From the NCBI GenBank assembly GCA_023428025.1, contig JAEYZN010000021.1, forward strand, positions 108,085 to 172,084: a stretch of 64,000 nucleotides of DNA, written 5' to 3'. The notes below the pieces were generated by a model. The model did not search any database. It saw only the letters and a program-made list of their open reading frames with translations, and was not told the DNA's origin. Source of the DNA: Bacillota bacterium (GTDB lineage Bacteria > Bacillota > Clostridia > Christensenellales > SZUA-584). Below, in pieces: positions 1 through 64,000 of the stretch. The first letter of the stretch is position 1, and every line of letters starts with the position of its first letter. The translations under genes were made by a program, and so were the position numbers.

Positions 1-2
1 GC

Positions 3-1313
3 TTAAAGCCAGCTGGGTACCCTGTCGTTCCTTACAAGGTCTTCATACGACTGGCGCTGCACCATCAGCTCGGCTTGTCCGTCCTTCACCAGCACCACTG
101 CCGGGTGCGGCAGCTTGTTGTAATTGCTCGCCATCGAATAGTGATAGGCGCCGGTGGAGAAAACAGCCAGCACGTTTCCCGCTTCGGCTTTGGGCAGCTG
201 CGCGTTCCAGATCAGCATATCGCCGCTCTCGCAGGTGCGCCCCGCGATGGACACCACCGTCTCATCCGGCTCGTTCATTTTGCCCGCCAGCGCACAGGTA
301 TACACCGCCTGATACAGCGCCGGCCGGGGGTTGTCCGACATGCCGCCGTCCACACTCACATAGGTGCGCACGTCGGGTATCGTCTTAATGTCCCCGATCG
401 TGTACAGCGTGGTACCCGCCTCACCGACGATGGAACGCCCCGGCTCAATGACGAAAGCGGGCGGCTGAAGGTCGCGTTCATCGCACAGGGCCGTCAGCTC
501 ATCCAGCATGACCTGCACGTATTCATACGGCTGCAGGGGCTTGTCACCCGTGGTGTAATGAATACCGTAACCGCCGCCGAAGTTAATCTCTTTGAACTCA
601 AAGCCCGTCTGCGCCTTGATATCCTGCAGAAAATCGAACATCACGTCCACCGTCTCGCGGAAGGGCTGCAGCTCGAATATCTGCGAACCGATGTGACAGT
701 GCAGGCCCACAAGCTTCAGGCTGGGCTGCTTCAAGATATCGCGCACCGCCTGAACGCCCTGCCCGTCGGCAATGCCGAAACCGAACTTGGAATCCACCTG
801 CCCTGTCTTGATATAGTCATGCGTGTGCGCTTCAATACCCGGCTTGATGCGCACCGAAACCTCCTGAGCCTTGCCCAGCTCCGCGGCGATACCGGCCAGC
901 AGGCCGATCTCGCTGCCGCTGTCGATGACGATGCGGCCCACGCCCGCCTGCACCGCCATGCGCAGATCATCCGGCGTTTTGTTGTTGCCGTGCAGGTAGA
1001 CCTTTTTCAGATCAAAGCCCGCGTTCATCGCCACATACAGCTCTCCGCCCGAGACCACGTCCAGCCCCATGCCCTCACTCTCCACGATCTTGCACATGGC
1101 TGTCGTCATGAACGCCTTGCCGGCGAACAGGATCAGTCCACCGCCTTTATACCCGCTCAGGGCCTTCGTGTATCCGCGGCACACGCTGCGGATCACGTCT
1201 TCTTCCATCACATAAAGCGGCGTGCCAAACCGTGCGGCAAGCTCCGGCGCGTCGCACCCGCCCAGCACGAGATGCCCCTTCTCATTGACATCCAGTCGTC
1301 CCCAATGCTCCAT
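3..1313 (-). CDS. lysA: diaminopimelate decarboxylase
   Basis: Complete 436-aa ORF. Motifs GTPLYVMEED, HCHIGSQ, EPGRSIVGEAG and CESGD are typical of the PLP-dependent LysA / ornithine-decarboxylase fold. Confidence 0.9.
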   Translation of the reverse strand: MEHWGRLDVNEKGHLVLGGCDAPELAARFGTPLYVMEEDVIRSVCRGYTKALSGYKGGGLILFAGKAFMTTAMCKIVESEGMGLDVVSGGELYVAMNAGFDLKKVYLHGNNKTPDDLRMAVQAGVGRIVIDSGSEIGLLAGIAAELGKAQEVSVRIKPGIEAHTHDYIKTGQVDSKFGFGIADGQGVQAVRDILKQPSLKLVGLHCHIGSQIFELQPFRETVDVMFDFLQDIKAQTGFEFKEINFGGGYGIHYTTGDKPLQPYEYVQVMLDELTALCDERDLQPPAFVIEPGRSIVGEAGTTLYTIGDIKTIPDVRTYVSVDGGMSDNPRPALYQAVYTCALAGKMNEPDETVVSIAGRTCESGDMLIWNAQLPKAEAGNVLAVFSTGAYHYSMASNYNKLPHPAVVLVKDGQAELMVQRQSYEDLVRNDRVPSWL

Positions 1314-1388
1314 GGCCTTCCCCTTTGTATAAATATACGAAGTATACTATCATATTCACTCCGGCCGTGTCAACAAACCGCTTTAGAG

Positions 1389-2021
1389 TCATTGGGGAAG
1401 GTCTGTGTCCTGCGTATCGGAAGCGCCTTGCTTATAAAACAGATTGATCCTCAGCCAGTAGCTGAGCAGCCGCGTCAGTATCGTGACACCGATCGCCACA
1501 TAGGGGCTCCATTCGCGGCCGATCAGCGGGTCCAGAAACCAAAGCGCCACCGCGCCCAGCATCGCCGCCGTCGCGTAGATCTCTTTGCGCAGCACCATGG
1601 GTATCTCGCAGGCGATGATATCCCGCAGAATGCTGCCGCCGATGCCGGTGATCAGGCAGACGAACATCAGGCTCAGAAAATTGTAGTCCATATCCAGCGC
1701 CTTTACGCCTGCGAACACCGAGAAAACGCCAAGTCCCACCGCGTCAAAGAAGACGACGATGTTCATCCACTTGATACGCCCTTTGAGCAGCATAACCAAT
1801 ATGGCCGTCGCCAGTATCACCAGCGTATATTCATAGTGCTGGAAGAACACCGGTATGCCCACGTCCATCACCACATCGCGGATCACGCCGCCGCCGATGG
1901 CTGTGATCATGGCGAGAAAGATAACGCCGAATATGTCCATCTTCTTTCTGATGGCCGTGGTCGCGCCGGATACCGCGAACGCCGCGACACCCACCAGTTC
2001 CAGATAATCGATGATCTGCAC
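1389..2021 (-). CDS. UPF0126 / TRIC-type (YadS/YicG-like) membrane protein
   Basis: 210-aa polytopic ORF with two internal repeats. Each repeat carries the glycine-rich GGG.(I/L)RD signature (AIGGGVIRDV, GIGGSILRDI). Confidence 0.75.
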   Translation of the reverse strand: MQIIDYLELVGVAAFAVSGATTAIRKKMDIFGVIFLAMITAIGGGVIRDVVMDVGIPVFFQHYEYTLVILATAILVMLLKGRIKWMNIVVFFDAVGLGVFSVFAGVKALDMDYNFLSLMFVCLITGIGGSILRDIIACEIPMVLRKEIYATAAMLGAVALWFLDPLIGREWSPYVAIGVTILTRLLSYWLRINLFYKQGASDTQDTDLPQ

Positions 2022-2092
2022 CGCAAAACCTCACACAAAATGTATATTACCTGTATTGTATATGAATCCGCGGTTATTCACAATGTTATAGC

Positions 2093-2124
2093 AGAAAAGA
2101 AAAACGGCGGTTATTTGCCGCCGC
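2093..2124 (-). terminator. intrinsic terminator downstream of clpC
   Basis: Minus-strand RNA reads CGGCGG-CAAATAA-CCGCCG followed by TTTTTCTTTTC. It begins 18 nt after the clpC stop codon. Confidence 0.6.
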
Positions 2125-2141
2125 TGTGCAATTCTGTTATG

Positions 2142-4565
2142 TCAAGCTTTCTTTTCGAATTCCGGCTTGCCGTCCAGCATGAACATGCGCACGCTGTCGC
2201 CGATGCTTATCTTGCTCTCCAGTATCTCTTCAGACAGCTTATCCTCCACGATCTGCTGCACCATGCGCCTTAAGGGACGCGCCCCGTAGTTCTCGTCGAA
2301 GCCTTCCTTTGCGAGGTAATCCACCGTATCGTCCTCGTAAGAGAGGTGGATGCCGCGCTCGTCCAGACGCTTGATAACGCTGCTCAGCATCAGCTTTACG
2401 ATCTCGCGCGTGTGCGCCTCGCTGAGCTTGTGGAACACAATGATGTCGTCAAGACGGTTGATGAACTCGGGCCGAAACGCCCTTTTCAGCGCTTCCATGA
2501 TCCCTTCCTTCATCCGCTCGTAGCCACGGTCACCGTCGGAGACGGCAAACCCGATCCGCTTCACATCGATGTTCGTTGCGCCCAGGTTGGACGTCATGAT
2601 GATCACGCAGTTTTTAAAGTCCACCACACGGCCCTTGGAATCCGTCAGCCGGCCGTCCTCCAGTATCTGCAGGAGGATGTTGAACACGTCCGGATGCGCC
2701 TTTTCGATCTCGTCCAGCAGCAGCACCGAGTATGGATGACGGCGGATTTTCTCCGTCAGCTGGCCGCCTTCGTCAAAGCCCACGTAGCCGGGCGGCGAAC
2801 CGATCAGCTTGGACACCGCGTGCTTCTCCATGTATTCAGACATATCGAGGCGTATCAGCGCGTCCTCGTCGCCGAACAGCGTCTCCGCGAGAGCCCTTGA
2901 CAACTCCGTCTTGCCGACGCCGGTTGGCCCCAGGAAGATGAACGAGCCGACAGGGCGTTTCGGGTCCTTCAAACCCGCACGCGACCGGCGTATCGCTTTG
3001 GATACTGCAACGCACGCCTCGTTCTGGCCGATCACGCGATTGTGCAGCGCCGACTCCAGCTCCAGCAGCCGCTTGGCTTCATCCTCCGTCAGCTTCACCA
3101 CGGGGATATTCGTCCATGTCGACACGATCTGGGCGATCTCTGTTTCCGTCACTTCACCCTCGCGCGTGCTGGTATCCTTCTCCCATTTTGCCTTCAGTGC
3201 GACGATCTCTTTTTCGACGCGTTTCTCTTCGTCGCGCAGCTCCGCCGCTTTTTCAAAATTCTGGTGCGTGATGGCCTGGTCCTTTTCCTTGCGCAGCTGC
3301 TCCTGCTTTTCCTCCATCTCTTTGATGTCGGGCGGCGCCGTATACAGGCTGAGCCGTACCTTGGAGGCTGCTTCGTCCATCAGGTCGATCGCCTTGTCGG
3401 GCAGAAAGCGGTCCATCAGATACCGGTCGGACAGCTCCACCGCGGCTTTCAGCGCTTCGTCGGTGATGCGCACCTTGTGATGCGCCTCGTAACGGTCGCG
3501 CAGGCCGGTCAGTATGGCGAACGCCTCATCCTTTGTGGGTTCGCCCACCGTCACGGGCTGGAACCGCCGCTCCAGCGCCGCATCCTTCTCTATGTGCTTA
3601 CGGTATTCATCAAACGTCGTCGCGCCCACCACCTGTATCTCGCCGCGCGCCAGCGCCGGTTTCAATATGCTGGCCGCGTCCATCGCGCCCTCAGCCGCGC
3701 CTGCGCCCACGATGGTGTGTATCTCGTCGATGAACAGTATCACCTTGCCGGACGATTTAAGTTCTTTTAAAGCGTCCTTCAGCCTGTCTTCGAACTCACC
3801 CCGGTATTTGGTTCCCGCGATCATGCCCGCGAGGTCCAGCGATATCACGCGCTTATCGCGCAGCAACTCCGGCACGTTGCCGTCCGCGATGCGCTGCGCC
3901 AGCCCTTCGGCGATGGCCGATTTACCGACTCCCGGCTCGCCCACCAGCACCGGATTGTTCTTGGTGCGACGTGACAGTATCTGCGTGATGCGCTCGATCT
4001 CCTGCGCGCGCCCGATGACCGGGTCCAGCTCGCCGTCACGCGCGGCCTGCGTCAAGTCGCGCCCGAACTTATCCAGCTTGGGCGTCTGTGTTTCCTTCTT
4101 CTGCCCCTGCTCAATCGCACCCTGATTATCACCCGTCACATTGTGGATGCCGTTCTCCAGCTCGGCCAGATCGGTGCCGAGGTCGGTCAATATTTTGAAC
4201 GCGACGCCTTCCTTTTCACGGAGCAGCGCCATCAATATATGTTCGGTTCCCACATAGGTCTGTCCCAGCTGTTTGGAGAAGGCCACAGCCAGCTCCAATA
4301 TCTTTTTGGAGCGGGGCGTATACCCGAACGCCTGAGTAAAGACGAAGTCTCCTTTGCCGATCAGGTTCAGCACGTTCTGCGTCACCGCCTCTTCAGAGAC
4401 GCCCGACAGGTTCAAAAGATTGGCCGCAGCCCCTTCCTTCTCGCTGATCAGGCCGAGCAACAGATGCTCCGTCCCCACATAATTATGTCCCAGCTCGCGC
4501 GCCTTGTTTTCGGCGTGCTTGAGCGCGTTCTTGGCGCCCTCTGTAAATTTCGCAAAAAAATCCAT
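2142..4565 (-). CDS. clpC: ATP-dependent Clp protease ATP-binding subunit ClpC
   Basis: 807 aa. Has two Clp_N repeats ([18 protein letters not shown]) and two AAA+ modules with Walker A GEPGVGKS and GPTGVGKT. It is the last gene of a ctsR-mcsA-mcsB-clpC arrangement. Confidence 0.95.
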
Positions 4566-4584
4566 AAGTATTTCCTTTCCGGGT

Positions 4585-5592
4585 CTAGCTGAAAACCTGT
4601 CTCAGCATTTCAGCTCTCGCTGTATCGCGATCCTGCGCCTGCAGTATATCGCTGTTCTGCGCGATGATCGCAGGCCGTGTATTCATCATGATTCTGTAGA
4701 GCTGGCTGCTTGTCACGTCCGGCACAATGCCCAGCGACACGCCGAACGCCACGTCGGATATCAGCTTCTGCGCTTCGGAATCGCTCATGCGCCGCGCGTA
4801 TTTGAGGATGCCGATCGCGCGCCATATTTTGTCCTCCAGCACCGGACCCATGCTGTCATACAGCTCTTTTCTTGTGTTGCGTTCAAAGTCGATCACCTTG
4901 CCGGCAATGGACAGCAAGCGCATCAATACTTCTTTCTCCGTCACACCCAGCGTCACCTGATTGGATATCTGGTAAAACGCGCCGGACGCCGCGCTTCCTT
5001 CACCGAAAGCGCCCCGCACCGTCATGCCCACCTTGCCGATCATCGAAGAGATGCGCGGGATACCCTTGGCCGCTGTCAACGCGGGCAGATGCAGCATCAG
5101 CGACGCACGCAGCCCTGTCCCCACGTTGGTGGGGCAGCTCGTCAGAAAGCCGAGATTTTCGTCAAAGGCGTAGTTCACACCGTCCGCCAGCATTTTGTCC
5201 AGCCTGTCCACCGCGTCATACGTCTTAAACAGCGACAACCCGGCCCCAAAGCCCTGCAGACGGTAATGGTCTTCCTCCATGATCATCACGCTCAGCGAGT
5301 TGTCGCCGCTCGTGATCAGACCGCCGTTTTTGCTGCGCGCCAGCTCGTTGCTGATCACGTGCCCCTCTATCAAGGCGCGCTTCTTTAATTCTGGCAGATT
5401 TGATAAACGCTCATACGAAAACGTAGGGGATTTGAGCAGGGTCTGCCTCGCGCGGCTATGCACTTTTTCGATATCGTCCGGCTGAGTGATGCGCGACGGG
5501 AACGGCACGTCGGCCAAATTGCGCGCCAGCCGGATGCGCGTGGACACCACCACGTCGCACTCAGGCGCATTGTCTTCCAGCCATGCCAGCAT
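4585..5592 (-). CDS. mcsB: protein arginine kinase McsB
   Basis: 335 aa with a guanido phosphotransferase signature ([21 protein letters not shown]). Positioned between mcsA and clpC. Confidence 0.9.
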
Positions 5593-5593
5593 G

Positions 5594-6097
5594 TCAATCC
5601 CCCTCCTTTTCCATCAGCGCGATCTCGTCTCTCAAACGCGCCGCTTCTTCAAAGTTTTCCACGGCCACCGCTTCGCGAAGCTCCCTTTTCAGCTGTTCCT
5701 TACGCTGCTCCGCCTCGCTCGCCGCCGCCTCTTTCCCCGGCTGCACAATCACGCGCTCTCCCGGATGCTTGCCGGTGTGCTGCGTGTTCATATGGATGCT
5801 CTTCAGTATCGGCGTGATGCTGGATTCAAACGTCTCATAACAGTGCGCACAGCCCAGCCGTCCTTCCTTTTTGAAGCTGGCGAGCGTGGTGCTGCAGCCT
5901 TCGCACACCACATCGGCGCCCTCTTCCTCGTCATAAAACGCGCTCAAAAAATCGTTAAACGAAAACCACGGTATCACAACGGAGCCTTTCTTCTTGGCGG
6001 CGCATTGGCCGCACAGATGCACCGTCTTCACCTGCCCGTTGACAAACGTCGTCATGTGCACGGTGGCCGGGTTTTTCAGGCAATGGTCACACAGCAT
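5594..6097 (-). CDS. mcsA: McsA (UvrB/UvrC-motif protein, activator of McsB)
   Basis: 167 aa with four CxxC pairs (CDHC, CGQC, CEGC, CAHC) and a C-terminal UVR motif (FEEAARLRDEI). There is a 1-nt gap to mcsB. Confidence 0.85.
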   Translation of the reverse strand: MLCDHCLKNPATVHMTTFVNGQVKTVHLCGQCAAKKKGSVVIPWFSFNDFLSAFYDEEEGADVVCEGCSTTLASFKKEGRLGCAHCYETFESSITPILKSIHMNTQHTGKHPGERVIVQPGKEAAASEAEQRKEQLKRELREAVAVENFEEAARLRDEIALMEKEGD

Positions 6098-6098
6098 T

Positions 6099-6566
6099 TT
6101 AATCCGCCTCCTTGCTCAGCAGCACCAGCAGCATCTGCTTCAAAATACCCGCCCTGATCTTGTCTTTCAACAGTGCGGGTATGTTCAAGGCCTTGTCCGA
6201 CACAGCGGCATGCATCAGTGCGCCTTCACGCTTGGCCACCGCGTTGCTCTCCACCAGGCGGCATATCACATCCTGCGCATCCCGCTCGGATATCTGATCA
6301 CCGATGCGCGTCGTCACCAAGCGGAACAGATGCTCCGACGTTTCGACGCTCAGGCGCAGAACGCGAATGTAACCGCCGCCGCCACGGCGGCTTTCAATAA
6401 TATATCCTTTATCGGGCGTAAACCGCGTGGCCAGCACATAATTGATCTGAGACGGCGCACAGTTGAAATGCTGCGCCAGCTCATTGCGCTGCAGCTCGAT
6501 TTTACCCTCATATTCGCTCATCAGCTCTTTGATGAACTGCTCGATGGTGTCGCTTAATATCGACAT
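6099..6566 (-). CDS. ctsR: transcriptional repressor CtsR
   Basis: 155 aa with the CtsR-typical glycine loop RRGGGGYIRV. It is the first gene of the clpC operon, and a CtsR operator lies directly upstream. Confidence 0.9.
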   Translation of the reverse strand: MSILSDTIEQFIKELMSEYEGKIELQRNELAQHFNCAPSQINYVLATRFTPDKGYIIESRRGGGGYIRVLRLSVETSEHLFRLVTTRIGDQISERDAQDVICRLVESNAVAKREGALMHAAVSDKALNIPALLKDKIRAGILKQMLLVLLSKEAD

Positions 6567-6579
6567 CGCACAACTCCCC

Positions 6580-6596
6580 TTTGACTATCTTTGACC
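6580..6596 (-). promoter_or_regulatory. CtsR operator (heptad direct repeat)
   Basis: Minus strand reads GGTCAAAGATAGTCAAA, matching the (A/G)GTCAAA-NAN-(A/G)GTCAAA CtsR box. It lies 14 nt upstream of the ctsR start codon and just downstream of the -10 box. Confidence 0.8.
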
Positions 6597-6605
6597 TTTA
6601 GTGAT

Positions 6606-6633
6606 ATTATACACCATTTGCAATAAAAAGCAA
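6606..6633 (-). promoter_or_regulatory. sigma-A-type promoter of the ctsR-clpC operon
   Basis: Minus strand: TTGCTT (6628-6633), a 16-nt spacer, then TATAAT (6606-6611). Confidence 0.6.
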
Positions 6634-6679
6634 CGGTTAAAATTTGAACTTATTACGAACAGCCAAAGGAAGAAATGAA

Positions 6680-7381
6680 TTATTGCCGGATGTTTTCGTC
6701 GGTATCGGGCACATACGTCTGATCCAGGTAAAGCCGTGCGCCGGTATAGATCGCTTTCGCGCAGGCCTCCTGATATTCTTCAGTCTGAAGCAGCCGCTCT
6801 TCACGTTCGTTGGAAATAAAACCGCACTCCACCAGCACGCAGGGGCTCTCGCCCGAGCGCAGGATGAAATAATTCTCCGGCCTGAACGTGCGCGGGCGCG
6901 GCGGCTCCAGCCGCGCATTCAGCTCCGTCTGTATCAGTTCGGCCAGCATTTTCCCCTCTTCCGATTCCTCATGATAGAACGTCACCGGGCCGGACGCAGA
7001 CGTATCCTTGAATTTGTTCATATGGATGGATATCACGATATCCGCATCGGATTCCTCGATGATGCTGCGCCGCTTGGCCATATCCTTGTCCTTGGTATCC
7101 CCCAGCGCTTTGTCGTCCGGCCGCGTCATGATGACGGTGATCCCGTTCTTTTCGAACAGGGCTTTCAGCTTCAAAGCCACGGCAAGGTTCAGCCCGTCTT
7201 CACGCACGTTTGTCAATCGCCCCACCGCACCGCCGTCAAAGCCGCCATGGCCCGCGTCAATCACCACCACGGCTTTGCCTCCGCTCATGGCCGCCGTGTC
7301 TTCAGACAGCAGCAGCAAAGCCAGCGCACCGATAATAGCCACAACAAAAAAACAGACGATATAACGTGTAGCGTGTTTCAT
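6680..7381 (-). CDS. cwlD: N-acetylmuramoyl-L-alanine amidase, CwlD-like
   Basis: 233 aa with an N-terminal TM helix followed by an Amidase_3 domain (VVIDAGHGGFDGGAVG ... SIHMNKF). Size and architecture fit the germination-specific amidase. The subfamily call is an inference. Confidence 0.7.
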   Translation of the reverse strand: MKHATRYIVCFFVVAIIGALALLLLSEDTAAMSGGKAVVVIDAGHGGFDGGAVGRLTNVREDGLNLAVALKLKALFEKNGITVIMTRPDDKALGDTKDKDMAKRRSIIEESDADIVISIHMNKFKDTSASGPVTFYHEESEEGKMLAELIQTELNARLEPPRPRTFRPENYFILRSGESPCVLVECGFISNEREERLLQTEEYQEACAKAIYTGARLYLDQTYVPDTDENIRQ

Positions 7382-7446
7382 ATGACAACCTCCGCCGTTA
7401 TATCATCTATATTATCCAGTGGTTTTTGCTATGCGTGAATCACGAC

Positions 7447-8442
7447 TTAAAACAGCTGCTTCATCGGGTTCGCATTGAGCCGGAGCGGCTCGGCGCTCGG
7501 TCTTTCAAACGCGGCGGCACAGCCGATCATCGCGGCGTTGTCCGTGCAGTATCGCAGCTGCGGCAAATAAAGCGAGAGGCCCGATTTTTCGGCGCGTTCT
7601 TCGAACACTTGTCTTAACGCGCCGTTGGCGGAAACGCCGCCCGCCACGCCGATGCGGCTGACATTCTCCCTCGCCGCAGCCTCAAACGTGTTATCCGCGA
7701 GGAACGACACCGCCGCCGACTGAAAGCTCGCTGCGATATCCGCCTTGCTGTAGGCTTCGCCCTTCTGGTTCATGTTGTGAATGTGGTTGATGACCGCAGT
7801 CTTAAGTCCGCTGAACGTGAAATCCAGATGCGTCTCCCCCTTGAAACCGCGCGGATACTGATAGACCGGCCTGCCCTCCCGCGCGAGCCTTTCCAGCTTG
7901 GGCCCGCCGGGATAACCCAGATCCAACACCCGCGCCGTCTTGTCGAACGCCTCGCCCACCGCGTCGTCGCGCGTTTTGCCGATCAGCCGGTATTGTCCGT
8001 AGGCCTCCACGATAACGATATGAGAATGGCCTCCCGACACCACGAGGCACAGGAACGGCGGCTCCAATTCCTCATGGGACAGATACAACGAGCAGATATG
8101 CCCCTCTATATGATGTACGGGAATCAGCGGCACGCCCAGGTAATACGCCAGCGCTTTGGCGTACGACACGCCGACCAGCAGCGCTCCAACAAGGCCGGGC
8201 CCGTCCGTCACGGCAACAGCTTCGATGTCGGGAAAGCTCACCTCCGCCGAATTCAGCGCTTCATCCACGATGTAGGGCAGCTTGACGATATGGTTGCGCG
8301 AAGCGATCTCCGGCACCACGCCGCCATACTTCTCGTGCTCTTTTTGCGTGTAGACCGCGCTGCCGATCACCTTGCGCCCCCGCGTCACCGCGGCGGCCGT
8401 CTCGTCGCACGAGGTCTCAATCGCGAGTATCAGCTTGTCCAT
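7447..8442 (-). CDS. tsaD: tRNA N6-adenosine threonylcarbamoyltransferase TsaD
   Basis: 331 aa with Kae1/TsaD motifs ETSCDETAAAV, GGVVPEIASRNH and VSGGHSH. Confidence 0.93.
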   Translation of the reverse strand: MDKLILAIETSCDETAAAVTRGRKVIGSAVYTQKEHEKYGGVVPEIASRNHIVKLPYIVDEALNSAEVSFPDIEAVAVTDGPGLVGALLVGVSYAKALAYYLGVPLIPVHHIEGHICSLYLSHEELEPPFLCLVVSGGHSHIVIVEAYGQYRLIGKTRDDAVGEAFDKTARVLDLGYPGGPKLERLAREGRPVYQYPRGFKGETHLDFTFSGLKTAVINHIHNMNQKGEAYSKADIAASFQSAAVSFLADNTFEAAARENVSRIGVAGGVSANGALRQVFEERAEKSGLSLYLPQLRYCTDNAAMIGCAAAFERPSAEPLRLNANPMKQLF

Positions 8443-8446
8443 GCCA

Positions 8447-9166
8447 TCAGGTCTCTGCAGCGGCTTTACCGCGTTTTTTTATGATGATAAGGCCAACGAT
8501 CGACACGAGGTTCAGTGTCAGGAATATCGAGACAAAGCGGGCAATGATGCGCGACACCAGATCCGAGAAGAACTGCTCCGGCACCATCTGGATCAGCACG
8601 TCGGTACTCGGGTCCAGTATCCACAGATCGTTGGTAAAAAACACGTGATGGAACGATGTCCAGAAGCCGGTAAAGTCCAGCGCGGCGTAGATGCTGATCG
8701 CCCCGACGAGCACCACAAAGCCGGCGGATGTCCACAGGAACGACTTGCACAGCGTTTTCAGCGTCTTCTTTCTCCCAATGATGAAGGCGGCAGCGGTCAA
8801 AACGACAGCGGCGATAAGCGAAACGGTGCGCACATTGCGCGCGCCCAGATACAGCGCTTTCACGTCCACCATGTGGTCCTTTTCCCGCTGTCCGAACACC
8901 TCCTGCAACTGCCCCTGGATCTCGGCCTGTATGTCAAGATTGTCGTCAGCGTCCGTCGTATAGTCCAGCAGCTTTTGCGTCACCTTTGTGAGGTCGTCTT
9001 CACTGATGCCGATGCTGTGCGCGGTCTCCAGCTTGGCGTATTCACTCTGGAAAAAGCCTGCATTAATGGCGAACATCTCGATGCTCGCGATCAGCAGCCC
9101 CACGATAAGCAAAATGCTGCCCAATACCGTACAGAGTCCCATCCAAAAGCGTTTGCTCGTATCCAC
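8447..9166 (-). CDS. integral membrane protein (TIGR01906-like)
   Basis: 239-aa ORF with an N-terminal TM, a soluble middle region and three C-terminal TM helices. Separated from tsaD by 4 nt. The family is assigned from memory of similar proteins only. Confidence 0.55.
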   Translation of the reverse strand: MDTSKRFWMGLCTVLGSILLIVGLLIASIEMFAINAGFFQSEYAKLETAHSIGISEDDLTKVTQKLLDYTTDADDNLDIQAEIQGQLQEVFGQREKDHMVDVKALYLGARNVRTVSLIAAVVLTAAAFIIGRKKTLKTLCKSFLWTSAGFVVLVGAISIYAALDFTGFWTSFHHVFFTNDLWILDPSTDVLIQMVPEQFFSDLVSRIIARFVSIFLTLNLVSIVGLIIIKKRGKAAAET

Positions 9167-9246
9167 AGTTTTCTCCTTTGTAACCGTCCGGGCTGCGCTG
9201 TGCGCCCGTTATTATATTGGGAACAGATTTGCTCCTGAAATATCAT

Positions 9247-9273
9247 GAGGCTGCCCGTCACCGGAACAGCCTC
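9247..9273 (-). terminator. possible terminator after gcvH
   Basis: 7-bp stem GAGGCTG/CAGCCTC with a 13-nt loop, immediately after the gcvH stop. The minus-strand trailing sequence is only moderately U-rich (AUGAUAUUUCAGG). Confidence 0.35.
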
Positions 9274-9279
9274 TTTTCT

Positions 9280-9642
9280 TTATTGCGTCCTCTGTTTCAG
9301 TTCGGCATATTCCTGCTCTGTCAGGAGCCCTTGTGTATCGTCTTCTCGGACATTCAGCTTAAACAGCCATGTGTCCAAAGGCTGCCGACTGATCATATCC
9401 GGATCATCGAACACGGCATCGTTCACCGCCGCGACCACACCGGCCACCGGCGCATGAACCGACAATACCGTTTTCACTGTTTCCACCAGCGCACATTCGC
9501 CGCCTTTTTCCACATGACGCCCGATATCCGGCAGTTCAATATAGACCACGTCACCCTTCATGCCAATTCCGGTCAGGCCGATCACCGCTATACCGTCTTC
9601 AAACCTGATCCATTCATGCCAGGGCGTATATAACCGGTTCAT
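9280..9642 (-). CDS. gcvH: glycine cleavage system H-type lipoyl carrier protein
   Basis: 120 aa with the lipoyl-lysine motif (VETVKTV) in the expected position. No gcvT or gcvP is nearby. Confidence 0.8.
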   Translation of the reverse strand: MNRLYTPWHEWIRFEDGIAVIGLTGIGMKGDVVYIELPDIGRHVEKGGECALVETVKTVLSVHAPVAGVVAAVNDAVFDDPDMISRQPLDTWLFKLNVREDDTQGLLTEQEYAELKQRTQ

Positions 9643-9712
9643 ACACGCATCACCCTCCCCTGTGCAATCATCATCAGCACAGTATATCGTATGCGCGTAA
9701 AGCAGCGTCTGC

Positions 9713-10069
9713 TTATGACTTCTTCAGGTACTGCTTGAACCGCTTTCTGAACTGGATGACGTAAACCACGATCGCCGGAATGATCAGCAGCATGCTTAAT
9801 AGGAAAGGCATCTGCGCGATCAGGAAAATAGAATCCTGCACCGCTTCCGTGCCGATTAACTTTTCCCAGAAATAATCGAGCCCGCCGGTAATGGTGGCCA
9901 CCGGCCCGATATACCAGCAAAATTTGCGCAGCATTTTGTTGGCGTCTTCCTTCATCGCTTTGGGATAATCGTTGTTGAAAACCGGTCCCTTTCCTGTGAA
10001 CGCCGCATAAAGCGTAAACAGGCCGATAAACACCATAAACAACGACATCATACTGTTCAGGTTATCCAT
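9713..10069 (-). CDS. small membrane protein, function unknown
   Basis: 118 aa with about three hydrophobic helices. An SD-like AAGGGGTGGA lies upstream of the ATG. The gene starts 18 nt after the cysS stop. Confidence 0.55.
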   Translation of the reverse strand: MDNLNSMMSLFMVFIGLFTLYAAFTGKGPVFNNDYPKAMKEDANKMLRKFCWYIGPVATITGGLDYFWEKLIGTEAVQDSIFLIAQMPFLLSMLLIIPAIVVYVIQFRKRFKQYLKKS

Positions 10070-10087
10070 GAATCAAACATCCACCCC

Positions 10088-11464
10088 TTATCTTTTGTTA
10101 ATTTTCGCCCCTTCCGGCGTGTCTTTGACCTCGTATCCAAGAGCCGTTATCTTTTCGCGCAACGCATCCGCCGCAGCATAGTCCCGGGCAGCCCGGGCAG
10201 CCTGGCGCTGCTGCACCAGCTCTATCACCTTGTCGGGTATCGTTTCCTCCTGCGGAACCAGCCCCAGCACATCCAGCACCTTGTCCAGAGCGGCCAGCGC
10301 CTGCTCCGCGCTCTTTGTATCCCCGCCGCGCTCAAACGCAAGATTGATATCGTGTATATACTCGAAGATGGCGCCGATGGCTTCCGCCGTATTCAGATCG
10401 TCGTCCATGGCCTGCCTGAAATGTTCTTCCAGCGCGCACGTATCCTTCTCCACATCCACCGCGGTTGTGCCGCCCGTTGAGGCGATGTGCTTTAAATTGT
10501 CGCGGCAGTTCTTGATGCGCGCCATGGCTGAAGCCGCCTGCATGATCAGTTCTTCGGAGAAGTTGATCGGATTACGGTAATGCGCAGACAGCATGAAAAG
10601 CCGAACGACCTTCAGATCATACTTCTGAGCGATATCGCGAACGGTGAAGAAATTGCCCTTGGATTTGGACATCTTCTCGTTGTCCACGTTTATGTAACCG
10701 TTATGCATCCAGTAACGCGCAAACGGCTTTCCTGTCGCCGCCTCAGACTGTGCGATCTCGTTCTCGTGATGCGGGAATATCAGGTCCTGTCCGCCGCCGT
10801 GAATATCGATCGTCTCGCCAAGATAGCGCATGCTCATTGCGCTGCACTCGATATGCCAGCCGGGTCGGCCTTTTCCCCACGGGCTGTCCCAGCTGTCCTC
10901 ACCGGGTTTGGCCGCTTTCCAGAGCGCAAAATCCTCCGGGTTGCGTTTAACTTCCGCTACGTCGATACGCGCTCCGGCTTTCAAATCGTCCAGCGACTGA
11001 CCGGACAACTTTCCATATCCGGAGTAGCTTGATACATCAAAATAGACGTCGCCGTCCACTTCGTAGGCATGGCCCTTTTCAATAAGGCTGCTGACCAGAT
11101 TGATGATATCGCCGATATGCTCCGTGGCTTTGGGGTGGACGGTGGCCGGACGAATGCCCAACCCTTGTGCATCCTTATAATACTCTGCGATGAACCGCTC
11201 GCCCAGTTCCTTGAGTGTCACATGCTCTTCATTAGCGCGGGCGATCATCTTGTCGTCCACATCGGTGAAGTTCTGCACAAATGTCACTTCGAGTCCGGAA
11301 TACTCGAGGTATCTTCTTAATGTATCAAAGATTATGAACGGACGCGCATTGCCAATATGAAAAAAATTGTATACCGTGGGGCCGCAGGCATATATTTTCG
11401 CTTTGCCCGCTTCCACCGGAATAAACTCATCTTTCTTTCGCGTCATCGTATTGAAAATCTTCAA
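10088..11464 (-). CDS. cysS: cysteine--tRNA ligase
   Basis: 458 aa with class I aaRS HIGN (FHIGNARP) and KMSKS (KMSKSKGN) motifs. TTG start preceded by GGGGTGA. Confidence 0.95.
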   Translation of the reverse strand: MKIFNTMTRKKDEFIPVEAGKAKIYACGPTVYNFFHIGNARPFIIFDTLRRYLEYSGLEVTFVQNFTDVDDKMIARANEEHVTLKELGERFIAEYYKDAQGLGIRPATVHPKATEHIGDIINLVSSLIEKGHAYEVDGDVYFDVSSYSGYGKLSGQSLDDLKAGARIDVAEVKRNPEDFALWKAAKPGEDSWDSPWGKGRPGWHIECSAMSMRYLGETIDIHGGGQDLIFPHHENEIAQSEAATGKPFARYWMHNGYINVDNEKMSKSKGNFFTVRDIAQKYDLKVVRLFMLSAHYRNPINFSEELIMQAASAMARIKNCRDNLKHIASTGGTTAVDVEKDTCALEEHFRQAMDDDLNTAEAIGAIFEYIHDINLAFERGGDTKSAEQALAALDKVLDVLGLVPQEETIPDKVIELVQQRQAARAARDYAAADALREKITALGYEVKDTPEGAKINKR

Positions 11465-11499
11465 TGTTCTTCACCCCTGCCCTAAAACTCTATCGGCTC

Positions 11500-11528
11500 A
11501 TTATAATATATGCGCATGGTCGCGTCAA
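11500..11528 (-). promoter_or_regulatory. sigma-A-type promoter of cysS
   Basis: Minus strand: TTGACG (11523-11528), a 17-nt spacer, then TATAAT (11500-11505). This predicts a leader of about 30 nt. Confidence 0.6.
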
Positions 11529-11660
11529 TTGACATCCTTGGCTCTCCAGCCTGTCTAAAACCATAATCCACAACAAGCGGATAAATTGCCTAACGATCAT
11601 TTTATCACTCCGATATGCGGCTGCATAGTCCGTCATGTCGGTTAAATCGTATTCAGGCAT

Positions 11661-11686
11661 AAAAAAGCCTGCCAAAAACGGCAGGT
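11661..11686 (-). terminator. intrinsic terminator about 210 nt downstream of ftsZ
   Basis: Minus-strand RNA: CCTGCC-GTTTTT-GGCAGG followed by CTTTTTTA. Confidence 0.55.
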
Positions 11687-11896
11687 TCAGACCGCTGACA
11701 AAGCCCAACTGCTGCGTTATTTTTGCGCTTGCTCCTCGGAGTAGCGCTGCTACACCATCGTCACAATGCTCAAAACGCCTTGCATTTGGAACTTTTCAGC
11801 GGCCTTCATATTCCTGATTGCATCTCATTGACGATAACCATGTTTGTCATCAAGCTGAGACCGGGCAAAAACGGCAGGCTTTAAACAACCTAATTA

Positions 11897-13039
11897 TCAG
11901 AAATCCTTTTTGATACGTTTGCGCCTCAGGAACGGCGGAATATCCAGTTCGTTGCCCGAATCGGCAAAGCTGCCAGAAACCGGCCCTTTTCTTTCAGGCT
12001 GCCGCACCGGTATAAAATCCTCGTCGTCCAGACTTTCCGTCATACGCGTCTCTTCCTTCGTGATCGATGGTTTGGGCTTGCGAATGCCGCCAAAGCCTGT
12101 GGCGATCACCGTGATGCGGACTTCATCCTCCAAACTGTCGTCGGTATCCGCGCCGAAGAATATATTCGCTTCCTGATCAGCCGCCTGACGGATGAGGTTG
12201 GCTGCCTCTTCAATCTCAAGCAGACTCATCGTAGGGTCTCCCGTCACATTATAGAGGATTCCGCGCGCGCCCTCGATGCTTGTCTCAAGAAGCGGGCTCT
12301 GAATAGCCTGTTTGGCAGCATCCATCGTCTTGTTGTCGCCATAACCTACGCCGATGCCCATGTGCGCCACGCCTCGCTCCATCATCACAGTACGCACGTC
12401 CGCAAAATCCAGATTGACCAGCGCCGGTTTGACGATAAGATCGGTGATGCCCTGTATGCCCTGCCGGAGCACATCGTCCGCCACGCGGAAGGCTTCCAGC
12501 ATGGAAGTGCCTTTTCCGATGACCTGCAGCAGCTTGTCGTTGGGAATCGTCACAATGGTATCCACCACATCGGTCAGCACCGCATGGCCATCCCTGGCCC
12601 GCGTCAGCCGCTGCCCGCCTTCAAACATGAACGGCATCGTCACCACTGCCACGGTCAGTATGTTTTTCTGCCGGGCCAGCTCCGCGATGACAGGCGCAGC
12701 GCCCGTTCCCGTGCCGCCGCCCAAGCCTGCCGCGATATACACCAGATTGGCGCCTTCCACGATCTCGGCCAGCTCGTCGATGCTCTCTTCCGCGGCGCGT
12801 TTGCCAATGGACGGATCGCCGCCCACGCCGAGGCCGCTTGTCAGCTTTTCGCCGATCTGTATTTTATTCTTGCATTTTGAGAGCAGCAGAGCCTGCTTGT
12901 CCGTATTGATGGCAAAAAACTCCGCGCCGGTCAACCCATGTTCAATCATGCGATTGATAGCATTGTTACCCGCTCCGCCAACGCCGATCACTTTGATCTT
13001 GGCGATGCTGTCCTGTTCAACGTCGATTTCTAATGGCAT
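11897..13039 (-). CDS. ftsZ: cell division GTPase FtsZ
   Basis: Tubulin signature GGGTGTGAAPV and GVGGAGNNA. The start is placed at the internal ATG (13039), which is preceded by AAGGGGG. The longer ORF reaching 13120 has no SD. Confidence 0.95.
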   Translation of the reverse strand: MPLEIDVEQDSIAKIKVIGVGGAGNNAINRMIEHGLTGAEFFAINTDKQALLLSKCKNKIQIGEKLTSGLGVGGDPSIGKRAAEESIDELAEIVEGANLVYIAAGLGGGTGTGAAPVIAELARQKNILTVAVVTMPFMFEGGQRLTRARDGHAVLTDVVDTIVTIPNDKLLQVIGKGTSMLEAFRVADDVLRQGIQGITDLIVKPALVNLDFADVRTVMMERGVAHMGIGVGYGDNKTMDAAKQAIQSPLLETSIEGARGILYNVTGDPTMSLLEIEEAANLIRQAADQEANIFFGADTDDSLEDEVRITVIATGFGGIRKPKPSITKEETRMTESLDDEDFIPVRQPERKGPVSGSFADSGNELDIPPFLRRKRIKKDF

Positions 13040-13061
13040 GTTAACCCCCTTAATATGGACG

Positions 13062-14243
13062 TCAGTCAAACATCTTTTCTGACAACCGTCCAAGTATAGA
13101 CTTTCCGCCTCGTCCCTCACTTAAATAATCACTTTCGAAAACGTAGTCCAGCAAAGCCAACGCCACGTAATAATTCGGTGTGGCAAGTTGAGGCGCTTCT
13201 ATCATTGAGACGCGTATCTGCCTCTTTAAATATCTTTGCAGTGCGTCTTTCGAACCTTTCATCATGGCGACCCCGCCGCCCGACAGATATATCCTGGTAC
13301 GACGGGCTACAGTGAGTGGGCTGTTCTGCAAAGCATCGTAAATCAACGAACATATCTGCTCGACCCTGGCGTCAATCACTTCTGCTATCATACCGTGGCT
13401 GTATCTTTCCAGCCTGCCACTCTTTAATTTAGCATAATCATATAACTTCGTACCATTATTTTCAAGGCCAAACGAAAAGCGTTTTTTTATCTGCTCAGCC
13501 GATTCCACATCCATGTTCATCACAATGGATAAATCGTTGGCAATATGCATACCGCCTGCATGTACCGTCTTATTATATACAATTGCATCACCATACACAA
13601 CCGTCACATTGGTATCGAAATAGCCAATATTAAGAAGTACGGCGCTGCAATCCCGCTCTTCTGTCGGCACCAGAAAGAGGCTTTCCGCCAGAACTTCGGG
13701 TATGAACGCACGGATTTTAACGTTCAGGCCGCTGAGTATGGCTGTCACATCGTCGATGAACTCGTTGCTTGCATATACAAAACTGACCAGGCCGCGGAGT
13801 TCGCGCGCGCTGTTTCCAACCACATCGATATAGTGGTTGCCGTCATCCAACACGAAATATACCGGCGTGCTGGCAACGATGGTATGCCGAATATCGTCTA
13901 TACTTTTCTCAGCATCGTCTATCATGTTTTCAATGTCCTTGACGGTGACGCGCCCGCCGGGAACCTGTGCATACCCTTCGCAACAGACCACTTTACAGAA
14001 CCCGCCGGGCACTCCGACGAAGATTTCCCGCACACGCTTTTTGGCTTTTCTCTCGGCAATTGCAAGCGCTTTGGCCACCGCCTCTTCCACGTTGGACGGT
14101 TTTAGCCAGCGGCTGTTCTTTATTCCTTCATATCTCGCTTCGCCGGTCCCCAACACCTCAAAGCGACCAACCGATTTTTCGCGCCCGATCACACATATGA
14201 TCTTGGACGTGCCAAACTCGATTGCAGCCGTTACGCTTTTCAT
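13062..14243 (-). CDS. ftsA: cell division protein FtsA (actin-like ATPase)
   Basis: About 393 aa with an FtsA-like N-terminus (AIEFGTSKI..V) and glycine-rich actin-fold loops (LSGGGVAM). Lies directly upstream of ftsZ. The ATG at 14243 is preferred over the GTG at 14264. Confidence 0.85.
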   Translation of the reverse strand: MKSVTAAIEFGTSKIICVIGREKSVGRFEVLGTGEARYEGIKNSRWLKPSNVEEAVAKALAIAERKAKKRVREIFVGVPGGFCKVVCCEGYAQVPGGRVTVKDIENMIDDAEKSIDDIRHTIVASTPVYFVLDDGNHYIDVVGNSARELRGLVSFVYASNEFIDDVTAILSGLNVKIRAFIPEVLAESLFLVPTEERDCSAVLLNIGYFDTNVTVVYGDAIVYNKTVHAGGMHIANDLSIVMNMDVESAEQIKKRFSFGLENNGTKLYDYAKLKSGRLERYSHGMIAEVIDARVEQICSLIYDALQNSPLTVARRTRIYLSGGGVAMMKGSKDALQRYLKRQIRVSMIEAPQLATPNYYVALALLDYVFESDYLSEGRGGKSILGRLSEKMFD

Positions 14244-14337
14244 CGCCGCCCCGTTACCCCTCACCCATTAATTCACAAAAAAAGTATATACATTGCCAAT
14301 GTTATAATAGCACGTCTGTCAATAATAACAAATACAT

Positions 14338-15057
14338 TTAAGCAGATTTCTCTCTAAAATATGCTTTATCCACAGACGATACATCAAGAATTCCACTTTG
14401 TTTCCCCAAATTCTCGATTTCTTTAGCCGATGCATTGACCAAAGCCATCTTTTCATCCAGTCGCGTATCGTCTCCCAGCTCCACTGCCAGCCCGTTTGCC
14501 AGCGTCACCACGATGTCGGCCGCCAGCGTAACGTCTACGCTGTCCAGAATGATTTTCCCATCCCCCGCCGCTTTAATGACCCGCGTCATCACTTCCACGC
14601 GAAACATGTCGCCCGAGGAGAGCGGCTTGCCCACCTCAAACGCATCCGCCTGCAAGCCGTAAACAAGCGGCCTCTCAGTACCCACCGGCTGTGTCTTCAC
14701 ATCGATAATCCAGCCTTCGCCGTCTATCACAATAAGCGCGCCGTTCTTTTCTATGTACGCAGCCGGCATCCGTTCCTCCACTGTGATGATGACCCGGCTT
14801 GGATATTTCACCTCAACACTGACCGGTTTGATACGGGGATCGGTCGATAATGCATCCATAATGGCCTGCTTGTCCAACAAAAATATGTTCTCGCCATATT
14901 TCAAGCCGGACAAATCCACCACGGCTTTGGCCTCCAGTGTTTCGCAGCCCATCACCGCCACTTCCTTCACACGGAATATGACATAAGCCACAAAGACCAG
15001 CGCTGCCAGCAGCAAAACAGCGGAAACGGTCAGCAGCGCTTTCTTGCCTTTGTTCAA
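14338..15057 (-). CDS. ftsQ: cell division protein FtsQ/DivIB
   Basis: A single TM (LLTVSAVLLLAALVFVAYVIF) is followed by a POTRA-like and FtsQ-type domain. The TTG start at 15057 is preceded by AGGAGGGAGG. The upstream in-frame extension overlaps murA and is rejected. Confidence 0.75.
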   Translation of the reverse strand: MNKGKKALLTVSAVLLLAALVFVAYVIFRVKEVAVMGCETLEAKAVVDLSGLKYGENIFLLDKQAIMDALSTDPRIKPVSVEVKYPSRVIITVEERMPAAYIEKNGALIVIDGEGWIIDVKTQPVGTERPLVYGLQADAFEVGKPLSSGDMFRVEVMTRVIKAAGDGKIILDSVDVTLAADIVVTLANGLAVELGDDTRLDEKMALVNASAKEIENLGKQSGILDVSSVDKAYFREKSA

Positions 15058-15061
15058 CAGC

Positions 15062-16315
15062 CTATTCCTCCCTCCTGATATCGGCACCCAGCATCCGGAG
15101 TTCCGACTCAAACGTCTCGTAGCCCCGGTCGATGATGCGCGCCTGGTCAACTGTCGTCGTTCCTTCGGCACCCAATCCCGCCAGCACCAGTGCCGCACCG
15201 CCGCGCAGGTCCATCGTTTTCACCTCCGCGCCATGCAGCTTTTCTACACCCTTAATAACCGCCACATTGTTCTTTGTCACAATATTCGCGCCCATACGCA
15301 GCAACTCGCTGACATGCTTGAACCTGTTGTCGAAAACGCTCTCGACAATGATACTGGTTCCTTTTGCGATGCTGGCCGCGGCACACATCTGAGCTTGCAT
15401 ATCCGTGGGAAACCCTGGGTACGGGCCTGTCTCAATCAAATGCATCTCCCTGGGACGTCCCTGTCCCTCCACCGTGATCACATCTTCATAGACCCGGATC
15501 AGAGCGCCTGCTTCCCTAAGCTTGGTCGTGATCGCGAAGAGATGTTCCGGCACCACGTTCCTTACGGTGATCTTGCCGTTTGTCACCACAGCGGCCACCA
15601 TAAACGTACCCGCCACAATTCTGTCAGGGATGCACGTATATGCAAACCCTCCCAGCTTTTCTTTGCCTTCAATTAGAATCGTGCTGGAACCCGCGCCCGA
15701 TATGCCACCGCCCATCTGGTTGATGACATTCTGCAGTTCCACGATCTCAGGTTCGCGTGCGGCATTGCGGATCACCGTTCTCCCAGGAGCCAGCGAGGCA
15801 GCCATCATAAGGTTCTCCGTCGCGCCGACACTCGGGTAATCCAGGTGAACGTCGCCGCCCTTCAAATGACGGCCTTCGCACATAATGTGGCCGCCCGCTT
15901 CCGTTACGTTTACACCCAGGCTTTTCAGGCCGCGCAGATGCAGGTCGATGGGGCGGCTTCCGATCTCGCATCCGCCGGGATACGTGAAACGCGCCATGCG
16001 AAAACGCGCCAGTATCGGCCCCATCATGAATATAGAGGAACGAATCTCCTTCGCCAGCTTGTCGGGCATTTCCCACCGCTGAGCGTGCCGCGTGTCGATG
16101 ACCAGCCTGTCTTTTTCATATTCCACATGCGCACCAATATGCTCCAGTATCGAAAGCATATTGTACACATCCGAAATGGCCGGCCAGTTATATACGATCA
16201 CGGGCTCCTCTGTGAGTAATGCCGCTGCAAAAACCGGAAGCGCCGCGTTCTTTGCACCCTGTACGCTCAGTTCGCCCTCCAGCCGCGCTCCTCCATTAAT
16301 TATCAGTTTCGCCAT
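15062..16315 (-). CDS. murA: UDP-N-acetylglucosamine 1-carboxyvinyltransferase
   Basis: About 417 aa with an EPSP-synthase-like fold and the active-site Cys loop YPGGCEIGSRPIDLH. ATG at 16315 preceded by GGGGG. Confidence 0.92.
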   Translation of the reverse strand: MAKLIINGGARLEGELSVQGAKNAALPVFAAALLTEEPVIVYNWPAISDVYNMLSILEHIGAHVEYEKDRLVIDTRHAQRWEMPDKLAKEIRSSIFMMGPILARFRMARFTYPGGCEIGSRPIDLHLRGLKSLGVNVTEAGGHIMCEGRHLKGGDVHLDYPSVGATENLMMAASLAPGRTVIRNAAREPEIVELQNVINQMGGGISGAGSSTILIEGKEKLGGFAYTCIPDRIVAGTFMVAAVVTNGKITVRNVVPEHLFAITTKLREAGALIRVYEDVITVEGQGRPREMHLIETGPYPGFPTDMQAQMCAAASIAKGTSIIVESVFDNRFKHVSELLRMGANIVTKNNVAVIKGVEKLHGAEVKTMDLRGGAALVLAGLGAEGTTTVDQARIIDRGYETFESELRMLGADIRREE

Positions 16316-16373
16316 GTTGGACCCCCGCATATCTATACATACAATATTTTATGCAGGCTCATCCGAGTTGTGC

Positions 16374-17480
16374 TTACGCGGCCCGGGTCTGGCGGGATAT
16401 GTTGAGCAGCACGCCGATGCAACCCATAAACATGATCAGAGACGTACGCCCCGCGCTGATAAACGGCAGCACCACACCGGTGGGCGGCACCATGCCGGTG
16501 ACCACGCCGACGTTGATAAATACCTGAATGGCAATCAGCGCCGTAATGCCCGTTGCCAGCATCATGCCAAAGGTGTTGGGTGCACGCAGAGCGATGCGCA
16601 CGCCTCGCCAAATCAGCAGCCCAAATACAATGAGCAGCAGCAAACCGCCGATATAGCCTAATTCCTCCACTACAATGGCGAATATGCAGTCTGATTCGCT
16701 GTATGGCAGATACAAAAATTTCTGTCGCGAATTGCCCAGCCCCAAACCGAACAGGCCACCGGAACCGATCGAATACAACGATTGGATGAGCTGATAGCTC
16801 TCGTCCGCCGCATAAGTCCAAGGGTCCATAAAAGCGAATATCCTGTCCATGCGGTATTTGGTGGCCACCATCGCCACCGCTCCCCCGGCAATGCCGATGC
16901 CGCCCATGATGCCGAAATGCAGCAGGTTCGCTCCACCCACCAGCATCATCACGAACATCATCAGCGCCAGCGTGACCACCGCGCTGAAATTGGGCTGGAA
17001 ATAAAGCAGTACCGCCGCAATAACCAGCAGGATCAGATAAGGCAGCATGCCGTATTTGAACTGGCGCATCTTCTCCTGATTGATGGAGATACCCGCCGCC
17101 ATAAACACGATGATGGCGAATTTCAATACTTCCACGGATTGGAGATCGAGAAAATACAGGTTGACCCATCGCCGCGAACCGTTGACCTCGATGCCAATGC
17201 CCGGCACAAACACCAGCACCATCAGCAGCAGGGCGATGCCGAGTATGATAAAACGCAATTTCAGGAACTTGTTATAGTCGAAGAACATGGCGGCGATCAT
17301 CGCCACAAGGCCGATGGCCGCTCCGCTGATCTGCTTCCAGAAATAAAAATAACCATCGTGGTTGGTATTGGCGCTGTTTTCCGCGGCATAGAAACTGGCG
17401 CTGAACACCATTACGATGCCGAACAGGACCAGCACGATTGTGAGGACAAGAAGCGTATAGTCAAAGGAGCGTTTGACCAT
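16374..17480 (-). CDS. ftsW: SEDS-family peptidoglycan glycosyltransferase (FtsW/SpoVE type)
   Basis: 368-aa polytopic membrane protein with an FtsW/RodA-like sequence. It occupies the dcw position between murD and the murG/murA slot. Confidence 0.85.
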   Translation of the reverse strand: MVKRSFDYTLLVLTIVLVLFGIVMVFSASFYAAENSANTNHDGYFYFWKQISGAAIGLVAMIAAMFFDYNKFLKLRFIILGIALLLMVLVFVPGIGIEVNGSRRWVNLYFLDLQSVEVLKFAIIVFMAAGISINQEKMRQFKYGMLPYLILLVIAAVLLYFQPNFSAVVTLALMMFVMMLVGGANLLHFGIMGGIGIAGGAVAMVATKYRMDRIFAFMDPWTYAADESYQLIQSLYSIGSGGLFGLGLGNSRQKFLYLPYSESDCIFAIVVEELGYIGGLLLLIVFGLLIWRGVRIALRAPNTFGMMLATGITALIAIQVFINVGVVTGMVPPTGVVLPFISAGRTSLIMFMGCIGVLLNISRQTRAA

Positions 17481-17489
17481 GTTAACCCC

Positions 17490-18842
17490 CTAGAATGAAT
17501 TGACGATGCTCTTGAACACCCGTCCTCTCTGCTCAAAATCGTCAAACATATCGTAGCTTGCGCATGCGGGAGACAGCAGCACGTTCCAACCGTCCCGCGC
17601 CAGTTCCCTGCATTTGCGCACCGCCTCTTCAAAGCCTCTTGCCGTATAGATGTTCGCAAATCCGGCTTTGCCCGCGTCGCTCAATATCTTTTGCTGCGTA
17701 TCACCGATAGCCACGATGGCGCGTATATGTTCGCCAAAGCCCGCTATCAGCGCTTCAAAGCTGTTGTATTTGTCGTAGCCACCCAGTATCAGCACCGTCG
17801 GACGGGTCATGGCGGCGGCGGCCTTCTCTGTTGCGTCGGGGTTGGTCCCCTTTGAGTCGTTGATGTATCGCACGCCGTCCAGTTCGCGCACGAACTCAAT
17901 GCGGTGCTCCACGCCGGGGAACGTCATCAGCGTATGACGTATGACGCGTTCGGGGATATTGTAGCACCGGGCCAGCGCGGTGGCCGCAAGCGCATTTTCC
18001 AGGTTGTGCGCGCCGGGTATCTTCAACTCGTCCGCCCGGCATATCACGTGGTCCCCGTCATCCTCAGCGCTCACGATGCGCCCTTCATCTATAAATACGC
18101 CGTCCGTCAGCGTAACTTGCCGCGAAAACCAAATAATCTTTGACTTTTGTTTGCCCGCCATTGCCCGCGTGATCTCATTGTCGTAGTTGAGCACGCAAAA
18201 ATCATCTTGGGTCTGGTTCTCGAAAATCCGTTCCTTGGCCGCCGTATAGTTCTCCATCGTACCATATCGATTCAGATGGTCTTCGGTGATGTTGAGCACC
18301 GTGCAGGCATGCGGGACGAATTCTTCTATGGTCTCCAGCTGCAGCGCCGCCGTCTCCGCCACGATGATATCGCCTTTTTGGGTCTTATCCGCATCCGCCG
18401 CGATGGGCACGCCGATGTTGCCCAGCACGAACGTGTTAAAACCGGCGTTTTTGAATATCTCGCCCGTCAGCGCCGTTGTGGTCGTTTTTCCGTTGGTGCC
18501 GGTGATCGCGACGAATTCGGCCTGCGCATATAAAAAGCCCAGCTCGATCTCACCGATCACCTTCTTGCCGTCGTGCTGCGCCTTCAAGATGAAATCAAGA
18601 TTTGTCGGCACGCCGGGGCTCAGTACCAATGCGTCGGCAGAGGCCGTCACAGAAGCCGCATCCACGCCCAAGGCCAGTTCGGCCTGCCCTGCGAATTCAC
18701 CAAAAGCGCCCACCGGGAATTTATCAACAGTCTTGGCGTCGTAGAGCACCACCTGCGCGCCTTTGCTGAGCAGCAGGCGCGCGCTCGCGAAGCCGCTTTT
18801 CGCCATGCCGACGACCATCACCCTTTTGCCCTGAAAATCCAT
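17490..18842 (-). CDS. murD: UDP-N-acetylmuramoylalanine--D-glutamate ligase
   Basis: 450 aa with an N-terminal GMAKSG dinucleotide fold and the Mur ligase P-loop GTNGKTTTT. Confidence 0.92.
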   Translation of the reverse strand: MDFQGKRVMVVGMAKSGFASARLLLSKGAQVVLYDAKTVDKFPVGAFGEFAGQAELALGVDAASVTASADALVLSPGVPTNLDFILKAQHDGKKVIGEIELGFLYAQAEFVAITGTNGKTTTTALTGEIFKNAGFNTFVLGNIGVPIAADADKTQKGDIIVAETAALQLETIEEFVPHACTVLNITEDHLNRYGTMENYTAAKERIFENQTQDDFCVLNYDNEITRAMAGKQKSKIIWFSRQVTLTDGVFIDEGRIVSAEDDGDHVICRADELKIPGAHNLENALAATALARCYNIPERVIRHTLMTFPGVEHRIEFVRELDGVRYINDSKGTNPDATEKAAAAMTRPTVLILGGYDKYNSFEALIAGFGEHIRAIVAIGDTQQKILSDAGKAGFANIYTARGFEEAVRKCRELARDGWNVLLSPACASYDMFDDFEQRGRVFKSIVNSF

Positions 18843-18852
18843 ACTCCCCCCA

Positions 18853-19854
18853 TCAGTTGACAGACAAAATCGCCACGAGGCAAAGCAGCACCGTGATCAT
18901 CATATAGAACGCCACGATCTTTGTTTCGGGTATCCCTTTAAGCTCGAAATGGTGATGTATAGGCGCCATCTTGAACACGCGCTTTTTGCGCAGCTTGTAT
19001 GACCCCACCTGCAGTATCACCGAAACGGACGTGAGCACAAACAGCAGGCCCGTGATGAGCAGCAGCAGCTGCAACCTAGACACAATGGCGATGACTGTGA
19101 CGGCCGCGCCCAGCGCCAGTGAGCCGGTATCCCCCATAAACACCTTGGCCGGATATGTGTTGAAGCGCAGGAACCCGAGGCATGCTCCCGTCAGCGCGGC
19201 CGAGAACACCATCATGTTGCTGATGCGCGCCGCGGCCAGGTCCTGTCCGGTAGACACATAGAGCTGGTACATGCCAAACAGAATCACCGTATAGGCCGCC
19301 GTATTGATCATCGTAACGCCCGATGCCAACCCGTCCAGCCCGTCCGTCAGGTTGACGCTGTTGACCATGGCTACAATCGCAAAAACGGTGAACGGTACGT
19401 ACCATCCGCCGAGGTCCCATTCAAGCCCGCCTGTAAACGGCACGATGATTTTCGAGCCGATGGCGGGGTCGTTATAGGCAAAGAAAGCCACGATCAACGC
19501 GATACCGAGCTGCCCGACGATCTTCTGGTAAGCCTTGAGGCCTAATGAACGCTTCTTGACAATGATGATCAGGTCGTCCAGCAGGCCGATCAGGCCGTAT
19601 CCCAGCGTGACACCCAGCGAAAGCCAAACATATTCAAAGCTGCCCCGCGCAAAAATGATGGTGGCAGCAGAGAGCGCGATCAGCATGATAATGCCGCCCA
19701 TCGTGGGCGTTCCTGTTTTGGACAGATGGGTTTTGGGGCCGTCGTCCCGAACCTGCTGACCGAACTTCAAACGTTTCAAAAGCGGCACGCCTACATAGCC
19801 CACCGCCAGTGCGATGAAAAACGACGCCAGCACCGCATAGATAATGATATCCAT
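18853..19854 (-). CDS. mraY: phospho-N-acetylmuramoyl-pentapeptide transferase
   Basis: Motifs GTPTMGG, NLTDGLDGLA and MGDTGSLALG. The start is placed at the ATG at 19854, downstream of an AGGAGA. The ORF is open to 19881, but no SD precedes that position. Confidence 0.9.
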   Translation of the reverse strand: MDIIIYAVLASFFIALAVGYVGVPLLKRLKFGQQVRDDGPKTHLSKTGTPTMGGIIMLIALSAATIIFARGSFEYVWLSLGVTLGYGLIGLLDDLIIIVKKRSLGLKAYQKIVGQLGIALIVAFFAYNDPAIGSKIIVPFTGGLEWDLGGWYVPFTVFAIVAMVNSVNLTDGLDGLASGVTMINTAAYTVILFGMYQLYVSTGQDLAAARISNMMVFSAALTGACLGFLRFNTYPAKVFMGDTGSLALGAAVTVIAIVSRLQLLLLITGLLFVLTSVSVILQVGSYKLRKKRVFKMAPIHHHFELKGIPETKIVAFYMMITVLLCLVAILSVN

Positions 19855-19896
19855 AGCCGTGTTATCTCCTGTGTGCATCATATGTCTATTATACGT

Positions 19897-21336
19897 CTAT
19901 TTGTCCCCGGCCAGCAGCTCCGCAACAACGATCTTCTCGTCGAAAGGATATTTGACGCCGTGAATCTCCTGATATGTTTCATGGCCTTTGCCCGCCAGCA
20001 CGATGATGTCCTGCGGCTGGGCGCTGTGTATGGCGTAACGGATGGCTTCCCGGCGATTTTCAATGCACCGGTACACGCAGTCCGTCTTTTGTATGCCCCT
20101 CTCTATTTCGCTGATGATCGTCAGGGGCTCTTCCGTCCGTGGATTGTCCGACGTGATCACCACATACGTGGAGAGGCGGCCGGCGATTTCACCCATAATA
20201 GGGCGCTTGCCCTTGTCCCGGTCTCCGCCGCAGCCGAACACCGTGATGATGCGGCCGCGCGCAAATTCTCTAACTGTGAGCAGTGTATTCTTCAGGCTGT
20301 CCGGTGTGTGCGCATAATCGAGTATCATTGTAAACGGGCGGTCTCCCGTGTCCAGCACCTCGAAACGGCCCGCCACGCTTGGCATCGCCTCCAAGCCTGT
20401 CTTGATGGTCTCCAGACCGACTCCCAGCAACAGGCAGGCTGTGGCGGCGGACAGCGAATTGTATACGCTGAATATGCCGGGTATCTTCAGGCTGAGCGGC
20501 AGCATGCCCTGACGCGAGCAAAGATCGTAGGTCACACCGCGCGGGGTGATCTCGATGTTGCGGGCGTAGATGTCAGCCTGTTCCTTTATACCATATGTGC
20601 GCCAATCGGTATCGATGCCTTCCATAATGCGCCGCGCCGATGGGTCGTCCAGATTCACCGCGGCGCTCCTGGCCGACAGGAAAAGCTTCTTCTTCGCAGC
20701 CAAATAGTTGTCGAACGTCAGGTGGAAATCCAGATGATCCTGTGTCAGGTTGGTGAACACCGCCACATCGAACAGGATGCCGGTGACGCGCCCCAGTTCC
20801 AGCGAATGGGACGACACTTCCATGACGACGCTGTCGCAGCCTTCGTCCGCCATCTGTTTAAGCAACGCGAACAGATCCGGCGACTCCGGCGTTGTCCGCT
20901 CCGTGTCCAGTGTCGTGGAGCCGATCATGTTGACGATCGTTCCAATGAGCCCGGTTTTGCGGCCTGCGCATTCGAGCACCGACTTGATCATATAGGTTGT
21001 TGTGGTCTTTCCATTGGTGCCCGTGATGCCGATCATATGAAGCGCTTTATCGGGCTTTCCGTAGAATGCCCGGGAAATGAGCGCCATCGCCCGCCGGCCA
21101 TCGTCCACCAGTATCTGGGTCACGGCGATTTCCAGCCGCCGTGTCACCACCAGCGCCACCGCGCCGTTATCCACGGCGCTTTGGGCGTATTTATGTCCGT
21201 CTGTCTTAAAGCCGCTGATGCAGAAAAAGAGCGCGCCTTGGCACACCTGTCTTGAATCGTATGTCACGCTCGAAATTTCTATCTGATCATCGCCAAAGAC
21301 TTGCATATCTTCGCTGCACAAGTCCGCTATTTTCAA
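19897..21336 (-). CDS. murE: UDP-N-acetylmuramoyl-L-alanyl-D-glutamate--2,6-diaminopimelate ligase
   Basis: 479 aa with P-loop GITGTNGKTTTT and the DNPR motif (TSDNPRTE) associated with meso-DAP-adding MurE. Confidence 0.9.
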   Translation of the reverse strand: MKIADLCSEDMQVFGDDQIEISSVTYDSRQVCQGALFFCISGFKTDGHKYAQSAVDNGAVALVVTRRLEIAVTQILVDDGRRAMALISRAFYGKPDKALHMIGITGTNGKTTTTYMIKSVLECAGRKTGLIGTIVNMIGSTTLDTERTTPESPDLFALLKQMADEGCDSVVMEVSSHSLELGRVTGILFDVAVFTNLTQDHLDFHLTFDNYLAAKKKLFLSARSAAVNLDDPSARRIMEGIDTDWRTYGIKEQADIYARNIEITPRGVTYDLCSRQGMLPLSLKIPGIFSVYNSLSAATACLLLGVGLETIKTGLEAMPSVAGRFEVLDTGDRPFTMILDYAHTPDSLKNTLLTVREFARGRIITVFGCGGDRDKGKRPIMGEIAGRLSTYVVITSDNPRTEEPLTIISEIERGIQKTDCVYRCIENRREAIRYAIHSAQPQDIIVLAGKGHETYQEIHGVKYPFDEKIVVAELLAGDK

Positions 21337-21418
21337 TCGACTACCTCCAGAGCAAGCAATTCTTCGTGGATTATATCACAAAGCGAAAAGAAAGTAACGC
21401 GGAAAATTCCGGCCTGTA

Positions 21419-23584
21419 CTAGCCACCCGCGTTGGTAAACTCCACCATCACCGTACTGCCCTCGCTCACCGACGTCCCCGCAGCCGGGCTCTGGAAGGAC
21501 GCTTTGCCCTCACCCTGTATATTCAGTATCAGACGCAGCGGTTCCAGCGCCTGCGCCGCTTCCTCGGGCGTCATGCCGGACAGATCCGGCACGATGACCG
21601 TGCCCACAATATCGCCAGGGCTGCTCTTCGTCGTTGTATACAACAGCACTGCCGTGCCTTTATCCACCTCGACGCCGGGTGCGGGCAGCTGCTCCGTCAC
21701 GGTTCCCGTGCCGTCGGACAGATAATCAAGCCCCAGCGTGTTCAGCGTGGCGATGGCGTCAGTGTCCGTCATGTTGGACACATCCGGCACCTGCACCTTC
21801 TCAGACGCCTGTGCTTCTTCGGAGTTAGGCGTTATGCCCATATACTGCAGCGATTCCAGGATGACGTTTCTCACATACGGCGCCGCCACCACGCTGCCAA
21901 AGTCCACCGCGACGTTGGGCTCGTCGACGATCAGCAGTATCGCCAGCTTCGGGTCGTCTGCAGGCGCGAACGCGATGAACGACGCGATATGCTTGCCCGT
22001 CATCACCTGGCCGTTCTCGTCGTATTTCTGCGCGGTGCCCGTTTTGCCGCCAATGCGGTAGCCCGGAATGTAGCAGTTCTTGCCGCTGCCTTCCGCCACC
22101 ACGCTTTCGAGGATGCTGCGCATCGTTGCGGATGTTTCAGCGGTGATGGGCTGAGACACCACCTTGGGCTCAAACTTTTCTATATAGTTGCCGTCGCTGT
22201 CCATCAGCCCCTTGACAAGCGTCGGTTGATATAAAAAACCGCCGTTCACCACTGCGCTGAATGAGGAGATCAGCTGCAGCGGTGTTACGGCTATAGATTG
22301 CCCGAACGCAATGCGGGCGAGGTCACTGTTTTTTACGTACTTCTCTCCCATGATGATGCCGCCCTGGTCGGAAGGGAAGTCGATCCCTGTTTGCTGGCCG
22401 AAGCCAAATTTATGGATATAGTCGTAGAACGACTGTGTCTGCATCATAAGGCCCATCTGCATGAACGCCGAGTTGCACGAATTCTGCACGGCCTGGTACA
22501 GCGTCTGGTGCCCGTGCGAGCGCGGATAGCGCCAGCATTTGATCTGCTGGCCGTCCACGGTATACGTGCCCGCGCAGTCGAACGTCGTGTCCACCGTGAT
22601 CGCGCCGCTGTCCAGCGCAGCTGCGCACGTCACCGCTTTGAAGGTGGAGCCCGGCTCGTAGACGTCGGTGATCACCTTGTTGCGCGTTAGCTCGGTCAGC
22701 AGCGGGATGTTGTCCCGCGGCGGCTTGTTCAGATCATAATCCGGGTAGCTCGCCAGTCCCAGTATGTCTCCGCTATTGGGGTCCATGACGATGCCCCAGA
22801 CGCCGATGGCGTTCTGCTGTACGTAGGCTTCCTCCAGCGCCTTTTCCAAAAAGCTCTGGATGACTTCGTCCACCGTCAGCACGAGGTTATAGCCGTCCAC
22901 CGGCGGGATGTATTCCTTTTCTCCCAGCGGTATCTCACGGCCCACATTGTCCGCTTCAGAAACGATCTTGCCGTCCTGACCGGACAGATATTTGTCGTAA
23001 TAAGCTTCCAGCCCTTCCTGGCCTGCCCCGTCCACCGATGTAAACCCCAGGGTCTGTGTCAGAAAAGCGCCGTTCGGATAATAGCGTTTGACGTCTATGG
23101 TGAAGTAAACGCCCGGCAGGTTCAGTTCACGCAGCTGATCGGCCACATCCTTGTCGATCTGGCGGGCCAGCCACACCTCTGACTTTTTGGTATCCGTGGC
23201 CTTTGCCCGGACTGTCTCCGCATCGATGCCCAGCATTTCGGAGAGCACGCTGACGATCGCATCCACGTTGCCCTTTTTGACTTCGGCCGGACGCAGCACC
23301 ACCGTGTCCGCGTTGGCGCTCTGAGCCAGCACATTGCCGTTTCTGTCCAGTATATCGCCGCGCTTCGCGGAGACCACCAAGTCTCGCGTCTGCTGGATCA
23401 GCGCCTTTTCCTGCAGCATATCTCCCTGCGCGAAGACGATAACCGCCATCTTTACGGCGATGCCCAGAAAAAGCACAATAACTGCCGTCATCAGAACCAG
23501 CAGTCTTTTCTTGGATTTGAGGGTAGGCAATGGCACAACGCCACGCTCCTTCCGCCCCCCACGATTCGGTTGCTTATTGGCCAT
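21419..23584 (-). CDS. class B penicillin-binding protein (FtsI/PBP2B/SpoVD family) with two PASTA repeats
   Basis: 721 aa with an N-terminal TM and transpeptidase motifs STFK, SCN and KTGT. The C-terminal ~130 aa form two PASTA-like repeats (VPDVSNMT..., VPDLSGMT...). Confidence 0.9.
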   Translation of the reverse strand: MANKQPNRGGRKERGVVPLPTLKSKKRLLVLMTAVIVLFLGIAVKMAVIVFAQGDMLQEKALIQQTRDLVVSAKRGDILDRNGNVLAQSANADTVVLRPAEVKKGNVDAIVSVLSEMLGIDAETVRAKATDTKKSEVWLARQIDKDVADQLRELNLPGVYFTIDVKRYYPNGAFLTQTLGFTSVDGAGQEGLEAYYDKYLSGQDGKIVSEADNVGREIPLGEKEYIPPVDGYNLVLTVDEVIQSFLEKALEEAYVQQNAIGVWGIVMDPNSGDILGLASYPDYDLNKPPRDNIPLLTELTRNKVITDVYEPGSTFKAVTCAAALDSGAITVDTTFDCAGTYTVDGQQIKCWRYPRSHGHQTLYQAVQNSCNSAFMQMGLMMQTQSFYDYIHKFGFGQQTGIDFPSDQGGIIMGEKYVKNSDLARIAFGQSIAVTPLQLISSFSAVVNGGFLYQPTLVKGLMDSDGNYIEKFEPKVVSQPITAETSATMRSILESVVAEGSGKNCYIPGYRIGGKTGTAQKYDENGQVMTGKHIASFIAFAPADDPKLAILLIVDEPNVAVDFGSVVAAPYVRNVILESLQYMGITPNSEEAQASEKVQVPDVSNMTDTDAIATLNTLGLDYLSDGTGTVTEQLPAPGVEVDKGTAVLLYTTTKSSPGDIVGTVIVPDLSGMTPEEAAQALEPLRLILNIQGEGKASFQSPAAGTSVSEGSTVMVEFTNAGG

Positions 23585-24072
23585 CAGCTACTCGTATCAA
23601 CATGAAATTTCTGATCCGGAGTCGGGTATGTCATGCCCAGTTCGTTCTGCGCCGTGTCCTGCACATACTGCAGATCGTCCCGCAGCTCCATATCCAGCTT
23701 CAGTTCCTCCATCTTGGCCTCAACCTGCTTGATATTGTTCTTCAACGAGTTATTCTGGGCGCCGATGGAACACGCCATGGCATACCGCGAAACCAGGACT
23801 GCCAACGCACCGAAAGCGATGAACAGCACGAAAAGCGTGGAAACAACTCCTGCACGCGGCTTGGCGGCTGTTTTTGCCGTTGTCCTGACAGCCTTTTTAG
23901 CAACCGTTTTCGCCGCCGTCTTGGGCTCTGCCTTGACGACTGGCTTATTCTGCCTCACATGATTGCTACTAATATATGCGACATTGCCTTCCATCTTGAC
24001 TGTTCGTTTATCAGATGGTCTGGAGACGATCTCTTCACTTTGTCTTTTTAAGGCTGTCTGCATCAAACCCAC
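23584..24072 (-). CDS. ftsL: FtsL/DivIC-like septation protein
   Basis: 162 aa with a basic N-terminal tail carrying AKT(A/V)AK repeats, a single TM and a coiled-coil-like segment. It sits in the canonical slot between rsmH and the PBP gene, and its stop overlaps the PBP start. The start codon is uncertain. Confidence 0.6.
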   Translation of the reverse strand: MGLMQTALKRQSEEIVSRPSDKRTVKMEGNVAYISSNHVRQNKPVVKAEPKTAAKTVAKKAVRTTAKTAAKPRAGVVSTLFVLFIAFGALAVLVSRYAMACSIGAQNNSLKNNIKQVEAKMEELKLDMELRDDLQYVQDTAQNELGMTYPTPDQKFHVDTSS

Positions 24073-24078
24073 CCCTGC

Positions 24079-25008
24079 TTATCTCGCTTCAAACACACGA
24101 AGCTTCGCGCTTCTCGACCGGCTGTTCTCTGATACCTCTTCTTCTGACGGCAATACCGGCTTTCTCGTGACGACCTTTCCCTGGGACACCTTGCCGCATA
24201 CACATACCGGAAACGACGGCGGACATTCGCAAGGGTCCGCGAGACGCTTGAATTCCTGCTTGACGATACGGTCTTCCAGCGAATGAAATGTAATCACGGC
24301 AAGCCTCGCGCCCTTGTTCAGTGCGGATACAAAATCCGCAACCGCTGTCTTTATTGCGTCCAGTTCGCCGTTGACTTCGATGCGAAGCGCCTGAAAGGTT
24401 CGCCTCGCGGGATGCGGTCCGTCCTGGCGCGCGCCGCGCGGAACCGCTTTCTTGATAACCTCCACGAGCTGTCCGGTGGTTTCAATGGGCCGCTCGCTTC
24501 GTTCCCTCACAATGAACTCAGCGATCCGTGCGGCCCATCTTTCCTCACCGTAATCCCGTAGTATCCGTTCAAGGTCCTGCTGCGGATATTTGTTGACCAC
24601 ATCCGCGGCGCATGTTTTATCTTTTATGTTCATGCGCATGTCAAGCCTTGAATCCAGGTTATATGAAAACCCCCTGTCACATTGGTCCAGCTGGAACGAT
24701 GAAACCCCCAGATCGAGCACCGCTCCGTCTATTCCATCTATGTCAAGCCCATCCAATATGGACTTGATGTGCCTGAAGTCATCGTGGACAAAGATTGCCT
24801 GTTCGCCGTACTGTCTCAGCCTCTCTCGCGTCCGTTCCAGCGCGTACGCATCCTTGTCAACGCCGATCAGCCGCCCGCCCGGCGATACCTGCTGAAGAAT
24901 CAGCTCGGCATGTCCGCCGCCGCCCAGCGTGCCGTCCACAACCGTCATGCCAGCCTTAAGGCCCAGCGCACCCACCGTCTCACGAAGCAGTACCGTCGTA
25001 TGCACCAT
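24079..25008 (-). CDS. rsmH: 16S rRNA (cytosine1402-N4)-methyltransferase
   Basis: 309 aa with motifs DGTLGGGGHAE and LDLGVSSFQLD. Confidence 0.93.
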   Translation of the reverse strand: MVHTTVLLRETVGALGLKAGMTVVDGTLGGGGHAELILQQVSPGGRLIGVDKDAYALERTRERLRQYGEQAIFVHDDFRHIKSILDGLDIDGIDGAVLDLGVSSFQLDQCDRGFSYNLDSRLDMRMNIKDKTCAADVVNKYPQQDLERILRDYGEERWAARIAEFIVRERSERPIETTGQLVEVIKKAVPRGARQDGPHPARRTFQALRIEVNGELDAIKTAVADFVSALNKGARLAVITFHSLEDRIVKQEFKRLADPCECPPSFPVCVCGKVSQGKVVTRKPVLPSEEEVSENSRSRSAKLRVFEAR

Positions 25009-25011
25009 CGT

Positions 25012-25449
25012 TTATACACCGTAAGCCGAAAGGCTTGCCATCGTATCTTCGTCGTCCGGCTCGGCCGCCATAAACGCATCCCACTTCTCTTTCGCCCATA
25101 TCTCGGCCCGGTACGATGCGCCGATCATCACAGCTTCCTTGTCTATGCCCACCTTGTCGCGCAGATGCTGCGGCAGCAGCACGCGTCCCTGTTTGTCCGG
25201 TTCGCACTTGCATGCGCTGGAGAAAATCATGCGCACATAGCGCTGGGCTTTTGCATCCGTTTGCGGGATAGCATTGAGCTTATCTGCGAACTTCTGCCAC
25301 TCTTCTTCAGAGTATGCACACAGGCAGTCTCCGCTCAGATACGTGATATAGAAAGGATCACCAAGCTCCACCCTCAGTTTGGAGGGTACCGCCAACCTTC
25401 CTTTCTCGTCCACGCTATGAACGTATGTCCCGATTAAAGACCCTTTCAC
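25012..25449 (-). CDS. mraZ: division/cell wall cluster transcriptional regulator MraZ
   Basis: 145 aa with two SpoVT/AbrB-like MraZ repeats (DEKGRLAVP, DKQGRVLLP). It is the first gene of the dcw cluster. Confidence 0.92.
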   Translation of the reverse strand: MKGSLIGTYVHSVDEKGRLAVPSKLRVELGDPFYITYLSGDCLCAYSEEEWQKFADKLNAIPQTDAKAQRYVRMIFSSACKCEPDKQGRVLLPQHLRDKVGIDKEAVMIGASYRAEIWAKEKWDAFMAAEPDDEDTMASLSAYGV

Positions 25450-25514
25450 TGCCTGCTCCTGTCAGTTATAGAAAACCATCCATCTGCTTTTTTGGCTCAT
25501 TTGATATATATATA

Positions 25515-25577
25515 CCCACTAGTTCACCACTTGAAACCGTACGTCACCATTGTTACCCATTTTTCCCCACATGTCAA
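25515..25577 (-). promoter_or_regulatory. putative dcw (Pmra) promoter overlapped by phased GTGG(G/T) MraZ-box-like repeats
   Basis: Minus strand: TTGACA (25572-25577), a 17-nt spacer, then AACAAT (25549-25554). GTGGGG, TGGGT, TGGTG, GTGGTG and GTGGG occur at 25565-70, 25555-59, 25545-49, 25525-30 and 25515-19, which is a 10-bp register. Confidence 0.5.
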
Positions 25578-25824
25578 CTTATATTCGTTGTTAAAATGCG
25601 AATTCCTTCTCAAAAAACAAAGTCAAAAGAACAAAAAAAACAAAATTGGGGAGCAGAAAAATCCCAGCACAACATATGGTAGAGAATGTATATTTGCACG
25701 AAAATATGTTTGTACTCTTTGGAAAAATTGCGTAGTATTCCGTACATCATTTGTGATATAAAATATAGGAAGGATTAAAAGGTCAGCGGCTGATTCCGGC
25801 AACTGACCGGAAGGAGACCATTCT

Positions 25825-26403
25825 ATGAGCGAGCCAACAGATTATATCAACGAACCCGACACAAACGGCCAGACCAGCGAAAACGAAAAACAGCCTTTGA
25901 GCCGAAAAGCCAAGTTGATCATCGGGATCGGTGCGGCTGTGGTGATTGTGGCTTTGGGCCTGGCGCTGCCGTTCCTGCTGCAAAGGAGTGAACCCTCCGT
26001 CCTGACGGTGACGGTATTCTCCAACGACTGGTCCGAGGTGACGCTGAAGCCGGGCGTCGAAACGGCTCTCAATGAATTTCTGGCGTCGGACAGCAGCGTC
26101 CCCGGTTTTCCCCTGCGCGTCAGCGACACAGACGCGGATGATATTTTGCTGTCTGTGGACGCCGGGACGCTACTGACATGGGGCAAGCCGGATTATGTGG
26201 CGAGCGACAAAGGCAATGAGTATGCGGTCTCCACGGGAAGCACTGTATACTGGTCTCCCGTCGGCGCCGACGACTCCCTCGTTCCCCAGTGCACATTGAC
26301 AGTCACTGCCCGCAAGGGCGGCACTGAGGCCGGGCAAGCCCGCCTGATCATTCGTCAGACAAGCGAAACAGGCTACAGTATTACGCTGCTGGCCAGCGAA
26401 TAA
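25825..26403 (+). CDS. hypothetical single-pass membrane protein
   Basis: 192-aa ORF with a good SD (GGAAGGAGA, 7 nt before the ATG). Has an acidic N-terminus, one TM (LIIGIGAAVVIVALGLALPFLL) and an extracytoplasmic domain of about 140 aa. No family recognised. Confidence 0.5.
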   Translation: MSEPTDYINEPDTNGQTSENEKQPLSRKAKLIIGIGAAVVIVALGLALPFLLQRSEPSVLTVTVFSNDWSEVTLKPGVETALNEFLASDSSVPGFPLRVSDTDADDILLSVDAGTLLTWGKPDYVASDKGNEYAVSTGSTVYWSPVGADDSLVPQCTLTVTARKGGTEAGQARLIIRQTSETGYSITLLASE

Positions 26404-26520
26404 TCAAACGATCAGTAAAACAAAAAGGCGGCGCCGGGTCACGGCAAACCGTCTTTTTTATTGACTGAAGTGTATGTTCGTCGGCCCTTTTCCTTACAGC
26501 AGGCCGCTCAAAATACGGGA

Positions 26521-27198
26521 TTATGACACGACGTCGCCCTTGTAGCTGATCAGCGAAGCGTTAAGCACGCCTGGAATCGTCGAAAACGAATCGATCATAC
26601 CGGCCTCACTCTCACGAATGTTCATCTCGATCGTCAGCTCGATCATCCCTTCGGACACAATCTTGGATTTGAGCCGGCCGGGAGGCATTTTGCGGAGCAG
26701 CGCCTGCACGTCTTTCTTGCTGCTCTCTTCAAATCGCACGACGAGCATGAACGGAAAATTCTTCTTGGACTTGAACAGGTTCCAGATCAGCAGCACCACA
26801 CCGATGATGCCTGATGCCAGCAGCGCGACGGTAAACAGCCGGGCACCCAGCACAATACCGGATGCGATAGCCCAGAACATATAGATTGTATCGAGCGGGT
26901 CCTTCACAGCGGTCCTGAAACGGACGATGGACAGCGCGCCCACCATACCAAGTGCGAGGCCAAGATTAAGCGATATGGGCATGATAATCATCGCCGTCAC
27001 CATTGTCAGCATGACCAGCGCCGTGCCAAAGCTTTTGGCAAAGATAACGCCGCTGAACGTCAGCCTGTAGATCAAATAGATAAACAACCCCAAAACAAAT
27101 GCCAACCCCAGAGTGATCAGGACCGTAACCAGATCCAGCTCCGTTGGCATTGTAAAATCTTCTAAAACGCTCTTCTTGATAATGTCCGTGGCTCCCAT
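26521..27198 (-). CDS. DUF4956-family polytopic membrane protein
   Basis: 225 aa with about four TM helices, including the conserved-looking SIVRFRTAVKDP segment, followed by a soluble tail of about 90 aa. Starts 11 nt after the VTC gene. The family is recognised from memory. Confidence 0.7.
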   Translation of the reverse strand: MGATDIIKKSVLEDFTMPTELDLVTVLITLGLAFVLGLFIYLIYRLTFSGVIFAKSFGTALVMLTMVTAMIIMPISLNLGLALGMVGALSIVRFRTAVKDPLDTIYMFWAIASGIVLGARLFTVALLASGIIGVVLLIWNLFKSKKNFPFMLVVRFEESSKKDVQALLRKMPPGRLKSKIVSEGMIELTIEMNIRESEAGMIDSFSTIPGVLNASLISYKGDVVS

Positions 27199-27209
27199 AA
27201 TAATTCCTC

Positions 27210-28595
27210 CTATTCATACTTCCTGCATAGCACATATTTTGACACGGCACTCCTTTGCGCCGCGTTCACATTGTTCAGCACAGCCTTGATAAACACCGGC
27301 AGATACCGGTTAAACTTGACCTCCAGCACCATGGTGCCGGGTTCCAGCACCGGCATCGTGGGCGCGTTCGGGTTGAATATATCCGTCAGCCAAAGGCCTG
27401 CTTTCAAATCCTTGTCGAACGTGATCCGTACGTTCTCAAACGACGACACATAAGCCTCGCGCCGGTAATCCACAATCACGCGCGGCTTCAGCAGATCGTT
27501 CTTCATCTGCAGAAAGAGTTCGGCGGCCAGCGGCTCCGGACGGCCCTCCAGGCAGCTGCAGTCTCCCGCCATCAGCGCGTCGCACTCAGCCCGCGATATC
27601 AGCAGGCTTGTTTTGGCGATATACTGCCCCTTTTTCATCTTCTTTTCGAACTTGATCAGATTATCCGAAAAGTCGTAAATGCGTATCCTGTATTTGTGCC
27701 GGATATCGTAGCCCGCCATCTTTTCTGCCAATGCCGTCTCATACACATCGTCAAAATACAGGCTGCGGATATGATAGTCGCCATCCATCCCCGCGTTGCG
27801 ATCCAGCGAGAGCAACGGCTTCAGCGTGTTTTTGAGCAGCACATAGTCGTGATAGTTGATATAGTATTTGAGTTCGTGCCGGAACGACAGTCCTTTTTCA
27901 ACAGATGGGTCTAAGGAAAGCTCTGTCTCCTGATCCGCCGACATCTGTACCTGAACGCTCTGACCGTATGCCCGTTCACGCGACGCAGAACGGGTATTCT
28001 CCGAGAACACGTCCAAATTGCCGGCTTCACCCTGACCGCTTTTGATTCTGGCTCTTGTATATATCTCCTGTTCGGGCATCGCTTGCGCCCCTGCCGGAAT
28101 CTCCAGAGATTTTTCTTTTTCCGGCGCCTTTCGGCCGACACGCGAAGGAGCCTTTTCAGGTTCTCTTTTTTCTGACATCGCCGGGCGCTTTTGAGGTGCC
28201 GGTTCAGCGGGCTTGGCAGCGGTGCGCGGCGTGGCAGGCGTTGCAGTTTCAACCGTCTGTTTTTTCACCGGCCTTGCCGTCTCTTTTGTACTCTCTTCTT
28301 CACCGAAAAGCGTCAGCCCTTGACGGGGAGCGGCTGCGGTCCCTTGCCTCTGATTGTACCGGTTAGCCAGATCAGCGCCTCTCACTGCGGGACTTTTGAG
28401 CGCGGGCTTCTTTGGCGCTGCCGCAAAACGGGGCGGCTCAACACTCCGCGTGTTTTTTCTCGCGTCCGGCTTTGCGCTGCCAGCGCTCGTTCGGGGTGCA
28501 AAATCCCGCGACGAAAGCGGCTGCAGGTCGCTGCGCTTGACAAGCGGTTTTTGCTTACTCAGTTTTCTGAAAATATCGTCGTCTTTTCTTGCCAT
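27210..28595 (-). CDS. VTC-domain (polyphosphate-polymerase-like, triphosphate tunnel) protein with a long disordered N-terminus
   Basis: 461 aa. The C-terminal ~230 aa (FRHELKYYI...HIRSLYFD...HKYRIRIY...LEVKF) resemble the bacterial VTC / polyphosphate polymerase domain. The N-terminal ~230 aa are Ala/Pro/Lys/Arg/Glu-rich low complexity. SD TGAGGA lies before the ATG. Confidence 0.72.
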   Translation of the reverse strand: MARKDDDIFRKLSKQKPLVKRSDLQPLSSRDFAPRTSAGSAKPDARKNTRSVEPPRFAAAPKKPALKSPAVRGADLANRYNQRQGTAAAPRQGLTLFGEEESTKETARPVKKQTVETATPATPRTAAKPAEPAPQKRPAMSEKREPEKAPSRVGRKAPEKEKSLEIPAGAQAMPEQEIYTRARIKSGQGEAGNLDVFSENTRSASRERAYGQSVQVQMSADQETELSLDPSVEKGLSFRHELKYYINYHDYVLLKNTLKPLLSLDRNAGMDGDYHIRSLYFDDVYETALAEKMAGYDIRHKYRIRIYDFSDNLIKFEKKMKKGQYIAKTSLLISRAECDALMAGDCSCLEGRPEPLAAELFLQMKNDLLKPRVIVDYRREAYVSSFENVRITFDKDLKAGLWLTDIFNPNAPTMPVLEPGTMVLEVKFNRYLPVFIKAVLNNVNAAQRSAVSKYVLCRKYE

Positions 28596-28642
28596 CTTAT
28601 CCTCAGTTCACAGCGACAGCTTTTAAGCTGTTCGCTGAACTT

Positions 28643-31600
28643 CTATTCTCCGTAGTTGACCGCAGCATCCAGCACGCTCTTCTGTTCGCCAGATAATGAG
28701 AACGCGCTTTTCAGCTGCTGGACCATGTTTGCGCCGCGCTTTTGGGCAAAGGTCTTCATGCTCTCCAGCGTGCTCTCCCAGCCCTGCATGGTACCGCCGA
28801 ACTTTTCCCGCTCCGCAGGCATTTCGCTGCGCACCATGTCGGCAATGGTATCGATCGTTTCGATCACATGGCTGGGTGCATAGACCTCTTTGAGCGCCCA
28901 GGCAAACCGCTCGATGAACTTATCGCGCCAGGGCTTGTACGCCAGCAGTCCGTTAAACAGCGTGGAGCCCGCCTTTGAACTCTCCATCCTTTTTGCCAGC
29001 GTCGGATGATCGCCATTGGGGAATTCGCTGCTTCCGAATGTCCAGCAAAAATCGTAGTAGATCTGCTTCCACTTTCCGTCTGGCAACAGCTGATAATACT
29101 CGATGTTCGCGTAGTCGGAGTTGGCCACCCAGACCTGGTTGATCATCATATCCATAAAGCTGTCGGTATCCACCTGTGCCGCGACATGCTGATAATTCTC
29201 TTCCACAGACATGTCGTGCGTGGAGATAAACGTCATCAGCTCGTTATAGCCGCTGACATCGCCCTGTATCAGCCTTGCGGTGGACCACACGATGTTCATG
29301 TTGTCCGGGTCTTCAAAGTTCTCGTGCTGCGCGATGAAGTTCTCGTTGCGCTTTTCCATCATGAAATAGACACCCCAATATTCACCGTTCAGATATAACA
29401 CATACGGCTTCCATGCCTGTGTCAGGAAATTAAAGCCCTTGTCCTGCACAAGGGAAAGCGTCACGATCTCCTTGATCTTGCCGATCGTCTGATCCTGTCC
29501 GCCCTGTCTCAGCACCAGTGACTGGTATTCGGTAAACGCTCGGTTATCGAAAAACGCGCACCTCAGCGAATTCGCTCCATATTTGCTGCGGGCCATGATG
29601 GCAAAGGACTTCTGCTTGTTATCACGGCTGTATCCGCCCGCAATGCGGATACCCACGTTCGCGCCAAAAATCTCCCGGCCGTTTTCATCGAATACCTCGA
29701 AGGACGCCGGGCGTTCGGACTCCTGACCGCGCTCCAGATAATTCGCCACCTCATAGTGCGTGGTAGACCCTTCGACCAGCACCGGATTGGGCCCCGGCAC
29801 ATAGATGCCCGTTTGTTCGTTCCAGAGATAATCCGGATTTGTCACAATGGACAACAGCGGCAGCGCGTGCTGCTCGCCGATGAAGTATGTCTGCGTCTGG
29901 ATGACGCTGGGCAGGAAACCGTCTTTGTAGGCTCTGGCCCGTATCATGCCCGTCTTATCGACCATGACGGGCCCCGTGTATTGAGCAGAGCTTTGGGTCG
30001 GCTCCGTTCCATCCATGGTATAATATATCTGTGCATCTGCCGTATCACATTCCAGAGAGACGGTTTGCACCGCATCATAGCTGCCGGGCGTCGTTGTGGC
30101 TTTGGGCGAAGCCGCAATGCCCTGCAGCGGATTGGCGTTGGCCGCGCCGGGCGTTGGCTGCTCAAAATAAAAAAGAGAGTCCTGCCCGTCTATCCTGCCC
30201 ACCGAAACGCCATAAGGCAGATAGCTCAGGTTGTACTTGTCCTGCAAAACGCCGTTTGCGTTGAACAAGGCGAGCACTTCGCCGTCTGCGCTGAGTTTAA
30301 AGCTGGTATGGATAAAGTTTTTTTTTACGTCCTCGCTATTGGCCAGGCCGGAGGCCAGCACCGTCACATACTGGCCGGGACTCAGCGTCATTTCCGGCAA
30401 ACGCCATTTTGCCGGATTGCCCGCGTTGTCCGTCAAACCATAACGCGAGATGTCCATGGGTTGGTCGCTGCGGTTGTACAGCTCTATCCAGTCATAAAAC
30501 TCGCCGTCCACCTCTTCAAGGAACTGCGAGTTGGACGACATGACCTCGGAGATCACCACCGGCCCCAGCGCGACAGGATTGGCTTCAAGGAACTGAGTGT
30601 ACCCCGCGTCATTGTTCGCGTACCCGGGCGTAGGCTGGCTCGTGGATTCCCACGCGTCCCCGTAAGCGCCGGTTTCATCCATCGCCCGCGCATAAGCCTG
30701 ATCCGTTCTTGATTCAGCCACGGCGATCTGATCGATCAGCAGACCTGCGGGATTGGACAGCACGATGGTCTCCTGATAGGACGATATCCTGAAGTTCGTA
30801 TGGATAGCGCCTTTTTCCAGATCCGTGTTGGCTGCATCCGCGCCGGACGCAAACACGACGAGATACGCCCCCGGCTGAATCGTCACATCGGGGAACTTCC
30901 AGTCGAGCACGTCAGCCGGATCATCCGAAAGCCCATACCCATTCAGGCTGACCGCTTCGTTGCCCGCGTTGTATATCTCGACGTAATCGCTGTAAACACC
31001 GGTATTGTCCGCCAGCGTCGTCCGGTTGGAGGCCATCACTTCCGTGATGATCAGCGGAGACTCCGGCGCTTTACGGCTTTCAATAAAGGCCGCATAACCC
31101 GCCTCGTCGTTGGAGAAGCCGGGCGTGGGCTTGTCGAATGTCTTCCACGCGCCGATATCCTGAGCATCCCGCCCCAGAGAGATGTTTTCGACCTGGTCTT
31201 TGTACTCCACCTGGTCTATCACCTGGCCGGATGACGTTGTCAGGTATACGCCGCCGCTTGCCGCATTCATCTTAAAGCTGGCATGCAAGGGCTTGTCCGG
31301 ATCGCTCGCGTCGTTGCCGGATGCAAAAATGAGCAAGTACCCGCCCGGAGCCAGCGATACGCTCGGGAACGGCCATTTGATGTCGGTCGGATCGTCCGTG
31401 AGGCCCAGGCCGGACAGGCTTACCGCGCTGTCGGTCGGGTTGTAAATCTCAATCCAGTCGCTGTAATTTCCCTGATCATCAGGCAGGCAGCTGCTGTTGG
31501 ACGCCATAAACTCGTTGATCACTATGGCGCCCGAAGACGTGCCCGGCGAAGCCGCCGGATCACCTTCCGGCTTGTTCTGCCCCAGCGCATATATCAGAAC

Positions 31601-31657
31601 GCCCGCGCATAACGCAAGCGCAATAATAATTGAAACAATGTATTTGAATGCTCTCAA
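28643..31657 (-). CDS. CotH kinase family protein with signal anchor, three lamin-tail-like domains and a chitobiase/hexosaminidase-C-like domain
   Basis: 1004 aa with a TTG start preceded by GAAGGAG and an N-terminal TM.
- Three repeats of the pattern (I/V)I(N/T/S)E(F/V)M(A/S)SN...Y(S/D)D(W/Y)(I/V)E(I/L)YN...L(S/T)DD occupy aa ~44-505.
- IYYTMDGTEPT...RARAYKDG lies at aa ~520-592.
- The C-terminal ~400 aa are CotH-like (LRQGGQD, YLNGEYWGVY). Confidence 0.8.
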   Translation of the reverse strand: MRAFKYIVSIIIALALCAGVLIYALGQNKPEGDPAASPGTSSGAIVINEFMASNSSCLPDDQGNYSDWIEIYNPTDSAVSLSGLGLTDDPTDIKWPFPSVSLAPGGYLLIFASGNDASDPDKPLHASFKMNAASGGVYLTTSSGQVIDQVEYKDQVENISLGRDAQDIGAWKTFDKPTPGFSNDEAGYAAFIESRKAPESPLIITEVMASNRTTLADNTGVYSDYVEIYNAGNEAVSLNGYGLSDDPADVLDWKFPDVTIQPGAYLVVFASGADAANTDLEKGAIHTNFRISSYQETIVLSNPAGLLIDQIAVAESRTDQAYARAMDETGAYGDAWESTSQPTPGYANNDAGYTQFLEANPVALGPVVISEVMSSNSQFLEEVDGEFYDWIELYNRSDQPMDISRYGLTDNAGNPAKWRLPEMTLSPGQYVTVLASGLANSEDVKKNFIHTSFKLSADGEVLALFNANGVLQDKYNLSYLPYGVSVGRIDGQDSLFYFEQPTPGAANANPLQGIAASPKATTTPGSYDAVQTVSLECDTADAQIYYTMDGTEPTQSSAQYTGPVMVDKTGMIRARAYKDGFLPSVIQTQTYFIGEQHALPLLSIVTNPDYLWNEQTGIYVPGPNPVLVEGSTTHYEVANYLERGQESERPASFEVFDENGREIFGANVGIRIAGGYSRDNKQKSFAIMARSKYGANSLRCAFFDNRAFTEYQSLVLRQGGQDQTIGKIKEIVTLSLVQDKGFNFLTQAWKPYVLYLNGEYWGVYFMMEKRNENFIAQHENFEDPDNMNIVWSTARLIQGDVSGYNELMTFISTHDMSVEENYQHVAAQVDTDSFMDMMINQVWVANSDYANIEYYQLLPDGKWKQIYYDFCWTFGSSEFPNGDHPTLAKRMESSKAGSTLFNGLLAYKPWRDKFIERFAWALKEVYAPSHVIETIDTIADMVRSEMPAEREKFGGTMQGWESTLESMKTFAQKRGANMVQQLKSAFSLSGEQKSVLDAAVNYGE

Positions 31658-31708
31658 CGCAAGCTCCTTCGGTTCATTTGTAAAAACCGCGTAAAGTCAC
31701 TGCCACTG

Positions 31709-31737
31709 ATTTTATCACGCTTTTCAAGCAAAAACAA
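31709..31737 (-). promoter_or_regulatory. putative promoter of the CotH-VTC-DUF4956 unit
   Basis: Minus strand: TTGTTT (31732-31737), a 17-nt spacer ending in TGA (extended -10), then TAAAAT (31709-31714). About 50 nt upstream of the CotH start. Confidence 0.45.
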
Positions 31738-31801
31738 CCTCTTTCATCCCCAGCATACGTTTGATTCAGCCAGATTAAGGTCGTTTTGTATAAATCAACA
31801 T

Positions 31802-31825
31802 AAAAAAGCCGGGCAGAACCGGCTT
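31802..31825 (-). terminator. intrinsic terminator after the zinc-ribbon gene
   Basis: Minus-strand RNA: AGCCGG-TTCTGC-CCGGCT followed by TTTTTTA. Confidence 0.65.
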
Positions 31826-31881
31826 CATTTTGGTGCTAAAACTTCACTGATCATTGACTAAAGCGCCTGGCTGAATGGACG

Positions 31882-32505
31882 TCAGTCTGCTGCGTTATCC
31901 TCTCCAAATTGATCGCTGGCATCGTCAGCAAAATCATTGCGATCGAAATTATTGTCCGCACGCGTGAATGCCCCCATGTCGTACACGTAAAGCGTGTCTT
32001 TATCAACGGCGAAATCAAATTCCCGCCCATCGCTCATCTCGATATGGCCTTCACCCTTGGCCTGATCATATTGATAATCGCCCCCAAAATCGCCGTAGGG
32101 CGTATAAGCGTCAAAACTGCCGCCCGCGCCAAAGCGGATGACTTCTCCCCGGTTCTCGCTGTACCATTCACCCTTCACAGGAACGGCCGTATTCAAAAAG
32201 CCGGGCCATACAAAAAACAGCACCGCGGTAATGCCGAGCAGCGCCACAATGCCAACGATCAGGCCGACAACCAGCCCTGTTTTTCTCTTCTGTACCGGCA
32301 CTGCGCTATAGCCCTGCTGTGGCGGCGGATAGTAACCCTGATGCGGGTAGCTCGAAGGAACGGTATACGTTGGCGGAAGAGGCCATCCCTCATCCGGTGT
32401 TTCGGGAGGTTTTGGCGGCTGCGCTACAGAGGAAAGCGGGTTGCCGCAATACACACAAAAAACAGATCCATCAGAGACCGATTGACCGCATTTCGAACAA
32501 AACAT
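31882..32505 (-). CDS. zinc-ribbon membrane protein, function unknown
   Basis: Start is at MFCSKCG, preceded by GGAGGGA. Architecture: a CxxC...CxxC zinc ribbon, a Pro/Tyr/Gln-rich linker, one TM, then an acidic extracytoplasmic domain of about 110 aa. Confidence 0.65.
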   Translation of the reverse strand: MFCSKCGQSVSDGSVFCVYCGNPLSSVAQPPKPPETPDEGWPLPPTYTVPSSYPHQGYYPPPQQGYSAVPVQKRKTGLVVGLIVGIVALLGITAVLFFVWPGFLNTAVPVKGEWYSENRGEVIRFGAGGSFDAYTPYGDFGGDYQYDQAKGEGHIEMSDGREFDFAVDKDTLYVYDMGAFTRADNNFDRNDFADDASDQFGEDNAAD

Positions 32506-32642
32506 GGGACATCCCTCCATATTGGTTGTATCATTCCCTGATACCAATCATTATAACATAGATATGTTCACAATACCGTGCGAATTAACCAATATCCTGG
32601 TTTTACTGATCTTTTTGGGAGCGTGGGTTCCAGATATGCGGC

Positions 32643-32828
32643 TTATAGTCCCAGGATTAAAAATACAGCGATGATGGCCACAACCATAACGCCAAAGACA
32701 ATGAAAACCACCTTATTCGTCTTGCGCTGTTTGCTGGCCGGCGAGGTGCCCGTCACAAGCGCGAGCCCGCAGTCTGCGCATACCTTTTTTGTTTTGGGAT
32801 AGTCTTTTCCGCATTGTTTGCAATACAT
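32643..32828 (-). CDS. small zinc-ribbon membrane protein
   Basis: 61 aa starting at MYCKQCG, preceded by GGAGGG. CxxC...CxxC is followed by a basic stretch and one C-terminal TM. Confidence 0.5.
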   Translation of the reverse strand: MYCKQCGKDYPKTKKVCADCGLALVTGTSPASKQRKTNKVVFIVFGVMVVAIIAVFLILGL

Positions 32829-32941
32829 ATATATACCCTCCGTAATTTGTAATGGTATTTTACCACAATGCCCATGGATGTCCAACACAAAATATATCAG
32901 AAGATGCCCGCTTTTTTTGGTATAAACGCATTATTATTATG

Positions 32942-32970
32942 TTGCAAAACATCCATGCCTATGTTAAAAT
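32942..32970 (+). promoter_or_regulatory. sigma-A promoter of rpsT
   Basis: TTGCAA (32942-32947), a 17-nt spacer ending in TGT (extended -10), then TAAAAT (32965-32970). Confidence 0.6.
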
Positions 32971-33015
32971 AGCTTTCGTTATTGAAACGAGTATCAACAA
33001 TGGAGGGTTTAAGAC

Positions 33016-33282
33016 TTGCCAAATATTAAATCTGCGGAACGGCGCATGCGCGTTGAAGCCAAAGCCAACCTGAGAAACCGCGTCGTCAAATCGGAGCTTA
33101 AGACGCTGGCGAAGAAATTCAAAGCCGCCGTCGATGCGGGCGACAAGGCTGCTGCCGACGTCCTTTATAAGGAATACACAGGCGCTCTCGACAAAGCTGC
33201 GCTTAAAGGCACGCTTCACAAGAACAATGTCGACCGCAAAAAGGCTCAGATATCCAAGGCAATCGCCGGTATTTCTGCTTAA
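33016..33282 (+). CDS. rpsT: 30S ribosomal protein S20
   Basis: 88 aa with the S20-typical PNIKSAERRMRV...N N-terminus. TTG start with GGAGGG 8 nt upstream. Confidence 0.93.
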   Translation: MPNIKSAERRMRVEAKANLRNRVVKSELKTLAKKFKAAVDAGDKAAADVLYKEYTGALDKAALKGTLHKNNVDRKKAQISKAIAGISA

Positions 33283-33360
33283 ACTTCATTATAAACGGCT
33301 GATCACAAGCTCCAGTCTTTTGGCTTAAACCCATTGGGCTGCGGGCTTTTTTGCGTTTCC

Positions 33361-34323
33361 TTACAATTTATATATGCGGATCAGCGTTTCCGGCAGGGCC
33401 AGCAGCGCCTCACGGCCGCCGCTCTTTGTCCCAAAATCCAGGTCCGCCAGCGTTGTCAGCGCATATCTTAGCTCGTCCTGAGAAAAGCGGGCGCACTCCC
33501 TGGCTAATATCTGAACAACAAACGGCTTGAGCCCCAGCATCGACACAATCTTCCCCTGCCCGTACCCCGCGTCCAGCATCGTCCGGACTTTATACATGTC
33601 CCGCATTTTGCGCGCAAACAGCCCCATGAGCATTTCCGGCCTTTCTTCTTCCATCAGGTCGTCCAGCATCGTTTTGGCCTGTGCCGACTGTTTACCTGCC
33701 AGCAGGCGATGGATCTCAAACACGTTGTATTCGAGCGACTTGGATACGCACGCGGATACATGCGCGCCGGTGATTTCGCCAAAGCCGCTGTATACCGCCA
33801 GCTTCGCCACCTCGTTTTCCAGCGTGAAATAATCGCAGCCCGCCAGCGCCACCAGCTGCTGCGCCGCAGCCGCACCGATGCGCGCGCCGTGTCGTTTGGC
33901 CTGCTCCGCCACAAAGGCGATGCACCCTGCCGGGTTCGGCGCTTCGAATTCGCGCACCGTGCCGATTTCACTGAGACGCTTATACAGCGTTTTGCGCTTG
34001 TCCGGCGCTTCCGCCGTGCACAACGCCAACACCGTCGTATCCGGCAGGCGGTCGATATAGTCCGCGATTCTCTTGGCTTCATCCTTGTTTCCTGAGGATG
34101 TCAGCACGGTACAGTCGCGCACGGCCACAAAGCGCAGCGGCGAAAGAAACGGCACCGCGGCGCAGGCCTCTATCAGCTCTTCCGCGCCCGGCATGGTGTT
34201 ATACATCGTCACATTCAGCTCTTCCATCTGAATGTCCAGCGACGCTTGCAGTCTGGACAGGCTGTCCCTCACCATATAGCTCTCGCCGGAGAATACGTAC
34301 AGGTTTTTATTCGGCATGCTCAC
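33361..34323 (-). CDS. holA: DNA polymerase III subunit delta
   Basis: 320 aa with a HolA-like sequence. It sits in the conserved comEC-holA / rpsT neighbourhood seen in Firmicutes. Confidence 0.85.
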   Translation of the reverse strand: MSMPNKNLYVFSGESYMVRDSLSRLQASLDIQMEELNVTMYNTMPGAEELIEACAAVPFLSPLRFVAVRDCTVLTSSGNKDEAKRIADYIDRLPDTTVLALCTAEAPDKRKTLYKRLSEIGTVREFEAPNPAGCIAFVAEQAKRHGARIGAAAAQQLVALAGCDYFTLENEVAKLAVYSGFGEITGAHVSACVSKSLEYNVFEIHRLLAGKQSAQAKTMLDDLMEEERPEMLMGLFARKMRDMYKVRTMLDAGYGQGKIVSMLGLKPFVVQILARECARFSQDELRYALTTLADLDFGTKSGGREALLALPETLIRIYKL

Positions 34324-36616
34324 CTTTACCCAAAGTATTTACAGAGATATTGTCATCGATATAGAACTCGACCGCATAGTCATCCCGTGTGACGTATACC
34401 TTTTCGGAGTAATCCTCAAGATTCTGAAGCGCCCACCCGTGCGGATGACCGAAGCTGTTGGCTCCCGCGCTGACCACACTGTATTCGGGAGACAGCGCCG
34501 AAAGCGGCAGCCGGTATGACGAATACTTGGAGCCGTGGTGCGCCGCCTTATATATGTCCACAGGGCCGATCCCCGTCAGCACACTGGTCTCCGTCTGTCC
34601 GCTGATATCGCCGGTAAACAGTATTTTATGGCCTTTATATTCCACCAAAATCACCAGCGACGACTCGTTGGTATTCTCCATGATCGTGTCCTGATACGGA
34701 TATAATACCACGGCGCGTGTTTTATCGTCCAGCAGCACCACGTCCCCTGCGCCCAATGGCACCACGTCGGCATCCGGCATCGCTTGGGCGACCGCGTCCC
34801 GCTCCTGATAGGAACAGTAGACCTTTCTCAAAAGACCGGCGTCGTAAAGCGCGACAATGCCCGCGAAGTGATCGGCGTCGGTATGGGATACAAATGCCGC
34901 TTCGGGACTGACACCGCTTCGCACCGTGAAGTCCACCACCTCTTCGGCGCTTTCCGGCCGTCCGCCGTCGACGAAATACTCTCCGCCCTGTGCCGTCCGG
35001 ATGAACGCCGAATCCCCTTGTCCCACATCCAAAAACGCGAGATACATACCGGCCGGGCGCGCAAGCAACAACACCGTCAGCGCGGCTGCCGTTATGCCGC
35101 CGCTGAGGATGGTCTTAAATCCGACCCTGACCAGCAGATATTTGGACGTGATGAACAGCAGAACAAAGCACACAAGCACCGCGTACCACGGCGGCGATGC
35201 CACGTTGACCGCCATAAACGGTATGTCCGCCGCCCAGCCGATCACGGACATCATGAACCGGATCAGCACTGTGGGCATATAGGCCATTATCGCGGCAACC
35301 GGGGCCGCCGCCATTCCCAGAAAGGTGCAGACGAATACCAGCACGATGATCGCCGAAGACAGCGGGATCAGGAATATATTCAATATGATGCTGAGCGCCG
35401 ATATGCGGTTGAACGAAGCGGCCAGCACCGGCAGCGTCCCCGCCGTCGCGCCAACCGATGCCGACAAGGCATCGCCCAGCCAGTGAATCTTGTCCGGCAG
35501 CCTTCGGGCCAGCCAGCGCCGCAGCTGCCACCCCAATGTCAGCATGCCAAAGACTGCGCCAAAGGAGAGTTGAAAACCGGCCGTAAACATGCCCAGCGGG
35601 CTGATCACCAGAGACACGATGAACGCCAGCGCCAAGCTGCTGAGCGTATCGCTCTGACGTCCGAAATGCCTGTGAAGCAGCACCGCCGCCGCCATCACTG
35701 CCGCCCGGAGCATGGACGGCACCATACCGGCGATAAATGTGTAGGCCGCGATGAAGAGCAGCGCCCCAACCAACCGCGGCGTACGCCCCAGCCTGATGAT
35801 TTTGAAAAAGGCGTATATCGCCGCGATCAGGATGGCGGCGTGCAGACCGGAAACGGACAGCACATGTGTCATTCCGGTATCGCGGAAATCCTCCTGCGCG
35901 GCATCGTCAATGCCACGCGTGTCACCGATGAGCAGACCTTTGGCAATGGGCGCGACATTCGGCTCAAAGACGCGGTCGATCGTTCCGCCGATATAACGCC
36001 GCGCATCCGCCATCACTACAGCTAAGGACGATTTATAACCTGTGTTTTCGATCGTTTCGGCATACGCCTTATAATGCACGCCCTGCGACAGCAGATACAG
36101 CCTGTCGTCAAAGCCACCCGGATTGCGCACGCCGCGCGGGTATTCCACTTCCGCGATTACCGACACCACATCGCCGCACTGCATGGCGGCATTCTGCTCA
36201 ACCGGCACATAGAGCTTGATGTCGCCGCATGCTTCACCCTCAATTTCTGCGCCGTCAAGCAGATAGACGGTGCTGCCGTAATCGTTCTGATACGGTTCGC
36301 TGTATATATGCCCCGTCACCGTCAGCCCTTCGCCCGTGGGCACAGGTTTGACCACCATCGCCTGAGAGGTCAAAAAAGCCGCCAGCATCACGCACGCCGC
36401 ACCAGCCAGCCAGCTTGCGGGCTTACGTCGGCCTTGCTTCCGCTTTCCGAAAACAGCCAAACAAAAAGCCGCCACGGCCAGAACCGCTGCGGCAATTCCA
36501 AATACAATTATCGAAGGAGCAAAACGCCCGATGATCACGCCGGACGCAAAACAAACGGCTGCCACAACCACCGGGCGCCTGTTGAATGCGCGTTTTGGCG
36601 AGGCAGCGGCGTCCAC
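34307..36616 (-). CDS. comEC: DNA internalization-related competence protein ComEC/Rec2
   Basis: 769-aa polytopic competence domain plus a C-terminal metallo-beta-lactamase domain (FVSHTDADHFAG). Overlaps holA by 17 nt. Confidence 0.88.
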   Translation of the reverse strand: MDAAASPKRAFNRRPVVVAAVCFASGVIIGRFAPSIIVFGIAAAVLAVAAFCLAVFGKRKQGRRKPASWLAGAACVMLAAFLTSQAMVVKPVPTGEGLTVTGHIYSEPYQNDYGSTVYLLDGAEIEGEACGDIKLYVPVEQNAAMQCGDVVSVIAEVEYPRGVRNPGGFDDRLYLLSQGVHYKAYAETIENTGYKSSLAVVMADARRYIGGTIDRVFEPNVAPIAKGLLIGDTRGIDDAAQEDFRDTGMTHVLSVSGLHAAILIAAIYAFFKIIRLGRTPRLVGALLFIAAYTFIAGMVPSMLRAAVMAAAVLLHRHFGRQSDTLSSLALAFIVSLVISPLGMFTAGFQLSFGAVFGMLTLGWQLRRWLARRLPDKIHWLGDALSASVGATAGTLPVLAASFNRISALSIILNIFLIPLSSAIIVLVFVCTFLGMAAAPVAAIMAYMPTVLIRFMMSVIGWAADIPFMAVNVASPPWYAVLVCFVLLFITSKYLLVRVGFKTILSGGITAAALTVLLLARPAGMYLAFLDVGQGDSAFIRTAQGGEYFVDGGRPESAEEVVDFTVRSGVSPEAAFVSHTDADHFAGIVALYDAGLLRKVYCSYQERDAVAQAMPDADVVPLGAGDVVLLDDKTRAVVLYPYQDTIMENTNESSLVILVEYKGHKILFTGDISGQTETSVLTGIGPVDIYKAAHHGSKYSSYRLPLSALSPEYSVVSAGANSFGHPHGWALQNLEDYSEKVYVTRDDYAVEFYIDDNISVNTLGKGEHAE

Positions 36617-36619
36617 GCG

Positions 36620-37351
36620 TCAAACCTCGTAGGTGCGGCGTTCCTCTATCATCTCGGCAGCGGGATAGCTTTCCCGTACCTCGCGCAGTATTTCCTCCGC
36701 GTCATACTCGGGAAACTGATGCGTGACCAGCATTCTGCTGACCCTCGCCGCCTGCGCGATGCGTCCCGCGTCCTTCGCGTCCACATGCGCCGACATCGGC
36801 ATCTTATCCCTGGACAACAGCGCGGCTTCCATCACAAACAGATCGGCGCCCGACGCAAAAGAGATGATATGCGTATTGTCTTGGGTATCGCCCGAGTAGA
36901 CGAATTTCTTTCCGTCCGCTTCGAACGACATGGCAAAGCTGGGAACAGGGTGGGGCATCATGGCAAACACCGCTTCCAGGTCGAAAAGACGGACCCGCAT
37001 GCCGTCGGCGAGAAAACGCACGTCCATCATTCCGTGGGCGGCGAGAAGTCCGGCCTCCGCCAGGGGTTCCCCCGGCAGATAGACGGGCAGCGGTTCCGCG
37101 CGCCATCCCATCTTCTTGTCCACATCCAGCGCGTAACGCAGCGTCAGCGCGTCCCCCATATGATCGGCATGCAGATGGGAAAGCACCAGCGCATCGATGC
37201 CTCTGACCGGCAAAATCTCCTGCAGCTTGGACAGCGAGCCGCAGCCCATATCCAGCACAATGTTTTTTCCGTTATGCGCCAGCAGATAGCATGAGCAGCT
37301 TTCCCCGGCTTTGGGATAAGGCCCGTATTTTCCGATGCATGTCAACTTCAT
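36620..37351 (-). CDS. MBL-fold metallo-hydrolase
   Basis: HxHxDH motif (LSHLHADHMGD). The start is placed at MKLTCIGKYG (37351), which avoids overlap with the upstream ECF gene. Confidence 0.75.
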   Translation of the reverse strand: MKLTCIGKYGPYPKAGESCSCYLLAHNGKNIVLDMGCGSLSKLQEILPVRGIDALVLSHLHADHMGDALTLRYALDVDKKMGWRAEPLPVYLPGEPLAEAGLLAAHGMMDVRFLADGMRVRLFDLEAVFAMMPHPVPSFAMSFEADGKKFVYSGDTQDNTHIISFASGADLFVMEAALLSRDKMPMSAHVDAKDAGRIAQAARVSRMLVTHQFPEYDAEEILREVRESYPAAEMIEERRTYEV

Positions 37352-37367
37352 AAGCTTAACTCCCGTA

Positions 37368-37877
37368 TTATCGATTGGCCAGCAGGGCCGCGTCGGCAAT
37401 CCGCCTGACAGGATAGTAAAGCGCCAACGCGCCGGCAACGCCCGCCGCCCATTGTATCAGGTTGAATACCACCGTACCGGCTGCATATGTCCAGCCGAAG
37501 AATATCCATTCGAATACGCCATATCCCGCCACCATGATGGCGCCGCCCAGTATGGCTACCAGTGTAAACCGGCCGAATCCCGCCTTTTTCATCAGCAGTG
37601 CGCAAACGAGGCCCATCAATCCTTTTATGATCAGTGTGGCCGGCGCATAAACGGGAAATCCCAGCGTCAGGTCGGCCAAAGCGCTGCCGATACCGGCGGC
37701 TGCGGCCGCCCAGGGCGCGCCCACCAGCAGGCCGGCGCAGTAAATCACGCAATCACCGATGTTCATGTATGCGCCATTCGCATTGATCGGTATTTTTATC
37801 AGGTAGGTAAAAACAAAAATGAGTGCGGCCAGCATGCTTGTGACAACAAGTGTTTTGGTGTGATTCTGCTTAGTCAA
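37368..37877 (-). CDS. ECF transporter S (substrate-capture) component, substrate unknown
   Basis: About 169 aa with six hydrophobic helices and an S-component-like sequence. TTG start preceded by AAGAGGAGA. There are no adjacent ECF A or T genes. Confidence 0.65.
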   Translation of the reverse strand: MTKQNHTKTLVVTSMLAALIFVFTYLIKIPINANGAYMNIGDCVIYCAGLLVGAPWAAAAAGIGSALADLTLGFPVYAPATLIIKGLMGLVCALLMKKAGFGRFTLVAILGGAIMVAGYGVFEWIFFGWTYAAGTVVFNLIQWAAGVAGALALYYPVRRIADAALLANR

Positions 37878-37904
37878 CTCTCGTCTCCTCTTTTTCTTTT
37901 TTCC

Positions 37905-37933
37905 ATTGTAATATATTTGCTGACCTGACGCAA
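37905..37933 (-). promoter_or_regulatory. sigma-A promoter of the ECF S-component gene
   Basis: Minus strand: TTGCGT (37928-37933), a 17-nt spacer, then TACAAT (37905-37910). The predicted leader is only about 20 nt. Confidence 0.5.
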
Positions 37934-38015
37934 TTCCAAATTCTCTGATCTTAATCACGCCCAAGAGGCGCATTCATATACTGTATTATCATCATTATCT
38001 GACGGGGGCTTTCTT

Positions 38016-39851
38016 ATGTGCGGAATTGCAGGGATCGTGGACTTTGATAAAAACATGCTGGAAGAGAGCCGGACGCTGGCGGCCATGATGGATGCCATCG
38101 CGCATCGGGGGCCTGATTCGGCAGGCACGTTCCTGACGCATCAGGTGGCGCTGGGACACCGGCGGCTGACCGTCGTGGACCCTGCGGGCGGAAGCCAGCC
38201 GATGATTCGGAGCATCGGCTCCAATACATACACCATCATATATAATGGCGAACTCTATAACACGCCGGAACTGCGGCAGGCTCTCATCAAAAAAGGGCAT
38301 ACTTTCTTCTCACATTCGGATACCGAAGCACTGCTGTTATCCTATATCGAATGGGGTCCGTCCTGCGTGGAACGGCTGAACGGTATATTTGCCTTCGCGG
38401 TTTGGGATGAAAAGAAGCAGCGCGTTTTTCTCGCGCGGGACCGCATGGGCGTGAAGCCGCTGTTCATCGCGCGGGCCGGCCACACCCTGCTGTTCGCTTC
38501 CGAAATCAAGGCACTGCTGGCACATCCGGAAATACATCCCGTGCTGGACGAAAACGGCTTGCTCGAGCTGTTTGCCCTGGCCCCCGCGCGCACCGCGGGC
38601 AAAACACTGTTTTCAGGCATCGAAGAGCTGCGTCCCGGCGAGTGTATGATCTATTCGCCTCTCGGTACATATGTCCACCGTTACTGGCAGTTCGTCAGCG
38701 AGGAGCACACCGATAATCTGCATACCACCACGGAGAAGCTGCATTGGCTGGTAAGCGACTCCGCCAAGCGTCAGCTGGTGGCCGACGTGCCGGTCTGTAC
38801 GCTGCTTTCCGGCGGGCTGGATTCCAGCGCGCTTTCGGCCATCGCCGCGCAAGCTGCCGGGGAAAAGGATGGCATACTGCGCACCTTTTCCGTCGACTAT
38901 GCCGACAACGAGAAGTATTTTACCCGCAGCGTATTCCAGCCCAGCCCGGACCGGGATTATATCGACATCATGCGTCGGCACATCGGCAGCGACCACATCA
39001 CGGTAACGCTGGATACGCCCGAACTGATCTCATCTCTTCGCGACGCCATGATCGCGCGGGACCTGCCCGGCATGGCGGATGTGGATTCCAGCTTGTTGTT
39101 GTTCTGCCGACAGATCCGCGGATACGCCACGGTGGCGCTCTCAGGCGAATGCGCGGACGAGATATTCGGCGGATACCCCTGGTTTTACCGTGAGGACCTG
39201 CTGAACCTCGACATGTTCCCCTGGGCAAACTCGCTGGAGCTTCGCCGCAGCGTGATGTCCAAAGCGCTGTCCCGCCTGAATATTGAGGACTACGCCAAAA
39301 GCCGATATTTTGACACCGTGGATGAAACGCCGCTGCTGGGCAGTGAAAAGCCGCTCGAACGCCGGCGCCGCCAGATGTTCTATCTCAATATCAAGTGGTT
39401 CATGTCCAACCTGCTGGAGCGCAAGGACCGGATGAGCATGGCCTGCGGCCTTGAAGTGCGCGTGCCTTACTGTGACCATCGCCTTGCCGAATATGCGTGG
39501 AACATCCCGTGGGATATCAAAAATCTTGGCGGCATGGAGAAGGGCATACTGCGCCTGGCGGTAAAAGACCTGCTGCCGGAGGAAATCTACAACAGAAAAA
39601 AAAGCCCGTATCCCAAGACGCATAATCCTGAGTATACGAGGCTGGTTTCCGCCGCGCTCAAGGAGACGCTGGCCGACCCATCCGCGCCCATTCATGCGCT
39701 GGTCGACAAAGCGGTCATCGCAGAGATGCTCGACACCCTCAGCATCGTGACGCCGTGGTTCGGGCAGCTGATGACGGGGCCGCAGCTGTTCGCTTTTCTG
39801 CTTCAGCTCAATATGTGGCTGGAGGAATACAAGGTGAGCATACGCATTTAG
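38016..39851 (+). CDS. asnB: asparagine synthase (glutamine-hydrolysing)
   Basis: 611 aa with an N-terminal nucleophile Cys (MCGIAG) and PP-loop SGGLDSS. Confidence 0.9.
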   Translation: MCGIAGIVDFDKNMLEESRTLAAMMDAIAHRGPDSAGTFLTHQVALGHRRLTVVDPAGGSQPMIRSIGSNTYTIIYNGELYNTPELRQALIKKGHTFFSHSDTEALLLSYIEWGPSCVERLNGIFAFAVWDEKKQRVFLARDRMGVKPLFIARAGHTLLFASEIKALLAHPEIHPVLDENGLLELFALAPARTAGKTLFSGIEELRPGECMIYSPLGTYVHRYWQFVSEEHTDNLHTTTEKLHWLVSDSAKRQLVADVPVCTLLSGGLDSSALSAIAAQAAGEKDGILRTFSVDYADNEKYFTRSVFQPSPDRDYIDIMRRHIGSDHITVTLDTPELISSLRDAMIARDLPGMADVDSSLLLFCRQIRGYATVALSGECADEIFGGYPWFYREDLLNLDMFPWANSLELRRSVMSKALSRLNIEDYAKSRYFDTVDETPLLGSEKPLERRRRQMFYLNIKWFMSNLLERKDRMSMACGLEVRVPYCDHRLAEYAWNIPWDIKNLGGMEKGILRLAVKDLLPEEIYNRKKSPYPKTHNPEYTRLVSAALKETLADPSAPIHALVDKAVIAEMLDTLSIVTPWFGQLMTGPQLFAFLLQLNMWLEEYKVSIRI

Positions 39852-41374
39852 GCGCTTTTGATGATGCCATAGTTCCTCAGGAACGGGTCTGACAGGCACA
39901 GGTAGCCCGCCAGCTTGTCTATCTGCTTGCCTTCCACGATAAACTGCACCTTATTGACGCCATCCATCGCCGTGATGGTGTTTACAATAGAATAGATCAG
40001 CAGCATTTCACTCTTGCTTGTCAGGCCAACGCAGGCATCTTTAAAACGCGCAGACAGGTTTACATAGGCGGTGTCGTTATATACGTCCACAGACAGTACA
40101 TCGTCCTCCGTCATGCCGGGCGGCATCACGGGCCAAACGTTGTCGCCATCCTCTTCCAGAGGTCCTTTCAGCACCTCAAGCACGCGCGCGCGGGCGCTCC
40201 AGGTTTTCCCCTGCTCCATGCTTCTTTTTACTTCGAGCAAAAGATCGGACGTTTTGTCGCCAAAATACACAGGTGCGCTGCTGCCGATGAAGCCAAAATA
40301 ATCGGCGCGCTCCATGCCGTCATAAAACCAGCCCTTATCATCCACAGTGATAACACGGTTGCCCGCAACAAAAATATCCACCGTTTTGATGTTGGGCACC
40401 AGACCGGTGATCGTATAAATCAACGCGGCATAGGAAACCAGCGCACCCGATGAGTCCGAGTATCCCACCTGCACAGGGCTTTTCTTAAAATAAAGCTCCA
40501 TGTTCCGCTTGCCTCCGCCCGCATCGTTCAAAACGGGCGATTGTGCAAGCTCAATGTCGGCAATGAGCGGGCTTCGCATGGATGCGGTATTGCGCGGGCC
40601 GTTTTTCAACTCCTGAATCAGCCCTTCAACGTATTGATCCTCCGTATATTTGACTGTCCTCACTTCAGGCAGAATGAAATCACCATCCGCCGCCACAAAA
40701 TACAGCACAGTCGCAATATCCGTTGTTTTGGGTTTCGCTTCCTCCTGGTCCTCTGCTGTCGGCGTCTTTTCTACAGTGTTGTTTATCTCAATGGCCGCCT
40801 TGTTTTCCGGAATATATAAGGAAGATGCACTTGTCCAGGCATCTTCGATATTGCCTATCTGCTTTTTAAGCGGCGGAAATGGGTAGCCGGCCAGTCCGGC
40901 CCGGATGCCGTTATAAAAAACACATACCGATACCGGGCCCAGTATATCCGTGACGGTGTTGGCGATGGCCTGTTCCAGGATGTATGCCTGCTTGGCCTGA
41001 ATCGGCTCTCCGTCATACTTCAGATATACGTTGGCGACATCCTTTGAAAACTCAAGGGAGTCAAGCGACATGCCTGCTGGCGCGACGCTGATCAGGCTGT
41101 TGTTGGAGGTCCCTTTCAGCAATTCCCCGACGGCCACCGTAGCGGGGTTTGTGTCCTGGTCTATCACCAGCGTTCTCAGCTCCGCCATCAGCGTATGGCT
41201 TGTATCATTCAGAAAATAGACTGCAGATTTCTCCACACGGCCATAGTATTCCAGCACGCTCAGGTCAAGCACGTTGGCGGGCACCTCTTCCCCAGTGTCA
41301 TGTCTGTCACGTATCACGCCGCAACCGGAGAACAGCAGGCATACGGCCATAACGAGACCTATCGTTTTCTTCAT
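39848..41374 (-). CDS. GerMN-domain lipoprotein (two GerMN-like modules)
   Basis: Signal peptide with lipobox (LLFSGC). The sequence resembles sporulation/germination GerM-type domains, recognised from memory. Start is at MKKTIGL. Confidence 0.65.
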   Translation of the reverse strand: MKKTIGLVMAVCLLFSGCGVIRDRHDTGEEVPANVLDLSVLEYYGRVEKSAVYFLNDTSHTLMAELRTLVIDQDTNPATVAVGELLKGTSNNSLISVAPAGMSLDSLEFSKDVANVYLKYDGEPIQAKQAYILEQAIANTVTDILGPVSVCVFYNGIRAGLAGYPFPPLKKQIGNIEDAWTSASSLYIPENKAAIEINNTVEKTPTAEDQEEAKPKTTDIATVLYFVAADGDFILPEVRTVKYTEDQYVEGLIQELKNGPRNTASMRSPLIADIELAQSPVLNDAGGGKRNMELYFKKSPVQVGYSDSSGALVSYAALIYTITGLVPNIKTVDIFVAGNRVITVDDKGWFYDGMERADYFGFIGSSAPVYFGDKTSDLLLEVKRSMEQGKTWSARARVLEVLKGPLEEDGDNVWPVMPPGMTEDDVLSVDVYNDTAYVNLSARFKDACVGLTSKSEMLLIYSIVNTITAMDGVNKVQFIVEGKQIDKLAGYLCLSDPFLRNYGIIKSA

Positions 41375-41384
41375 CTCAACCCTT

Positions 41385-42350
41385 CTAACCTGCATTGATC
41401 AGCACATCCACCAGTGACGTATAAGAAAACTTCCAAATATCTTCCTCACGCACGAGCACCACCGGAATATTTTCGCGGCTGATGAGATCACCCTCACGGG
41501 TCTTTATCGAGTAATCCAGCATCACGACTGCCTTCTGGCCGTCGCTCGATACGTTGTAATCCGTCACACTGTAGCTTGACAACACATTTCCTTTATCCGC
41601 CAGCGCCTCAGAAAATGTATCCATGTCCGGCTTCAGTGAACCATCCAAACTGGTATAGGCGGTAAAATTGTACAGCCTCGTCCAGTCCTTCTTTGCAAAG
41701 GAACCCAGCGCTTCAGCCAGCGTATTCTCCGGCGTCAATATCAAATCGCCCATACGGAACAGCGGGTCCAGATGGGCGTCGCTGTTCTCCCAGCCTGCTT
41801 CCTTTCGTGTGATCCGCTGAGCCGCGCCGGCAGCCTGCCGGTCTACATATATCTGTACGCGCGAATACGTCCCCATCTCAACGATCGTATTGACGATGGA
41901 ACTGATAGCCAACTGTTTCTGCTCCGCAACGGTCCCCTCTTCCAGCACCACCTTTTCGGGATCGGAGGATACGAACTCTTCGCTGAGCGTGATGAACACG
42001 ATGTCGGCGTTGCTGTCCACACCAACCAGCTTCACACCGTCCCAGAACAGGCCGGACAGCTCCGCTCTGTTGACGGTTGGCCCGGCAATCAGTGCGCGCA
42101 CCACCGCCGCCTCCAGAGAATCGTTGACAGGCACATCGATCGTCACCGTCTCGCCCGCCAGCAGGTTCTCGCCGCGATACGAGAAATACAGTGCGACGTT
42201 CGCCGTGTCCTTATTGGCGGCAACGGCGTTCGGGTTGATGTCCTGCAGGTTCTTGTCCACCGTCTTGACACTGTTGCTTGAACACCCGGCGGCCACCAGC
42301 ATGGTCATCAACAATAACCAGACTATCAGTTTCTTAATCGTCATACGCAT
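41385..42350 (-). CDS. GerMN-domain lipoprotein
   Basis: Signal peptide with lipobox (LVAAGC). An N-terminal GerMN-like domain (ALYFSY...LEAAVVRALIAGP) is followed by an unassigned C-terminal domain of about 130 aa. Confidence 0.6.
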   Translation of the reverse strand: MRMTIKKLIVWLLLMTMLVAAGCSSNSVKTVDKNLQDINPNAVAANKDTANVALYFSYRGENLLAGETVTIDVPVNDSLEAAVVRALIAGPTVNRAELSGLFWDGVKLVGVDSNADIVFITLSEEFVSSDPEKVVLEEGTVAEQKQLAISSIVNTIVEMGTYSRVQIYVDRQAAGAAQRITRKEAGWENSDAHLDPLFRMGDLILTPENTLAEALGSFAKKDWTRLYNFTAYTSLDGSLKPDMDTFSEALADKGNVLSSYSVTDYNVSSDGQKAVVMLDYSIKTREGDLISRENIPVVLVREEDIWKFSYTSLVDVLINAG

Positions 42351-42355
42351 TACCT

Positions 42356-43738
42356 CTATGACTTGATCGGCAGATACAGCGTAAACACGCTGCCCTTGCC
42401 CTCCTCGCTTTGCACATCGATGCTGCCGCCATGAAGCAGCGCGATCTTCTGCGCGATATGCAGCCCCAGGCCGCTGCCACCGGTGCCGCGCGCCCGCGCC
42501 TTGTCAACGCGGTAGAATCGGTCGAACAGATACGGGATATCCTTTTCCGGAATGCCGCTGCCATTATCTTTTATGGATATCGCCGCGTTCACGCCGGATT
42601 TCTGCAGCGTCACCTGAACGCTGCCACCGGAATCGGTATATTTGATGGCGTTTTCCACCAGGTTCATCACGGCCTGCATCACCTTTAAGGCGTCGCACTC
42701 TATCTCCAGATCGTTGTTCACCGTATAGCTGAGCGTGATGCCTTTGTCGTTCGCGATGGGCTTTAAGGCCGTAACGGATTTAAACACCAGCTCGCTGAGC
42801 AATATTTTATCCATATTGAGCGCCTGTGTTTCACTGTCGGTCTTGGCCAGCGTCAAAAGGCCGGAAATGACTTCGCTCAAACGGTCGATCTCCTTGTTGA
42901 TGTCACCCAGAAATTCTTTGTAAATCTTTTCATCCACGCCGTCCTGATACAGCAACGACTCAATCAGTATCTTCATGGAACTGAGCGGCGTCTTCAGCTC
43001 ATGCGACGCGTTGGAGACAAACTCGCTGCGCTTCTGGTCCATATTTTCGAGCTTCTCACTCATGGTGTTGAAGGTGTTTGCGAGTGCCGCCATCTCGTTT
43101 TTGCCGGACACTTTGATGCGCTGATGGAGGTTGCCGCGCGATATGGACAGCGCGACCTCTTTCAAATCGTTGATGGGCCGTGTGATATAGCTAGACAGGA
43201 TGATGCTGACAACCGCGAAAACGACCGAAGCGGCTATGGATATCAGTATAAGGATGTTGACAAAATCACGCGTGATGTCCACAACATCCTGAATATCGTT
43301 GGAAAAAAGCACAGCTCCGATCGTCTCAGAATTGTAGACCACCGCAGCCGTATAGTACACCGCATAGAACGGTTCGTCTGTTCCGTCATTGATCTCATGA
43401 AAACCGTAGCTGGCGTCCTCCGGCCCCAGTATCACATCGGATATTTCTTTATGGTCCAGCTTTTGACCGTTAAGCATGGAAAAGCTGTCCACCAGTACAA
43501 TACCGGATTTATTGAGAACCAAAAACCTGCCGCCGTATTTTTTTGAGCTTTCCTCCGCAAGCTGATACATTTTGAGCGAATTGGAACTGCTTAAGTACGG
43601 CGCCATGCTGACGGCTACACTGTTGGTGCTTTTAAGCTGGTCTCTTATGCGTATGTTGACCAGATAATCTTCCGCAAGATATGCGATCATGAGCGTCACG
43701 GACGCGAAAGCGACGACCGCCACGATCAGGTTGATCAA
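42356..43738 (-). CDS. sensor histidine kinase (2 TM, extracytoplasmic loop, HAMP, HisKA, HATPase_c)
   Basis: H-box SHELKTPL, G1 DNGSGIP, G2 GSGLGL. TTG start, with TM1 at the extreme N-terminus. Confidence 0.88.
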   Translation of the reverse strand: MINLIVAVVAFASVTLMIAYLAEDYLVNIRIRDQLKSTNSVAVSMAPYLSSSNSLKMYQLAEESSKKYGGRFLVLNKSGIVLVDSFSMLNGQKLDHKEISDVILGPEDASYGFHEINDGTDEPFYAVYYTAAVVYNSETIGAVLFSNDIQDVVDITRDFVNILILISIAASVVFAVVSIILSSYITRPINDLKEVALSISRGNLHQRIKVSGKNEMAALANTFNTMSEKLENMDQKRSEFVSNASHELKTPLSSMKILIESLLYQDGVDEKIYKEFLGDINKEIDRLSEVISGLLTLAKTDSETQALNMDKILLSELVFKSVTALKPIANDKGITLSYTVNNDLEIECDALKVMQAVMNLVENAIKYTDSGGSVQVTLQKSGVNAAISIKDNGSGIPEKDIPYLFDRFYRVDKARARGTGGSGLGLHIAQKIALLHGGSIDVQSEEGKGSVFTLYLPIKS

Positions 43739-43769
43739 TACAAACCGCCACCGAATTGAATACAGCAGG

Positions 43770-44459
43770 CTATTTATCCGAGAAATAGTATCCCACTCCC
43801 CATTTCGTCATTATAAATTCGGGTTTGGCCGGATTGTGCTCGACCTTCTCGCGCAGGCGGCGGATATGTACGTCCACCGTGCGCAGGTCGCCCAAGTATT
43901 CGTACTTCCAGATCAGCTCAAGCAATTTCTCCCTGTCATAGACCTTGCCCTTGTTGGTGATGAACAGCTGCAGCAGATCGAATTCCTTGGCGGTCAGCGC
44001 CACCTCGTTCCCGTCTATCTCCACGCTTCTGTTTTCCAGATTCACCGTCATGTTGCGGGCGCGCAGGATCTGCGGCTCACGCGCTTTTTCCGTTCCTTCC
44101 ATGCGGCGGAAGATCGTCTTGATGCGCGCTTTGAGTTCCAGCATGTTGAACGGCTTTGTCATATAATCATCCGCGCCGAATTCCAGGCCCATGATCTTAT
44201 CCATATCGTCGTCCTTGGCTGTCAGCATGATGATAGGCACGTTGGAGACGCTGCGTATGCGCTGGCAGACCTCCATGCCGTCTATTTTGGGCAGCATGAG
44301 ATCCAGCAATACCAGATCGTATTTACCGGCGGCGAACATATCCAGCGCCTGTTCCCCATCCAGCGCTTCGTCCACCGTGTAGCCGTCCTGCTGTTCCAGA
44401 TTAAAGCGGAGCCCTTTGATCAGACTGGGTTCATCGTCTACGATCAGTATTCTCTTCAT
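43770..44459 (-). CDS. OmpR/PhoB-family response regulator
   Basis: 229 aa with a receiver domain (ILIVDDE, LLDLMLP) and a winged-helix domain (TVDVHIRRLREK). Confidence 0.92.
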   Translation of the reverse strand: MKRILIVDDEPSLIKGLRFNLEQQDGYTVDEALDGEQALDMFAAGKYDLVLLDLMLPKIDGMEVCQRIRSVSNVPIIMLTAKDDDMDKIMGLEFGADDYMTKPFNMLELKARIKTIFRRMEGTEKAREPQILRARNMTVNLENRSVEIDGNEVALTAKEFDLLQLFITNKGKVYDREKLLELIWKYEYLGDLRTVDVHIRRLREKVEHNPAKPEFIMTKWGVGYYFSDK

Positions 44460-44491
44460 TCGCCAGTACTCCTTGTCTATGATGTTACCTA

Positions 44492-44500
44492 TTATACCAC
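44492..44500 (-). promoter_or_regulatory. extended -10 element upstream of the two-component operon
   Basis: Minus strand TGGTATAAT lies about 33 nt upstream of the response regulator ATG. The -35 region is poor (TTTTAT). Confidence 0.4.
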
Positions 44501-44690
44501 AATATACAAATTAATAAAATGAAAGTTATGTCAGCGGTTATGTACATAAACCTCTGCATGGTTTTGTAAATATCTCCGCTGGTTATAATATCAAAGCCAT
44601 ACACGTTTTAAAATACACCATTGCTCTCCTGTACTCTTTTCGTAGCGGCTGCTCCCCATAACTTTGATACGGTGTAACAAGCGACGCGTA

Positions 44691-46808
44691 TTATTGCCCC
44701 GTTCGTTTTCTGCCGCCCGTCCGTCCGCCGGTCGTACTCTTGGGCCTCGGTTTATGGGTATCGGCATTGCCGCTTTTCGCTGTCGTGCGGTTCCCCGAAG
44801 TACTGCGCGGCGCTTTAACCGCTTTGCTTGCAGCGTTCGGCTGCCGCTTACTGTCGGCACGCCCTTTCTCTTCGCTCCGGGGCTTCCTGTTCTCCCCCCG
44901 CTTGCCAGGCGTGGAAATTTTCTGCGTCTCATCGGACACATTTGACTTTCGTCTGTTTGCAGCACGCTGATTGTCTTCGCTTCGGGGTTTTATGCTCTCC
45001 CTCTGCCTGCCATACACATGAGGTTTCTGTCCGTCACCCGGCACCAGGCAGTCACGCCCCGGGCCGATCAGGTCTTCCTTGTCGGCCATTTTGAGCGCCT
45101 CACGGATGAGCGGCCAGTTGCGCCGCTGGTCAAACTGCAGCAGCGCGCGCTGCATCGCCTTTTCCTTCGCCGTTTTGGCCACGTACACCGGCTTGCCCGT
45201 CATCGGGTCGCGCTCGGTGTAATACATGCAGGTGGACACCGTCCCCGGCGTCGGATAAAAATCCTGCACCTGTTCGGGCACGAAGCCCTGCTTCTTCATC
45301 GTCAATGCCAGCTCGATGGCGTGGCTCAGCGTGCTGCCGGGATGGGACGAAATGTAGTATGGCAGGATATACTGAGGCTTGTCCGCGCGCTGGGTAACGG
45401 CGGCGAAGCGGTGCGCGAACCGTTCATACACGGCATACGGCGGCTTGTTCATCAGCCGCAGCACCTCGTCGCTCACATGCTCGGGCGCCACTTTAAGCTG
45501 TCCGCTCACGTGTTTTTTCACCAGCCTGTCAAAAAACCGGCCATCCTTGTCGGCCATGATGTAGTCGAACCGCAATCCGGAACGGATAAACACGCGCCGG
45601 ACGCCTTCCACGCGCTCCACGGCCTCCAGCAGCTCGCATAGCCCTTTATGGCTTATCTTGAGGTTGGGGCAGATCTTTGGCGTCAGGCAGCTGCGCGTGC
45701 ACGATTCTGAGTTTCTCGCGGTGCATATCGCGTCGTAGAAATTCGCGGTCGGTCCGCCGACATCCGAGATGATGCCTTTGAACTCCGGCATTTGGGCCAT
45801 CCGCCGCGCCTCTTCCACCACGGATTTCTTGGAACGCTTCTGTATCCGCTTGCCCTGGTGCGCGGATATCGAACAGAAGGCGCACTGGCCGGGGCAGCCG
45901 CGCACCGTGATGAGCCCGAACTGCACCTCGGACAGTGCCGGTATGGGCTCTTTGTAGGACGGATGCGCGCGCCGCACAAACGGCAGGCCGTATATCGCGT
46001 CCATCTCGGGCGTGGATAACGGCAGCGGGGGCGGAAACTGGATGAGGAACCGGTCTCCATGCGCCTGCGCCAGCGTTTTCCCGCGCGGTATGGTGTTCTG
46101 CTGGATGGTTCGGCACGCGTCCGCAAAATCCTTTCTGCTTTCGGCAACGCGCTCGAACGACGGCAGCACGATATGCTCGCCCGCATCCGACGCGGACGCG
46201 CGCAGCACGCAGGTGCCGCGCACGCCCAGCATATCGCGGATCGACTCTCCGTTTTTCAGGCGCGAGCAGACCTCGGCAAGCGGCATTTCGCCCATGCCGT
46301 ACACCAGCATGTCCGCCTTGGAATCCACCAGATACGAGCGCCGGACCTTATCCTCATAATAATCGTAATGGGCAAAACGGCGGTTGGACGCTTCCACACC
46401 GCCGATGATGACGGGAATATCTTTGAACGCCTGTTTGAGCCTCGCCGTATACGCGATGGTGGGGCGGGCAGGCCGGCGCCCCGCCTTGCCGCCCGGGGAA
46501 TACGCGTCGTCGCTGCGTTTGCGTTTTGCCGCGGTATACATGTTGACGATACCGTCAATGTTGCCGCCACTCAGCAGAAACGCATAGCGGGGTGCGCCCA
46601 GCTTTAAAAAATCATCAGCGGATTCCCAGTCCGGCTGGGCGATGACACCGACGCTGTAGCCCAAACTCTCCACAAAACGGCCAACGATGGCCGCTGCGAA
46701 TGACGGATGATCCACATACGCGTCGGGCGTCACCACAATGTAATCGAGCTGGTCGATGCTTCGAGCCGACATCTCTTCGCGGGACATCGACAAAAAATCA
46801 TTATTCAT
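44691..46808 (-). CDS. ygiQ: YgiQ-family (UPF0313) radical SAM protein with a basic C-terminal tail
   Basis: 705 aa with radical SAM cluster motif CPGQCAFC and a YgiQ-like N-terminus (DYIVVTPDAYVDHPSF). The last ~120 aa are Lys/Arg/Ser/Gly-rich low complexity. Confidence 0.85.
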   Translation of the reverse strand: MNNDFLSMSREEMSARSIDQLDYIVVTPDAYVDHPSFAAAIVGRFVESLGYSVGVIAQPDWESADDFLKLGAPRYAFLLSGGNIDGIVNMYTAAKRKRSDDAYSPGGKAGRRPARPTIAYTARLKQAFKDIPVIIGGVEASNRRFAHYDYYEDKVRRSYLVDSKADMLVYGMGEMPLAEVCSRLKNGESIRDMLGVRGTCVLRASASDAGEHIVLPSFERVAESRKDFADACRTIQQNTIPRGKTLAQAHGDRFLIQFPPPLPLSTPEMDAIYGLPFVRRAHPSYKEPIPALSEVQFGLITVRGCPGQCAFCSISAHQGKRIQKRSKKSVVEEARRMAQMPEFKGIISDVGGPTANFYDAICTARNSESCTRSCLTPKICPNLKISHKGLCELLEAVERVEGVRRVFIRSGLRFDYIMADKDGRFFDRLVKKHVSGQLKVAPEHVSDEVLRLMNKPPYAVYERFAHRFAAVTQRADKPQYILPYYISSHPGSTLSHAIELALTMKKQGFVPEQVQDFYPTPGTVSTCMYYTERDPMTGKPVYVAKTAKEKAMQRALLQFDQRRNWPLIREALKMADKEDLIGPGRDCLVPGDGQKPHVYGRQRESIKPRSEDNQRAANRRKSNVSDETQKISTPGKRGENRKPRSEEKGRADSKRQPNAASKAVKAPRSTSGNRTTAKSGNADTHKPRPKSTTGGRTGGRKRTGQ

Positions 46809-46828
46809 GATGTGAGTATATCATCTGT

Positions 46829-49800
46829 CTATGGCTGCCAACAAGCTAATATTCTGTGGATGCCTTCTGTCTTGTCCAGCGGCAGGCTTTTGGCCCGTTC
46901 TCCGCCTTCCATACTGAGCCACGCGTCCCCTTCATAACCGGGCGTCAGGTCCACGGCGATGATATATTGCGCGCCGCCGCGCTGATATTCAATGGTGTAC
47001 GGCGCGAAATCGTCCGGTACGCAGGGGCTTACGGACAGCGCCCCGCGTTCAATGCGCATCCCCAGCAGATGGACGATTGCGGCCTGATACATCCAGCCCG
47101 CCGTGCCTGTATACCACGTCCAGCCGGCCCGCCCTTTATGCTCGTCCGTGTAATACACATCCGCCGCCATCACGTACGGCTCGCCTTTATATTTCTCCAC
47201 ACCGGCGGGCGTACGCGTGTGGTTGATGGGGTTCATCATCTGGAACAGCGTCAGCGCGTCCCCTTTGAGGCCCAGCTTTGTTGTGGCGATCACGAACCAT
47301 GCCGCCGCATGGCTATACTGGCCGCCGTTTTCGCGCACGCCGGGAATGTAGTTCTTGATGTAGCCGGGGTCCTTGTCCCACTTGTCGAACGGGGGCGCCA
47401 GCAGGCGTATCACACCCTCCTCGCGCATCACCAGCTCGTCCGCGGCGGCCTCGTACGCGCGCCGTGCCTGCTCCGCGCCGGAGATGACCGCCCATGCCTG
47501 AGACACCAGGTCGATGCGGCATTCGGGCGACGTGCGGCTGCCCAGCAGCGTCCCGTCATCGAAGAACGCGCGCGCGTACCACTCGCCGTCCCACGCGTTC
47601 TCCTCAATGCTCCGGCGGAGCACACTGCGCCGCGCTGAGTACTGCGCCGCCAAGGCCTGCTCGCCGCGCCTGTTGCAAAGCTCAATGAACACGCGCAATA
47701 CTTCCACGAGGAAGAACGCCAGCCACACGCTTTCGCCTTTGCCGCCCGCGCCCACCTTGTCCATGCCGTCGTTCCAGTCGCCGGTGCCCATCAGAGGCAG
47801 GCCGTTCTCGCCAAGTGTCACGGAATCGATGGCGCGGACACAGTGCATGAACAGGCTTTCCCGCGTCTCGGCGCTTTTGAAGGATTCATACACGTCATGC
47901 CGCCCTTCGGGGATCGGCTTGCCCTCCAGATAGGCCGCTGTTTCATCAAATATGCTCATATCGCCCGTAATCCGCTCATACTCGCAGGCCACATACGGCA
48001 GGAACAGCTTGTCGTCGCTGATGCGCGTGCGCACGCCGCAGGCGGGCTCGTGCCACCAGTGCAGCACGTCGCCTTCTATAAACTGCCTCTCTGCGCACCT
48101 TAATATATGCGCTCTTGTCAGCGCCGGATTGGTGTAGGCAATGGCGAGCACGTCCTGCAGTTGGTCCCGAAAGCCGTAAGCCCCGCCCGACTGGTAATAG
48201 CCGGTGCGTCCCATCAGCCGGGACGTGTAGGTCTGGTACAGCAGCCAACCGTTCACCAGCGTGTCGAAGGATTTTGCCGATGTGGATATCCTCACGCCGC
48301 CCACCAGCCGCTGCCAATGCGCCTGGACATTCTGTAGCAGGCCTGCCGCCATATCCGCGCCGCCGACGGCTTCCATCATTGAACCGATCGACGGAGCATC
48401 ACCATAGCCCATCAGGAGGGCGACCGTCCGCTGCTCGCCGGGCTTTAGGCGCACACGGGTCTGAAGCGCCAGCAGCGTGGAGCCGCATCCGGTATTGTCA
48501 GACAGCTCGGCGGTTTTCAGCGCCTCGGGCCATATGTTGTAGCCCGGAATGCCGAAGAATTCATGCGCGGAAGCTGTGAAACGGACGTCTTCTCGCGGCA
48601 TTGCAATAAACATCGCCTTACCCGCTTCCCCGAAAGACGATGTCGCCTGCAGGCAGCCTTCGGCAAACCGTGTCCGGATGCCGCTCGCCACCGTAGCAGC
48701 CAGCACAGGCTCGGCGTAATAGTATACGGAAAAGTCTTCTTCCCTGTCCGCGTTGCTGGCCAGCTTGAGCAGGCTTATCTTCAGCGGCCGCTGCGGATCG
48801 ACGAAGCATGTGAGCTGCGTTTCCAGTCCTCCGAACCGCTCGAACGTCGTATATCCGAATCCATGGATCACGCGGTAACGCCCTTGTGCGTACTGATCCG
48901 GCGCGGCGCTGAACGCGGCGCCCGTCCGGTCGCAGCGGATCAGCACGCCCTCACCCGGCACGTCTGTCAGCGCGTCGTTACGGAAGGGCGTCAGCCGTGT
49001 CATACGCGCGTTGTCCGCCCACGTATACCCGCCGCCGCCCACGCTCACCAGGCTGCCCAGCTTTTCTCCCACCAGCAGGTTGCTCCAGGGAAGCGGCGGA
49101 CGGTTGCCCACATCGATACAGTATTCTGTGCCTTTGTTCAGATAACCGCCCAGCCCGTTGTCAAACGCCTTGAGCTGTTTGGGTACATGTGCGCGCTCCA
49201 CAACGGCGCCGGGCTCAAACACCGTATAAGCCCGTGATACAGTAGGCGCTTTAAGCTGGGATTCCAGCGAAGCCGATCCGTCCAGTACCAGGCAGGCCGC
49301 CGCCATCAGTGTCGCGACATCGTTTTCACTCAACGATGCGCGGGATATCGCGGTGACGCGGTTATAGGGGCGTCCCGAGGCCGCTTGTGCCAGCTCCGTC
49401 AACTTGTCTCTCAAGGGGCATGTGTATGCCTCACCTCCGTCGTAAATGATCACGAGGTCTGCAGGCAGGCCCTTCAGGCTTAAAAACTCCTGCGCTTTTG
49501 CGATGATCTTTACGCCCGTGAGGCTCTCATCATTATGCGCGTGCATGTATATGATGGGCAGGTCGCCGGACAGACCGAATTTCCACAGCGTGTCGCGCCC
49601 CGCGGGTTCCCCGGCTGCGCCGCAGACGGACGGTATGCGGATGACGGTACGGGATGCGATGCGCTGGAACAGATTGGCCTGCGCGCCCTCCAGCTTGAGG
49701 TAGCGCATCTCCACCTGTGCGTGCGTCCATGCCAAGTGAAACACGCGGCGCACATCCTCCGCGCCGGACACGCCGGACAGACAGCCCACGACCGCATCCA

Positions 49801-52800
49801 TGCTGTCCCCCGCGGCCACAAGGAAGGAGACTTCCGCGCTCTGTCCTTTCTCCATCGACACCCCGCAGCGGATTCCCGCGGCGCGCGCCACATCCCGCTC
49901 CGACTCGGGCGAAGCCAGGCAGGCGGGCGGCCCGAACACGTTGCGCCTGCCAAAGATGTAGGCGCGGTCCGTCATCAGCTCCACAGGCCCGTCGGTCAGC
50001 GCTTTAAGCGCGCAGCACATGCTCCTGCCCCTGCGTGCGGCCGTCACCATCGCCTTGTCCGGATGCGCGTGCGTTTCCACAAAAAGCTCAGCAAAAGCGG
50101 GATGTGCCTCAAAGTCGCGCTCGGTGCACAGTGCGGGCGAAAACGCGCAGGACACGGCCAGCCTTGCGGTCTTTTCCCCATTGTTCCTTATGACGATGTT
50201 CCTGATCTCCATGTTGCATTCGGGAGATACGCAGACCTCAAGCGTCGTCTCGATACCAGCCACCTCACGGATGAAGGTCGCCTTGTGCGGCTCGAACTGC
50301 ACCTTTTCACTGTCAGCCAGCAGGCAGGTCGGCAAAAACGTGGCCGACCAGACCGCGCCAGTGTCCGTGTTCTTGATATAGATATGGATGCCGGGCGCAC
50401 GGCGCAGCACGTCGCTCTCCCACCGGCTGATCATATTTCCGTGGAATGCCGAATAACCCGTGCCATACTGCGTCAGCATCACGCTGTAGCTGTTGTTGGA
50501 CAGAAAATGCGCCTCGGGATACTGCGTCAGCGACGTGTAGGAACGCGCCGCGCGTATCTCCTCCACAAACGCCTGCCTTTCGGGCGGCTTTTCGGCGAAG
50601 TCCATCGTCACGCTGCGTGGCGGCACCTTCTCCTTGAGCAACAGTTCGGTGGCCTTCACGCAAGTGGCATTGTGGAACAACTCCTGTAGCTTTCCACCCG
50701 TCAGCGTGTTGAGAATCGATGCTAGGACCATGCCCTGGTGATGCGCCATGTAGCTTCTGACGATACGCTTCTTCTTGCCGTTATGGAGCCGCATCTGCGT
50801 ATAGTCTATCGCTTCGAAAAAGCCGTAGCGCCCATACGCCCCCATCTTCTCCAGCCGCAGCAGGTTGGTGATGGCGGCCCGCGGCTTGATCTGAAGCGCA
50901 AGGCAGGTGGCGTATGGAGAGATCACCGTCTCGCGGACCAGGCCGGATTTCATGCCAAGCCCCGGTACACCGAACGCTTTATACTGATAGTTCATCTGCA
51001 GGTCGAACGCGTAATATCCGGATTCGGATATGCCCCACGGCATGCGCCGCTGTTCGGCATACGCGCATTGCATGTCCACCACTGAACGGTATGTTTCGCC
51101 CAGCAGCGTGTAATCGTAGCTCTTCATGATGAGCAGCGGCATCAGATATTCAAACATCGTGCCGCCCCAGGACAGCAGCACGCGGCTTTCTCCGGCGACG
51201 GCCAACGGCCTGCCCAAACGGAACCAGTGCTTTTCAGGCACGTCCCCTTTGGCGATCGCGATAAAGCTGGTTTGGCGTGCTTCGGAAGCGAGCAGGTCGT
51301 AGTGCGTATTGCTGAGTTCCTGCTGCCGGATGGAATATCCGATGGAGAACAGCCCTGTGTCCGCGTCGTACAGTTCGCCAAAATCCATCGACTCCAGCAT
51401 TTCGGCCGTGCGCCGCTGCAGCCGTGCGGCACGGAGGCTGAGGCGGCGGCAGGCCACATAACTCTCGCCCAGCGTCGTTTCCATACGCTGCACCCAGCCC
51501 AGTACCTCTTTATCGCTGCGCACCGATGCCTTCTCCATGATGGCGGACAGCAGCTCGAGCAGCCCGTGAAAGGCGTCCACATATTCCGTTACGCTGATAT
51601 GCCGCAGCCTTTCCCTCAGTGTTTTGGTTTCATCGGCATACAGCGCCAGCTGGCCGGACGGAAAAGCGGACAATACCCGCGCCCATGCAGCATGCCGTTC
51701 GAAAAATGCCTTTGCCTGTTCCGCACAGGCCATGAGCGGGCTGCCCGCCGTGTGCTCGATCAAGTCAAGCGAACTCAGCGCGTTGAATACATCGTCATTG
51801 ATGACGAATGATGTTTCATGCTGCGCTTCTCTGGATATGATGGCCAGGCCCTGCGCCAGCCGCGCGGCCAGCGGGCTCTTCAGCATGCCGTTCAACGCTT
51901 CGTTCATCACGATGAGGTAGCACGCCAGGTTGCCGCTGTCCACGGACGAAACATACCTTGGCTCCAACGGCGCGAGATTGGTGATGTCGTACCAGTTATA
52001 GAGATGGCCTTTCCATTTCTCCGCTTTCTCGATGCCTTCCATGCACCGGCTCAGCCGCTTGACCGCTGTCGCGCAGGTGATAAAGCCCAGCTCAAAGGCG
52101 CAAACGGTGGCCGCCATCGAGTAGGCGACGTTGGTGGGTGATGTGCGTTTGGCGATCCCTTTATTCGGGCTTTGCTGATAGTTGTCCGGCGTCCAGTAGT
52201 ATTCCGTCTCTTCGGAGAAGTGTTCGAAAAACCGCCAGGTTCTCAGCGCGATATCCTCGAGATACCGCCTTTCTCCCGGCTCCAGTTCGTGATGCTTCGT
52301 CCTTTTTGGCCGGCTGATGGCATGGGCGATGGCGGGCGCGAAGAACCACACGGCGAATACGCCAAAAGCGATGGTGGAAAACGTGTGCGTGGTCAACACG
52401 GACAGCACATAGAGCGCCACCGCCAGCAGTGGCGCCGCGGCCATCTTCTTCCAGTGATAGACGATACCGTCCCGGGCGCTCTTCTCCCCTTCCGCCGCTG
52501 TCACCCATTGGAGCAGGCGCTTGTGCGTGAAACAGACGCGCACCACGGTACGCACAAACGCGTCCAGCATCCGGTATGTCTCGTAGGGCAGAAAAGCGAA
52601 CCGGTAAAAGGACAGCTCAAACAGCGTCCTCGTTTCATACCAGATGTCCTTGATCGTTGTCCCCTTGCCCGTATTGCGTATGAGTGTCAGCATGCGCGAT
52701 ACAAAATCCAGCACCGCGTCGATGAACAGCGGCAGAATGCCCGAGACAAACCAGAAAAACGCGGAGCTGTAAAACGCCGTTTGAGACAGCAGGATCACGA

Positions 52801-55156
52801 TAAAGGACAGTGGCACCGTCAGGCTGCGGCGCATGTTATCGATGATCTGATATCTGGCCAGACCGGGCAACGGGTTTTTGATACGACGTCCGTCCTTTGT
52901 GTGTACATGGCGGCCCAGCCACGGCAGCAGCTGCCAGTCGCCGCGCGTCCAGCGGTGCTGGCGTTCCTCCCACGAGATATATCTGGCGGGGCAGCCGTCC
53001 ATCAGCACCACATCGCTGAGCAGCGCGCACCGCAGATAGCTGCCTTCCAGCAGGTCGTGGCTCAAAACGCGGTTATCGGGGAAAGCGTCACTCAGCACCT
53101 GCATGTACACCGACAGGTTGAAGATGCCCTTGCCGGTGAAGATACCCGTCCCGAAATTATCCTGATACACGTCCGACGCGGCGCTGGCATACGTATCCAG
53201 CCCGCCCTTGCCCGAGAACACCAGCGACAGCCGGGACTTGGCGGAGCTGACGACATCCACACCGATGCGCGGCTGCATGATGCCAAAGCCACGGGTCACC
53301 GTGTTTGTCTTCTCATCCACCGCCGGCCGGTGCAGCGGATGCTCCATCGCGCCCACCATCCTGATGACCGCATCTCGCGAGAGCGCGGTGTCCGCGTCCA
53401 GCGTGATCACGTATTTGAGATTCTCCGGCAGGCCGCGGGTCACATGCACAAACCCGTCCGAGCTGCCCTGCAGCAGTGAGCAGAAGTCCATCAAGGCCCC
53501 ACGCTTGCGTTCATAGCCGCCGTATCGCCCGTTTTCGGCGATCCGGGTGCGTTTGCGCTGCGCATAAAAAAATATCGCCCGCCCGTACTTCTGATTGAGG
53601 CCGGCTATCAACTGCTGAACGCGCTGGATGATGCCCTCGTCATATGCCGCGATCTCGTTCTTATCCTCCTTGAAGTCGGATAGCAATGTGAAGTAAAGAA
53701 ACGGCTGCTGGTTGGCTGCCCAGTATACCTCCATCTTCTCGATCAGTTCCGCGCCGTCCTCCTCGCTGGTCAGCAGCGCGGGTATCACCACCATCGTAGC
53801 CGTATCCTCCCCCAGCCCGTCTTTCAGCGCCATTTTGGGTATGAACGCCGGTTTTTGGAACAGCGTCATCAAACGGTTGCTGATGGTGATGGCGACGGTA
53901 TATACCGGGATCAGGCTGATGAGGAAGCCCAGTATGCCGTAAACGGGCGGGTGCATCAGAAACAGCGGGATGCACAGCAGCCCGGCGCTGATGATGGTGG
54001 ACACGATCGCGCCGCCCACATAGAGCAGCATCATGTGACGCCGCATAAACGTGGCGCAGTGCGCTTTGCCCGGAACCCGGCCCAGCGCCCGCATCAATTC
54101 ATTTCGTCTGTCTCCCACGATATACGCGCCCACGTGGATACCGTTCCGGGCCGCAAGATCCACCGCTGCGCGGGCCACAGCCGGCTCGGACGCCTGGATC
54201 CAAAGGGCGATGCTGGTGATGCCTCTGCGGTAGTACTCACGCGAGTCATAGTCCATGCCTGCGTAGTCCTTGTCTGCGCTGAGGTAACGGTGCACCAGCG
54301 ACACATTCTCAAATATCGGCTCAAAGTTGACCTTGGCGAGCACGCGCAGCGACGCGATGGCGTTGGAGATGTGCAGGATGCTCTTGGCTTGCACGGCGTG
54401 GGCCTGCCTCACCAGCCGTTCCACCGTCAGATCCCTCACCGAGAGGCGCATGTTGATCCGGTCCGTTATGGCGGCGGCATTCGGGCTTTCGCGCAGCAGC
54501 ACCATCACGCGCTCCATAAACACGGCGTTTGTCAGATAGCTCTTGTATTCGGCCAGCAAAGCATCCACCCCAGATACGTCCTTTGAAGCTCGTTCGCAGA
54601 AGCGATCCGCCTGCTGCCACAGCTTCAATATGGCCACGTTCTGGCGCGCCAGCGTCGACACGGCGCGCAGCAGCGCGATTTTCAGCATATCCACAAACGC
54701 CCACAGCTCGCCCGAATCCAGGCCGGTGTCCTGCTGGAAAGCCTCAAGAAATTCCTGTATGTGCTCAGGCGATATACGGTAAGCGCTGTGCCGAAGCAGC
54801 ACCGTTGCCAGCATCAGGCATCGTGGGTATTGAGCATAGCGTCCACTCAGCATATGCGGCAGCCGGTATGAATGACGGTCCAGTTCGATCTGCCGGAGCT
54901 GTTCGATGAACAAAAAACGGTTGTCGTAGAACCATTCGGCCAGCGGCGGCAGTTCACCGCCCGCGTGCTTGCGTTCACGCGCGGCCAAAAAAGCAGCCTC
55001 GATGCGGCGGCGTTCCTCCCCCAGCCCAAAGTGACGGCTGTCCGCTTTTCTGACAGCGACCTTGCTCGCAAGCGAAAGCTCCCGGGCGTATTCCAACAGC
55101 TCCTGCCATGAAAGCGTAAGATCGTCCGATACGGTGATGCCGTTTTTTCTCTGCAT
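46829..55156 (-). CDS. cyclic beta-1,2-glucan synthase-like giant protein (GT84-like glycosyltransferase + GH94-like phosphorylase modules)
   Basis: Uninterrupted 2775-aa ORF with GGAGGAG before the ATG.
- TM helices lie around aa 375-430 and 760-950.
- The glycosyltransferase region spans aa ~453-745, with ITLDADT and QHRWTRGDW motifs.
- The C-terminal ~1000 aa resemble cellobiose/chitobiose-phosphorylase, with GAYGFRDQLQD (48152-48169) and GTGDWNDGMD. Confidence 0.85.
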   Translation of the reverse strand: MQRKNGITVSDDLTLSWQELLEYARELSLASKVAVRKADSRHFGLGEERRRIEAAFLAARERKHAGGELPPLAEWFYDNRFLFIEQLRQIELDRHSYRLPHMLSGRYAQYPRCLMLATVLLRHSAYRISPEHIQEFLEAFQQDTGLDSGELWAFVDMLKIALLRAVSTLARQNVAILKLWQQADRFCERASKDVSGVDALLAEYKSYLTNAVFMERVMVLLRESPNAAAITDRINMRLSVRDLTVERLVRQAHAVQAKSILHISNAIASLRVLAKVNFEPIFENVSLVHRYLSADKDYAGMDYDSREYYRRGITSIALWIQASEPAVARAAVDLAARNGIHVGAYIVGDRRNELMRALGRVPGKAHCATFMRRHMMLLYVGGAIVSTIISAGLLCIPLFLMHPPVYGILGFLISLIPVYTVAITISNRLMTLFQKPAFIPKMALKDGLGEDTATMVVIPALLTSEEDGAELIEKMEVYWAANQQPFLYFTLLSDFKEDKNEIAAYDEGIIQRVQQLIAGLNQKYGRAIFFYAQRKRTRIAENGRYGGYERKRGALMDFCSLLQGSSDGFVHVTRGLPENLKYVITLDADTALSRDAVIRMVGAMEHPLHRPAVDEKTNTVTRGFGIMQPRIGVDVVSSAKSRLSLVFSGKGGLDTYASAASDVYQDNFGTGIFTGKGIFNLSVYMQVLSDAFPDNRVLSHDLLEGSYLRCALLSDVVLMDGCPARYISWEERQHRWTRGDWQLLPWLGRHVHTKDGRRIKNPLPGLARYQIIDNMRRSLTVPLSFIVILLSQTAFYSSAFFWFVSGILPLFIDAVLDFVSRMLTLIRNTGKGTTIKDIWYETRTLFELSFYRFAFLPYETYRMLDAFVRTVVRVCFTHKRLLQWVTAAEGEKSARDGIVYHWKKMAAAPLLAVALYVLSVLTTHTFSTIAFGVFAVWFFAPAIAHAISRPKRTKHHELEPGERRYLEDIALRTWRFFEHFSEETEYYWTPDNYQQSPNKGIAKRTSPTNVAYSMAATVCAFELGFITCATAVKRLSRCMEGIEKAEKWKGHLYNWYDITNLAPLEPRYVSSVDSGNLACYLIVMNEALNGMLKSPLAARLAQGLAIISREAQHETSFVINDDVFNALSSLDLIEHTAGSPLMACAEQAKAFFERHAAWARVLSAFPSGQLALYADETKTLRERLRHISVTEYVDAFHGLLELLSAIMEKASVRSDKEVLGWVQRMETTLGESYVACRRLSLRAARLQRRTAEMLESMDFGELYDADTGLFSIGYSIRQQELSNTHYDLLASEARQTSFIAIAKGDVPEKHWFRLGRPLAVAGESRVLLSWGGTMFEYLMPLLIMKSYDYTLLGETYRSVVDMQCAYAEQRRMPWGISESGYYAFDLQMNYQYKAFGVPGLGMKSGLVRETVISPYATCLALQIKPRAAITNLLRLEKMGAYGRYGFFEAIDYTQMRLHNGKKKRIVRSYMAHHQGMVLASILNTLTGGKLQELFHNATCVKATELLLKEKVPPRSVTMDFAEKPPERQAFVEEIRAARSYTSLTQYPEAHFLSNNSYSVMLTQYGTGYSAFHGNMISRWESDVLRRAPGIHIYIKNTDTGAVWSATFLPTCLLADSEKVQFEPHKATFIREVAGIETTLEVCVSPECNMEIRNIVIRNNGEKTARLAVSCAFSPALCTERDFEAHPAFAELFVETHAHPDKAMVTAARRGRSMCCALKALTDGPVELMTDRAYIFGRRNVFGPPACLASPESERDVARAAGIRCGVSMEKGQSAEVSFLVAAGDSMDAVVGCLSGVSGAEDVRRVFHLAWTHAQVEMRYLKLEGAQANLFQRIASRTVIRIPSVCGAAGEPAGRDTLWKFGLSGDLPIIYMHAHNDESLTGVKIIAKAQEFLSLKGLPADLVIIYDGGEAYTCPLRDKLTELAQAASGRPYNRVTAISRASLSENDVATLMAAACLVLDGSASLESQLKAPTVSRAYTVFEPGAVVERAHVPKQLKAFDNGLGGYLNKGTEYCIDVGNRPPLPWSNLLVGEKLGSLVSVGGGGYTWADNARMTRLTPFRNDALTDVPGEGVLIRCDRTGAAFSAAPDQYAQGRYRVIHGFGYTTFERFGGLETQLTCFVDPQRPLKISLLKLASNADREEDFSVYYYAEPVLAATVASGIRTRFAEGCLQATSSFGEAGKAMFIAMPREDVRFTASAHEFFGIPGYNIWPEALKTAELSDNTGCGSTLLALQTRVRLKPGEQRTVALLMGYGDAPSIGSMMEAVGGADMAAGLLQNVQAHWQRLVGGVRISTSAKSFDTLVNGWLLYQTYTSRLMGRTGYYQSGGAYGFRDQLQDVLAIAYTNPALTRAHILRCAERQFIEGDVLHWWHEPACGVRTRISDDKLFLPYVACEYERITGDMSIFDETAAYLEGKPIPEGRHDVYESFKSAETRESLFMHCVRAIDSVTLGENGLPLMGTGDWNDGMDKVGAGGKGESVWLAFFLVEVLRVFIELCNRRGEQALAAQYSARRSVLRRSIEENAWDGEWYARAFFDDGTLLGSRTSPECRIDLVSQAWAVISGAEQARRAYEAAADELVMREEGVIRLLAPPFDKWDKDPGYIKNYIPGVRENGGQYSHAAAWFVIATTKLGLKGDALTLFQMMNPINHTRTPAGVEKYKGEPYVMAADVYYTDEHKGRAGWTWYTGTAGWMYQAAIVHLLGMRIERGALSVSPCVPDDFAPYTIEYQRGGAQYIIAVDLTPGYEGDAWLSMEGGERAKSLPLDKTEGIHRILACWQP

Positions 55157-55217
55157 AGCTCCTCCGTCGCAGATGAAGTGATAAACCTATTATTCGCCGC
55201 GGTCCGAATATCGATAC

Positions 55218-55251
55218 AAAAAAAGAAGCTCTTGAATGATTCAAAAGCTTC
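55218..55251 (-). terminator. intrinsic terminator immediately 3' of rnpB
   Basis: Minus-strand RNA: GAAGCTTTTGAA-TCA-TTCAAGAGCTTC, a 12-bp stem with one G-U pair, followed by TTTTTTT. Confidence 0.7.
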
Positions 55252-55268
55252 CTTATTGTAAAGGTTTT

Positions 55269-55600
55269 GAGACAAGCCTGTAAGCCGAGTTCTGTCTTAA
55301 ACGGCCATCTATCTACGCCTGCAGTTGCCAGCAGGCTCCAGCGATTACATGGGGCGCGGCGGGCAACCGCATCATGCCCACTATCAATCTTGCACCGGAC
55401 GGGGTTTACATAGCAGCCAAGTCGCCATGGCTCTGGTGAGCTCTTACCTCACCTTTCCACCCTTGCCCGGCATAAATGCCGGGCGGTATATCTCTGTTGC
55501 ACTATCCTTAGAGTCGCCTCCACCGGGGGTTACCCGGCGTCCTGCCCTGCGGAGCTCGGACTTTCCTCGTCAAAAAATGACGCGGCCGTTCGGCTTGCTC
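55269..55600 (-). ncRNA. rnpB: RNase P RNA, bacterial type A
   Basis: The minus strand carries the universal core GAGGAAAGTCCGAGCTCCGCAGGGCAGGA, GGGTAACCCCCGG, GTGCAACAGAGATATACCGCC, GGTAAGAGCTCACCAG and ACAGAACTCGGCTTACAG. P1 pairs GAGCAAGCC (5') with GGCTTGTCTC (3'). Confidence 0.92.
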
Positions 55601-55606
55601 AAAAAC

Positions 55607-55635
55607 ATTATATCAAATAAAGTATGCGGCCGCAA
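55607..55635 (-). promoter_or_regulatory. sigma-A promoter of rnpB embedded in the 3' end of the upstream CDS
   Basis: Minus strand: TTGCGG (55630-55635), a 17-nt spacer, then TATAAT (55607-55612). The predicted start is about 7 nt downstream, at the first base of the P1 helix (55600). Confidence 0.65.
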
Positions 55636-56339
55636 TTCTCGCATTCCACGATGGCGTCCGATTTTTTAAGTTTAGCAAGGTCACGCGAGGGCAGTTCCAT
55701 GTTGCAGCCCATGCATCGTCCGTCTTTGAGCATCGAAACCGGCATCGAGCGGTTCTGCTTGATGCGGTTATAACGCGCCAGCAAAGCGGGCTCCACCTTG
55801 GAAGCGGCCAGCTCCGCAGCTTTGCGCAGCTTGTCAAGTTCTTCGGCGCCTGCGCGCAGTTCTTCCTCGTGCTGCTTTTTCAGCTCTGCAAAATCCCTTT
55901 GCGCCTGGCTGACATGCGTCAATATCGTCTTAAGCCGCGCCGCTGTTTCCTCAGCCTTGGTCTGCACCGCCAGAGCGCGCCGCTTTTGCTTTACAATATT
56001 TTCATAAGTCATCTCGTATTCGTGGACCAAGTCCTTCACCACGTTATAGTCCATCTCTTCGAGACTCATCTCTTCGTACTGCCCGATATCCTTATGCTTT
56101 TTGTTCAAAAGCTCGATCATCCTGTCGTATTGCGTGTCGATCTCGGACAAATCGTTCTGCTCGACGAGCGCCCGATTCTCCATTTCCCGAAGCACAGCCT
56201 GCTGCTTTTTCAGATAATTCTGCAGTTTTATCAGCTGTTTCCTTGTGGGCGTGTTCTTCAGTTGTGTCTCATAAGCTTCCAGCTGCATATCCGCCTGCTG
56301 GTACTCATAAAGCAACGCCAGCTTATCCAAATAAAACAA
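55608..56339 (-). CDS. coiled-coil protein with C-terminal C4 zinc ribbon (COG1579-like)
   Basis: 243 aa, mostly heptad-rich. The C-terminus has CMGCNMEL...CENCGRILY. It follows nif3, an arrangement conserved in many bacteria. Confidence 0.75.
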   Translation of the reverse strand: MFYLDKLALLYEYQQADMQLEAYETQLKNTPTRKQLIKLQNYLKKQQAVLREMENRALVEQNDLSEIDTQYDRMIELLNKKHKDIGQYEEMSLEEMDYNVVKDLVHEYEMTYENIVKQKRRALAVQTKAEETAARLKTILTHVSQAQRDFAELKKQHEEELRAGAEELDKLRKAAELAASKVEPALLARYNRIKQNRSMPVSMLKDGRCMGCNMELPSRDLAKLKKSDAIVECENCGRILYLI

Positions 56340-56354
56340 TCCTCTCTAGCGCCA

Positions 56355-57143
56355 TCAAACAAACAAATAGGGCGCTTTTTCGCACTTGGCTTTTTCAAAG
56401 CCTAAATGTAATTGTACCTCATTCAGGCATGATTGTAAACTCATAAATATCTCGCTCACGAAACCTTGTTCGGTGGCGTAATGGCCAGCGTCTACCAGCA
56501 GCAGCCCGCACGCCTCCGCTTCCAGGAAATGATGATGCTTGGCCTCCCCTGTTACCAGCACGTCCGCGCCCGCTTCTTTCGCCGCCGACACAAAATCACC
56601 GCCGCTGCCCCCCAGCACCGCGACAGTTGTTACAGTGCCGTGAGGCCAGTTTGACACCCGCAACCCGTCCACCGCCAGCGCTTGCTTGACACGGCGTAAA
56701 AACGCGTCTTTTTCCATCGCTTCGTCCAGGTTACCCACGCGCATCAGGCCGTCCTCCGGCCCGGCTGCCGTGGCCACATCTGTCAGCGCCAGTTTTTTTG
56801 CCAGCATGTCGTTGATACCGCCTGCCGTTTTGTCGAACGTGGTATGCGCGGCGTACAGCGATATGCCGCTGCGAATCAGGCTCATGATCACAGCGTCCGT
56901 TTGTCTGCGGTGGTCCAGCGCCTTCACCGCGGAAAACAGCGTCGGGTGGTGCGCGAGGATCATGTCGAACCCGCCTGATACCGCCTCGTTTGCCACCGCC
57001 ATCGTGGCATCCAGCGCAATCAGGACGCGGGATACCGTTTCGCCGCACCGCAGCAGCAGGCCGGAGTTGTCCCATTCGCACGCCAGCTTCATCGGCGCAA
57101 TCGTCTCCACCACCTGAACAAATTCGTCCATCGTCACAGGCAT
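56355..57143 (-). CDS. Nif3-like dinuclear metal centre protein
   Basis: 262 aa with an NIF3/YqfO-type sequence (WDNSGLL, ILAHHP, GHYATE). Overlaps trmK by 10 nt. Confidence 0.88.
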   Translation of the reverse strand: MPVTMDEFVQVVETIAPMKLACEWDNSGLLLRCGETVSRVLIALDATMAVANEAVSGGFDMILAHHPTLFSAVKALDHRRQTDAVIMSLIRSGISLYAAHTTFDKTAGGINDMLAKKLALTDVATAAGPEDGLMRVGNLDEAMEKDAFLRRVKQALAVDGLRVSNWPHGTVTTVAVLGGSGGDFVSAAKEAGADVLVTGEAKHHHFLEAEACGLLLVDAGHYATEQGFVSEIFMSLQSCLNEVQLHLGFEKAKCEKAPYLFV

Positions 57144-57817
57144 TTCGCCACCTCCTCATAATGCGCGAGCTTTTCCTCAACCTCGCTTAGCAGTTCGGCC
57201 TTTCGCGGCGAGGCGGACCTCTCCAGCCGGACCAGTATATCTTTGGTTTTCCGTATGCGCTTGTCCACCAGCCGTCGCAGCGTCTCCGGTTTGTTCTTCA
57301 GCAGCACCGGGCCAAACTCGCACTCAGCCGCGCTCAGTTTATGGCTTTGGCCCCGCTTTACCCGCATCACCGGATAGAAATGCCATCTCTCCTCGATCAG
57401 TGTCTCATCGTCGAAAACGTAGCCGTTATCCGCCAGCCATTCGCGCAAAATATCGGCGGACGTGTGGCAGGACAGCACCAGCGTATCGGGCGTTTTACCC
57501 ATGCCGGCCTCCAGTATGGCCACGATCAGCTCGCCGCCCATACCGGCGATCACCGCCGCATCGGCTTCGTCTGCGGTCAGTATGGAGAGTCCGCTGCCCA
57601 CGCGCGTTGATATTCGCTCGGACAACTCCTCTCTTGCCGCCAGCCGCCGCGCCTTGTCCAGCGACGGCGCACTGATGTCGCCGCAGATCACGCGCCGGGC
57701 CCGGCCGCTCTGTACCAGCCAAACCGCCAGCTTGCCATGATCGCAGCCGATGTCCGCCACCGTATCCGTATATGGCACCATCTCCGCGATGGCCAACAGT
57801 CTGCCGGACAGTTCCAT
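57134..57817 (-). CDS. trmK: tRNA (adenine22-N1)-methyltransferase
   Basis: 227 aa with SAM-binding motif VADIGCDHGKLAV. It lies in the conserved sigA-trmK-nif3 neighbourhood. Confidence 0.85.
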   Translation of the reverse strand: MELSGRLLAIAEMVPYTDTVADIGCDHGKLAVWLVQSGRARRVICGDISAPSLDKARRLAAREELSERISTRVGSGLSILTADEADAAVIAGMGGELIVAILEAGMGKTPDTLVLSCHTSADILREWLADNGYVFDDETLIEERWHFYPVMRVKRGQSHKLSAAECEFGPVLLKNKPETLRRLVDKRIRKTKDILVRLERSASPRKAELLSEVEEKLAHYEEVAKCL

Positions 57818-57840
57818 CCCGTCTCCTCTCAGCAGCGATT

Positions 57841-57871
57841 AAAAAGGCAGCCCCGTTTTCCAAGACTGCCT
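57841..57871 (-). terminator. intrinsic terminator after rpoD
   Basis: Minus-strand RNA: AGGCAGTC-TTGGAAAACG-GGCTGCCT followed by TTTTAAT. Confidence 0.5.
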
Positions 57872-57897
57872 CATTTTCCTTTTAACCAGGACCGCCG

Positions 57898-59151
<1,254 letters not shown>

Positions 59152-59177
59152 AATTTAATCACCCTTATTCACTACCG

Positions 59178-60926
59178 TTATAGTTGTTTCAATTCTTTAT
59201 CCAACTCACCGATCTCGGCGAGCAACTTACGCTTCTGCTCTCCCTGGGCCTCACGAAGTTCATTTCTCAACGCTTCGCGCCTTTTCTCAATCCGGCGCTG
59301 CTTGATTCCCGTCAGGCAATCCCGCATATATGCCAGCGGATCACCCGCCACCGTCTGCAGCCCGGCCAGCCGCGCCGCCTCACTGATCGCCTCGTCTTCC
59401 TCAAGTTCGGATAATAGTTCGGCATACGTTGGCTGAATTCCTTTTTTTGCGCTGTCATATAACGCAGAAAAAATAATTTTATGCGGATTCCGTTCAAATA
59501 ATTCCGGGCTCACTTTGCCGTCCATCTGGTTGAGCAGCAGCGTGTGCGCCATCGCATAGGCCAAAAACGTCTCTTCCGCATCGTCATGCGCACTTTTTTC
59601 TATATTATTATACCTGTTATTGGCATTAGTATTCTTTTCACGTTCTAATCTTTGCATCTGCCCCAAAATGGAGGCGGCGCTGAAACCCGTCTCTTTTGAC
59701 ACCTGCTCCGCGTACCGTTCCCGCCGGATGGCGCTGTCAATCTGCGCGATGATCTTGGATGCCTCTTCCGCGTAGCCCTCTTTGCCATCCTCGGAAGTCA
59801 GGTCAAAGCCTCTCTTCTTTATCTCCAAGCGGTAGCTGTCGGGAGACAGTGCGGTTTTCACCTTGCCCGCAAAGCCCTTAAGGCCGTGCTTGCGGATGAA
59901 ATCGTCCGGGTCCATCCCGGCCTCGAAGCGAATCACACGGATGTTGAGACCTTCCGCCTGCAGGATCCCCAGCGCTTTCTGCGTCGCGATCTCACCCGCT
60001 TCGTCGCCGTCGTACGCCAGAAACACATTCTCGGTGTACCGTTTGAGCAGCACCGCCTGTTCCCGCGTGAGCGCGGTGCCCAGAGAGGCCACTGCCGCCT
60101 TGACGCCGTGCGCGCACAGCGACACCACGTCCATATACCCTTCGACGATGACGGCGCTGTTTATGTTCCGCTGGCGGCGCAGCAGATCGATACCGTACAG
60201 GTTGCGGCGCTTGTTGAACAGCAGCGTGTCCCGCGTATTCAGGTACTTGGGCTCGCCGTCGCCGATCACCCGGCCGCCGAACGCGATCACGTCGCCGAAC
60301 ACGTTGATGATGGGAAACATCACGCGGTTCCGGAACGTATCGAAGCTCTTGCCGTTCTTCACCGACACCAGCCCGCTCTCGGCGATCAGGTCCGGCGGAT
60401 AGCCGTTGCCCGCCAGCAGCCGTGCCACACTGTCCCAGCTGTCCGGCGCAAACCCGAGGCCGAACCGGCGTATCGCCTCCTCGCCGATGCCGCGCCGCTT
60501 CAGGTATTCCAGCGCCCGGGCGCCTGCAGGCGCATGCAGCGTATCAAAGTAATACCGCGCGGCCAACCGGTGCATGTCGGCCAGCTTCTTCTTCTTTTCC
60601 TTGATCTCGCGGAATTCCCTGTCTTCCATCGCCTGCGGCACCGCCATGCCGACGCGGCGCGCCAGCACCTCCACCGCTTCGCCAAACGTCAGGCTGTCCG
60701 CCTTCATGATAAAGTTGGTGACGTTACCGCCCTGCTTGCAGCCGAAGCAATAGTAAAGCTGACGGTCGCGGCTCACAGAAAAGGACGGTGTCTTCTCGTT
60801 ATGGAACGGACACAGTCCCCAATGCCGCCCGCCGCGCTCGGTGAGCGTGGTATATGAAGAAATCACGTCCACGATGTCGTTCTTCGCGTACAATTCCGAC
60901 AACCAGACGTCGTCAAATCGGGCCAC
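59178..60926 (-). CDS. dnaG: DNA primase
   Basis: 582 aa with zinc finger CPFHNEKTPSF...CFGC and TOPRIM EGYMDV. Confidence 0.93.
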   Translation of the reverse strand: MARFDDVWLSELYAKNDIVDVISSYTTLTERGGRHWGLCPFHNEKTPSFSVSRDRQLYYCFGCKQGGNVTNFIMKADSLTFGEAVEVLARRVGMAVPQAMEDREFREIKEKKKKLADMHRLAARYYFDTLHAPAGARALEYLKRRGIGEEAIRRFGLGFAPDSWDSVARLLAGNGYPPDLIAESGLVSVKNGKSFDTFRNRVMFPIINVFGDVIAFGGRVIGDGEPKYLNTRDTLLFNKRRNLYGIDLLRRQRNINSAVIVEGYMDVVSLCAHGVKAAVASLGTALTREQAVLLKRYTENVFLAYDGDEAGEIATQKALGILQAEGLNIRVIRFEAGMDPDDFIRKHGLKGFAGKVKTALSPDSYRLEIKKRGFDLTSEDGKEGYAEEASKIIAQIDSAIRRERYAEQVSKETGFSAASILGQMQRLEREKNTNANNRYNNIEKSAHDDAEETFLAYAMAHTLLLNQMDGKVSPELFERNPHKIIFSALYDSAKKGIQPTYAELLSELEEDEAISEAARLAGLQTVAGDPLAYMRDCLTGIKQRRIEKRREALRNELREAQGEQKRKLLAEIGELDKELKQL

Positions 60927-61972
60927 TAAATCTTTTCCCAGCCTTTCGGTATGTAGATATCGCGGAACAGCTTGACGGCGTACCGATCCGTCATGCCCGC
61001 GATGTAGTCCGTTACAGCCTGCTTGATGCCGTCTGCTTCCATACGCTGCAACACCTCCGGTCCTATTTTAGCAGGGTTGTCCATAAAAAATCCGTACAGC
61101 ATGCGGATCATGTTTTCCGCCTTGCCCTCCTCATCCTTGGCCACAGACCCGAGATACACATTCTCAAACATGAACCGCCGCAGCATATCCGTCAGCGCCG
61201 CCACGTCAGCCGACATGCGTATGACAGGCTGTTCCACGCTGCTCCTCACAATATCGGTGATCATCGTGTTGATGCGTTCGCCATGGGTATGCCCCAGCCC
61301 CTTCGCGCACTCTTCGGGGATATGGTTGATGATACCCGCCCGCAGCGCGTCGTCGATATCATGGTTGATATAGGCGATCCTGTCCGCGTAGTTGACGACC
61401 AGGCCTTCCAGCGTGGCGGGCTGGCAACCCTTTTTGTGTTTGAGTATGCCGTCGCGCACCTCGAAGGTCAGGTTCAGTCCCGTTCCGTTCTCCAGCTTTT
61501 CCACCACGCGCAGGCTCTGCTCGTTATGCTCAAAATGCCCGGTCAGCTCGGCCAGCACCCGTTCGCCCGCGTGGCCGAACGGCGTATGCCCGAGATCGTG
61601 CCCCAGCGCGATGGCTTCCGTCAGGTCCTCGTTCAGACGCAGGCACCGCGAAATGGTCCGCGCGATCTGCGACACCTCCAACGTGTGCGTCAGCCGCGTC
61701 CGATAATGGTCGCCCTCGGGCGAGAGAAAGACCTGCGTTTTGTGCTTCAGTCGCCGGAAGGATTTGCAATGGATGATGCGGTCGCGGTCACGCTGAAAAT
61801 CCGTACGCAGCGGGCATGGCTCCATCGGGCGCTCCCGCCCTTTGGATTGTGCTGCCTTTGCCGCATACGGTGAAAGCCACTCGAATTCATTTCGTTCGCT
61901 GACTTGGCGAAAGGTATCATTTAAATCCATATTTAAATAGTTATACGCAAAACGAAAAAGTCCTGCCCGCAT
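60926..61972 (-). CDS. dgt: dGTP triphosphohydrolase-like HD-domain protein
   Basis: HD motif LGHDLGHTPFGH. Its stop overlaps the dnaG start by 1 nt. The start is uncertain (ATG at 61972 or 61930; neither has a clear SD). Confidence 0.82.
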   Translation of the reverse strand: MRAGLFRFAYNYLNMDLNDTFRQVSERNEFEWLSPYAAKAAQSKGRERPMEPCPLRTDFQRDRDRIIHCKSFRRLKHKTQVFLSPEGDHYRTRLTHTLEVSQIARTISRCLRLNEDLTEAIALGHDLGHTPFGHAGERVLAELTGHFEHNEQSLRVVEKLENGTGLNLTFEVRDGILKHKKGCQPATLEGLVVNYADRIAYINHDIDDALRAGIINHIPEECAKGLGHTHGERINTMITDIVRSSVEQPVIRMSADVAALTDMLRRFMFENVYLGSVAKDEEGKAENMIRMLYGFFMDNPAKIGPEVLQRMEADGIKQAVTDYIAGMTDRYAVKLFRDIYIPKGWEKI

Positions 61973-62046
61973 CCGCGATTATCGCTGCTCACAGGTGGGG
62001 TTTGCCGACATAATTTATCGTTTATTCACAAGTTCGCTTACTAATG

Positions 62047-62078
62047 AAAAGCGGGGCAGCTTTGAAACTGCACCCGCT
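62047..62078 (-). terminator. intrinsic terminator after ppdK
   Basis: Minus-strand RNA: AGCGGGTGCAG-TTTCAAAG-CTGCCCCGCT (one mismatch) followed by TTTCATT. Confidence 0.5.
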
Positions 62079-62096
62079 TATAATCGTTATATAAAT

Positions 62097-64000
<1,904 letters not shown>

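Follow-up and report, generated by a model that had tools for sequence, protein, structure and literature searches.

A stand-alone CotH, VTC and DUF4956 operon in an uncultured Christensenellales-like bacterium, with a possible role in phosphate-polymer handling

Whitfield et al. 2020 (PMC7112168) described a set of genes encoding CotH, a polyphosphate (polyP) polymerase and DUF4956 next to Pel loci; with DUF4832 as a further member, it forms the accessory set of Gram-positive Pel loci, and non-sporulating species of Streptococcus and Bifidobacterium carry the triad (PMC7112168). The counterparts in Streptococcus intermedius (SIR_1594, SIR_1593 and SIR_1592) were later deleted gene by gene (mBio 2025, PMC12345266); loss of the CotH or of the DUF4956 gene alters Pel level and aggregation, and the three proteins were suggested to act in phosphate metabolism, while a 2024 preprint on S. 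intermedius proposes that polyP may remain cytoplasmic (10.1101/2024.04.20.589940). The module is already known in the literature, contrary to a preliminary description of the present DNA that knew of no such bacterial system, and the locus reported here adds a stand-alone member from an uncultured Christensenellales-like bacterium. Furthermore, the statement that such synteny was not found outside Pel loci (PMC12345266) is contradicted by the loci surveyed here.

The window, that is, the whole stretch of 64,000 nucleotides analysed, carries the operon alone between rpsT/holA/comEC and mraZ/rsmH, with neither a pel operon nor a DUF4832 hydrolase within 10 kb. Its layout is as follows:

31805..31826, minus strand: intrinsic terminator of the upstream zinc-ribbon gene, insulating the operon (terminator scan)
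31709..31737, minus strand: putative promoter, TTGTTT, 17 nt, TG-extended -10 TAAAAT (read from sequence)
28643..31657, minus strand: gene 1, 1004 aa, signal-anchored, three LTD, CHB_HEX_C/Fn3_assoc and CotH kinase domain, TTG start
28605..28641, minus strand: RNA hairpin in the 47-nt CotH-VTC gap (dG -17.9 kcal/mol, z=-2.8)
27210..28595, minus strand: gene 2, 461 aa, cytoplasmic VTC (Vtc4-like triphosphate-tunnel) protein
26521..27198, minus strand: gene 3, 225 aa, DUF4956 membrane protein
26432..26446, minus strand: weak terminator-like hairpin and T-run, ~75 nt past the last stop codon (scan)

An ORF check found the three same-direction reading frames exactly where the preliminary description had placed them, separated by 47 nt (CotH-VTC) and 11 nt (VTC-DUF4956), and the proposed Shine-Dalgarno sequence of each gene was located as well: GAAGGAG at 31664-31670, 6 nt ahead of the TTG start of the CotH gene, GAGG, 6 nt ahead of the ATG of the VTC gene, and AGGAGG, 8 nt ahead of the ATG of the DUF4956 gene. 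The terminator said to insulate the unit from the upstream gene was likewise recovered by the scan (31826-31805; 8-bp stem with 5 GC pairs, then a T-run). The promoter-like element fared less evenly, as its TG-extended -10 (TGaTAAAAT) held up, but its -35 matches at only 3/6 positions and a sigma-70 consensus scan did not return it; judged by its sequence, it is a plausible operon promoter. The hairpin in the CotH-VTC gap lacks a T-run and is therefore no terminator. Purifying selection acts on each of the three genes, with dN/dS values of 0.089 for gene 1 (against relative L171), 0.169 for gene 2 and 0.009, a very strong constraint, for gene 3. They form a real, strongly conserved operon.

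This conservation extends to gene order in relatives. In 80 of 81 related loci the VTC and DUF4956 genes are direct neighbours read in one direction, and a CotH gene adjoins them in 49 (83%) of the 59 loci whose flank spans 3.5 kb or more. The genes come in three different orders amid varying neighbours, and they lie together in dozens of unrelated genomic contexts, far beyond chance. CotH is absent from 10/59 loci and some relatives retain just the LTD part of the protein; the kinase is therefore not essential to the VTC-DUF4956 pair. Thus, of the three-gene module first proposed, the pair stands as the core, whereas CotH (in some relatives only its LTD part) is often present as an accessory on the outer face but is not obligatory. 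Elsewhere, the module lies beside exopolysaccharide (EPS) genes, namely Pel loci (PMC7112168), an EPS cluster on pNP95 and, in Planococcus and C. perfringens, a cluster of glycosyltransferase/HEAT genes. Its neighbours also include genes for secreted phosphoesterases (in 9 loci a purple acid phosphatase; in 4 loci and in L001, NAGPA). Several loci have an upstream two-component system whose best match, below cutoffs, is PhoB/PhoR. Relative L001 also has spore-related genes within 10 kb.

The domain calls of the preliminary description (CotH, VTC and DUF4956) are borne out by Pfam matches above gathering scores, at 126 bits, 127 bits (E=9e-37) and 38 bits (cutoff 30.6), respectively; gene 1 in addition matches, above gathering scores, LTD in three stretches (182 bits, E=3.7e-54) and CHB_HEX_C_1/Fn3_assoc. 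Its product is built as follows:

31583..31639, minus strand: N-terminal hydrophobic segment, residues 7-25, after R2/K5 (Kyte-Doolittle 2.81)
30143..31525, minus strand: three lamin-tail (LTD) domains, ~residues 45-180, 197-345 and 365-505 (Pfam and repeat landmarks)
29885..30091, minus strand: CHB_HEX_C_1/Fn3_assoc domain, residues 523-591 (Pfam E=2.9e-18 and E=4.2e-16)
28727..29650, minus strand: CotH kinase-like domain, residues 670-977 (Pfam E=3e-36)

The hydrophobic segment is a predicted signal peptide or type II anchor and would therefore leave the remainder of the protein outside the membrane. Such a segment is found in 52/57 uncut CotH homologues and, together with the typically extracellular LTD and CHB_HEX_C domains, it supports the extracytoplasmic, membrane-anchored CotH proposed earlier. 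The CotH domain aligns with B. cereus CotH 5JD9 (profile E=4.9e-23), and both catalytic aspartates are invariant among 31 aligned CotH domains. Invariant N846, D848 and N851 make up the catalytic loop, and invariant D869 is the DFG-like Asp; the B. subtilis CotH mutants D228Q and D251A are inactive (PMC7821199).

The VTC protein consists of three parts:

28506..28595, minus strand: conserved N-terminal motif MARKDDDIFRKLxKxKPLVKRxDLQPLSS, residues 1-30 (kept across 20 homologues)
27885..28505, minus strand: basic disordered linker, Ala/Arg/Pro/Lys-rich, residues 31-237 (pLDDT <50)
27225..27884, minus strand: VTC/TTM tunnel domain, residues 238-457 (Pfam, structure model, Foldseek, profile alignment)

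None of 81 homologues has a transmembrane (TM) segment, which supports a cytoplasmic location and agrees with the soluble protein foreseen. The 237-residue N-terminal extension is basic and disordered, with a net charge of +14 over residues 1-230 (motif included); the motif has a dN/dS of 0.074 and the linker, whose length differs among relatives, one of 0.265. The domain itself is modelled with pLDDT mostly >90 (block means 81-95 over residues 241-440), and its best 12 PDB matches in Foldseek are Vtc4/Vtc3 (best E=6e-12), Vtc2 being the 13th. In a profile alignment with Vtc4 3G3Q (E=6e-8), Vtc4 K200, R264, R266 and K281 correspond to invariant K243, R303, R305 and K319, and Y359, R361, R373 and E426 to invariant Y377, R379, R390 and E425, while S457/K458 fall on S452/K453 via identical spacing from an aligned proline; the alignment thereby covers seven of the nine triphosphate- and Mn2+-binding residues of Vtc4, and spacing accounts for the remaining two. 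In yeast Vtc4, mutating the mapped catalytic residues lowers polyP. The tunnel residues are intact, among them the equivalent of K458, an invariant lysine whose counterpart is lost in inactive Vtc2/3. Profile alignment and structure model together identify the protein as a Vtc4-type triphosphate-tunnel enzyme.

Gene 3 encodes the polytopic protein that had been predicted:

26773..27132, minus strand: five predicted TM helices, residues 23-142 (AF2 model, pLDDT 73.8)
26545..26757, minus strand: C-terminal beta-alpha-beta-beta-alpha-beta ACT-like domain, residues 148-218 (AF2 model, Foldseek)

The family-defining motif GMVGALSIvRFRTxxKxxxD (residues 84-103, TM3 and the next loop) is conserved in 75 sequences of 31-81% identity and is centred on invariant R93/R95/K99. 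A K/R-rich stretch follows the last TM helix, and the ACT-like domain is predicted to be cytoplasmic. In Foldseek this domain matches the MgtC C-terminal domain 2LQJ first and then ACT domains. Weak MgtC Pfam matches occur in 5/6 relatives, which score 18-21 bits where the cutoff is 31.4, but not in the window protein itself; the JGI name is YhiD. Going by sequence and modelled fold, DUF4956 is distantly MgtC/YhiD-like. With its five predicted TM helices and ACT-like domain, it is not akin to the eukaryotic VTC membrane domain, which is three-helix and DUF202-type.

What might such an operon do? Our tentative reading is an envelope-associated phosphate-polymer system, with synthesis by VTC, transit by DUF4956 and use by CotH. 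The VTC protein would dock on a DUF4956 oligomer at the inner membrane face, polymerise phosphate from ATP and hand the polymer across the membrane; the invariant R93/R95/K99, at the modelled end of TM3, would face the cytoplasm if the N terminus lies outside. At the surface, the LTD-CotH protein may capture the polymer, and CotH could use it as phosphoryl donor, or attach it, to modify a surface polymer, possibly an exopolysaccharide, a wall glycopolymer or a protein. We infer polyP synthesis, export and use from sequence and by analogy: the reading is supported because the module recurs beside Pel/EPS genes and secreted phosphoesterases, because loss of the CotH or DUF4956 gene affects Pel level and aggregation in S. 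intermedius (PMC12345266), and because yeast VTC offers a precedent: it makes polyP in a coupled process that carries it across the membrane via a basic channel. Against it count the lack of exopolysaccharide genes near the operon in the window and of any VTC-DUF4956 fusion among 150 representatives. We also know of no CotH-fold kinase that uses polyP, and the glycine-rich part of the DUF4956 motif is, we assume, perhaps a feature of the MgtC superfamily rather than of a polyP path. Finally, the MgtC/YhiD proteins, its nearest relatives, are described as regulating other membrane proteins and not as channels (PMC12345266). The module is a candidate route by which phosphate polymer could be made for the outside of Gram-positive cells.

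Alternatively, though rather doubtfully, the VTC-DUF4956 pair could be a cytoplasmic device of phosphate or energy homeostasis, with nothing exported and CotH a separate, co-regulated surface kinase using extracellular or periplasm-like ATP. VTC would then make polyP or sense triphosphates inside the cell, and DUF4956 would tether and regulate it via the ACT domain. There might also be cross-talk with ATP synthase or the Pho system, on the model of MgtC, which acts by inhibiting ATP synthase and targeting PhoR and for which a channel role is not described (PMC12345266). The MgtC/YhiD likeness (weak Pfam matches, ACT-like fold match, YhiD name), the PhoB/PhoR-like systems upstream and the S. 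intermedius suggestions of cytoplasmic polyP (10.1101/2024.04.20.589940) and of phosphate metabolism (PMC12345266) all agree with it. However, it leaves unexplained why an extracytoplasmic LTD/CotH protein is kept beside the pair in 83% of loci and in three orders, and why the module associates with EPS clusters and secreted phosphoesterases; moreover, polyP synthesis and translocation are coupled in yeast. In addition, PPK already supplies cytoplasmic polyP in most bacteria.

It is less likely still that VTC is not a polymerase but a triphosphate-tunnel hydrolase, or another nucleotide- or polyphosphate-processing enzyme, at the membrane with DUF4956, its likeness to Vtc4 being limited to fold and binding site. 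The family has an invariant E241 where Vtc4 carries Thr198, which we take to resemble the ExK of ExExK, the motif by which hydrolytic CYTH/TTM enzymes bind metal; hydrolase activity is therefore possible, which also weighs against export. The fold further matches the triphosphatases YgiF, SaTTM and ThTPase (Foldseek, E=1e-8 to 1e-5), and most characterised bacterial TTMs are hydrolases. Yet Vtc4 is the closest match in sequence (Pfam VTC, not CYTH) as well as in structure, the lysine specific to active polymerases is invariant, and R239 occupies the first-Glu position of ExExK, as in Vtc4. A spore-coat role, that is, coat-protein phosphorylation in sporulation with incidental neighbours, is suggested by the family name, the many Clostridia or Paenibacillus hosts and the spore-related genes of L001, but is highly improbable given the secretion anchor and extracellular-type modules of CotH, the triad in non-sporulating genera (PMC7112168) and the conserved adjacency with VTC and DUF4956.

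Compared with known systems, the operon shares with Bacillus spore-coat CotH (5JD9/5JDA) the fold family and the equivalents of D228 and D251, but its protein has three times the length, carries LTD and CHB_HEX_C domains, is secreted or anchored in the membrane, and is encoded outside a cotG/cotB context. With MgtC/SapB/YhiD it has in common five predicted TM helices and a C-terminal ACT-like fold (2LQJ, 7QA5), whereas DUF4956 has its own invariant RFRT..K motif and is obligately paired with a VTC enzyme. The eukaryotic VTC complex (Vtc4/Vtc3(2)/Vtc1), in which a polyP polymerase works together with a polyP channel, has a catalytic domain of the same tunnel fold, in which triphosphate and Mn are bound by the same residues, and a soluble catalytic domain that acts with a membrane component may be a principle common to both; in contrast, the bacterial protein has neither an SPX nor a fused membrane domain, carries E241 for Thr198, and has an MgtC-like partner. 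In the Pel-locus set, genes of these three Pfam families again lie side by side in one direction; its CotH is secreted, its VTC-like protein cytoplasmic, and its DUF4956 protein is said to combine MgtC-like TM helices with an ACT domain. This set differs in its pel and DUF4832 surroundings and in the C-terminal FN3 domain of its CotH, where the present protein has three LTD and CHB_HEX_C, and the present VTC protein is set apart by its long basic extension and conserved leader motif.

The preliminary description had recognised three co-directional reading frames separated by gaps of 47 nt and 11 nt, and these are present on the minus strand at exactly the coordinates it gave, with both gap lengths correct:

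28643-31657, minus strand, CotH gene (1004 aa, TTG start)
27210-28595, minus strand, VTC gene (461 aa)
26521-27198, minus strand, DUF4956 gene (225 aa)

Each of the three starts is preceded by its own Shine-Dalgarno sequence, likewise as described, namely GAAGGAG for CotH and GAGG for VTC (both with a spacing of 6 nt to the start) and AGGAGG for DUF4956 (8 nt). The clean upstream terminator was recovered by a terminator scan as an intrinsic terminator at 31826-31805, at the end of a zinc-ribbon gene, and the same scan placed a weaker terminator-like site after the DUF4956 gene (26446-26432). The promoter-like element at 31709-31737 held up in part: it possesses a TG-extended -10 (TGaTAAAAT), but only three of six positions match at the -35 and the element as a whole failed a consensus scan; a putative promoter at this position is plausible. 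No family and no riboswitch was returned by an Rfam search of the leader. Furthermore, CotH and VTC are separated by a 47-nt gap with a stable hairpin that has no T-run (28605-28641; dG -17.9 kcal/mol, z=-2.8) and could confer differential mRNA stability or translation on the kinase gene versus the VTC-DUF4956 pair. Three further genes adjoin the operon:

31882-32547, minus strand, N-terminal zinc-ribbon (DZR) protein with one transmembrane segment and an additional Pro/Gln/Tyr-rich linker
32643-32888, minus strand, N-terminal zinc-ribbon (DZR) protein with one transmembrane segment
25825-26403, plus strand, 192-aa reading frame convergent with the operon, with one predicted transmembrane segment and no Pfam family

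Comparable zinc-ribbon genes occupy the same position in the related loci L085, L165 and L171, and a 191-aa reading frame is found in the matching position in L171 and L172.

The flanks of the window locus are housekeeping genes, with comEC, holA, rpsT and the zinc-ribbon genes on one side and mraZ, rsmH, a PBP gene and mur genes on the other. Its RsmH shares no more than 86% identity with that of any GTDB representative, the nearest being MAGs labelled Christensenellales, Christensenellaceae or just Bacillota. The close relative L171 (VTC 90% and CotH 96.5% identical), reached through the 90% identical VTC protein P0002, displays the same synteny, that is comEC, holA, rpsT, a zinc-ribbon gene, the triad, the 191-aa reading frame, mraZ, rsmH, PBP and mur genes; polysaccharide genes, pel included, are absent within 10 kb. 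Between both loci, dN/dS amounts to 0.089 for CotH, 0.169 for VTC and 0.009 for DUF4956; judged by these values, all three genes are functional, with DUF4956 under exceptional constraint. Among approximately 32 of the closest relatives, about 28 of which have a judgeable upstream flank, 15 carry the complete triad upstream of mraZ and 3 more the VTC-DUF4956 pair without the kinase domain, while in about 10 neither triad nor pair lies within 10 kb upstream of rsmH; at least one of the latter has the pair elsewhere on the same contig.

Beyond these relatives, a scan of GTDB representative genomes yielded at least 592 VTC relatives, of which 80 loci, together with one from a contig index, were analysed. 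VTC and DUF4956 are adjacent and co-directional in 80 of these 81 loci, and CotH adjoins them in 64 (49 of 59 when both flanks extend at least 3.5 kb), so that the gene neighbourhood seen in the window is conserved. Three gene orders occur: CotH-VTC-DUF4956 as in the window, CotH-DUF4956-VTC, and VTC-DUF4956-CotH in Paenibacillus and Desulfosporosinus, the Paenibacillus CotH being shorter and devoid of LTD domains. A larger conserved operon was ruled out, as every further neighbouring family is limited to at most 9 of the 81 loci. Recurrent neighbours are purple-acid phosphatases, two-component systems, ABC transporters and NAGPA phosphodiester glycosidases. The best NCBIfam match of the two-component neighbours is PhoB/PhoR, below cutoffs, which hints at phosphate- or envelope-responsive control of the module. 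In divergent lineages, genes for a histidine kinase and an OmpR-type response regulator immediately precede VTC-DUF4956-CotH or are oriented divergently to it:

L081, 7676-9816, two-component genes
L023, 7151-9507, two-component genes
L164, 286-2216, two-component genes
L167, 5740-7876, two-component genes

The triad also resides on two annotated plasmids, Pseudobutyrivibrio pNP95 (L169), where it lies within an exopolysaccharide cluster, and a Planococcus plasmid (L170), where it is followed by hypothetical, HEAT-repeat and glycosyltransferase genes in a layout like that of C. perfringens NELoc-2. A single divergent VTC protein used as scan query returned only 2 loci, and an alignment of divergent VTC proteins varied too much to be used for scanning genomes; the cross-phylum spread is therefore under-sampled. 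None of the three window proteins was assigned to an NCBIfam family, and PADLOC gave no match for them and thus no sign of a defence system.

How might the three proteins work together? We tentatively favour a composite in which VTC would make polyP from ATP on DUF4956, at the membrane's inner face, the polymer would be passed outward, and the LTD-CotH protein would bind it and use it to modify a surface polymer. The firm parts of this picture are a Vtc4-type tunnel enzyme, an obligate membrane partner and a CotH that faces outward and retains its catalytic aspartates. The domain identities assigned by the preliminary description were borne out by profile searches, every Pfam call exceeding its curated cutoff; on the whole, its observation is confirmed and its interpretation supported in part.

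The membrane partner matches PF16316 with 38.0 bits (cutoff 30.6), and in the homologue search 7855 of 8000 candidates scored reached E<=1e-5, with PF16316 in all 120 matches listed. Its AlphaFold2 model (mean pLDDT 73.8) contains five transmembrane helices (23-47, 55-75, 79-97, 101-118 and 122-142), followed by a C-terminal beta-alpha-beta-beta-alpha-beta domain whose fold matches are the MgtC C-terminal domains 2LQJ (best, E=7e-3) and 7QA5 as well as ACT domains. The MgtC family is likewise built of five transmembrane helices and a C-terminal ACT-like domain, a likeness of moderate confidence given the pLDDT of 74. The window protein itself had no match to Pfam MgtC (PF02308); five of six diverse DUF4956 proteins gave sub-threshold matches (18-21 bits, cutoff 31.4), and some homologues are named YhiD by JGI. 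Based on these weak matches, the fold and the JGI names, DUF4956 is a distant MgtC/YhiD-like protein and no kin of the eukaryotic VTC membrane domain. Across 75 DUF4956 sequences (31-81% identity), an invariant core, GMVGALSI.RFRT..K...D....FW, lies at TM3 and the following loop. The MgtC likeness would also fit a different arrangement, in which VTC and DUF4956 constitute a cytoplasmic pair for phosphate homeostasis and the kinase acts independently; we regard this as possible, though less probable than the composite.

The VTC protein carries its VTC domain at residues 238-457 (PF09359, 127 bits, cutoff 23). This domain defines a large family, with matches in 4432 clusters at 50% identity. Whereas eukaryotic Vtc4 possesses SPX and a fused C-terminal membrane domain, the window protein has neither, Pfam detecting the VTC domain only and no transmembrane segment being present; the earlier claim of a soluble enzyme extends to the whole survey, with such a segment in 0 of 81 VTC proteins. 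The AlphaFold2 model of the domain is confident (block means of pLDDT 81-95 over residues 241-440, mostly >90), and its top 12 Foldseek matches in the PDB are Vtc4/Vtc3 chains (best E=6e-12), with Vtc2 at rank 13 and other tunnel enzymes next. A profile built from 41 bacterial VTC domains aligned to Vtc4 (3G3Q) with E=6e-8, a relationship for which profiles were required, as a single-sequence search against PDB sequences gave no match. With a chain offset of +185, calibrated on K200, R264, R266 and K281, this alignment equates Vtc4 K200 with K243, R264 with R303, R266 with R305, K281 with K319, Y359 with Y377, R361 with R379, R373 with R390 and E426 with E425, thereby covering seven of nine Vtc4 catalytic residues (K200, R264, R266, K281, Y359, R361, E426, S457 and K458). 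The remaining S457 and K458 correspond to S452 and K453 by spacing only, 19 and 20 residues past an aligned Pro in both proteins, because a profile of the C-terminal part alone did not reach Vtc4. No tunnel residue is missing, and all mapped residues are invariant in the 41 bacterial sequences. A cryo-EM study of yeast VTC reported that these Vtc4 residues bind triphosphate and Mn2+ and are required for polyP, and that K458 is the residue substituted in the inactive Vtc2 and Vtc3. By its sequence, the protein is a tunnel enzyme of the Vtc4 type whose catalytic set is complete, two of these residues being placed by spacing. One position points elsewhere: E241 is invariant in the bacterial VTC family and its Vtc4 equivalent is Thr198, which makes hydrolase chemistry possible. 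This glutamate is reminiscent of ExExK, the motif with which hydrolytic CYTH enzymes bind metal, and it would fit a hydrolytic tunnel enzyme, an alternative to the composite that we consider rather unlikely.

Preceding the domain is an Ala/Arg/Pro/Lys-rich extension (residues 1-237; 27885-28595) with a net charge of +14 over residues 1-230 and predicted disorder (AlphaFold pLDDT <50). The extension is nonetheless real coding sequence: its 30-residue leader motif, MARKDDDIFRKLxKxKPLVKR.DLQPLSS, is kept in 20 homologues, and the linker behind it varies in length, with dN/dS values against the 90% identical relative of 0.074 for the motif and 0.265 for the linker. The usual bacterial VTC protein measures about 225-240 aa, and extended forms occur among roughly the 35 nearest cluster representatives; the extension is clade-specific and might serve in binding to polyP, to the membrane or to a partner protein. 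A 771-aa homologue, P0089, in which a CotH C terminus is joined to VTC, translates the intergenic stretch, probably by read-through or frameshift, and was excluded as a fusion; no VTC-DUF4956 fusion occurred among 150 representatives.

The CotH protein comprises three LTD domains, the triple set being specific to this clade, a CHB_HEX_C_1/Fn3_assoc part and the CotH domain (residues 670-977), which matches PF08757 with 126 bits (cutoff 23.8) over profile positions 1-321 of 322. A single-sequence search of this domain against PDB sequences gave no match, and a profile of 31 CotH domains was required to reach 5JD9, the B. cereus CotH, with E=4.9e-23. In all 31 domains, N846, D848 and N851 of the catalytic loop are unchanged, as is the DFG-like D869; in the alignment they fall on the NFD...WD motif in 5JD9, D848 and D869 corresponding to B. 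subtilis D228 and D251, whose mutants are inactive (PMC7821199). The catalytic aspartates are hence intact. Residues 7-25 are strongly hydrophobic and preceded by R2 and K5, representing a signal peptide or type II anchor that leaves the remainder outside the membrane; a hydrophobic N terminus, also present in 52 of 57 uncut CotH frames of relatives, agrees with the extracytoplasmic location proposed before. A spore-coat role is unlikely, as spore-coat CotH sensu stricto has no secretion signal and acts in the mother cell on CotB/CotG, whereas the window CotH has its N-terminal hydrophobic anchor, and a cotG/cotB context was not found at the window locus or L171.

In at least four loci (L002/L085, L005, L068 and L165), an LTD-only protein of 334-360 aa, with the CHB_HEX_C and CotH kinase parts deleted, stands in place of CotH directly upstream of VTC:

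L085, 5532-6608, LTD-only gene (anchor and two LTD)
L165, 6884-7936, LTD-only gene (anchor and two LTD)
L002, 8827-9903, LTD-only gene (anchor and two LTD)
L005, 8857-9939, LTD-only gene (anchor and two LTD)
L068, 14-1018, LTD-only gene (anchor and two LTD)

Since the kinase part is missing in these relatives, the LTD part seems to serve the VTC-DUF4956 pair on its own.

Taken furthest, the composite would make VTC-DUF4956 a two-polypeptide polyP synthase-exporter and LTD-CotH the first extracytoplasmic kinase or transferase fed by exported polyP instead of ATP, together a self-supplied system for surface phosphorylation or polyP decoration in a Gram-positive; we deem this quite improbable. 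If the synthase-exporter reading were true, it would supply extracellular polyP independently of PPK, as was recently described for the B. cereus group, and if the model is right, it would represent a second bacterial polyP synthase, unrelated to PPK1/PPK2, building polymer for the cell exterior and paired with a surface kinase. The matter bears on what powers extracytoplasmic phosphorylation where ATP is scarce, on the origin of PPK-independent extracellular polyP in Firmicutes, and on what conserved accessory genes at the loci for Pel and further exopolysaccharides contribute to biofilm formation and virulence. Paenibacillus, with its related VTC-DUF4956-CotH, would in our judgement be a more tractable experimental host.

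Our literature search found no biochemical test of a bacterial VTC protein and no proposal of DUF4956 as polyP conduit. A 2026 preprint described PPK-independent extracellular polyP with an unknown synthase in the B. cereus group and stated that B. cereus lacks a VTC4 homologue (bioRxiv 10.64898/2026.08.04.742738); this marks the question as open and does not mean that the VTC-DUF4956-CotH module answers it. RefSeq names the proteins 'polyphosphate polymerase domain-containing', 'DUF4956 domain-containing' and 'CotH kinase family'. The belief that such a bacterial system lacked any experimental description did not hold: Whitfield et al. 2020 (PMC7112168) reported cotH, a poly-phosphate polymerase gene, DUF4956 and DUF4832 contiguous beside pelDEADAFG in streptococci, clostridia and bifidobacteria, and in S. 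intermedius the three proteins were modelled much as here and each gene was deleted (preprint 10.1101/2024.04.20.589940; mBio 2025, PMC12345266), loss of the DUF4956 or CotH gene altering Pel level and aggregation (PMC12345266). The latter authors could not find synteny beyond Pel loci (PMC12345266); contrary to their statement, triad synteny is common outside them in the loci surveyed here. The Pel accessory set and the window locus share three contiguous genes of the same families, but the former adjoins pelDEADAFG and a DUF4832 gene, whereas the latter has neither and is flanked by housekeeping genes instead, a stand-alone position showing that the module works without Pel. The window locus is a new stand-alone member of this known gene set, in which two traits stand out as clade-specific, the basic disordered leader of VTC and the triple LTD of CotH.
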